Source: an uncultured Candidatus Saccharibacteria bacterium (GTDB lineage Bacteria > Patescibacteriota > Minisyncoccia > Phycocordibacterales > Phycocordibacteraceae). From it: DNA of 23,078 nt. Position numbers and translations under genes: made by a program. The notes beneath the pieces were generated by a model. It searched no databases. It worked only from the letters and a program-made list of their open reading frames with translations, and had not been told where the DNA came from. The DNA lies in contig CAZHSZ010000012.1 of assembly GCA_964535425.1 (NCBI GenBank), positions 1 through 23,078 of the forward strand. The letters run 5' to 3'. Below are positions 1-23,078 of the stretch, one piece after another (positions within the stretch are counted from its first letter, which is position 1; the number at the start of each line of letters is the position of its first letter).

Positions 1-120
1 CTCCGCAAGCTAGCGTCCTATCCATTGAACGACGAGAGCATATTCGCACGTGCCCGCCTTTGAGACAGAAGGGCAATGTTCCTGACTCTATCGTCAGTCG
101 CCCCGCTTCGCAAGCGCGAG

Positions 121-594
121 CTAAAGCTTGAACAGTTCGACCACGCGGTCGAGAACCGACTCATCATGCCGCCCTTCGGGGAGATGGAGCGATACGTACT
201 CGTAGATTTCCACCGGATCATGCCCGACAATCGGGATGAGAATGTGCGGCGCAAGCAGCTGCTTCGTCTTTATCGAAAGGGAAGGAGGGAGCGTCTCGTC
301 CACGTATTCGAGCACGGAAAAATGAAGCATGCTTTCAAACGGGTACAGGTTGTTATCTATCGAAACTCCGTCTTCGTAGATGGCGAAGCGGTGCACACGC
401 GTGCGCTTTGCGGCCGCAATAGCGATGGAGACTGCGGCGGCCACGATGACCAGCCCGAGAAGTATGTTGCCGAAGAGTACGGACGCGATGGATCCTGCGG
501 TAGCAATGATGCCAAGCGCCCAATACCAGTCGGCGTTTTTTTCTTCGAAGCGATACTCTCGCCCTTCCCATTCAAATAGTGGGGCACGACGCAT
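121..594 (-). CDS. hypothetical membrane protein, two predicted TM helices
   Basis: 157-aa ORF with the hydrophobic stretch WYWALGIIATAGSIASVLFGNILLGLVIVAAAVSIAIAAA. A TATTAT box lies 6 nt upstream of the ATG. The overlapping ORFs in other frames look like shadow ORFs. Confidence 0.6.
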   Translation of the reverse strand: MRRAPLFEWEGREYRFEEKNADWYWALGIIATAGSIASVLFGNILLGLVIVAAAVSIAIAAAKRTRVHRFAIYEDGVSIDNNLYPFESMLHFSVLEYVDETLPPSLSIKTKQLLAPHILIPIVGHDPVEIYEYVSLHLPEGRHDESVLDRVVELFKL

Positions 595-600
595 ACGAAT

Positions 601-606
601 ATAATA
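601..606 (-). promoter_or_regulatory. -10-like box TATTAT, 6-nt spacer to ATG at 594
   Basis: The reverse complement of ataata at 601-606 is TATTAT. No SD-like purine run lies between the box and the ATG. Confidence 0.4.
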
Positions 607-639
607 GCACCAACAAATACAAGAACTTCAAACTTTTAG

Positions 640-724
640 CGGAGGAGGTGAGATTCGAACTCACGGTACCTTGCGGTACTCTTGTTTTCAAGACAAGTGC
701 GATAGACCACTCTGCCACTCCTCC
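640..724 (-). tRNA. tRNA-Ser (anticodon UGA), long variable arm, no encoded CCA
   Basis: The minus strand reads GGAGGAG...CTTGT-CTTGAAA-ACAAG...GTGAG-TTCGAAT-CTCAC-CTCCTCC-G. It folds as a cloverleaf with a 17-nt variable arm. Confidence 0.9.
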
Positions 725-730
725 TTACGT

Positions 731-1108
731 CTAGCCTAAAACCTTCTCAATTCTGTCTCTGTCCTGAGGCGTAATGGTACTTCTGTTTGATAAGTCGTCT
801 CGGATTAGGAACTCTTTTCCGTCTTGACCAAGAACATACAACCAATCAAAAGCATTTTTCTTTATTTTCTTCACCACGTATCCTTTCGAATTAGAGTGAA
901 TACGTCTTAACCCCACCTCTTTGCCAGAACAGAACCTAACCTGCACTCTATACAATTTTTGTCCTCTGTCCACTGCAATATCGTATGCTGCCGACTCAGT
1001 GAGGGGGAAAAGCACATCCATTCCTAGTCTTGTAAAAGTTGCGATTGCCTGAGCAACCGCGAAATCTCCTTTCTTCTGCGTTGCTCTGTGTTGGTTTGGT
1101 CGCTCCAT
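731..1108 (-). CDS. PD-(D/E)XK endonuclease-like protein, resembling the family that contains the group I intron endonuclease I-Ssp6803I
   Basis: 125 aa from the internal ATG at 1108. The motif GDFAVAQAIATFTRLGMDVLFPLTESAAYDIAVDRGQKLYRVQVRF matches the G..aE...G..V..P....YD(l/i)..d....rVQVK pattern as I recall it. A perfect TATAAT lies 6 nt upstream of ATG 1108. GC is about 40% by hand count. Confidence 0.55.
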   Translation of the reverse strand: MERPNQHRATQKKGDFAVAQAIATFTRLGMDVLFPLTESAAYDIAVDRGQKLYRVQVRFCSGKEVGLRRIHSNSKGYVVKKIKKNAFDWLYVLGQDGKEFLIRDDLSNRSTITPQDRDRIEKVLG

Positions 1109-1114
1109 ACGTTT

Positions 1115-1120
1115 ATTATA
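1115..1120 (-). promoter_or_regulatory. -10 box TATAAT, 6-nt spacer to ATG at 1108
   Basis: The reverse complement of attata at 1115-1120 is TATAAT. Confidence 0.45.
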
Positions 1121-1175
1121 ACAGTAGGGGCAACAGGGAATGGTACTTAATGTGGAAACAAAGCCACTTCGCTTC

Positions 1176-1529
1176 CTACGATGCACTTTTATCCTTAGAA
1201 GATTCTTCGTACGCTAGAGGATTTTTCATATCTTTCAAGAAAGGGTACAGCTCATCCGGACCCACCTTGTTATTGTCCTTGCGGAACCAGGCGAGGTAGA
1301 TGATTTCAAGGACGCCTACCGTGTTCACGAGGAGGAGCGCAATCATCCAGAGACGCTGCTTGTTTCGCGCCGCATGCCACACGGCAAGCGTCTTCCAGGC
1401 AAGCGACCAGACCGCGATGACGATGAACAGGACCGCAATCAGCACGGTACCGAACCCGAATGCGCTGCCGGAAGCGCCGAGAAAGAGGTTATCCGAGAAA
1501 GGGGTCCACATATAAAGGGAGAATACCAT
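1176..1529 (-). CDS. small membrane protein, DUF5652-like
   Basis: 117-aa ORF containing WKTLAVWHAARNKQRLWMIALLLVNTVGVLEIIYLAWF, which resembles the DUF5652 signature common in CPR genomes. The start is uncertain: ATG 1529, or ATG 1511 preceded by TATTCT. Confidence 0.6.
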   Translation of the reverse strand: MVFSLYMWTPFSDNLFLGASGSAFGFGTVLIAVLFIVIAVWSLAWKTLAVWHAARNKQRLWMIALLLVNTVGVLEIIYLAWFRKDNNKVGPDELYPFLKDMKNPLAYEESSKDKSAS

Positions 1530-1546
1530 ATGCCCTTATTTGTTGG

Positions 1547-1552
1547 TACGAT
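1547..1552 (+). promoter_or_regulatory. -10-like box TACGAT, 7-nt spacer to ATG at 1560
   Basis: The sequence reads ggTACGATagcgtttATG. Confidence 0.35.
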
Positions 1553-1559
1553 AGCGTTT

Positions 1560-1988
1560 ATGCGCCACCTCGGCATCGATTACGGTACTAAAAAAGTCGG
1601 ACTCGCCCTTTCGGACGAGGCCGGGACCATGGGTTTTCCTCACAGCATCCTTAAAAATGACGACATGCTTCTCGCGACGGTCCGCGAACTTATTGAAAAG
1701 GAACGCGTAGGGGTAATCGTGGTAGGGGACTCGTTGAATTTCAATGGCGAGCCTAATGCGGTAGCCGAAGCGGCCCGTACGTTCGGGAAAAGCATCGGGG
1801 AAGCGACCGGACTCCCGGTATTCTTCGAGCAGGAATTATTTACGACGCAGGAAGCGCGCCGCGGCCTCGACGGCCTGCATCCCGGGCACGTATCCGACAG
1901 CGCTCGAAAAACCGCAAAGAAGGATGCGGAACCAGTCGACGCTTCCGCCGCTGCGCTTATACTTACCAGCTATCTTTCCCGCATATGA
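1560..1988 (+). CDS. ruvX: Holliday junction resolvase-like nuclease RuvX/YqgF
   Basis: The N-terminus MRHLGIDYGTKKVGLALSD is the YqgF signature. An alternative start at 1530 would add 10 aa. The ORF-track start at 1374 is an upstream extension that overlaps the divergent gene. Confidence 0.85.
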   Translation: MRHLGIDYGTKKVGLALSDEAGTMGFPHSILKNDDMLLATVRELIEKERVGVIVVGDSLNFNGEPNAVAEAARTFGKSIGEATGLPVFFEQELFTTQEARRGLDGLHPGHVSDSARKTAKKDAEPVDASAAALILTSYLSRI

Positions 1989-2329
1989 TTTCCATCGATG
2001 AGTTTAGCAAGATAGAAGTGCGGGTAGGTACCGTTATAAGTGCTGAGCGCGTACCGGAGACCGACAAGCTTCTCAAGTGCATCGTTGATTTCGGTGAAGT
2101 CGATGCCGAAGGAGTAGCGAAACCCCGCACGATTGTGTCCGGTATTGCGGCTTACGTGGAAGATCCCGGTACGCTTGTCGGGCGCCAGCTTGCGTACGTG
2201 ACCAATCTCGAACCGAGAACCATAAAGGGTATCGAGTCGAACGGCATGCTCTTTGCAGTGGGCGAGGGCGAGACGTTCGCATTCCTTACTCCGGACCGGC
2301 CGGTTCCTCCCGGTACGAGCGCCCACTAA
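1985..2329 (+). CDS. tRNA-binding domain protein, CsaA / EMAP-II-like OB fold
   Basis: 114 aa with FSKIEVRVGTVISAERVPETDKLLKCIVDFGE, typical of the tRNA-binding domain. It overlaps ruvX by ATGA. Confidence 0.8.
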   Translation: MISIDEFSKIEVRVGTVISAERVPETDKLLKCIVDFGEVDAEGVAKPRTIVSGIAAYVEDPGTLVGRQLAYVTNLEPRTIKGIESNGMLFAVGEGETFAFLTPDRPVPPGTSAH

Positions 2330-2362
2330 CAGTTTTTGCACACGTCGCGCCTCGCAAGGCGC

Positions 2363-2368
2363 TATACT
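2363..2368 (+). promoter_or_regulatory. -10 box TATACT, 7-nt spacer to pilM ATG at 2376
   Basis: The sequence reads gcTATACTtatccgtATG, with no SD. Confidence 0.45.
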
Positions 2369-2375
2369 TATCCGT

Positions 2376-3458
2376 ATGAACGCTCTTTCGCGCTTTCTGC
2401 GCGTTGAACTGCCGCCTCCTTCCTATATCGCGCTTAGCACGGTCGGTATCGACATCTCCACGAGCGGCATCAAGATAGCGCGGCTTGCTGAAAAGTCTGC
2501 GGGCCTTGAGCTTGCCGACTACGGCGAGTACCCGCTTCCTGCGGGAACGGTGGTTGGAGGAGAGATACGCGATGCCGCCGCGGTGGTTGAAGGACTCAAG
2601 GCTCTTTCGAAAAAGCACCACATAAAGATAGCCAACTTCGGTTTGCCGGAGTCCCGCGGATACTTGTTTGAAGCGGAAGTTCCCGAGGGAACGCTCGACG
2701 ATGCCAAGGTTGCCGTAGAGCGCCGCCTCGACGAGTACGTGCCGCTTCCTGCCGCTGAAGTCGCGTTTGCCGTAGCACGTCTTCCGAAAACGGGGGAGAA
2801 GTCGCGTGTCGTGGGTGCAGGATACTCGCACCGGGTGCTCGACGAATCGCTCCAGGCGCTCGACGAAGCAGGCATCGTCACGCGCGCGATTGAAAGCGAG
2901 ACGTTTGCGCTCCCGCGCGCGCTCCTTAGGAGTGGGGAAGAGGAGACGGTACTCATCATCGACATCGGCAAGACTACGACCAAGCTCCTGGTCGCCACAA
3001 ACCGTCTTCCGCGCTACGTGACGACGCTTGATATCGGCGGCCATGCGCTCACCCTCGCGGTCGCAAAGCACTTCGGCGTCACCGAAGAGGAGGCGAAGCG
3101 GGTAAAGGCGGAGCGCGGCATTGTTGCCGGAAGCGGAAACGAAGAGTATCTCGCGACCATGCTTTCCACGGTGTCCGTTATCCGCGAGGAAATCGCGAAG
3201 CGCCTCGAGTATTGGCAATCGCGCAAGGAAGAAGGGGAGACGCATGACGCCGTTACGCGCGCGATACTCGTAGGCGGGAACGCGACCGTGCTCGGCCTTC
3301 CCGAATACCTGCAGACGGCGCTCAAGGTGCCGGTCGAGCTTGGCGACGTGTTTGCGAACTTCGCCTCGCGCGATGCGTGGCTGCCACCGCTTGAGTACAC
3401 GGAGTCGCTCGCGTATGGGACTGCGATTGGCCTTGCGCTACGAGAATATGTCGTCTGA
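2376..3458 (+). CDS. pilM: type IV pilus assembly protein PilM, actin-like ATPase fold
   Basis: 360 aa with an N-terminal VGIDISTSGIKIARL phosphate-binding-like motif and an FtsA/PilM-like layout. It is followed by a PilN-like gene carrying the NLLP motif. Confidence 0.8.
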   Translation: MNALSRFLRVELPPPSYIALSTVGIDISTSGIKIARLAEKSAGLELADYGEYPLPAGTVVGGEIRDAAAVVEGLKALSKKHHIKIANFGLPESRGYLFEAEVPEGTLDDAKVAVERRLDEYVPLPAAEVAFAVARLPKTGEKSRVVGAGYSHRVLDESLQALDEAGIVTRAIESETFALPRALLRSGEEETVLIIDIGKTTTKLLVATNRLPRYVTTLDIGGHALTLAVAKHFGVTEEEAKRVKAERGIVAGSGNEEYLATMLSTVSVIREEIAKRLEYWQSRKEEGETHDAVTRAILVGGNATVLGLPEYLQTALKVPVELGDVFANFASRDAWLPPLEYTESLAYGTAIGLALREYVV

Positions 3459-4002
3459 ACTTACGAATCTTTTGCCGAATGAGCGGATACGCGCCTTCAG
3501 GCGTGACTACTTCTTCAGACTCTTTACGGTTGTCGCGCTCGTCGTGGCCGTGGCTATCGGCGTGCACGGGGCGCTGCTTGCGCCCTCGTATCTCTATTTG
3601 CATCAAACGGTTTCGCTCGACCGCCTACGCCTGAGCGAACTCTCGGATACGCTTGCCGCCTCAGAAGAGGCCGAGATGCAGGCGCGACTGACCCGCCTTA
3701 AGAGTGATTCTGAGCGTCTGCTCGCGCTCTCCTCCTCGCCCTCGGCTACCAAGGTCATCCGCGCGCTTCTTGAGGTGCCGCATGCGGGGATTATCGTCAC
3801 CGCAATCTCATTCAAGTCCCCGTCTCCGGACGGTCGCCTTACCATTACCGGGATGGCAAAAACCCGCGAGTCGCTCCGCCAATACCATCTCGCGCTCTCT
3901 TCGCTTACGTTTGCGAAAAGCGCGGAACTTCCGCTCTCGGCCTACGCGAAGGAAAGCGATATTCCGTTTACCATTACGCTTACGGGCCCGCTCACGCCAT
4001 GA
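3448..4002 (+). CDS. pilN: PilN-like pilus assembly protein
   Basis: 184 aa. The N-terminus LTNLLPNERIRAF matches the conserved PilN INLLP motif that binds PilM and is followed by a single TM helix. It overlaps the pilM stop by 11 nt. Confidence 0.6.
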   Translation: MSSELTNLLPNERIRAFRRDYFFRLFTVVALVVAVAIGVHGALLAPSYLYLHQTVSLDRLRLSELSDTLAASEEAEMQARLTRLKSDSERLLALSSSPSATKVIRALLEVPHAGIIVTAISFKSPSPDGRLTITGMAKTRESLRQYHLALSSLTFAKSAELPLSAYAKESDIPFTITLTGPLTP

Positions 4003-4514
4003 AAAAAGGACCCGCACTTACGCTGATACTTTCAATACTCGTCGCGCTCGGAGCGCTTGGCGGCTACCTGTTCTGGTATTACCTGATGCAGGGATTGCGT
4101 GCCGAAAGCGCGCAGCTTGAAGCCGATATCCTCGCGAAAGAAGGGGAGCGCGGCCGCGCGGCATCAGCGCGCACCTCTGAGGACGACCTGCTCGCGCAAG
4201 AGAACTTCATCGCGTCCCACTTGGTGAAGACGGCCGACATCGTGTTGTTCCTTGAAAGAATCGAAGGCACCGGCAAGGCGTTTGGCGCTACCGTGCAGGT
4301 AGCCTCCCTGTCGGGTGAGGGGAAGACCTCGAACGGAAAAATATCCCTCTCACTTTCAATTACGGGAACGTTCGACGCCGTTATGCGCACGCTAGGCTCC
4401 ATAGAGAACGGACCGTATGCGAACATGGTGAGCGACCTCACGCTCGACACGCCGGACAAAGGCCAGACGTGGAGCGCTACCGGAGTGTTCGTAGTCGGAA
4501 CGGAACTGAAATAA
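3999..4514 (+). CDS. PilO-like pilus assembly protein
   Basis: 171 aa with an N-terminal TM helix, a coiled-coil segment and a C-terminal domain. It has an ATGA overlap with pilN. The call rests on position and architecture, not on strong motifs. Confidence 0.5.
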   Translation: MKKGPALTLILSILVALGALGGYLFWYYLMQGLRAESAQLEADILAKEGERGRAASARTSEDDLLAQENFIASHLVKTADIVLFLERIEGTGKAFGATVQVASLSGEGKTSNGKISLSLSITGTFDAVMRTLGSIENGPYANMVSDLTLDTPDKGQTWSATGVFVVGTELK

Positions 4515-4515
4515 T

Positions 4516-4827
4516 ATGGACCCGCTCAAAAAAATCACCGCATCGCTCCAAAGCTTCCTGAAACCGCAGGGAACGAAGCGGCTGAACCCGGCGCGCGACT
4601 GGATGTTCGTGCTTGCTTGCGGCCTCGCGCTTATCCTTGCGAGTATGCTCTGGAACGCATGGTTCTTTTTTGCGGTCCTCACTGAGGATAAAACCATACA
4701 GACGCCTGCGGCTCCCCAGGAAGTGGATGCAAGCTCATTCCAAAAGGCGCAAGAGCTCTTTCAGAAGAGGGAAGCTGAAGAGGCACGGTATAAAACGGAA
4801 TACCGCTTTGTTGACCCATCGCATTAA
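4516..4827 (+). CDS. small single-TM protein, fourth gene of the pil operon
   Basis: 103-aa ORF starting 1 nt after the PilO stop, with the TM segment WMFVLACGLALILASMLWNAWFFFAVL. Confidence 0.5.
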   Translation: MDPLKKITASLQSFLKPQGTKRLNPARDWMFVLACGLALILASMLWNAWFFFAVLTEDKTIQTPAAPQEVDASSFQKAQELFQKREAEEARYKTEYRFVDPSH

Positions 4828-4845
4828 GCTCGTAAGAACGAGCTT
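4826..4845 (+). terminator. weak hairpin at the end of the pil operon
   Basis: The hairpin aagctcgt-aaga-acgagctt has an 8-bp stem overlapping the stop codon. There is no T tail. Confidence 0.3.
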
Positions 4846-4919
4846 GCTACCTGCGTTCGCTCGAATACCTATCTGAAGCAGATATGTATTTCTCACTCAC
4901 TTGGTAGTAAGGTATTTGG

Positions 4920-4991
4920 GCCTCCATAGCTCAATGGATAGAGCTGCGGACTTCTAAGCCGTCGATCTTGGTTCGATTCCAGGTGGAGGCA
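4920..4991 (+). tRNA. tRNA-Arg (anticodon UCU)
   Basis: Acceptor gcctcca/tggaggc, anticodon loop cTTCTaa and T arm cttgg-ttcgatt-ccagg. One mismatch closes the anticodon stem. Confidence 0.85.
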
Positions 4992-5004
4992 CACGCAAAA
5001 ACAT

Positions 5005-5089
5005 GGGCATGTGGCGGAACTGGTATACGCTGTCGTCTCAGAAGCGGCTGGAGCAATCCATGGGAGTTCGACTCTCCCCATGCCCACCA
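5005..5089 (+). tRNA. tRNA-Leu (anticodon CAG) with encoded CCA
   Basis: Acceptor gggcatg/catgccc, anticodon loop ctCAGaa, long variable arm and T arm gggag-ttcgact-ctccc. The 3' end reads a-CCA. Confidence 0.9.
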
Positions 5090-5094
5090 CCAAA

Positions 5095-5126
5095 GCAAGC
5101 ACCTCCGGAACATCGGAGGTGCTTGC
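5095..5126. terminator. bidirectional hairpin terminator between tRNA-Leu(CAG) and the convergent 81-aa gene
   Basis: The hairpin gcaagcacctccg-gaacat-cggaggtgcttgc has a perfect 13-bp stem. Confidence 0.7.
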
Positions 5127-5148
5127 ATCTATTTCGTAAGAACCGCTT

Positions 5149-5394
5149 TCAAGTGGACCCCTCCATTTCTTTTTCGAGGAGCTCGAGCTGCTCCTCGTAT
5201 CCTGTAAGAGACTCAAGCTCCTTCCGCAGATTCCCTCCTATGCGGTCGAAAAGGGCATACAGTGAAACGTAGTCGTTCTCGGAAAGTTCTTCTTCCGGGC
5301 TTTTTGCGCGCAAAGCGGCTACTTCCGGCTCGTCCAAAAGGCTCCGGTAGTCGGCGTCGGCATCGAGTCGATTCGTTAATTCCCGTACGGTCAT
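5149..5394 (-). CDS. small acidic hypothetical protein (81 aa)
   Basis: The ORF is coupled by an ATGA overlap to the upstream 417-aa gene. It is Glu/Asp/Leu-rich and I recognise no motif. Confidence 0.5.
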   Translation of the reverse strand: MTVRELTNRLDADADYRSLLDEPEVAALRAKSPEEELSENDYVSLYALFDRIGGNLRKELESLTGYEEQLELLEKEMEGST

Positions 5395-6644
5395 GCAGGT
5401 ACTTCTTCCGTAGCCACGGCACCGTACCGAACGAGTTCTTCTTCAAGTGCGCGGATTACGCGCGCTACCTGTGCTGGCTTGATGAAGCTGTGGCGCGTGT
5501 CGGCAGGCACGTTCTGGTAGCGGTACTTTTCTACGGTTCTATACGGCTGATACAGGACCGCTGATAAGTGAATGCGTACGTCAGGCGGCATTGAAAGTCC
5601 GAGCAGGAGCGTCTCTACGTCGTAGAGGCGGGGCCTGCGCCCGAGCTGCCCGATGTTTTTGCTGCTTTTTATCTTGGCGTTCAGTTGCGTTTCGCTTTCG
5701 AACAGTTCCGCCTGTGGCAACAAGCGATTAAGGAGCTCCTCTCTCGCCATACGCATTCCCATATACTCGCGCTGGTCGCGCTCCTTGTTCGGATTCAGCC
5801 CTCTCTGAAGCTGCTTTATGTCAGCGTCGAGTTCTTCAAGCTTTCTCCGGCCCTCGATTTTCTTCAAGCGGACGCGATGCACGAGATCTGAGAACTTCTC
5901 CCGCTGCGCTATGAGCCGCTCGCGCTCAAGTACGCGCGTACGCGGCAAGTCGCCGTGCACCTCAGCCTTTTCGGCAGTTTTTCGAGCGCGTTCGAGCGTA
6001 CGTTGTTCTTTAGTGACGCGGGTTGACTCATGCGCCATAGTCTTTCGAAGCGATTCTGAAGCGTCAATAAGATCCCTTAGTGCCGCGAGGCCAGCATCGC
6101 TCTTGAACTCCTCGTCCTCTATCGCTCCGCCCCGCTCCTTCGCCTTCGCCGCAAGCGTGCGGTGAGTGAGTGCCTCGAGTGAGTCAAGTTGCATATCTAC
6201 CGACTCAAAATCCAAAGGATCCTTCGTCGAAAGAGCATGAGATTCAAATGAGGGAATCGAAGCGACAATTTCGTTTATACGAAGTATTTCGTCATGTACG
6301 TGGCGGCGGGCGGTATCGAGCGCAAGCGGTATCTTTTCGGTAGCATCTGCTACGGCGCCGCGCGCTTTCTCAAGTCGTCCTTCCGCGCGCGCTGCGGTCT
6401 TTGCGCCGCCCTTGGATTGCAGGTATTCGTACTCCTGTCTCTCCCAACGCGCGCGAAGCGCAAGTAAGCCGCGGTCCATCCAGGGGAGTACGGTTACGGT
6501 CAGTACCGCGGAAGTCAGACTCTCCTCAATCACCTGAAGACCATCGGCAATTTCTCGTCCGAAATGTTCGATACCCTTTACTCCCGCAAGAGCCCTTCGC
6601 CCGGTACGTACTAAGAAACCGTCTTTGGGTTGACCTTCTTTCAT
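5391..6644 (-). CDS. hypothetical coiled-coil-rich protein (417 aa)
   Basis: Long ORF with coding-like composition. The central 250 aa are highly charged with heptad-like R/E/K/L runs. I recognise no catalytic motif. TATACT lies 7 nt upstream of the ATG. Confidence 0.65.
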   Translation of the reverse strand: MKEGQPKDGFLVRTGRRALAGVKGIEHFGREIADGLQVIEESLTSAVLTVTVLPWMDRGLLALRARWERQEYEYLQSKGGAKTAARAEGRLEKARGAVADATEKIPLALDTARRHVHDEILRINEIVASIPSFESHALSTKDPLDFESVDMQLDSLEALTHRTLAAKAKERGGAIEDEEFKSDAGLAALRDLIDASESLRKTMAHESTRVTKEQRTLERARKTAEKAEVHGDLPRTRVLERERLIAQREKFSDLVHRVRLKKIEGRRKLEELDADIKQLQRGLNPNKERDQREYMGMRMAREELLNRLLPQAELFESETQLNAKIKSSKNIGQLGRRPRLYDVETLLLGLSMPPDVRIHLSAVLYQPYRTVEKYRYQNVPADTRHSFIKPAQVARVIRALEEELVRYGAVATEEVPA

Positions 6645-6651
6645 AGCTAAA

Positions 6652-6657
6652 AGTATA
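6652..6657 (-). promoter_or_regulatory. -10 box TATACT, 7-nt spacer to ATG at 6644
   Basis: The minus strand reads ggTATACTtttagctATG. Confidence 0.45.
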
Positions 6658-6673
6658 CCCGAAACATATCGCG

Positions 6674-6720
6674 GTGGCGCTGGGGCTCGACTAACCGCCC
6701 GTGCTTTTCTTAGCGCCCAA
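6674..6720 (-). other. tRNA-like minihelix or degenerate tRNA fragment downstream of tRNA-Val
   Basis: The minus strand reads ttGGCGCT-aagaaaagcac-GGGC-ggttagtcga-GCCC-c-AGCGCC-ac. The acceptor-like stem equals that of tRNA-Val (gggcgct/agcgccc), and tcgagcccca equals tRNA-His 10516-10525. Confidence 0.45.
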
Positions 6721-6725
6721 AAGCG

Positions 6726-6751
6726 AAAATCCTAGCTTACGCTAGGATTTT
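6726..6751 (-). terminator. hairpin terminator of tRNA-Val
   Basis: The hairpin aaaatcctagc-ttac-gctaggatttt has an 11-bp stem. On the minus strand it is followed by cgcTTTTg. Confidence 0.7.
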
Positions 6752-6759
6752 CGTCTTTG

Positions 6760-6832
6760 TGGGCGCTAGAGGACTCGAACCTCTGACCTGCCCGGTGTAA
6801 ACGGGATGCTCTACCAACTGAGCTAAGCGCCC
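6760..6832 (-). tRNA. tRNA-Val (anticodon UAC)
   Basis: The minus strand reads GGGCGCTTAGCTCAGTTGGTAGAGC...ttTACac...AGAGG-TTCGAGT-CCTCT-AGCGCCC-A. Confidence 0.9.
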
Positions 6833-6911
6833 GAACAGAACTAAATAAGCTGAGGAACAAAACAGCCCTGTAGGTAAGAAGATACCCGAAATAGTGTATT
6901 TTTAAAAGCCT

Positions 6912-7187
6912 ATGGAACGACTCGAGGCATTAGCGTCCGGAAGGGTACAAATGGTGATGTATCGGGACTTCGCGCAAAGGAAGGCGCGTGGGTTGCGGTT
7001 GGTAGGTGAAGTACAGAATCTAAAAGATGGAACGGTGCGGGTGGTGGCGGAAGGTCCTCGCGCAAACCTGGAGGTCTATGTCGAAAAACTGAAAAAAGGC
7101 CCGCTCCTTGCGCGTGTCGAAGGCGTGCGCGCAGACTTCAGAGAAGCGGCGGGAGGGTATACTGACTTTTCTATACGCTATGACTGA
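6912..7187 (+). CDS. acyP: acylphosphatase
   Basis: 91 aa. The pattern GRVQMVMYRDFAQRKARGLRLVGEVQNLKDGTVRVVAEGP matches the acylphosphatase GRVQGVGFR...G.V.N..DG.V motif. Confidence 0.8.
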   Translation: MERLEALASGRVQMVMYRDFAQRKARGLRLVGEVQNLKDGTVRVVAEGPRANLEVYVEKLKKGPLLARVEGVRADFREAAGGYTDFSIRYD

Positions 7188-7866
7188 CGCTCGTGTACCA
7201 AACTCCATCGGAATGATTCTCGACGGCAACCGTCGATGGGCGCGCGAGCACGGCCTGCCGCAATTGGAAGGGCATCGACGCGGCATGGAGAAAGTGAAGG
7301 AAGTGCTTTCGTGGGCAAGGGAGGCGGGAGTGCGCGAATTCATCGTGTACGCGTTTTCAACGGAGAACTGGAACCGCAGCCCGGAAGAAGTGGACTACCT
7401 CATGAATCTGTTCGCGGAGTTTTGCGAGAGCTGGTCGGAAGAGGTGAAGAAACAAAACTACAAGCTCGTCTTTATCGGCGAGCGCGAACGAGTATCTCCG
7501 GTATTGCGGGAAAAAATGAAGCAGGCGGAAGAGAAAACAAAAGACGGTTCCGAAGGTACGCTCGCAGTAGCGCTTTCTTACGGCGGCCGTGCGGAAATAC
7601 TTGCGGCAGTGAATGCCTTGCTTGCGTCAAAGGTCGACGCAGTCGACGAAGACTCCTTTAGGAAATCCATGTGGAGTGCTGGACTGCTTGATCCGGACCT
7701 TATTATTCGCACCGGTGGGGAGCAGCGCCTCTCAAACTTCCTTACCTGGCAGTCCACCTATAGCGAGCTCTTCTTTACGGACACCAAGCTTCCTGCTTTT
7801 TCAAAGGAAGAATTCCTTTCCATACTGAGTGAATTTGCGGAACGGGAACGTCGACACGGGCGATAG
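7180..7866 (+). CDS. uppS: undecaprenyl (cis-prenyl) diphosphate synthase
   Basis: 228 aa with the motifs ILDGNRRWA, FSTENW and ELFFTD. The start at 7180 overlaps the acyP stop by 8 nt. Confidence 0.9.
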   Translation: MTDARVPNSIGMILDGNRRWAREHGLPQLEGHRRGMEKVKEVLSWAREAGVREFIVYAFSTENWNRSPEEVDYLMNLFAEFCESWSEEVKKQNYKLVFIGERERVSPVLREKMKQAEEKTKDGSEGTLAVALSYGGRAEILAAVNALLASKVDAVDEDSFRKSMWSAGLLDPDLIIRTGGEQRLSNFLTWQSTYSELFFTDTKLPAFSKEEFLSILSEFAERERRHGR

Positions 7867-8205
7867 TTAACCCACAAGCCATTGGTGCTTGCCGCGGCGC
7901 TTCCAATCTAGAAGCACGACAATGACGCTTGCAAGGGTGAGAGGGAAGAGTAAGGCAAGCAATAGTTCTTCTATAGGAAACGCTGCGGGCCAGATCTGCA
8001 GAAGACCGTTACCGCTAAATGCCCAAGCATTCCAAGAAAGTGCGATTGATTCGGTAATCGATTGGAATAGAACGGCGAACACGGCAATGGGAAGTAACGT
8101 TCGCCGCTCTTTATAGAGGAGTTCTCTTTTACGGATATATATCAATAAAAGGATAGGGAGAGAAAAACCAAGTATATGCAACACGTACGTGAAGTCGGGA
8201 CTCAT
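7867..8205 (-). CDS. lycopene cyclase domain protein, CrtYc/CrtYd-like half
   Basis: 112 aa, about 3 TM helices, with the FPIEELLL (hPhEE) motif typical of the lycopene cyclase domain. It has an ATGA overlap with the upstream partner gene. Confidence 0.65.
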   Translation of the reverse strand: MSPDFTYVLHILGFSLPILLLIYIRKRELLYKERRTLLPIAVFAVLFQSITESIALSWNAWAFSGNGLLQIWPAAFPIEELLLALLFPLTLASVIVVLLDWKRRGKHQWLVG

Positions 8206-8525
8206 AGTGATTTGGCCCTACTTGATGAAAAAATAATCGTGAGAGACGTGAACAAAATTGTCATAAGTATCAGAAATACATACTCCTCGAATGGAATACT
8301 AAAAAAGTGTATGCCGAGAGTACTTGATGGCGGGAAATACCAAATCCGTTTTCCGAAAGAAAGAGCATCCCATATGACCGATACAGAAAAAGCCCCGAAA
8401 AGTGCCACCAGATATATACGGAAATAATGTTTCAATAACGCGAAATGCACGGAAAATAAAACAAGGATCGGCAGCACTAAGAATATGAGAATCCAGAGCG
8501 TATATGCCGGCATTACGAAAATCAT
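8202..8525 (-). CDS. lycopene cyclase domain protein, second half of a heterodimer-like pair
   Basis: 107 aa taken from the internal ATG at 8525, or from 8513. It carries the IPFEEYVFL motif. The rest of the 425-aa ORF-track entry is antisense to rluD and was rejected. Confidence 0.65.
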   Translation of the reverse strand: MIFVMPAYTLWILIFLVLPILVLFSVHFALLKHYFRIYLVALFGAFSVSVIWDALSFGKRIWYFPPSSTLGIHFFSIPFEEYVFLILMTILFTSLTIIFSSSRAKSL

Positions 8526-8558
8526 ACACCGCGGTACGCGGTATGGTAGGGTACGCGT

Positions 8559-9299
8559 ATGAATTTCACAGTGTTGTACGAAGACGATGATATCGTCGCC
8601 ATCGATAAGCCTGCGGGCGTGATGACGCATCCTGATGGCAAGACCACCGAAGAAACGGTGAGCGATTGGTTTGCGAAAAAATACCCGGACTCCAAAGAAG
8701 TGGGGGAGACGCAGAAGCTTCAGGACGGAAGCGAGATACGCCGCCCCGGCATCGTGCATCGGCTCGACCGCGATACGTCGGGCGTACTCGTCCTCGCCAA
8801 GACTGCGGAAGCGCACGAATTCTTGAAAGAAACATTCCATACCCGCGAGGCGAAGAAGACGTATCTTGCGTTTGCGTACGGCGTTCCGAAGGAGCGCAAC
8901 GGCACAATAGAGTTTTCCATCGGTCGTTCGCGCCAGGACTTCAGGCTTCGTTCCGCGCAGCCGAAAGCAAAGGGAACGCTTCGCGAGGCGATAACGCAGT
9001 ACGAAGTCATCGCGGACAACGGCACGCACTCGCTTATGAAAATCTATCCGCAGACAGGGAGGACGCATCAGATACGCGTGCACCTGAAAGCCATACATCA
9101 CCCAATCGTGTGCGATCCGCTCTACGCACCGAACCGTGCATGCGACCTCGACTTCGGACGGCTCGGCCTCCACGCGCTCTCGCTCGACCTTCCGTGGCAA
9201 AACGGGGAGCGACTCGTGCTTACGGCCCCAGTTCCTGAAGATTTGAAAAGAGGACTGGCCCGATTTGAGGGTGCGGACGGCATTCTTGCTACGGGATAG
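8559..9299 (+). CDS. RluA-family 23S rRNA/tRNA pseudouridine synthase, no S4 domain
   Basis: 246 aa with IVAIDKPAGVMTHP and the catalytic HRLDRDTSGVLVLAKT motif. Confidence 0.85.
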   Translation: MNFTVLYEDDDIVAIDKPAGVMTHPDGKTTEETVSDWFAKKYPDSKEVGETQKLQDGSEIRRPGIVHRLDRDTSGVLVLAKTAEAHEFLKETFHTREAKKTYLAFAYGVPKERNGTIEFSIGRSRQDFRLRSAQPKAKGTLREAITQYEVIADNGTHSLMKIYPQTGRTHQIRVHLKAIHHPIVCDPLYAPNRACDLDFGRLGLHALSLDLPWQNGERLVLTAPVPEDLKRGLARFEGADGILATG

Positions 9300-9323
9300 G
9301 CCGTATGCTACAGTTTCGCGACT

Positions 9324-9827
9324 ATGGCAGGCATCATTACTCCGGTTAAAACCGAAGAGCGCACCAAGCTCGGCATCCGCCCGGGCGATACGGTACGCGT
9401 ACACCAGAAGATTATTGAAAAGGGGAAGACCCGTACCCAGGCCTTTGAAGGTCTTGTACTCGCTACCAAGCACGGCCACGAGGCGGGAGGCACCTTTACG
9501 GTCCGCGCGACCCTCTCCGGCATCGGCGTCGAGCGCGTATTCCCACTTTTTGCTCCATTTATCGAAAAGATTGAAATCGTAAAGCGCTCGAAGGTCCGCC
9601 GCGCGAAGCTCTACTTCATCCGCGAGAAGGTTGCCCGCGAGGTACGCCGCCAGCTCCGCAATATGCGCATGATGAATGTCTCCACCGATGACTTCAAGGA
9701 AGAAGAAGCAGTTGCTGTAGAAGAGGTAGTAGACGCGGTCGCTGAGGCGGTCGAGGAGGCTACGGACGGCGCTTCCGAGGAAATGGTTTCCGTAGAAGAG
9801 GCGAAGGAGGAAGAAGCGAAGGCATAA
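9324..9827 (+). CDS. rplS: 50S ribosomal protein L19 with an acidic C-terminal extension
   Basis: The first ~115 aa are L19-like ([27 protein letters not shown]...RRAKLYFIR). The last ~50 aa are an E/A/V-rich tail. Confidence 0.9.
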
Positions 9828-9841
9828 ATTTGTAATTACGG

Positions 9842-9878
9842 AGCCGGCCCGCTATAGTAGGCGGGCCGGCTTTGTTTT
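9842..9878 (+). terminator. intrinsic terminator after rplS
   Basis: The hairpin agccggcccgc-tatagtag-gcgggccggct has an 11-bp stem and is followed by ttgtttt. Confidence 0.8.
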
Positions 9879-9893
9879 AAAGCCTATGCACCT

Positions 9894-9975
9894 GCCCAGG
9901 TGTTGAAATTGGTATACAAGCTACCTTGAGGTGGTAGTGCCGAAAGGCGTGGAGGTTCGAGTCCTCTCCTGGGCA
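9894..9975 (+). tRNA. tRNA-Leu (anticodon GAG)
   Basis: Acceptor gcccagg/cctgggc, anticodon arm ctacc-ttGAGgt-ggtag, long variable arm and T arm ggagg-ttcgagt-cctct. Confidence 0.9.
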
Positions 9976-9980
9976 CACAT

Positions 9981-10020
9981 AAAAAGAATGTCCGACGCGG
10001 GAGCGTCGGCTTTCTTTTTT
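9981..10020. terminator. bidirectional terminator after tRNA-Leu(GAG)
   Basis: The sequence aaaaaga...ccgacgc-ggga-gcgtcgg-c-tttctttttt has an A tract upstream and a T tract downstream of the hairpin. Confidence 0.7.
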
Positions 10021-10147
10021 GTGGCACCAGGAGAGGACTCGAAAGCGAGTGCGTAGACCGGTTCAGCAGAACCGGTAGCGCGAGCAGGGCCGAGAAATTT
10101 CTGCGAGCGACGGCGAGCAGAAATGTTCTTGGCCGAGCCTCTCCAGG
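10021..10147. repeat. tRNA-3'-end-mimic structured element, copy A
   Basis: 10027-10043 is the exact reverse complement of tRNA-Leu 9956-9972. There are internal hairpins at 10037-10050, 10057-10076 and 10097-10124. The closing arm 10138-10147 pairs with 10027-10036. Conserved blocks are shared with copy B. Confidence 0.7.
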
Positions 10148-10191
10148 ACACTTTTCTCGCTATACACATCCCCAAACTCCTCCTTCTGCAC

Positions 10192-10197
10192 TACAAT
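10192..10197 (+). promoter_or_regulatory. -10 box TACAAT, 6-nt spacer to ATG at 10204
   Basis: The sequence reads cTACAATaaaaaaATG. Confidence 0.4.
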
Positions 10198-10203
10198 AAA
10201 AAA

Positions 10204-10395
10204 ATGAAACAGCGCCTCCTCAAAGCTCTTGAAGTTTCGCTTGAGTGGCGCATCATCGCGTTCGTCATTACGGAACTTTTCCTCTGGGCTACCACCGGCG
10301 AGCTCTGGCACGCGACGATGCTTGCGGTGGGCCTGCAGGCGGTATTGTTCATCGCGTACTTCGGCTGGTACTTCGTTCGCGAGACGCATCCGTAG
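10204..10395 (+). CDS. small membrane protein, DUF2061-like
   Basis: 63 aa. The sequence LEWRIIAFVITELFLWATTGELWHATMLAVGLQAVLFIAYFGWYFVRE resembles the DUF2061 pattern (tWR...TG...YY.hER). Confidence 0.55.
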   Translation: MKQRLLKALEVSLEWRIIAFVITELFLWATTGELWHATMLAVGLQAVLFIAYFGWYFVRETHP

Positions 10396-10460
10396 GGAAG
10401 CGTCCTTTCTAAGGTTCAATTCGCGTGGTATAAGTGCGACACAGTGCTTCGTGCGCGCAT

Positions 10461-10534
10461 GGCGGCTTTAGCTCAGCTGGTAGAGCACCTGGTTGTGGTC
10501 CAGGCGGTCGTGGGTTCGAGCCCCACAAGTCGCC
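10461..10534 (+). tRNA. tRNA-His (anticodon GUG) with genomically encoded G-1
   Basis: G-1 precedes acceptor gcggctt/aagtcgc and the discriminator is C. The anticodon arm is cctgg-ttGTGgt-ccagg and the T arm is gtggg-ttcgagc-cccac. Confidence 0.9.
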
Positions 10535-10541
10535 CAGAAAT

Positions 10542-10578
10542 AAAAACCGGATGAGGAGCATCCGGTTTTTCTATTTTT
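10542..10578. terminator. bidirectional terminator after tRNA-His
   Basis: The hairpin aaaaaccggatg-aggag-catccggttttt has a 12-bp stem and is followed by ctattttt. Confidence 0.8.
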
Positions 10579-10706
10579 GCGGACGACTTGTGGGGCTCGA
10601 AGGCGAGCGCGGGCACCTTTCCAGCAGGGAAGGTCGCGCGAGCAGGGCCGAGCGGAGCTAGGAGCGACGGCGACGAAGCGAGCGCTTGGCCGTGCCCACA
10701 AGCCCC
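10579..10706. repeat. tRNA-3'-end-mimic structured element, copy B
   Basis: 10584-10601 is the exact reverse complement of tRNA-His 10515-10532. There are hairpins at 10595-10608 and 10615-10634. The blocks GCGCGAGCAGGGCCGAG, GAGCGACGGCGA and TTGGCCG are identical to copy A at a constant offset. The arm 10695-10702 pairs with 10587-10594. Confidence 0.7.
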
Positions 10707-10716
10707 GTATTTCTGC

Positions 10717-10722
10717 TACACT
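10717..10722 (+). promoter_or_regulatory. -10-like box TACACT, 8-nt spacer to mscL ATG at 10731
   Basis: The sequence reads gcTACACTctcctcgtATG. Confidence 0.4.
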
Positions 10723-10730
10723 CTCCTCGT

Positions 10731-11120
10731 ATGAAACTCATCGAAGAATTCAAAGCGTTCGCGATGCGCGGCAACGTCATCGACCTCGCTTTCGCAGTCA
10801 TTATCGGCACCGCGTTCGGCAAGATAGTCTCCTCGCTCGTCGAGGACATCATCATGCCGCCCATCGGCTTCCTTATCGGCGGCATAAACTTCTCCGACCT
10901 TGCGATATCGCTTGAGACGGGAATCGGTGCGCCGGTACTCATAAAGTACGGCGTTTTCATCCAGGCGCTGTTTGATTTCCTTATCGTTGCGTTCGTGCTC
11001 TTTATGGCGCTCCGCCTCCTGAACAAGCTTCAGAAACCGAAGGAGGCTCCGGTAGAGGCTCCGAAGAAGAGCGAAGAACTCCTCGTGCTTGAGCAGATTC
11101 GCGATTCCCTTAAAAAGTAA
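10731..11120 (+). CDS. mscL: large-conductance mechanosensitive channel
   Basis: 129 aa. [40 protein letters not shown] is the canonical MscL N-terminus. Confidence 0.9.
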
Positions 11121-11130
11121 CCAGTAGTAT

Positions 11131-11164
11131 GCAAAACCGCCCCGCGGACGCGGGGCGGTTTTGC
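11131..11164. terminator. terminator after mscL
   Basis: The hairpin gcaaaaccgccccgc-ggac-gcggggcggttttgc has a perfect 15-bp stem. Confidence 0.8.
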
Positions 11165-11178
11165 ATTTCCAAAAGAGG

Positions 11179-11184
11179 TATACT
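11179..11184 (+). promoter_or_regulatory. -10 box TATACT, 6-nt spacer to ATG at 11191
   Basis: The sequence reads ggTATACTgccgtcATG. An AAGAGG run 12 nt upstream of the ATG is an alternative, poorly spaced SD. Confidence 0.4.
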
Positions 11185-11190
11185 GCCGTC

Positions 11191-11859
11191 ATGAAATCAC
11201 TTGTCGCAGGCATCGTGCTTATCATCCTTATCGGCATAGGAGGCTTCATCTACCGGAACGTGCAAGAGCGCACGGGAGGGCCCTCCGCGGTTGCCTGTAC
11301 CGAAGAGGCACGGGTTTGTCCTGATGGCAGCTCGGTAGGGAGGAGCGGGCCTGCGTGCGAGTTTGCGCCCTGCGCCTTTCCGAACGTCGCATTCGCCGAC
11401 GCTAAGATTGCGCTCGCCGTGCCTACGGGATATGTGGTCGGCGTACAGGAACCGGGAGCAGATGGAGAGCTGCCAGGCATGCTCGCGTTTTACCAAAAAC
11501 CTGCGGGGGACGGCTCGTCCCATTTCATCACGCTCTATGAGTACGCGATTCCGGAAGGGAAGACCGCCGAAGACGTGATACTCGCGAATACGGTCTTCTC
11601 GCCCTCAGGTGAGAATGCGAAAGATATGAAGGAATTCAAGCCGGTACTGATCGATGGACGCACCTTTCAAGGAGTCGTTATAGAAAGATTCGAGGGACAG
11701 GTGGCGAGCTCGTACTACCTTGCGCGCGAGAAGAGCGTGCTGCGCTTCGATGTCATTGAAAGAGACGTGAAAGACTGGACCGACCCGAAGCTTGTGGTGG
11801 GGAATCTCCCGGAGCATAAAGCGCTCCTGCAAATGCTCTCGACGCTTACGCTCAACTGA
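11191..11859 (+). CDS. membrane-anchored or secreted hypothetical protein with a Cys-rich motif
   Basis: 222 aa with the N-terminal TM helix LVAGIVLIILIGIGGFIY, followed by CTEEARVCPDGSSVGRSGPACEFAPC (4 Cys). Confidence 0.6.
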   Translation: MKSLVAGIVLIILIGIGGFIYRNVQERTGGPSAVACTEEARVCPDGSSVGRSGPACEFAPCAFPNVAFADAKIALAVPTGYVVGVQEPGADGELPGMLAFYQKPAGDGSSHFITLYEYAIPEGKTAEDVILANTVFSPSGENAKDMKEFKPVLIDGRTFQGVVIERFEGQVASSYYLAREKSVLRFDVIERDVKDWTDPKLVVGNLPEHKALLQMLSTLTLN

Positions 11860-11860
11860 T

Positions 11861-12502
11861 ATGACTTCCCAAGGAGAAGGGTGGGACTTGAACGATACGA
11901 AGGATTACGTGCCGGCGCATGCACCGGGTGCGGAAACGTATAACGGACGGGAGATAGTTTTCGAATCGTTCGGGGATGAGGCGGAGGTAGACGCGTTAAG
12001 AAACGAACTTCTCCTTCCAATGTCTTCGGAAAAAATCCGCGGATACTTGGGTGACATGCTCGAATACCTTTCGTGGCCGGTGAGCAAAGATGGGTTCGAC
12101 TTCGACGAGTCAGGTAAGGAAATCGATCCTTCGGAGGCTCATGAGCTGCGACGCGCATGGGAGCGCACGCTTGCGGGCGCAGACAAGCTTATCCTTGATA
12201 AGACCGCATTTAGCTGGAATCAGATTGGCGGAATATTGAACATGTTCGCCTTCATTCAGCAGTTTACGGAAATGCCGGTAATGGCGGAACAGTTTAAAGG
12301 GAAGGACGGGACCGTACCTGCGGAAGTGATACGCGAGGTAGGAGATACTGCAACGTCGCTTCTTGCCGAATTGAACACGAGCTATAAGACGCTCGGCTTC
12401 GCGAAGCGCCTCGCGGTGGTGAAAGAATTCAGGGCGTTCGTGAAAGTCGCGGTCAGGAAACTTCTGGACGCCTATACGACTACTCAAGCCCGAGAAGCAT
12501 AA
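11861..12502 (+). CDS. hypothetical cytoplasmic protein (213 aa)
   Basis: The ORF starts 1 nt after the upstream stop codon. I recognise no motif. Its 3' end overlaps the convergent ZIP gene by 23 nt. Confidence 0.5.
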   Translation: MTSQGEGWDLNDTKDYVPAHAPGAETYNGREIVFESFGDEAEVDALRNELLLPMSSEKIRGYLGDMLEYLSWPVSKDGFDFDESGKEIDPSEAHELRRAWERTLAGADKLILDKTAFSWNQIGGILNMFAFIQQFTEMPVMAEQFKGKDGTVPAEVIREVGDTATSLLAELNTSYKTLGFAKRLAVVKEFRAFVKVAVRKLLDAYTTTQAREA

Positions 12503-13238
12503 CCATCGCCGCAAGGCCGATGACGATTACGACAAACTGTAGTACGGAGCGCCCGCCACCCTTCGTTTTCTGCAGTTCCGGCACGAGGTCGGCAAGCGCG
12601 ATGTAGATGAAGTTGCCTGCGGCAAACGCGGCAATGAGAGGCGCAAGCGACTCACCGAGCGATGAGAGCCAGAAGGCGAGCCCGAGGCCGAGGAATGCGG
12701 TGAGCGCGGAAGCGAAGTTCAGGAGAAGCGCTTTTGTGCGCGAAAAGCCTGCGTGTATGAGAAGGCCGAAGTCGCCGATTTCCTGGGGAATTTCATGGAG
12801 CGCGATCGCGATGGCGGTTGCGATACCCACTTCAGGAGACACGAGGAAGGCGGCGCCAATGGCAAGGCCGTCGACGAGGTTGTGGACGCCGTCGGAGACG
12901 AGCACGAGGTGGCCGACCGGATGTATGCGCGCATGCTCTGCAGAGAACTCGTCTTCGCCGTGACTATGGTGCCAGTGCAGGAACTTTTCGAGTACGAAGA
13001 ACGTGAGAATGCCCGCAAGCACAAGGAGCGACACGGTGAGCGGATCGCTCGCCTCCTCAAACGCTTCCGGAAGGAGGTGGATGAAGGCGTCTCCAAGGAG
13101 GGCGCCGGCGGCAAGCGAGATAAGGAGGAAGAGCGCACGCTTCAGGAAGTCCTGCTTTAGGGAGAGGGTCGTAATGCCGATAAGGGAAACGAGGCTTACG
13201 GCACCGACCGCAAGCGCGCCTTGTATGAGCGGAGTCAT
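12480..13238 (-). CDS. ZIP family metal (Zn/Fe) transporter, ZupT-like
   Basis: 252 aa, multi-TM, with the motifs GDAFIHLLPEA, HNLVDGLAIGAAF and ALHEIPQEIGDF and a His-rich loop HWHHSHGED. Confidence 0.85.
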   Translation of the reverse strand: MTPLIQGALAVGAVSLVSLIGITTLSLKQDFLKRALFLLISLAAGALLGDAFIHLLPEAFEEASDPLTVSLLVLAGILTFFVLEKFLHWHHSHGEDEFSAEHARIHPVGHLVLVSDGVHNLVDGLAIGAAFLVSPEVGIATAIAIALHEIPQEIGDFGLLIHAGFSRTKALLLNFASALTAFLGLGLAFWLSSLGESLAPLIAAFAAGNFIYIALADLVPELQKTKGGGRSVLQFVVIVIGLAAMVMLLGLE

Positions 13239-13245
13239 ACGGGGA

Positions 13246-13251
13246 AGAATA
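13246..13251 (-). promoter_or_regulatory. -10-like box TATTCT, 7-nt spacer to ATG at 13238
   Basis: The minus strand reads gcTATTCTtccccgtATG. Confidence 0.4.
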
Positions 13252-13312
13252 GCATTTAGGTCATAAAAGGCCGATAACCTCGTCGTGATATAGTGAACCC
13301 CGCATTACCACA

Positions 13313-13318
13313 TAAATA
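13313..13318 (+). promoter_or_regulatory. -10-like box TAAATA, 6-nt spacer to ATG at 13325
   Basis: The sequence reads caTAAATAttaagtATG. Confidence 0.35.
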
Positions 13319-13324
13319 TTAAGT

Positions 13325-14128
13325 ATGAACGAATCTTTCGGAGAAGTGTTTCTTAAGGCGACGAAAACCATGCGCTTTGCGGCAGCATGCGCGCTTAGCG
13401 TCCTCGCCCTTTTCTTGCTCGCGCTTACGATTAACGCTTTTGGCAATCTCGGCCGGTCCGAGAATCCGTACATGAACACCATTACGGTGGAGGGTACGGG
13501 CAAGGCGGCGATGATTCCGAATATCGCGACCATCGATTTCTCCGTTACGGAAAAAGCGGCAACGGTCGCAGAAGCGCAGACGAAGGCTACTGAAAAGACG
13601 AATGCCGCGCTTGCGGCGGTCGACGGTCTTGGCGTCGACAAGAAAGACGTGAAGACCATTGCCTACAACGTCTCTCCGGAATACGAGTACCCGCAGCCCT
13701 GCTACAACGGCATGTGCGCAGGCGTGCAGAATCCGAAGATTACCGGTTACCAGGTATCCCAGACGGTGGAAGTGAAGGTTCGCGATACCGCAAAGGCGGG
13801 CGATGTGCTCCAGGCGCTCGGCACACTGAACGTTCAGAACATTTCCGGTCCGAACTTCACCGTGGATGAGGACGACGCTATCCGCAACGATGCGCGCAAG
13901 GAGGCAATCGACAACGCGAAGGCGAAGGCGAAGGCGCTCGCGGCCCAGCTCGGGGTCGGTCTTGGGAAAGTCGTTTCCTTCTCGGAAAACACGGGCGGCT
14001 ACCCGATGTACGACATGTACGCGAAGGGAGGCATGGCCATGGAGGCAGCTACTGCTCCGGCTCCTTCACTCCCGACGGGAGAGCATGAGACGAGCGTGAC
14101 CGTGATGATTACCTACGAAATTCGCTAA
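13325..14128 (+). CDS. SIMPL-domain (DUF541 / BP26-like) secreted protein
   Basis: 267 aa with a signal-anchor helix. ITVEGTGKAAMIPNIATIDFSVTEKAATVAEAQ is typical of SIMPL family proteins. Confidence 0.75.
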   Translation: MNESFGEVFLKATKTMRFAAACALSVLALFLLALTINAFGNLGRSENPYMNTITVEGTGKAAMIPNIATIDFSVTEKAATVAEAQTKATEKTNAALAAVDGLGVDKKDVKTIAYNVSPEYEYPQPCYNGMCAGVQNPKITGYQVSQTVEVKVRDTAKAGDVLQALGTLNVQNISGPNFTVDEDDAIRNDARKEAIDNAKAKAKALAAQLGVGLGKVVSFSENTGGYPMYDMYAKGGMAMEAATAPAPSLPTGEHETSVTVMITYEIR

Positions 14129-14137
14129 TCGTACTTC

Positions 14138-14229
14138 CTAAAATCCCCACCTGCTTCGTTACGGGTCCCAGCAATTTCTTCCGTCGTACCCTTGTACGCC
14201 TGCAGAAATTGCTTTCCCGTGCCTCGCAT
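14138..14229. repeat. three-stem hairpin repeat, copy X
   Basis: Nested stems lie at 14161-14165/14216-14220, 14170-14179/14204-14213 and 14185-14189/14194-14198. 64 of 71 nt are identical to the reverse complement of 17743-17813. Confidence 0.7.
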
Positions 14230-14254
14230 CTGGATGATTTTAGAAAATACTCTC

Positions 14255-14290
14255 AAAATATGGCCCACTTGGGCCATATTTTGTTTTGTT
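14255..14290 (+). terminator. intrinsic terminator
   Basis: The hairpin aaaatatggccc-actt-gggccatatttt has a 12-bp stem and is followed by gttttgttt. Confidence 0.75.
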
Positions 14291-14326
14291 TGACGAAACG
14301 CCTCTTTCTGGTATGCTTGTCCCTGT

Positions 14327-14347
14327 AAGCGCCCGAAGGGGCGTTTT
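14327..14347 (+). terminator. small terminator-like hairpin immediately upstream of secE
   Basis: The hairpin aagcgccc-gaag-gggcgttt is followed by t. An alternative 5' partner, aaacgcc, lies at 14296-14302. Confidence 0.4.
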
Positions 14348-14361
14348 AAAATACTCCTCTT

Positions 14362-14547
14362 ATGAAATCCCTCATCTCGTATTTGAAGAACGTTCGCGGA
14401 GAATTCCAGCACATCGTCTGGCCGAAGCCCCGTGTCGCACTCGCGCACACGCTCTTGATCATACTTATTTCCGCAGTCATCGCCGTATTCATTGGTCTTC
14501 TCGACTACGCGCTTACGAGCATTGTCGGATTCCTTATCGCACAATAA
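14362..14547 (+). CDS. secE: preprotein translocase subunit SecE
   Basis: 61 aa. The motif EFQHIVWPKPRVALAHTLLIILISAVIAVFIGLLD and its position upstream of nusG support the call. Confidence 0.85.
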   Translation: MKSLISYLKNVRGEFQHIVWPKPRVALAHTLLIILISAVIAVFIGLLDYALTSIVGFLIAQ

Positions 14548-14549
14548 TT

Positions 14550-15119
14550 ATGGACACTCGTACTGCACCCCAGTTCAACGAAGAAGCCGCAAACAGCGAA
14601 CCGCGCTGGTACACCATCCATACCTATGCCGGGTATGAAAACGCCGTAGAGCGCAACTTGAAGCAGCGCATTGAGTCTCTTGGCATGGACAAGAAGATTT
14701 TCGAAGTCGTCGTACCGACTGAGAAGAAGGTCCGCGTGAAGGGAGGGAAGCGCGTCGTCGAGGAAGAGAAGATTTACCCGGGCTACATCCTCGTGAAGAT
14801 GATTGTGGATGAAGATTCTTGGTTCGTCGTCCGCAACACGCCGCGCGTCACCGGCTTTGTGGGTTCCGGTACCACGCCGGTCCCAATGGAAGAGAGCGAA
14901 GTCTCGACGCTTATGAAGCGCATGGGCGCTGAGGCACCGAAGCACCGCATCGACCTCACCAAGGACGACGCCGTCATCATCAATGATGGCCCGTTCAAGG
15001 ACCTTGAGGGTAAGGTGGGTGAAATCGATGAGGACCGCGGAAAGGTCAAAGTCCTCGTCGCCATGTTCGGCCGCGAAACCCCGGTAGAGCTTGATTTCTT
15101 GCAGATTCGTAAAATCTAA
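14550..15119 (+). CDS. nusG: transcription termination/antitermination factor NusG
   Basis: 189 aa with the NGN motif RWYTIHTYAGYENAV and a C-terminal KOW (INDGPFKDLEGKVGEIDEDRGKVKVLV). Confidence 0.9.
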   Translation: MDTRTAPQFNEEAANSEPRWYTIHTYAGYENAVERNLKQRIESLGMDKKIFEVVVPTEKKVRVKGGKRVVEEEKIYPGYILVKMIVDEDSWFVVRNTPRVTGFVGSGTTPVPMEESEVSTLMKRMGAEAPKHRIDLTKDDAVIINDGPFKDLEGKVGEIDEDRGKVKVLVAMFGRETPVELDFLQIRKI

Positions 15120-15142
15120 CGTAGATTCTTAATCACACTCAT

Positions 15143-15568
15143 ATGGCTAAAGTAGTAAAACTCATCAAGCTCCAGATTCCCGCAGGAAAGGCGACTCCTG
15201 CGCCTCCGGTCGGTACCGTACTCGGTCCCGCAGGCGTTAACATCGGCGACTTCGTAAACAAGTTCAACGAGGCGACCCGCGACAAGATGGGCGACATCAT
15301 CCCAGTCGACCTCTCCGTCTACGAAGACCGTACGTTTACCTTTGTCCTCAAAACCCCTCCGGCATCCCGCCTTATCCTGAAGAAGCTCGGTCTCGAGAAG
15401 GCTTCCCAGAAGCCGGGCTCGAAGTCAGCGGGCACCATTACGAAGGCTCAGGTGCGGGAAATCGCAGAACAGAAGATGCCTGACCTTTCCGCAGGCTCTC
15501 CTGAAGCGGCAGACCGCATCATCGAAGGCACTGCTCGCTCGATGGGCATTCAAGTTAAGGGGAACTAA
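15143..15568 (+). CDS. rplK: 50S ribosomal protein L11
   Basis: 141 aa. [26 protein letters not shown] is the canonical L11 N-terminus. Confidence 0.95.
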
Positions 15569-15587
15569 AAACTCGGAACGAGTTTTT
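15567..15587 (+). terminator. terminator after rplK
   Basis: The hairpin aaaaactcg-gaa-cgagttttt overlaps the stop codon. Confidence 0.65.
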
Positions 15588-15603
15588 AGTGGACACTTAT
15601 GCA

Positions 15604-15636
15604 TGATTTTTGCGTGAGCTCTCTTCGCAAAAATCA
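15604..15636. other. orphan 11-bp inverted repeat
   Basis: The hairpin is tgatttttgcg-tgagctctctt-cgcaaaaatca. Neither strand has a T tail. Confidence 0.5.
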
Positions 15637-15663
15637 GGCCAAATAACATTCTCTCAAAGAGTA

Positions 15664-15697
15664 AAAACAAAACCCCGCGAAAGCGGGGTTTTGTTTT
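15664..15697. terminator. terminator after folA, bidirectional
   Basis: The hairpin aaaacaaaaccccgc-gaaa-gcggggttttgtttt has a perfect 15-bp stem with a GAAA loop. It overlaps the folA stop codon. Confidence 0.85.
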
Positions 15698-16193
15698 ACG
15701 GTCGCTCAAGCGTTACGTACTCGAAGGGTGGAGTATGTTCCGGATGCGATTCGTGCTCTACGACTTTCGTAAACTCCGGATACTCGGGGAAGTGGACGTC
15801 GCCTTCGCTCTCGTCATCCACGAGCGTGAGGCAGAGACGGTCGGTATGGGGAAGTGCGTCTTTGAATATCCCGCTTCCGCCGATGATGAATATCTCATCG
15901 TTTCCCGGCGCTTCCTTCGCTTTGGCAATTGCGTCCTCAACCGAAGTCACAACAATCGCGCCTGGCGCGTCGTAGTCTGCGTTCCTGCTCACGACGATAT
16001 TCGTGCGTTTCGGGAGCGGGCGGCGCTCGGCAGGCAGCGACTCCCAGGTCTTCCGTCCCATGATGATGGGATGCTCGCGCGTCATATTCCGGAAGCGTTC
16101 AAGATCGGCAGGGATGTCCCATACCAAATCATTGTCCTTGCCGAGGACGCGAGTCGTTTTGCCGATGGCGGCGATAGCGGAAATGCGATGCAT
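15696..16193 (-). CDS. folA: dihydrofolate reductase
   Basis: 165 aa from ATG 16193, with ISAIAAIGKTTRVLGKDNDLVWDIPADLERFRNMT, IIMGRKTWESLP and IFIIGGSGIF. Confidence 0.9.
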   Translation of the reverse strand: MHRISAIAAIGKTTRVLGKDNDLVWDIPADLERFRNMTREHPIIMGRKTWESLPAERRPLPKRTNIVVSRNADYDAPGAIVVTSVEDAIAKAKEAPGNDEIFIIGGSGIFKDALPHTDRLCLTLVDDESEGDVHFPEYPEFTKVVEHESHPEHTPPFEYVTLERP

Positions 16194-16194
16194 A

Positions 16195-16536
16195 TTATCG
16201 AAGAAGATAGATGCCAGCGAGTATAAGGACAATTCCTAAAATCCGCACCAGGCTTACGGCGCCTCCAAGAAATACCGCCGAATACACGAATGAAGTTATG
16301 ACTCCGAGCGCTATGGCTGCCGGTACGGCGAATTTCGTCCACCCGAAACCTGAAAAAACGGCCATCGAAAAGAATATATTTCCTACGATAAGAATCAGGA
16401 TGGGGACTGGCCTCACTGCAGAAAGCGCCGCCTGCAAAAGAGTGGCGCTACCTCCTCCCGTAATTTGCGCGAAAAAAGAGATGCACGTATACGCGAGTAC
16501 GCTGAAAATCGCGAATAGTCCGGCGCTTGCAATCAT
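16195..16536 (-). CDS. small 4-TM membrane protein, SMR / half-EamA-like
   Basis: 113 aa and very hydrophobic. It is wedged between the 5-FCL and folA genes, with an ATGA overlap upstream and a 1-nt gap downstream. Confidence 0.6.
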   Translation of the reverse strand: MIASAGLFAIFSVLAYTCISFFAQITGGGSATLLQAALSAVRPVPILILIVGNIFFSMAVFSGFGWTKFAVPAAIALGVITSFVYSAVFLGGAVSLVRILGIVLILAGIYLLR

Positions 16537-16982
16537 AGGGCCATACTAGCAGATGGGGTAATCACGGTAAGTCCTTGGGGTCGTACGACACAGACTGCGT
16601 CCATCTCTTGGTCCCATGATTCGCGGACGAGCGGGGTAGTGGAAAACTGCCGTTCATAGCAGAAGCCTATACGTAGCCAGGTACGCGGCACGAGCGCGAG
16701 GAACCGGTCGTACCAGCCGCCGCCTTGGCCGTGGCGGGTACCGGAAGCATCAAAGGAGCGCCCCGGGATAAGTATGGCGGCCTTCCGGTCCCCAATAGCC
16801 GCTATCGCTTTTCGCGCTTCTTCCGCGGGATCAAGAGAAGCGCGCGGAGCGATTTCAAACGCAACGCTTGTTTCGGGTATATGCACGTAGTCGCGGAAGG
16901 GGACTTCCGTCCGGAGCGGCACGTACGTAATAAAGGCGCCATACGGCGCCAGTAGTTCTTCTATTTTGCTTTCTTGTGCCAC
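16533..16982 (-). CDS. 5-formyltetrahydrofolate cyclo-ligase family protein, short form
   Basis: 149 aa. ILIPGRSFDASGTRHGQGGGWYDRFL matches the 5-FCL G.G.GyYDR motif. It overlaps the dcd 3' end by 22 nt. Confidence 0.7.
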   Translation of the reverse strand: MAQESKIEELLAPYGAFITYVPLRTEVPFRDYVHIPETSVAFEIAPRASLDPAEEARKAIAAIGDRKAAILIPGRSFDASGTRHGQGGGWYDRFLALVPRTWLRIGFCYERQFSTTPLVRESWDQEMDAVCVVRPQGLTVITPSASMAL

Positions 16983-17665
16983 GGCTGTTTTTTCTTTGTG
17001 TCACGGTCCGTGTAGAGGCGGGGAAGCATGCTTTCTGGCTTCCAGTGTTTCGCAAGCGCCTTTACGTCGGTCGAGGATGCGTACTTTCCGCTTGCGGCGT
17101 AGTCCTTGCCCTCGATAGGGCCGGTCTCGAAGAAGATTATCTGCGCGATGCGGCGGCCGACGACAAGCGGGATAATGTAGTTCTTGGAATTGTTCGTGAT
17201 TTCCATCGTCCAGCGGTTGATGTAGCCCACGTCGCCCCAGCCGGCGCATTTGCAGACCTCGATGAAGTTTCGGCCGAGCGAGCTGCGCGCTTTCATCATA
17301 GTCGTGATGTGGTCTTTGCCGCCGATGAACTCGTTCGTGTGCGCGAGTATGGTTTCGCCGGGGCGAAGCACGACGACTTTATCGTCAGGGCGTATGCCGC
17401 CGGTCCAATCAAAGTTGTATTTCTTAAAGGCCTCTTTTGCGGATACGGCGCGCTCCACCTTGTCCGCACCCCAGACGTGCTCCATATGCTCCTGGTTCCA
17501 GATGTTATAGAGGGAGTGGTTGTATTTGGGCGGTTGTTCGCGGAAGAAATATTCGCCGAGCGTCACGTCGTAGCTACTGGTGGCGAGCTGGGAGCGGTCG
17601 AACGGGAAAATGACAATGTCGCCCTTCTTCATTTCTTCGAGGATGCGTTTGTCGGAAAGTGCCAT
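16961..17665 (-). CDS. dcd: dCTP deaminase family protein, long form
   Basis: 234 aa. The N-terminus ALSDKRILEEM and the segments VLRPGETILAHTNEFIG and GWGDVGYINRWTMEITNNS indicate a dCTP deaminase/dUTPase fold. Confidence 0.75.
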   Translation of the reverse strand: MALSDKRILEEMKKGDIVIFPFDRSQLATSSYDVTLGEYFFREQPPKYNHSLYNIWNQEHMEHVWGADKVERAVSAKEAFKKYNFDWTGGIRPDDKVVVLRPGETILAHTNEFIGGKDHITTMMKARSSLGRNFIEVCKCAGWGDVGYINRWTMEITNNSKNYIIPLVVGRRIAQIIFFETGPIEGKDYAASGKYASSTDVKALAKHWKPESMLPRLYTDRDTKKKQPWHKKAK

Positions 17666-17737
17666 AGGAATGTAGCTGTTAGCTTATAGCGAACGGACCA
17701 TAGGGGCAAATCCTAGATCGGAGATAAAAATTCTCAT

Positions 17738-17829
17738 ATACAAGGCACGGGAAAGAAATTTCTGTAGGCGTACAAGTGTACGGTGGAGGAAATTTCTGGG
17801 ACCCGTAACGAAGTAGATGAGATTTTTAG
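17738..17829. repeat. three-stem hairpin repeat, copy Y, inverted relative to X
   Basis: The reverse complement of 17743-17813 matches 14154-14224 at 64 of 71 nt. The stems are preserved, and one pair changes from C:G to A:T. Confidence 0.7.
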
Positions 17830-17835
17830 CCCGAG

Positions 17836-18669
17836 CTAGACGGCCATTGGGGCCTTAATGGTCGGGTGCGACTCGTAGCCTACAAGCTCGATATCCTCCA
17901 TCTTGAAGCTAAAGATATCCTTCACCTCCGGATTTAGTTTCAGGGTCGGGAAAGGGTAAGGCTCGCGCGCGAGCTGTTCTTTCACGGCGTCGAAATGATT
18001 GTTATAGATGTGCGTGTCGCCAAGCGAATGCACAAACTCGTGCGCGGTAAGTCCGGTCACCTGCGCGACCATATGGAGGAGTAGGGAATAGGAAGCGATG
18101 TTGAAGGGAACGCCGAGGAACATATCGCAGCTCCTTTGATGCATGAAGAGCGAGAGCTTGCCGTCCGCGACAAAGAACTGGAAGAACATGTGGCAGGGCG
18201 GGAGTGCCATCTGGTCGAGCTCGCCCGGATTCCACGCGTTCACGATGATACGTCTGCTCGTAGGCTCTTCCTTGATAAGGCGAATCGCTTCCGCGATTTG
18301 GTCGACGGTGGTGCCGTCCGGTTTCTGCCATGCGCGCCACTGCACGCCGTATACGCGTCCGAGGTCGCCGTCGAACTTCGCTTTTGGCTTCCAGTACGGC
18401 GCTTCTGCGTTTGCGCTCCAAATGGTCTTGTCGCTCCCGTTCAATTCCTTCAATCGATTCTCGTCTCCGCTTCCTTCAAGGAACCAGAGAAGCTCGCTTC
18501 GCACCGCCTTCCACGCAAGCTTCTTCGTGGTGAGCGCCGGGAATCCCTTGCTCATATCGAACCGCATTGTCTGTCCGAAGAGTGCGCGCGTCCCGGTTCC
18601 GGTCCGGTCCGCCCGGTCGACGCCTTCATCCATCACTTTCTGAAGCAGGTCGAGATAGGTTTTTTCCAT
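17836..18669 (-). CDS. thyA: thymidylate synthase ThyA
   Basis: 277 aa from ATG 18669 with [46 protein letters not shown] and GDTHIYNNH. It is nearly collinear with E. coli ThyA as I recall it. Confidence 0.95.
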
Positions 18670-18679
18670 AGGTTTCCCG

Positions 18680-18685
18680 TATACT
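18680..18685 (+). promoter_or_regulatory. -10 box TATACT, 7-nt spacer to tmk ATG at 18693; it shares the GTATAC palindrome with the divergent thyA box
   Basis: The plus strand reads cgTATACTaccacccATG. The minus strand reads TAGTATACGggaaacctATG. Confidence 0.45.
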
Positions 18686-18692
18686 ACCACCC

Positions 18693-19379
18693 ATGAATAC
18701 CGGCGCATTTGTGGTTATCGATGGCATCGACGGTTCGGGGAAAGCGACGCAGTCCCGCCTCCTTTCGGAGCGTCTTGGTAAGGAAGGGAAGCAGGTAGAG
18801 AAGATAGATTTCCCGCGCTACGGCACCCCTTTGTTCGGCGAGCTCCTTGGCGAGTGCCTTGCCGGGAAGCATGGGGACTTCCTCCATCTCGACCCGAAAA
18901 TCGCCTCCACGCTCTACGCGCTCGACCGCTATGAAGCATCCGCACAAATCCGTGCATGGCTAAGTGAAGGGAAAGTCGTAATTGCCGACCGCTTCGCAAG
19001 CTCGAACCAGATACACCAGGGCGGAAAAATCATCGACCAGGCAAAACGCGACGCGTTCCTTTCCTGGATAGACAAGATGGAGCACGAGGTGCTGAATGTC
19101 CCACGCCCAAGCGCAGTCGTATATCTGCGCGTACCGGTCGAGAATTCGCTCGAGCTTCTCTCGAAAGAGCGCGAAGCGAAGAACCAGGCACTAAATGGGG
19201 AGGCGCAAGACGTAGTCGAAAAAGACCGCATGTACCTCGAGCGCTCGTTCGAGTCTGCCGAGCGTCTCTCGCAGGGACCCAACTGGAAGACCATACAGTG
19301 CACTGAGGACGGAGCGCTTCGGACACCGGACGCCATCCATGAGGATGTGTATAAGGCGGTTTCAGCGCTGCTTGTATAA
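18693..19379 (+). CDS. tmk: thymidylate kinase
   Basis: 228 aa with the P-loop [14 protein letters not shown], and [12 protein letters not shown]. Confidence 0.85.
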
Positions 19380-19380
19380 T
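19375..19380 (+). promoter_or_regulatory. -10 box TATAAT, 6-nt spacer to glyA ATG at 19387
   Basis: The sequence reads ttgTATAATcgaattATG. The box overlaps the tmk stop codon. Confidence 0.4.
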
Positions 19381-19386
19381 CGAATT

Positions 19387-20646
19387 ATGTACGACTACAT
19401 CGAAGCGCAGGACAAGGAAGTGTTCGACGCGATAGAAGGGGAGGAACAGCGCGAGCGCACTGGCATTGAGCTCATACCGAGCGAAAACTACGTATCGCTT
19501 GCGGTTCGCGAAGCGCTCTCTTCAGTGCTTACGAACAAGTACGCGGAAGGCTATCCGGGCAAGCGCTACTACGGCGGACAAACCTACACCGACATCGTCG
19601 AGGACCTGGCGCGCGAACGCGCGAAGAAACTCTTCGGCGCTAAGTACGCGAACGTACAGCCGCACGCGGGCGCTCCGGCGAACGTTGGTATGTACTTCGC
19701 GCTCCTTGAGCCGGGCGACACCATCATGGGTATGGATCTTTCGCACGGCGGCCACCTCACGCACGGCCACCCGGTGACCTATCTCACCAAGATTTTCAAT
19801 TTCATCCGGTACAAGATGAAGAACGTCGATACCGGAGAAATCGACTACGACGAAATGCTCGCGGTCGCCAAGGAGCACAAGCCGAAGATTCTCCTTGCCG
19901 GCTACTCCGCGTATCCGCGCGAACTCGACTACCAGAAGTTCGTCGACATTGCACGTGAAGTAGGCGCCATTCCGGTGATGGACGTCGCGCATATCGCAGG
20001 CCTTATCGCAGGGAAGGCCGTGAAGAATCCGTTTGACTACGGGTTCGACATCATGACGACCACTACCCACAAGACGCTCCGGGGCCCTCGCGGTGGCATG
20101 ATTCTGACGCGTGAGAACGAAGAGCTCGCGAAGAAGATAGACAAGTCCATTTTCCCAGGCCTCCAGGGCGGACCGTTGATGAACACGATTGCGGCGAAGG
20201 CGGTCTGCTTCAAGGAAGCGCTCGACCCGTCTTTTGAAACGTATGCGAAGAACGTGATTACGAATGCGAAAGCCATGGCGGACGTATTCCTTGCTGACGG
20301 CGCTCGCCTCATCACGGGCGGAACGAGTAATCACCTCGTACTTGCGGACGTATGGACGTCCTACCAGATTTCAGGTGGCGACGCCGAGAAGCTTCTCGAC
20401 GAAGCAGGTATCACGCTGAATAAGAACTCAATTGCGGATGATACGCGTAAGCCGATGGACCCGTCCGGCATCCGCTTCGGCACTCCGGCTATCACCACGC
20501 GCGGTTTCAATGAGAAAGACTGTACACGCGTAGCTGAATTGATGATTGAGGTATTGAAAAAGCGCGACGAGGTAACGGTAGGAAAGGCGAAGAAGGAGAT
20601 TGCGGACTTGTCAGGACGCCACCCGGTACCCGAGTCCTTTATCTAA
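19387..20646 (+). CDS. glyA: serine hydroxymethyltransferase
   Basis: 419 aa with ELIPSENY, GYPGKRYYGG and TTTTHKTLRGPRGG (the PLP lysine motif). Confidence 0.95.
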   Translation: MYDYIEAQDKEVFDAIEGEEQRERTGIELIPSENYVSLAVREALSSVLTNKYAEGYPGKRYYGGQTYTDIVEDLARERAKKLFGAKYANVQPHAGAPANVGMYFALLEPGDTIMGMDLSHGGHLTHGHPVTYLTKIFNFIRYKMKNVDTGEIDYDEMLAVAKEHKPKILLAGYSAYPRELDYQKFVDIAREVGAIPVMDVAHIAGLIAGKAVKNPFDYGFDIMTTTTHKTLRGPRGGMILTRENEELAKKIDKSIFPGLQGGPLMNTIAAKAVCFKEALDPSFETYAKNVITNAKAMADVFLADGARLITGGTSNHLVLADVWTSYQISGGDAEKLLDEAGITLNKNSIADDTRKPMDPSGIRFGTPAITTRGFNEKDCTRVAELMIEVLKKRDEVTVGKAKKEIADLSGRHPVPESFI

Positions 20647-20656
20647 GCCGATTTGC

Positions 20657-20662
20657 TAGTAT
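20657..20662 (+). promoter_or_regulatory. -10-like box TAGTAT, 7-nt spacer to argS ATG at 20670
   Basis: The sequence reads gcTAGTATaggggcaATG. Confidence 0.35.
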
Positions 20663-20669
20663 AGGGGCA

Positions 20670-22316
20670 ATGGAAGAGTCGATACGAAAAGCGACCGAAA
20701 AAGCGCTCCTTGCGCTTGGCGGAAGCGATATTCGGTTTGCGGTCGAGTGGCCTGCGGACCTCTCGCATGGCGATTTTGCCGTAAATGCCGCCATGGCAGG
20801 AGCCAAGGCGCTCGGGAAGAATCCGAAGGCGCTCGCCGAGGAGCTCGCGCCGCTGATACAAAAGGAACTCGGAGCGGACGTTGAATCAGTGACGGTCGCG
20901 GGCCCGGGTTTCATAAACATAAAACTCTCAGCTGAAGCGATTCGTGCGCAGGTGGCGCGTGCCGTAGACGAAGGCGAGAAATGGGGAAGGGGAACGGAAC
21001 AGGACGGGAGGCGCATCATCGTCGAGTACTCCTGCCCGAACCCGTTCAAGGAGATGCATATCGGGCACCTGATGAGTACCGTCATCGGCGAGGCGGTCTC
21101 GCGCGTTATTGAAAACTCGGGAGCGACGATTGCACGCGATTCCTACGGAGGTGATGTGGGCCCGCACGTGGCGAAAGCGCTCTGGGCACTCCGGCGTGAC
21201 GGGGTGACGGATGTCGCGGACGCATCCGAAGTAGATAAGGCGTACGCGCACGGAAGCAAGGCGTATGAGGCGAGCGAGGAAGCGAAGGCGGAGATAGATG
21301 CGTTGAATGTCGAAGTATATAAAGGCGAAGACCCAGAACTGATGAATCTCTGGCGCAAGTCGCGCGAAGTGTGCCTTGAGGCGTTTCGTGAACTCTATGC
21401 GGTGCTTGGAACAAAGTTCGATTATTTCTTTTTTGAAAGCGACACTGCAGCCATCGGAACCGAAAAAGTGAAGGAAGCGCTTTCGCGCGGCGTGTTTGCG
21501 GAGAGCGATGGAGCCGTCATTTACGAAGGGGAAAAGAAAGGACTCCACACGCTCGTGTTCCTCACTGGAAGGGGCACGCCTACCTATGAAGCAAAGGAAA
21601 TCGGCCTCGCGTTTTACAAGGAGGAGCGCTGGCCGTCCGATGTCTCCTACATCCTCACGGCTGCGGAGCAAATCGGCCACTTTATGGTGGTAAAGGCAGC
21701 GCTTGAAGACATCGCACCGGCGCTCGGAAGGAAGACGCACCACATACCGCATGGGTTTATGCGTCTCACCACCGGCAAGATGTCGTCGCGCGAAGGGAAC
21801 ACGGTCACCGCGCGCGGACTCCTCGCCGAAGTGATTGAAAAGGCGCGCGAGAAAAACGAAGACCCGATTGTCGCCGAGCAGGTGGCTGTCGCCGCTATCA
21901 AGTACATGATTTTGCGCCAGGCGGCAGGCGGCGACATCATCTTCGATCCCGAGCAATCGCTCTCGCTTGAAGGGGAGTCAGGTCCCTATCTTCAGTACGC
22001 GCTCGTACGCGCCCGGAAAATTCTTTCGTACGGGGAGAGTACGGGAGGAGAAGAAGTACCTGCCGAACCGTATGCGATTGAGCATCTCATCATCCGATTC
22101 CCTGAGGTCGCTGCACGTGCCGCGCGCGAGCATGCTCCTCACTATGTCGCACAGTACCTGACAACGCTCGCCGCTGCGTGGAATTCCTTCTATGCATCCG
22201 AACAGGTGCTCGGCAGCCCCGAAGAGGCGTACAAGCAGCGGATGGCGAAAGCGTTTGCGACGACCATGGAAAACGGGCTTCGTATATTGGGCATCCCTAC
22301 GCCGAAAAAGATGTAA
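20670..22316 (+). CDS. argS: arginine--tRNA ligase
   Basis: 548 aa with the HIGH-type motif NPFKEMHIGHL, the KMSK-type motif GKMSSREG, and a C-terminal anticodon-binding DALR-like region. Confidence 0.9.
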   Translation: MEESIRKATEKALLALGGSDIRFAVEWPADLSHGDFAVNAAMAGAKALGKNPKALAEELAPLIQKELGADVESVTVAGPGFINIKLSAEAIRAQVARAVDEGEKWGRGTEQDGRRIIVEYSCPNPFKEMHIGHLMSTVIGEAVSRVIENSGATIARDSYGGDVGPHVAKALWALRRDGVTDVADASEVDKAYAHGSKAYEASEEAKAEIDALNVEVYKGEDPELMNLWRKSREVCLEAFRELYAVLGTKFDYFFFESDTAAIGTEKVKEALSRGVFAESDGAVIYEGEKKGLHTLVFLTGRGTPTYEAKEIGLAFYKEERWPSDVSYILTAAEQIGHFMVVKAALEDIAPALGRKTHHIPHGFMRLTTGKMSSREGNTVTARGLLAEVIEKAREKNEDPIVAEQVAVAAIKYMILRQAAGGDIIFDPEQSLSLEGESGPYLQYALVRARKILSYGESTGGEEVPAEPYAIEHLIIRFPEVAARAAREHAPHYVAQYLTTLAAAWNSFYASEQVLGSPEEAYKQRMAKAFATTMENGLRILGIPTPKKM

Positions 22317-22334
22317 ATGCTAGGATGGGGCGAT

Positions 22335-23078
22335 ATGGCCGAGAAGGACACTAAGTCGGATGCCGCAAAGCGCGAAGAGCGCATACTGGCCTGGTGGAAG
22401 GAGAATCAGATTTTTGAGCGCTCCGTCGAGAAGCCGTCGCCTGCCGGTGAGTTCGTCTTCTACGAAGGACCGCCCACCGCAAACGGTCGTCCCGGCATAC
22501 ACCACCTCGAATCCCGCTCCTTTAAGGACGCCATCCCGCGCTACAAGACTATGCGCGGCTACAGGGTGCCGCGCAGAGCCGGCTGGGACACGCATGGCCT
22601 TCCGGTTGAGCTTGAGGTGGAGAAGGAGCTTGGTTTCTCGGGTAAGCCTGACATAGAGAAGTACGGAGTCGCCGCGTTCAATAAAAAGTGCCGCGAGAGC
22701 GTTTTGAAATACATCGATGAGTGGAGCCGATTCACCGAGCGCATAGGGTACTGGACGGACCAGGACAAGGCGTACTTCACGTTCAACGCTCCCTATATGG
22801 AGTCGCTCTTCTCCATCCTGAAGAAGGTGCACGAGGACGGCCGCAGGTATAAGGATGACAAAGTCCTGCCGTGGTGCACGCGCTGCGGTACCGCGCTTTC
22901 AAGCCACGAGCTTGCGCAGGGCTATGCGGAAGTGAAGGACCTGTCGGTCACGGCGAAGTTCGAATTGGTGGAGGAGCCTGGCACCTACCTCCTTGCGTGG
23001 ACGACGACGCCGTGGACTCTGCCGGGTAACGTCGCGCTTGCGGTAGGGAAGGATATTTCCTACACGTACGTGCAGGCG
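22335..23078 (+). CDS. ileS: isoleucine--tRNA ligase, 5' partial, runs off the window
   Basis: The frame is open to the window end. Motifs are FYEGPPTANGRPGIHHL (HIGH region), GWDTHGLPVELEVEKELG, WCTRCGTALS and TTTPWTLPGN. An alternative in-frame start at 22317 abuts the argS stop. Confidence 0.85.
   Translation, partial: MAEKDTKSDAAKREERILAWWKENQIFERSVEKPSPAGEFVFYEGPPTANGRPGIHHLESRSFKDAIPRYKTMRGYRVPRRAGWDTHGLPVELEVEKELGFSGKPDIEKYGVAAFNKKCRESVLKYIDEWSRFTERIGYWTDQDKAYFTFNAPYMESLFSILKKVHEDGRRYKDDKVLPWCTRCGTALSSHELAQGYAEVKDLSVTAKFELVEEPGTYLLAWTTTPWTLPGNVALAVGKDISYTYVQA

Follow-up and report, generated by a model that had tools for sequence, protein, structure and literature searches.

What is the folded sequence that follows tRNA-Leu(GAG) and recurs behind tRNA-His in the window (the whole stretch of 23,078 nucleotides analysed here), and how did its outer arms come to repeat the end of the tRNA gene beside it? 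The tiny genomes of CPR contain little known mobile DNA and few known non-coding RNAs; here a structured element without an Rfam match fills the space after many of the sampled tRNA genes. The first copy, E1 (10021-10151), trails tRNA-Leu(GAG) and a hairpin; it opens with an inverted copy of the tRNA end (arm A) and closes with a direct copy (arm D). The second, E2 (10576-10706), has the same layout 3' of tRNA-His and its hairpin. The copied segment, T, runs from the T loop to the 3' end of the tRNA, about its last 20 nt; A is the inverted copy of T and D the direct one. E1 and E2 are members of a previously undescribed family of folded non-coding elements of roughly 115 bases. Whether they are also integrated copies of a small, non-coding, non-autonomous mobile family that sits at tRNA 3' ends in Patescibacteria is a claim we would accept about as readily as doubt.

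Layout of the two elements

The features of the two elements and of a third, partial locus are listed by position.

9894..9976, plus strand: tRNA-Leu(GAG) (ARAGORN; Rfam tRNA model, 49 bits)
about 9959-9975, plus strand: T of tRNA-Leu(GAG), G57 to discriminator, master copy for both E1 arms
9977..10020, plus strand: E1 trailer and hairpin ('H-upper'), a canonical bidirectional intrinsic terminator by its fold
10021..10043, plus strand: E1 arm A, inverted copy of tRNA positions 54-76, 13/13 identical to T
10044..10134, plus strand: E1 conserved core (alignments A1 and A2 with covariation; covariance model R1, 109.8 bits)
10045-10052 with 10078-10085, plus strand: E1 P2, with tandem G.A inside
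10057-10064 with 10069-10076, plus strand: E1 P3, loop AGCA
10086-10087, plus strand: E1 J, AG
10088-10096 with 10126-10134, plus strand: E1 P4, including an invariant G.U
10105-10116, plus strand: E1 tip, GAGCGACGGCGA
10135..10151, plus strand: E1 arm D (GAGCCTCTCCAGGACAC), direct copy of tRNA positions 57-76, partly decayed, 11/13 identical to T
10462..10535, plus strand: tRNA-His(GTG), master copy for the E2 arms (ARAGORN; Rfam tRNA model)
10536..10575, plus strand: tRNA-His trailer and terminator hairpin, stem 10542-10570
10576..10601, plus strand: E2 arm A, inverted copy of the tRNA-His 3' end, 13/13 identical to T
10602..10691, plus strand: E2 conserved core (covariance model R1, 113.2 bits)
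10603-10610 with 10636-10643, plus strand: E2 P2
10615-10622 with 10627-10634, plus strand: E2 P3
10646-10654 with 10683-10691, plus strand: E2 P4
10662-10673, plus strand: E2 tip
10692..10706, plus strand: E2 arm D (GTGCCCACAAGCCCC)
6673..6758, minus strand: candidate deletion relic 3' of tRNA-Val(TAC), with a 9-nt inverted repeat, judged from sequence

The preliminary description of this locus was right about its outer architecture. Positions 10027-10043 are the exact reverse complement of 9956-9972, the distal arm at 10138-10147 forms 9 of 10 possible pairs with 10027-10036, and the same layout does follow tRNA-His, where the inverted repeat has 26-nt arms (10515-10540 and 10576-10601) that are 88% complementary. 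The E1 inverted repeat, counted with its imperfections, reaches 29 nt (arms 9956-9984 and 10015-10043, 86% complementary). The terminal three bases of E1 arm A, GAA, are the complement of T54-C56, and arm D pairs with arm A, closing helix P1. A terminator-like hairpin stands between tRNA and element in both cases, the E1 stem (9992-10009) being followed by a T-tract. The two elements have in common a 60-nt block (77% identical between them) as well as the exact blocks GCGCGAGCAGGGCCGAG and GAGCGACGGCGA, neither of which occurs in the window outside E1 and E2.

ARAGORN finds six tRNAs in the window and no gene over 10021-10166 or 10576-10712. Behind one of these tRNAs, tRNA-Val(TAC), lies what is probably a deletion relic of the family. 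From the tRNA end it runs through a hairpin, 9 nt of arm A (TGGGCGCTA, 6719-6711), the stretch AGAAAAGCACGGGC..GGTTAG and a D-like TCGAGCCCCAGCGCCACC (6690-6673). It lacks most of the core, and its alignment to intact tRNA-Val elements is only suggestive.

A family at tRNA 3' ends and its turnover

The search of related genomes for the conserved blocks near tRNA genes, proposed with the first description, turned up the family. An exact-pattern scan recovered about 40 further copies in MAGs of Patescibacteria (CPR), with hosts among Saccharibacteria, Paceibacterota, Kaiser-, Adler-, Nomura- and Komeilibacteria. A same-strand tRNA lies upstream at fixed spacing in 30 of these copies, its identity varying, and more than 20 tRNA species carry copies at their 3' side. 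Chance is excluded because the same arrangement recurs behind 30 tRNAs in other genomes. By the covariance model alone, 39/84 tRNA genes carry an element, a share that is biased upward because the loci were selected for element presence; it rises further when variant subtypes are counted. Many tRNAs within the same species lack the element. What lies downstream varies: tRNAs or unrelated genes follow the element elsewhere, so the promoter and small membrane-protein gene once described as parts of the unit do not belong to it. A riboswitch for downstream membrane-protein genes was rejected for the same reason, as the neighbours vary and are often tRNAs.

The absence of any known RNA family, also claimed at the outset, was upheld for the window and 17 related loci. 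At the gathering threshold of Rfam 15, only tRNAs pass in the window and 16 related loci; with permissive E-values, types A and B give only chance hairpin-type matches (miRNA families, and DUF3800-VIII on the terminator). The Rfam tRNA and tmRNA models (RF00005 and RF00023) match the real tRNAs and leave the element unmatched. Full-text literature searches found no description of the element, and no family copy was found in phage, plasmid and IMG/VR collections. Neither the window nor the sampled flanks of any copy contain a recombinase, transposase, HUH nuclease or reverse transcriptase, and all-against-all clustering of open reading frames in the flanks of the roughly 40 loci yielded housekeeping families only, with no recurring recombinase. 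The trailer hairpin falls short of a canonical terminator in 25/28 loci; most copies are therefore probably co-transcribed with their tRNA and could act as RNA. A terminator 3' of D, which would mark D as the original end of the tRNA, is placed by a strict finder in only about a quarter of loci.

The family turns over between loci and strains. Tandem and mixed arrays occur at five loci (L034, L055, L008, L054 and L006), and L045 holds four elements inside 8 kb. The nearest relatives of cores sit at different tRNAs: the cores of L019 and L062, two loci of one MAG, share 90% identity, and cores from different MAGs and different tRNAs are 82-88% identical. Gene conversion instead of movement could account for such likeness. 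The E1 and E2 cores have diverged (67/86 identical), and there was no recent burst, because copies within one genome are this divergent.

Comparison of close strains adds replacement and decay. Of the contigs that encode the identical L19 protein, two (L091 and L094) have another core subtype at the E1 site, and there the tRNA, hairpin, arm A and distal host DNA are all identical. At the E2 site of L091, a second subtype is inserted on the tRNA side and the old element has collapsed to GAGCC-TA-GGCTC, deleted between two GCGAGCGC repeats. Deletion relics also belong to the family's record. In a related MAG (L052), tRNA-His has no E2, and the tRNA-His allele differs. Measured from the mscL start, E2 arm D sits where the tRNA-His 3' end does in this element-free locus. 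A metagenome scan with the mscL start gave only two close relatives, both filled, and among the loci compared neither an excised form nor a cleanly empty site beside an unchanged tRNA allele turned up.

Core fold, arm copies and competing explanations

The conserved core folds as a three-way junction of P1, P2/P3 and P4. Its alignment has 91.6% of cells paired as against 75.8% in shuffles, and 227 cells changed on both sides as against 77. The helices are better than shuffled controls: 0/500 shuffles match the observed values, and slid controls give 33-42%. P2/P3 and P4 show strong covariation together with a bias to the tRNA-sense strand, where G.U outnumbers A.C by 31 to 12 in P2, P3 and P4a and the invariant G.U pair is present in 38/39 copies. 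Two details of the initial fold have changed. The hairpin drawn at 10037-10050 is not conserved, and covariation instead pairs 10045-10052 with 10078-10085; the supposed 12-nt loop of the hairpin at 10097-10124, GAGCGACGGCGA, is probably structured as GA/GC/loop/GC/GA. A tandem G.A motif is common to the trailer hairpin, P2 and the P4 tip. Several subtypes carry an extra hairpin between the acceptor complement and the T-stem complement. Its site is the point at which nucleotides 8-48 leave a real tRNA, in the plus orientation only.

Some readings of this fold were set aside. Covariation in P1 was rejected as evidence for an RNA helix; with both arms derived from the T loop and stem next door, it is confounded. 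The three-way junction, a GAAA junction and a bulged A brought to mind 5S rRNA, SRP RNA, the hammerhead, group I/II introns and retrons, all of which were rejected because their defining motifs are absent, Rfam gives no match and no reverse transcriptase is adjacent.

Judged by their sequence, the arms look like copies of the tRNA made at the DNA level. At tRNA G.U positions arm A is the Watson-Crick complement of T in 20/20 cases and a copy of the 5' strand in none, the window examples being the G49.U65 pair of tRNA-Leu for E1 and the G4.U69 pair of tRNA-His for E2. This count of 20 to 0 rejects A as a copy of tRNA 5' strands, that is, a degenerate tandem tRNA. The outer arms do follow the neighbouring tRNA: termini differ between copies and agree with the local tRNA. 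Over 13 nt, the mean identity is 11.5 for T-A', 11.1 for T-D and 10.4 for A'-D, where A' is the reverse complement of A. Similarity is star-like with T at the centre, A and D each being nearer T than each other. Mismatches show no clear wobble bias (8 G.U to 7 A.C for A:T, and 18 to 13 for A:D), and D can be badly decayed despite an excellent core, as at L073 and L063 (6/13).

The boundaries of these copies are regular. Junctions are fixed at T54 and G57, and the flanking repeat takes in about 17-24 nt of tRNA sequence. The direct repeat, with D starting from G57 and often perfect, stops 0-7 nt past the acceptor stem in 20/24 loci; in the remaining four it runs on for 21-46 nt, and tandem or partial second copies are visible. 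Arm A has 1-2 additional bases opposite tRNA positions ~70-73 in 17/30 loci, and an unpaired base often stands before the first acceptor-like pair. A retroviral-type primer-binding site was rejected, as A complements the gene-encoded trailer and not the CCA end.

The main rival to mobility, possible but in our view doubtful, is a tRNA-linked RNA useful to the host. It would be a domain of the tRNA transcription unit, co-transcribed and then cut free by RNase Z and RNase P to give a mimic of the tRNA top half, in which A and D could form acceptor-like and T-like helices, the three-way-junction core could replace the T loop, and the whole could have a protein partner or a role in tRNA metabolism. 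The deep conservation, covariation and sense-strand bias of the core all favor such an RNA, as do the repeated G.A motif of trailer hairpin, P2 and P4 tip, the subtype hairpin exactly at the exit point of nucleotides 8-48, the frequent unpaired base where RNase P sites have one, and the 25/28 non-canonical trailers. Against this, the outer P1 is kept no better than each arm's likeness to T, D decays where the core is excellent (6/13 at both loci named above), the arms have no wobble bias, many tRNAs of the same species do without the element, and there are relics and strain-level subtype swaps. Both window copies are also preceded by canonical terminators. A related proposal, the first made in the preliminary description, is an RNA conformational switch: A would pair either with the 3' half of the tRNA, leaving the precursor inactive, or with D, freeing the tRNA, and the core would be the sensor that tilts the choice. 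Aptamers commonly have a three-way junction closed by a P1 helix, a layout that the element fits, and A is unable to pair with T and D simultaneously. In thermodynamic terms the proposal is possible. Predicted read-through folds are swapped, T:A with tRNA 5' strands:D, at -143.3 and -141.6 kcal/mol as against -126.4 and -120.4 kcal/mol for separate domains, which favors the hairpin of tRNA 3' half and A by 17-21 kcal/mol in a model that ignores tRNA tertiary folding and co-transcriptional order. Otherwise the proposal is weakly supported: neither wobble bias nor compensatory evolution is specific to A:T or A:D, one partner is decayed at many loci, tRNA species and downstream genes are too diverse for a single ligand logic, and in the window terminators lie ahead of A. 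We regard a switch as quite unlikely.

The remaining two explanations are rated lower still. Terminator hairpins may grow into a tRNA gene by quasi-palindrome correction (template switching), leaving a passive by-product with neither function nor mobility. Such growth would produce an A that exactly complements T and extends the hairpin through the trailer, and the window's tRNA-Val hairpin does reach 9 nt into the acceptor strand next to a core that is not intact. It leaves unaccounted for a covarying core of ~90 nt with invariant blocks across distant CPR classes, as well as D, the fixed T54 and G57 junctions and subtype replacement; for the core this explanation is largely refuted, and overall we give it little credence. 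The earlier suggestion of a minus-strand small RNA that carries a tRNA 3'-half copy and ends at the shared bidirectional terminator has the merit that A reads on that strand as T loop, T-stem 3' strand, acceptor 3' strand, trailer and terminator. The fold argues the other way. E1 folds at -60 on the minus strand and -72.7 on the plus strand, E2 has z = -1.35 as against -4.42, the conserved G.U and most wobble pairs turn into A.C mismatches, and on the minus strand the subtype hairpin would separate the 3' strand of the T-stem from that of the acceptor, a position unlike any in a tRNA. Such an RNA is very improbable. The last of the original suggestions, a DNA-level recombination or mobile-element footprint, is the best supported for the arms, given the 20 to 0 count, the lack of wobble bias, the star-like similarity, the arrays, the relics and the replacement.

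A possible mobile element and known systems

As an integrated mobile element, the unit would consist of the tRNA with T, the trailer hairpin, arm A (T plus trailer, inverted), the core of ~90 nt with its two hairpins closing into a three-way junction, and arm D, spanning G57 of the T loop to 1-4 nt beyond the discriminator. We infer a recombination mechanism, a folded attachment site and an enzyme of some kind. T and D may each be one half of an event, recombination or duplication, in the T loop of the tRNA, comparable to attL and attR. Arm A would turn the attachment sequence double-stranded once one strand folds on itself, giving a rod that runs from the small hairpin to the core, much as in integron attC or the CTX-phage attP hairpin. 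New copies would arise beside the tRNA and accumulate in tandem, then decay as palindromes collapse, DNA between short repeats is deleted and A and D drift. Selection on its tRNA-sense-strand fold, as RNA or single-stranded DNA, would retain the core, which is presumably what a trans-acting factor recognises. A duplication of the plain att type leaves unexplained the inverted arm A, its 1-2 extra bases and the hairpin at the acceptor/T-stem boundary; this hairpin looks like tRNA mimicry at the RNA level.

In a variant that we think improbable but deserving of mention, a rod-shaped single-stranded molecule of ~175 nt, RNA or single-stranded DNA, would be present in the chromosome as this unit, integrated or in tandem, and its structure-guided mobility would hijack tRNA-processing or host recombination enzymes. 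Sequence of the tRNA 3' end would make up its stem, capped by the small hairpin on one side and by the three-way junction on the other. Excision could be precise, as both ends resemble tRNA 3' ends (T and D each stand before processing sites), and A would keep the two ends adjacent as a nicked helix. The molecule would be re-joined and re-inserted at tRNA genes, its targeting arms re-derived from each tRNA that it occupies.

If mobile, the family would be an unusually small tRNA-associated integrative element, and the puzzle would be how inverted and direct copies of each new target get made. If a host RNA, it would add a new class of tRNA-linked RNA, confined to one major radiation of bacteria. 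In both cases, the element offers a marker for strain-level turnover and a defined covariance model for metagenome surveys, and it calls for caution in tRNA and island annotation, where tRNA 3'-end fragments and pseudo-att sites may mislead.

Among known systems, several RNAs share part of the design. The tRNA-like domain of tmRNA, YrlA, plant-mitochondrial t-elements and viral tRNA-like structures also have helices with real-tRNA sequence, and the element resembles them in the connector hairpin at the 7/49 junction of some subtypes and in its discriminator-like 3' end, sometimes followed by CCA. It differs in having no T-loop or D-loop mimic, and its acceptor-like helix is often decayed. T-box riboswitches were rejected: RF00230 gives no match, the complementarity is to at least 20 nt of gene-encoded 3' end and trailer, not NCCA, and downstream genes are unrelated.

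MITEs, REP/REPIN sequences and IS200/IS605 PATEs are likewise small, non-autonomous, intergenic, hairpin-rich and multi-copy, orientation-specific and represented by decaying copies. In the element, however, the termini vary with the local tRNA and the interior is conserved, which is the reverse of a MITE; the alignments show neither conserved terminal inverted repeats nor a short target duplication of fixed length. No RAYT or TnpA partner and no HUH gene was found in the sampled flanks, and copies in one genome are not near-identical (67/86).

Integrative elements and islands of tRNA genes (T-loop sublocation, attL/attR of tyrosine integrases), along with derivatives that lack an integrase, such as CIMEs, form another class for comparison. 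In both, a direct repeat of the tRNA 3' end flanks the insert (20/24 loci here), the tRNA stays intact since the insert supplies or duplicates its 3' end, and copies are added beside the tRNA in tandem arrays. Unlike them, the whole insert here is about 175 nt and holds no gene or integrase, none lying in or beside the element at ~40 loci or in the window. One conserved core serves behind more than 20 tRNA species, and there is an additional inverted copy of the att segment and an RNA-like covariation of the core.

The element can also be set beside recombination sites that fold from a single strand, namely integron attC and the attP(+) hairpin of CTX phage, on which XerCD acts. The element differs from them in lacking R/L boxes (GTTRRRY) or a dif-like sequence, no GTTRRRY-type core being visible in alignments A1 and A2 and no integron integrase or array platform lying nearby; its arms copy the neighbouring tRNA, and its recombination is a proposal. 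Like them, it is strand-specific and keeps its structure while stem sequence varies, and it forms imperfect palindromes with extra bases on one arm. All are non-coding units whose enzyme is encoded elsewhere, as is proposed for the element, and in all of them two inverted target-like copies can fold as a duplex mimic of the target.

Two elements in the window and their relatives

Two of the six tRNA genes in the window are followed by the same sequence order: the tRNA, a terminator-like hairpin, an inverted copy (arm A) of the tRNA segment from the T loop to the 3' end (T), a core, and a distal segment that repeats the tRNA 3' sequence in direct orientation (arm D). The inverted copy behind tRNA-Leu, and the recurrence of the layout at tRNA-His, had been noticed in the preliminary description and are borne out by the repeat arms.

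9894-9976: tRNA-Leu(GAG), bearing element E1 downstream
10462-10535: tRNA-His(GTG), bearing element E2 downstream
9956-9984 and 10015-10043: inverted-repeat arms at tRNA-Leu, 29 nt, 86% complementary, exact over 17 nt
10515-10540 and 10576-10601: inverted-repeat arms at tRNA-His, 26 nt, 88% complementary

E1 and E2 have a 60-nt block in common at 77% identity, and both contain GCGCGAGCAGGGCCGAG and GAGCGACGGCGA exactly, which are absent from the rest of the window; the two are identical at just 67 of 86 positions.

At 10186-10206 and 10713-10733, a -10 box of the TGn-TACAAT or TGC-TACACT type stands just about 10 nt before the ATG of the two downstream genes, a DUF2061-like gene and mscL, whose transcripts would be leaderless or nearly so. 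When the window is compared with L052, a locus from a related MAG, conservation is higher in these intergenic stretches than in the DUF2061 coding sequence. Among the tRNA genes of the window, tRNA-Leu(CAG) (5005-5089) is the sole one to encode CCA at its end, and a plain 13-bp terminator follows it; the other five have an N73 end, then CA(A)-type trailers without CCA. tRNA-Leu(GAG) was missing from the first Rfam pass at the gathering threshold and scored 49 bits in the permissive pass, above the 29-bit threshold. Its omission is a filter effect, which matters for tRNA counts made with cmscan defaults.

No Rfam family matches the elements at gathering or permissive thresholds, in agreement with the earlier impression that no known RNA family was involved; Rfam returned tRNAs only on 16 related loci and nothing over one copy of type B, a variant core subtype. 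The conserved blocks do recur beside tRNA genes in related genomes, where the preliminary description had suggested looking. A pattern scan (CAGGGCCGAG-N(4-30)-GAGCGACGGCGA) of one genome per GTDB species matched 75 stretches. A gap of 9-10 nt marks the true homologues, which number about 40 and come from MAGs of Saccharibacteria, Paceibacterota and Kaiser-, Adler-, Nomura- and Komeilibacteria; the remainder are chance matches inside GC-rich genes of other phyla. ARAGORN placed a same-strand tRNA immediately upstream at constant spacing in 30 copies, the identities being Leu (four anticodons), Tyr, Arg (three), Trp, Ser, Val, Met, Asp and His. R1, a covariance model of the core, added further copies of greater divergence from these loci; it found none in the window beyond E1 and E2 and none in ten IMG/VR loci. 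Inspection of tRNA tails revealed many more type B copies, e.g., four elements within 8 kb of L045, as well as genuinely empty tRNAs. Elements were found behind more than 20 tRNA species, and R1 detects one at 39 of 84 tRNAs in the sampled loci, a share biased upward since the loci were picked for carrying the element. Six different CPR lineages (L002, L017, L023, L047, L062 and L073) share, at tRNA-Leu(CAA/TAA) and regardless of core subtype, a distinctive internal-loop hairpin in the trailer (ACAGTTRAG-stem-loop-stem-CGATTACTGT).

Core fold and origin of the arms

An alignment of 39 copies (A1, A2) analyzed with RNAalifold shows the core to be a three-way junction; a hairpin described earlier at 10037-10050 is not conserved.

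P1: inner ends of arms A and D, GGACTC with GAGTCC
P2: GCGAGCGC with GCGCGAGC, containing a tandem G.A
P3: 8-bp stem with an A-N-N-A loop, joined to P2 through an internal loop
P4: GGCCGAG with CUUGGCC, after a two-base joint

The tandem G.A of P2 is swapped for Watson-Crick pairs in five copies. P4 retains a G.U pair in 38 of 39 copies and has a variable stem of two subtypes, with a GA-GC-loop-GC-GA tip. Compared with shuffled controls, as had been proposed, the helices stand out clearly: 91.6% of cells are paired on this structure versus 75.8% in shuffles, with 227 versus 77 double-sided changes, and none of 500 shuffles attains the observed values (slid controls, 33-42%). The apparent covariation of P1 was discarded as a sign of a selected helix, since both arms copy the local T loop. 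Of the two strands, it is the tRNA-sense one that is structured: it has the better fold, and, besides the conserved G.U, wobble outnumbers A.C pairs 31 to 12 across P2, P3 and P4a, both consistent with that strand being folded as RNA or as single-stranded DNA. Tandem G.A between G-C pairs (5'-GGAG with 5'-CGAC, or CGAG with CGAG) occurs in three separate helices of the unit, namely trailer hairpins (L008, L034, L045, L022, L030, L048, L053, L019 and L026) and P2 and the P4 tip of all copies, which hints at a common protein-binding or folding motif.

The arms are DNA-level copies of the tRNA. Arm A reverse-complements tRNA positions 54-76 and the trailer beyond them, which makes a single hairpin of T, the intervening hairpin and A, with arms of ~40 bp. 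Its junction GAA is the complement of T54-C56 and gives way to GCA at tRNA-Met genes whose loop reads TGCAAGT. Arm D is a copy of positions 57-76. At 20 of 24 loci it ends 0-7 nt past the acceptor stem; at the remaining four it extends for 21-46 nt, and tandem or partial second copies are visible there. Over 13 nt (T-stem 3' strand, acceptor 3' strand and discriminator), mean identity is 11.5 for T-A' (A' being the reverse complement of A), 11.1 for T-D and 10.4 for A'-D. Thus, each arm tracks the tRNA and not the other arm, and the suspected dependence on the neighboring tRNA holds for both. Where the tRNA stems contain a G.U pair, the base found in A is the Watson-Crick partner of the 3'-strand base (20 of 20 cases), and in no case does A have the 5'-strand base itself. 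Arm mismatches show no clear wobble preference (8 G.U versus 7 A.C for A:T; 18 versus 13 for A:D), and some copies whose cores are excellent have one badly decayed arm.

Turnover at tRNA loci

Copies occur in tandem (L034, with a 176-nt unit, L020 and L022) and in mixed-subtype arrays behind a single tRNA (L055, L008, L054, L018 and L006). Cores do not group by tRNA. For example, two elements of one MAG, behind tRNA-Arg(GCG) (L019) and tRNA-Leu(CAA) (L062), have cores 90% identical and the same unusual CCTAG junction, while their hairpins and arms differ. Type B cores of L091 share 82-88% identity with those that follow tRNA-Phe and tRNA-Tyr in other MAGs.

The most telling evidence on dynamics comes from contigs encoding an identical L19 protein, five of which match the window exactly. 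At the E1 site, the core in L091 and L094 is of another subtype (R1, 31 versus 110 bits): tRNA, hairpin and arm A are unchanged up to GGACTCGAA, and identical host DNA resumes from CTATACAC. At the E2 site of L091, a new hairpin, arm and type B core adjoin the tRNA, with GAGCC-TA-GGCTCGAA-GGCGAGCGC|TTGGCC-D beyond. From this arrangement we infer a probable tRNA-proximal insertion, then collapse of the internal D-hairpin-A palindrome and deletion between two GCGAGCGC repeats of the old core. L095, L098 and L100, which encode the identical L19 protein as well, represent a second insertion polymorphism at this locus: after rplS, unrelated DNA stands in place of the tRNA-Leu region and includes an ORF that, judging from its sequence, resembles a LAGLIDADG homing endonuclease (...GLMATDGCLSSDGRHLDLTSKDREQL...).

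L052, with an identical mscL start, has tRNA-Leu and E1 and lacks E2. A different tRNA-His allele adjoins mscL, preceded by a weakly HNH-like ORF, and its 3' end sits where E2 arm D sits in the window. The ORF (4419-4973, minus strand) matches HNH_3 weakly, at E = 6e-4, short of Pfam's cut-off, and it shares sequence with the beginning of this tRNA-His, which is very unlike that of the window and has no terminator or element; the pair may be an endonuclease-plus-tRNA cassette. The window also holds a probable relic.

6673-6758, minus strand: probable relic behind tRNA-Val(TAC) (6759-6832), core apparently deleted

The terminator hairpin there reaches 9 nt into the acceptor 3' strand (TGGGCGCTA), and ~20 nt beyond it the tRNA 3' end is repeated in direct, degenerate form (TCGAGCCCCAGCGCCACC).

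Competing readings and known systems

The extent of the T/D repeat, together with the arrays, relics, E2-less lineage and strain-level subtype replacement, makes a mobile element the best-supported reading, as one hypothesis of the preliminary description had it (recombination or a mobile element at tRNA 3' ends). We see about an even chance that this is a nonautonomous integrative or mobile element with the conserved core as the recognized module. The repeat runs from C56|G57 to just past the discriminator, bounds typical of elements that integrate at the T-loop sublocation through tRNA-targeting integrases. Through arm A, a single strand would be able to fold as a rod in which the attachment sequence is double-stranded, a proposed fold like the attC or CTX attP hairpins. 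Weighing against mobility, no enzyme candidate was found near any copy or in the window, no copy in phage, plasmid or viral collections, and no excised form was seen. Further weaknesses are that several subtypes have a hairpin placed precisely at the acceptor/T-stem boundary of A and that an extra base adjoins the first acceptor-like pair in 17 of 30 loci; both features look like RNA-level tRNA mimicry.

The main rival, somewhat unlikely in our estimate, is a host-useful tRNA-linked RNA, a mimic of the tRNA top half that RNase P and RNase Z would free. Canonical terminators make up only 3 of the 28 trailer hairpins, all three in the lineage of the window, so tRNA and element are likely cotranscribed outside it. 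An RNA switch acting on the tRNA, also suggested earlier, is thermodynamically possible, with read-through RNAs predicted to favor the swapped fold by 17-21 kcal/mol, but the arms give it no evolutionary support and we consider it improbable. Pure palindrome growth, which accounts for neither the core nor D, is about as improbable, and the minus-strand sRNA once envisaged is contradicted by the tRNA-sense strand bias and scarcely credible. The mobile and RNA readings are not mutually exclusive; introns are mobile and structured RNAs at once.

The literature searched contains no description of the element, and none of the known families tested fits it. In the way it works it comes closest to a miniature tRNA-gene integrative element whose attachment site is folded. 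What sets it apart from tRNA-gene integrative elements is its size, conserved structured core, inverted arm and presence behind more than 20 tRNA species, and there is a real chance that it stands further from known kinds than a variant of such elements would.

Follow-up and report, generated by a model that had tools for sequence, protein, structure and literature searches.

A candidate family of folded, tRNA-anchored non-coding cassettes in Patescibacteria that resembles the RtT repeats of E. coli

RtT repeats and other described systems

RtT (Rfam RF00391) is a 178-nt repeat of the tyrT operon of E. coli. One repeat unit of this operon is reported to encode rttR (PMC3318445), for which a role in tyrT transcript processing has been reported (bioRxiv 10.1101/2024.07.17.603846); rttR is itself reported to be processed out of the tRNA transcript (same two sources). 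In the E. coli units, 22 nt repeat the tRNA T-arm in antisense (86%) and 19 nt repeat the tRNA 3′ end in direct orientation, and the annotated end of rttR is exactly the CCA of this tRNA-like 3′ end. RtT/rttR was the only architectural precedent found for the Patescibacteria (CPR) units described here; literature searches by topic and by sequence words returned nothing on this Patescibacteria element, and notes on RtT only.

The two share the order of their parts, i.e., tRNA, spacer, antisense T-arm copy, hairpins and direct tRNA 3′-end copy. In both, the unit lies directly behind a tRNA gene and ends in the direct copy (about position 56 to 73/74 in Patescibacteria), the antisense tRNA copy pairs with the sense one to form the closing helix (as also in the Rfam consensus structure of RtT), and units can be repeated in tandem behind the tRNA (Patescibacteria arrays L033, L009, L053, L054 and L083). 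Some RtT words recur in the Patescibacteria family as well, namely CGAAAGCGAG, an (A)GCAG-capped hairpin and GAGGAGCGA..GCGACGAA. However, RtT is known from one tRNA (Tyr) and from enterobacteria only and includes the encoded CCA, whereas the Patescibacteria family has its own four-way-junction core in at least three subfamilies, occurs at 20 tRNA species, lacks CCA and exchanges cassettes. Homology at the sequence level could not be demonstrated, pairwise local alignment being marginal at best (z 2.4–6.6 with one E. coli unit and no significance with the rest). RF00391 had no match in the window (the whole stretch of 23,078 nucleotides that was analysed) or in L021 at E up to 10 (gathering score 45 bits), and scored 133–138 bits on the E. 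coli units; the Patescibacteria covariance model reached only 9–13 bits on the RtT units.

As in tRNA-targeting integrative elements (the att sites of tyrosine integrases), direct repeats of the tRNA segment from T-loop to 3′ end flank the insert, the tRNA is intact, and the displaced copy retains the original trailer and terminator. Unlike these elements, the unit is ~190 nt long with no integrase within it, an inverted copy of the target is present too, and one core is found at 20 tRNAs. MITEs, REP, Correia and RPE sequences are likewise small, ORF-less, multi-copy, hairpin-forming and duplication-flanked. In contrast to MITEs, the terminal inverted arms differ between copies, each taking its sequence from its own target, the duplication varies in length, and conservation lies in an internal, structured core that shows covariation.

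T-boxes and retroviral primer-binding sites also contain a stretch specific to one tRNA, and an 18-nt complement of a tRNA 3′ end recalls the latter. T-boxes pair with the anticodon and NCCA and lie upstream of aminoacyl-tRNA synthetase genes, whereas the Patescibacteria complement covers tRNA positions 54–73 in an element downstream of the tRNA, and Rfam gave no T-box match. Primer-binding sites take in the CCA end and depend on a reverse transcriptase, whereas the complement lacks CCA, is broken at positions 71–73 and runs into the trailer, and the window has no reverse transcriptase. 3′ETS-leuZ is a short sRNA sponge cut from a tRNA precursor, without tRNA-derived arms, a repeat family or mobility; like it, the Patescibacteria units would be RNAs within the 3′ external spacer of a tRNA transcript (here mostly tRNA-Leu), for which release by tRNA processing is proposed by analogy.

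Two copies in the window and a family of relatives

The element is present at two of the six tRNAs of the window, each time as a single unit. Copy A lies behind tRNA-Leu and copy B behind tRNA-His, with the following parts.

9894..9976, + strand: tRNA-Leu(GAG), anchor of copy A (ARAGORN; Rfam tRNA, 49 bits in the E-value scan)
9977..10014, + strand: spacer hairpin of unit A, with a bidirectional terminator-like stem at 9992-10009 (terminator scan)
10015..10151, + strand: copy A (inverted repeat 29 nt, 86%; fold; covariance model 113.7 bits at 10029-10144), made up of antisense arm 10015-10043, P1 10037-10050, P2 10051-10081, P3 10088-10134 and direct arm 10138-10151
10462..10535, + strand: tRNA-His(GTG) (ARAGORN; Rfam tRNA, 64.6 bits)
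10536..10575, + strand: spacer of unit B, with trailer, terminator-like hairpin (stem 10542-10570) and T-tract (terminator scan; inverted repeat)
10576-10707, + strand: copy B as a whole
10576..10601, + strand: antisense (left) arm of copy B (inverted repeat 26 nt, 88%; alignment; per-position profile)
10586..10702, + strand: match of copy B to the family covariance model (114.6 bits, E 2e-26)
10595..10608, + strand: P1 of copy B, a small hairpin, GCTCG AAGG CGAGC (fold)
10609..10639, + strand: P2 of copy B, a bipartite hairpin with AGCA loop (fold)
10640..10692, + strand: J2/3 (GAGCAG) and P3 of copy B (invariant alignment columns)
10693..10707, + strand: direct (right) arm of copy B (10/12 matches to the tRNA-His 3′ end)

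The source copied into both arms of copy B is tRNA-His 10515–10534, from the T-loop through the 3′ end. The antisense arm is the reverse complement of the T-loop, the 3′ strands of T-stem and acceptor, and the trailer; it ends at the complement of T54, its T-loop complement also serves as the 5′ strand of P1, and the spacer forms the tip of the long palindrome. The base of P3 (GGCCGAG/CTTGGCC) includes a conserved G·U pair and its distal stem is capped by GAGCGACGGCGA. The direct arm is a decayed tRNA-His 3′ end (CCCACAAG, a 3-nt deletion and CCC), and beyond it homology with the sister genome L047 sets in again only at 10714.

An earlier note on this DNA had described 10584–10601 as the exact reverse complement of tRNA-His 10515–10532, which is right; the inverted repeat is longer, with 26 nt at 88% (10515–10540 / 10576–10601). 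Its other structural claims were reproduced, i.e., the complementarity of distal arm 10695–10702 (cccacaag) with 10587–10594, P1 at 10595–10608, and P2 with strands 10615–10622 and 10627–10634, the AGCA loop and a T10620–G10629 wobble. Copies A and B are, as it proposed, two collinear copies of one element, with a common 17-mer (10078/10636), 12-mer (10105/10662) and CTTGGCCG (10128/10685).

Both copies are preceded by canonical intrinsic terminators, and no sigma-70-like promoter was found in front of either. A protein-coding element was rejected, the ORFs being only spurious and overlapping and the covariation having the pattern of RNA helices. A Pfam scan of the window ORFs detected no integrase, transposase or reverse transcriptase, and ARAGORN and Rfam made no tRNA, tmRNA or tRNA-like call on either strand of 10576–10712 and 10015–10155. 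At the gathering score of Rfam 15 only the tRNAs of the window matched, and E-value scans of 9850–10760, 10570–10715 and L021 2825–2985 returned chance miRNA and sRNA matches only; membership in a known RNA family was rejected on these results.

A scan of genomes yielded ~30 true matches, 100% of them from Patescibacteria, and a metagenome scan added 33 loci. The superfamily comprises at least 67 distinct copies, all from Patescibacteria genomes or metagenomes. When linkage was defined as a same-strand tRNA no more than 120 nt upstream, 48 of the 67 copies were linked, with the tRNA (20 species in total) 27–76 nt and mostly 48–54 nt away, and some copies were orphans without a tRNA. The unit is ~170–200 nt in size, contains no ORF, and runs from the spacer hairpin through the antisense tRNA 3′-end copy and a three-helix core to the direct tRNA 3′-end copy. 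Some of the tandem arrays mix core subfamilies, and in L083 a unit stands behind each of five tRNAs in a 5-kb stretch. Units also occur between the tRNAs of one cluster, i.e., between Leu(taa) and Lys in L075 (identical in L105) and between Arg and Leu(cag) in L083, and there they must therefore belong to a polycistronic precursor. Phage and plasmid collections held no copy, and a phage or plasmid origin was rejected accordingly. The earlier note had seen its finding as endangered should the conserved blocks belong to a known repeat family; they do belong to a repeat family, but a structured one that is absent from the libraries searched. By these sequence comparisons, copy B is one member of a widespread Patescibacteria family of apparently folded, non-coding, tRNA-anchored cassettes.

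The predicted fold of copy B was more stable on the plus strand (−74.7 kcal/mol, z −4.8) than on the minus strand (−56.0, z −1.5), and the same holds for copy A (−72.7 vs −61.3 kcal/mol). One wobble pair had earlier been taken as a weak hint that the plus strand folds; this is now well supported, with G·U outnumbering A·C in the core by 55 to 16 and one G·U pair (P3 base) kept in 57 of 60 copies. A minus-strand gene or tRNA-like RNA was rejected, given the worse minus fold, the opposite wobble bias and the empty ARAGORN search. A G·T-tolerant fold fits single-stranded DNA equally well.

Compensatory stem changes around a conserved core, first claimed from copies A and B, extend to the family, with 91% of cells paired across 60 distinct copies vs 32–46% in slid controls. 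Over the successive alignments, 89–91% of cells were paired and the covariation score was 0.40–0.44 (at most 0.13 in controls). P2 showed double compensatory changes at all 12 pairs of its two helices, and P1 was weakly supported (helix 2, 84% paired). Together with the arm helix, P1–P3 form a four-way junction with conserved unpaired nucleotides. In the copy of L083 that is orthologous to copy B, compensatory changes were found in P2, the P3 base and an apical 2-bp stem (GGTCGAG/CTTGACC and GT/AC in P3), and the hairpin of the orthologous spacer was preserved by compensatory stem changes as well. Between the window and L047, coding DNA is 75–88% identical, whereas the tRNA, spacer and left arm are identical at 150/150 positions and the core at 86/92, with five of the six core changes preserving a pair via G·U. 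In the core, then, it is the single plus strand that folds, and purifying selection acts on this fold; being kept across classes with compensatory change, the core is very likely a functional RNA, as far as sequence evidence goes.

These data bear directly on whether the copies might be non-functional scars, i.e., decaying att remnants or tRNA pseudogene fragments of integrative elements. Integration of elements commonly leaves partial tRNA 3′ ends beside tRNA genes (PMC9897764), and the right arms do decay. However, a 90-nt core kept across Patescibacteria classes with strong covariation, purifying selection between relatives and orthologous copies that evolve by compensatory change already contradict such an origin, which we consider scarcely tenable.

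Copies A and B lie 28–55 nt upstream of small membrane-protein ORFs, and the earlier note had pointed to their placement before mscL and a DUF2061-like gene. This position and the highly structured RNA (predicted fold) would suit a 5′-leader or riboswitch-like regulator of these genes. Family-wide, however, the constant neighbour is the upstream tRNA, and the downstream partners are other tRNAs, further units, terminators and unrelated genes; moreover, L047 has the same mscL with the same −10 region and no element. Since it is the upstream tRNA to which the family is bound, with downstream genes that vary, the placement is incidental, and the leader explanation is close to refuted and highly improbable.

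Origin of the arms, insertion and exchange

Both arms resemble the tRNA next to which they lie. At least 10 of 12 positions agreed with the copy's own tRNA for the antisense arm in 40% of the 48 linked copies (1.2% with non-cognate tRNAs) and for the direct arm in 54% (19 copies perfect; 1.1% with non-cognate tRNAs), and this excess over non-cognate tRNAs excludes chance. Palindrome growth around terminators as a general genome property was also rejected, since no inverted copy was seen at tRNAs that lack the element. The proposal that the arms follow the local tRNA passed the test suggested in the earlier note: in the distant relative L083, both arms of the orthologous copy follow the lineage-specific substitutions of its tRNA-His.

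The antisense arm usually corresponds to tRNA positions 54–73 plus trailer and stops at T54, and the direct arm runs from about C56 to N73/74, where identity ends. The duplication varies from 9 to more than 20 nt, some subfamily-2 copies have arms built from the trailer only, and L063 forms a perfect 70-nt palindrome. The outer acceptor positions 71–73 of the closing helix are systematically mismatched, with a conserved 1-nt insertion and mismatch exactly opposite them, which weakens the idea that this helix mimics a tRNA minihelix for processing enzymes. The earlier note had concluded that the arms are kept by selection on pairing, and here the evidence pointed the other way: the closing helix has no G·U bias (33 vs 34), direct arms start out exact and then decay (exact in 19 of 48 copies), and departures of the antisense arm from the tRNA complement are met by no compensating change in the direct arm. 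The arms look like DNA copies, that is, a duplicated insertion flank.

Comparison of related loci revealed insertion and exchange. In L083, a newer unit, with CCATACGTCGCCC on its flanks, separates tRNA-His from the old trailer, and the Arg–Leu(cag) spacer that is empty in the window is filled. The direct copy behaves as a duplicated insertion target, and new units enter right behind the discriminator base, adjoining the tRNA, so that arrays build up. L094 is 96–99% identical to the window and has at locus A the same tRNA, hairpin and left arm as far as GGACTCGAA, followed by a core of another subfamily and a donor-type right arm. A core behind tRNA-Leu(gag) in L079 is 92% identical to that of copy B behind tRNA-His. 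Cores thus recombine, alone or with their right arms, with the left junction within T-loop-derived sequence. L047 has a different tRNA-His with an HNH-like ORF and no element, which suggested a joint foreign import of tRNA-His and copy B into the window lineage; this was dropped, since L083 shares both the tRNA-His type and the orthologous copy B, and L047 is therefore the lineage that changed.

Several of these features would be expected if the unit were a folded single-stranded-DNA recombination cassette comparable to integron attC sites or the CTX-phage attP hairpin. In such a cassette the plus DNA strand would fold, the long hairpin of tRNA 3′ end, spacer and antisense arm would restore the tRNA attachment site as a duplex, strands would be exchanged in the T-loop by a tyrosine recombinase of host or phage, and the core would be a structure recognised by protein. 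The direct repeats from T-loop to tRNA end resemble tRNA att sites, the antisense copy always ends at T54, new array members are added beside the tRNA, as cassettes are at attI, and the swap junction lies in the T-loop complement. The arms lack an RNA-type G·U bias, one copy is the perfect 70-nt palindrome, and the strand-specific fold tolerates G·T in DNA as well. Strand-specific folding, proximal array growth and a hairpin able to rebuild a duplex attachment site are indeed shared with attC and attP. Unlike those sites, which are not linked to tRNA genes, the units are ORF-less and have a core far more conserved in sequence than attC sites, no R/L boxes (attC R′′/L′′–L′/R′ with GTTRRRY core) were seen in alignments read by eye, and the window encodes no integrase, transposase or reverse transcriptase. 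The phage and plasmid collections also lack copies, and in-situ compensatory evolution over long vertical descent suggests that resident copies have a function beyond insertion. We regard this explanation as rather unlikely.

In another alternative, the unit is a cis-acting regulator of the upstream tRNA with the antisense arm as the functional part. In a read-through transcript, RNAfold predicts that this arm pairs with the tRNA's own 3′ half, in a conformer 17–20 kcal/mol more stable than tRNA, hairpin and element folded apart. Such a conformer would disable the tRNA unless it were kinetically avoided or part of the function. As a regulator, the arm would capture the T-arm and acceptor 3′ strand (H1) and the distal copy would pair with the tRNA 5′ half, and a strand-exchange switch or processing stalk would set the amount of mature tRNA or its 3′-end cut. 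H1 is the predicted minimum-free-energy fold by the margin given, the spacing is constant at 48–54 nt, and the conserved insertion and mismatch opposite positions 71–73 fall at the site of tRNA 3′-end formation. In addition, the antisense arm co-varies with the tRNA-His changes, and conservation of the spacer and antisense arm equals that of the tRNA (67/67 positions vs L047; 38/38 for the spacer of unit A), with the right arm drifting. On the other hand, a tRNA whose 3′ half is sequestered would be destroyed, and cleavage would not separate the strands of a 19-bp duplex. A regulator of this kind does not account for the conserved core, the trailer-only arms of some subfamily-2 copies or the orphan copies without tRNA, only two of the six window tRNAs carry the element, and we think a cis-regulator unlikely.

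The same folds could be read as an intron-like or self-processing ribozyme within the tRNA T-loop, with a spare 3′ exon, in which the core would cleave or splice itself and the antisense arm would guide the alignment of the two tRNA-derived segments. If the unit is viewed as inserted at 55/56, exon-like repeats stand on both sides of it, and the antisense arm matches the joined T-loop and 3′ end perfectly, as a splint would. In addition, the four-way junction has conserved unpaired nucleotides, and an alternative predicted fold pairs the tRNA 5′ half with the distal copy. However, the Rfam ribozyme and intron families gave no match, the first tRNA copy is already complete, and the right arms are decayed in old copies, so splicing cannot be needed; this reading is very unlikely.

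A probable RtT-like cassette and its meaning for Patescibacteria

Weighing these observations, we favor, at a probability of roughly 0.55, an RtT-like structured RNA cassette of tRNA trailers that spreads by recombination through its tRNA-derived arms. The canonical terminators ahead of both window copies, where no sigma-70-like promoter was found, the predicted pairing of the antisense arm with the tRNA 3′ half after read-through, the mismatches at positions 71–73, the decay of right arms, the trailer-only arms of some subfamily-2 copies and the failure to demonstrate homology to RtT weigh against it. By analogy to RtT/rttR, transcription from the promoter of the tRNA may run on through the spacer hairpin into the unit, which would then be released as a stable RNA, with a 5′ end made by the cut at the tRNA 3′ end and a 3′ end made by the same tRNA 3′-processing acting on the tRNA-like right arm. 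The arms would offer flanking homology to any genome with that tRNA, and in naturally competent CPR bacteria homologous recombination could both spread and swap the cassettes.

A bolder version, which we hold to be conceivable but doubtful, is a new type of mobile RNA-gene cassette without ORFs, with the 3′ ends of tRNA genes as its targets. Each insertion would rebuild both arms from the target (e.g., by fold-back copying at a terminal hairpin), the tRNA 3′ half and its two copies, antisense and distal, would compete in a functional strand-exchange switch that acts on tRNA maturation, and RtT would be the lone degenerate relative of a large, ancient superfamily.

For annotation, partial tRNA copies and long palindromes can mislead the prediction of tRNAs, terminators and att sites in metagenome-assembled genomes. 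For the RtT repeats, unexplained for 40 years, the Patescibacteria family provides a large comparative context in which function and origin become testable. The cassettes also suggest a simple route by which non-coding sequence can move between genomes, with the end of a universally conserved gene carried along as recombination arms. Patescibacteria have very small genomes, yet some lineages retain at least one ~190-nt unit behind many of their tRNA genes.

Units behind tRNA genes in the window and across Patescibacteria

Behind each of two tRNA genes of the window come a terminator-like hairpin, the 3' part of that same tRNA in inverted copy, and a stretch that is GC-rich and structured. The elements behind tRNA-Leu(GAG) and tRNA-His are referred to as copy A and copy B, respectively.

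Features of the two loci
9894-9976, tRNA-Leu(GAG), which anchors copy A
9992-10009, terminator-like hairpin behind tRNA-Leu(GAG)
10015-10151, copy A
10462-10535, tRNA-His, which anchors copy B
10542-10570, terminator-like hairpin behind tRNA-His
10576-10707, copy B

All coordinates given for copy B in the earlier note were correct on re-checking. The exact 18-nt reverse complement (10584-10601 against 10515-10532) holds and grows to 26 nt at 88%, the distal 8-mer is present at 10695-10702, the 17-mer, the 12-mer and the CTTGGCCG block are common to copies A and B, and their P2 stems do differ around the AGCA loop. Each copy is predicted to fold as a four-way junction of P0 (the helix formed by the arms), P1, P2 and P3. 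The predicted plus-strand folds of both copies (A, -72.7 kcal/mol, z -7.7 against shuffles; B, -74.7 kcal/mol, z -4.8) are clearly more stable than the shuffles and the minus strands (-61.3 and -56.0, respectively).

A search of 185,579 species genomes with a pattern of two conserved blocks returned about 30 true copies, all in Patescibacteria (Saccharibacteria, Paceibacterota, Kaiser-, Adler-, Nomura- and Komeilibacteria). Other pattern matches were chance occurrences in GC-rich genomes. A metagenome scan contributed 33 additional loci, and scans of viral, phage and plasmid collections gave no matches. The family covariance model, built on 30 copies, scores 114 bits for each of the two copies, detects no further copies in the window, and also picks up weaker, diverged copies in other loci. 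Of 67 distinct copies, 48 follow a tRNA on the same strand at a distance of 27-76 nt (in most cases 48-54 nt), 5 lie behind another unit in an array, 8 are orphans, and 6 are at locus edges without upstream sequence. The anchoring tRNAs comprise 20 species, with Leu isoacceptors the commonest.

Among named relatives, L047, a Candidatus Paceibacterota MAG, is nearest to the window (86% identity). In L083, a distant relative with the same gene order (200-4430), all five tRNAs (Arg-tct, Leu-cag, Val-tac, Leu-gag and His) carry one or two units; the window has units behind two of its six tRNAs and none at Arg-tct, Leu-cag or Val-tac, all of which are occupied in L083. By reading of the sequence, the unit-less tRNA-Leu(cag) of the window (5005-5095) has an encoded CCA end (catgcccACCAcc); neither of the two tRNAs with units has one, and elsewhere few unit-bearing tRNAs have CCA at 74-76.

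Anatomy of a unit

Base-by-base inspection of 22 tRNA-linked loci revealed a constant order of parts: tRNA, trailer with hairpin (often with a GNRA loop), antisense arm, core and direct arm. The antisense arm is the reverse complement of the trailer, the acceptor 3' strand, the T-stem 3' strand and the T-loop, and begins at T54 or the neighbouring G53 in 17 of 21 aligned loci. Its complementarity is 76-97% at tRNA positions 61-68 and 70, 58% at 69, and collapses at 71-75, largely through a 1-nt insertion that often gives TTTTGTAG. The direct arm copies the tRNA from about C56 or R57 to N73/74, and its identity drops to background past position 74. At least 10 of 12 positions match the copy's own tRNA in 40% (antisense arm) and 54% (direct arm) of copies, against about 1% for non-cognate tRNAs in both cases. 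None of the element-free tRNAs checked had an inverted copy, which is therefore part of the element.

The unit includes the spacer hairpin too, as two sequence classes of it recur behind different tRNAs:

Spacer class 1: AACAGTTGAG, a hairpin with GAGCATGTCTC, then CGATTACTGTTTT
Spacer class 2: CAAAACAAGGAG, a hairpin, then GCGACTATTGTTTTGTAG

The Arg-Leu(cag) spacer of the window has no hairpin, and L083 has a whole unit there. In many loci (for example L014 1303-1352, L085, L033 and L041), the spacer hairpins belong to conserved classes whose internal loop is asymmetric (UUGAG / CGAUU, or AAGGAG / GCGACUAU). These classes are common to different tRNAs and taxa, and the second of them has a -10-like TATTGT/TATAAT directly before the antisense arm.

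Selection on the core and exchange of units

The core is a plus-strand, single-stranded fold under selection. In an alignment made by hand, paired cells account for 89% (slid controls, 37-43%), with a covariation score of 0.40 against at most 0.13. The 60 distinct model-aligned copies gave 91% pairing against 32-46% and a score of 0.44, in an alignment that favours structure because it was fitted to the model. Double compensatory changes occur in all 12 pairs of P2, the core has a wobble bias (G.U 55, A.C 16), and 57 of 60 copies keep a particular G.U pair at the base of P3. Compared with L047, the window shows 75-88% identity in coding DNA, identity at 150 of 150 positions of tRNA, spacer and antisense arm, and identity at 86 of 92 positions of the core. 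Of the six core changes, five preserve the pair via G.U; the right arm and the terminator behind it are variable.

Two further core subfamilies were recognised. Subfamily 2 follows the same plan (CCGGAGCGATG, an AGCA-capped hairpin, CCGCGAGGCGGGGTCG.G, a hairpin capped by GCGACGGC, and CGTGACC), and its P3 base is a compensated version of that of the main family. Subfamily 3 lies between tRNA-Arg(tct) and tRNA-Val(tac) in L063 (4535-4802, minus strand); it follows tRNA-Arg with the arm logic of the main family, and its direct repeat reaches 10 nt into the trailer. One copy (L058 3447-3584, minus strand) carries an AT-rich expansion of about 30 nt at the P2 tip, indicating that insertions are tolerated at the P2 apex.

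The earlier note had proposed that the arms track the local tRNA while the core is conserved, which is borne out and extended here, and had read this as selection on arm pairing. The latter is unsupported: the closing helix has no wobble bias (G.U 33, A.C 34), and departures of the antisense arm from the tRNA complement are not compensated by the direct arm. The arms look like copied flanking sequence, and units are mobile. Likewise, the proposed link to downstream membrane-protein genes found no support.

Copy B is old, and its direct arm has already decayed; it is intact in close strains, present in L083 and gone from L047. In L083, a subfamily-2 unit comes after tRNA-His, and behind it lie the old trailer and hairpin, homologues of those in the window, and then the copy B ortholog. 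The newer unit sits exactly after the discriminator base, with CCATACGTCGCCC on both flanks. Co-evolution of arm and tRNA, raised earlier as a check on copy B, is evident in the ortholog, whose arms match the tRNA-His of its own lineage (CCCAT for CCCAC, ACG for AAG, and a TTCAAGT T-loop) and whose core has compensatory changes, including GGTCGAG/CTTGACC.

Exchange is seen in L094, a strain with 96-99% identity to the window. Its tRNA-Leu, hairpin and antisense arm at locus A are the same up to GGACTCGAA; the following stretch (5170-5320, minus strand, equivalent to window 10044-10158) has a different core subfamily and a right arm matching another tRNA-Leu(gag) allele, and homology returns at CTATACAC. 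This is a clean cassette swap with its left junction in the T-loop complement. The L079 core behind tRNA-Leu(gag) is 92% identical to the copy B core behind tRNA-His, with flanking genes just ~72-77% identical, and in L009 and L063 the right arm matches a non-resident allele of the same tRNA. L077 (2007-2124, minus strand) and L088 share an orphan unit in inverted orientation, 49 nt behind tRNA-Leu(cag) and between direct repeats (CGGCTCTATTGTCT). Its arms match the 3' end of tRNA-Val(tac), a tRNA not present there; this looks like a rearrangement between convergent tRNA loci.

The window encodes no integrase, transposase or reverse transcriptase. A PD-(D/E)XK endonuclease gene (731-1186, minus strand; PDDEXK_5, E 2e-15) adjoins tRNA-Ser (639-724, minus strand). 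In L047, an ORF at ~4490-4990 (minus strand) with a weak HNH_3 match (E 6e-4; 19.8 bits, below the 24.8-bit cutoff) adjoins a very different tRNA-His allele, where the window has tRNA-His and copy B. Free-standing nuclease genes beside tRNAs may contribute to the turnover of such loci.

Relation to RtT and proposed working

The rttR RNA is described as one repeat unit of the E. coli tyrT operon (PMC3318445) and is reported to take part in processing of the tyrT transcript and possibly in the stringent response (bioRxiv 10.1101/2024.07.17.603846). Direct inspection of the K-12 tyrT-tyrV-rttR locus (L108; NC_000913.3 1286000-1288200) identified four 178-nt units (711-842, 889-1020, 1067-1198 and 1364-1495, minus strand). 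Each consists of a spacer, an antisense copy of the tRNA-Tyr T-arm (22 nt, 86%), hairpins in the interior and the final 19 nt of tRNA-Tyr in direct copy, and the annotated rttR RNA terminates exactly at the tRNA-like CCA. This layout, an antisense T-arm copy plus a direct tRNA 3' copy, is that of the Patescibacteria units. Our family model scored the four units weakly (9-13 bits), on the right strand and in register; the few shared words are of marginal significance, and an Rfam scan of the element matched no family, RtT (RF00391) included. The element thus shares the architecture of RtT but is not demonstrably a member of it. It does not show the features that define T-box leaders, primer-binding sites, attC sites, MITEs and integrase-borne islands.

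Following the E. coli RtT precedent, a unit would be co-transcribed with its tRNA and then released as RNA. Some Patescibacteria units are located inside a tRNA cluster, with tRNAs on either side, and would hardly escape co-transcription there; copies A and B both lie behind good terminators, and a promoter scan of the two gave no recognisable promoter. The main rival is a fold of single-stranded DNA, like attC or CTX-type sites, which is compatible with much of the same data. A difficulty for the RNA reading is that RNAfold of read-through transcripts (10461-10712 and 9894-10155) predicts that the antisense arm and the tRNA 3' half form a hairpin of ~40 bp, with the tRNA 5' half pairing with the distal copy in the MFE conformer, 17-20 kcal/mol below tRNA, hairpin and element folded separately. 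The strict conservation of spacer and antisense arm and the conserved break at 71-73 suggest that this conformer matters, whether it is used or avoided. Some subfamily-2 copies have arms built from discriminator and trailer alone, which argues against a role needing the tRNA T-arm as such.

A search of a paper library gave no description of the element. We would describe the family as tRNA-trailer RNAs of the RtT type, an obscure kind: it extends over the superphylum, follows many tRNAs, is cassette-like and has a conserved core of its own. The unit is a plus-strand structured element under selection and anchored at the tRNA 3' end; it is flanked by a duplication of that end, inserts beside the tRNA and is exchanged by recombination. 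The tRNA-derived arms would supply homology to any genome carrying that tRNA, which, with a left crossover in the tRNA body, would account for the observed swaps. Such exchange would suit DNA-uptaking bacteria, and we take these bacteria to be naturally competent. The window carries pilM-like genes. A PilM_2-family gene (2253-3458) is followed by two overlapping ORFs (region 2253-4514), an arrangement that would fit DNA uptake or competence machinery and bear on the spread of units by recombination.
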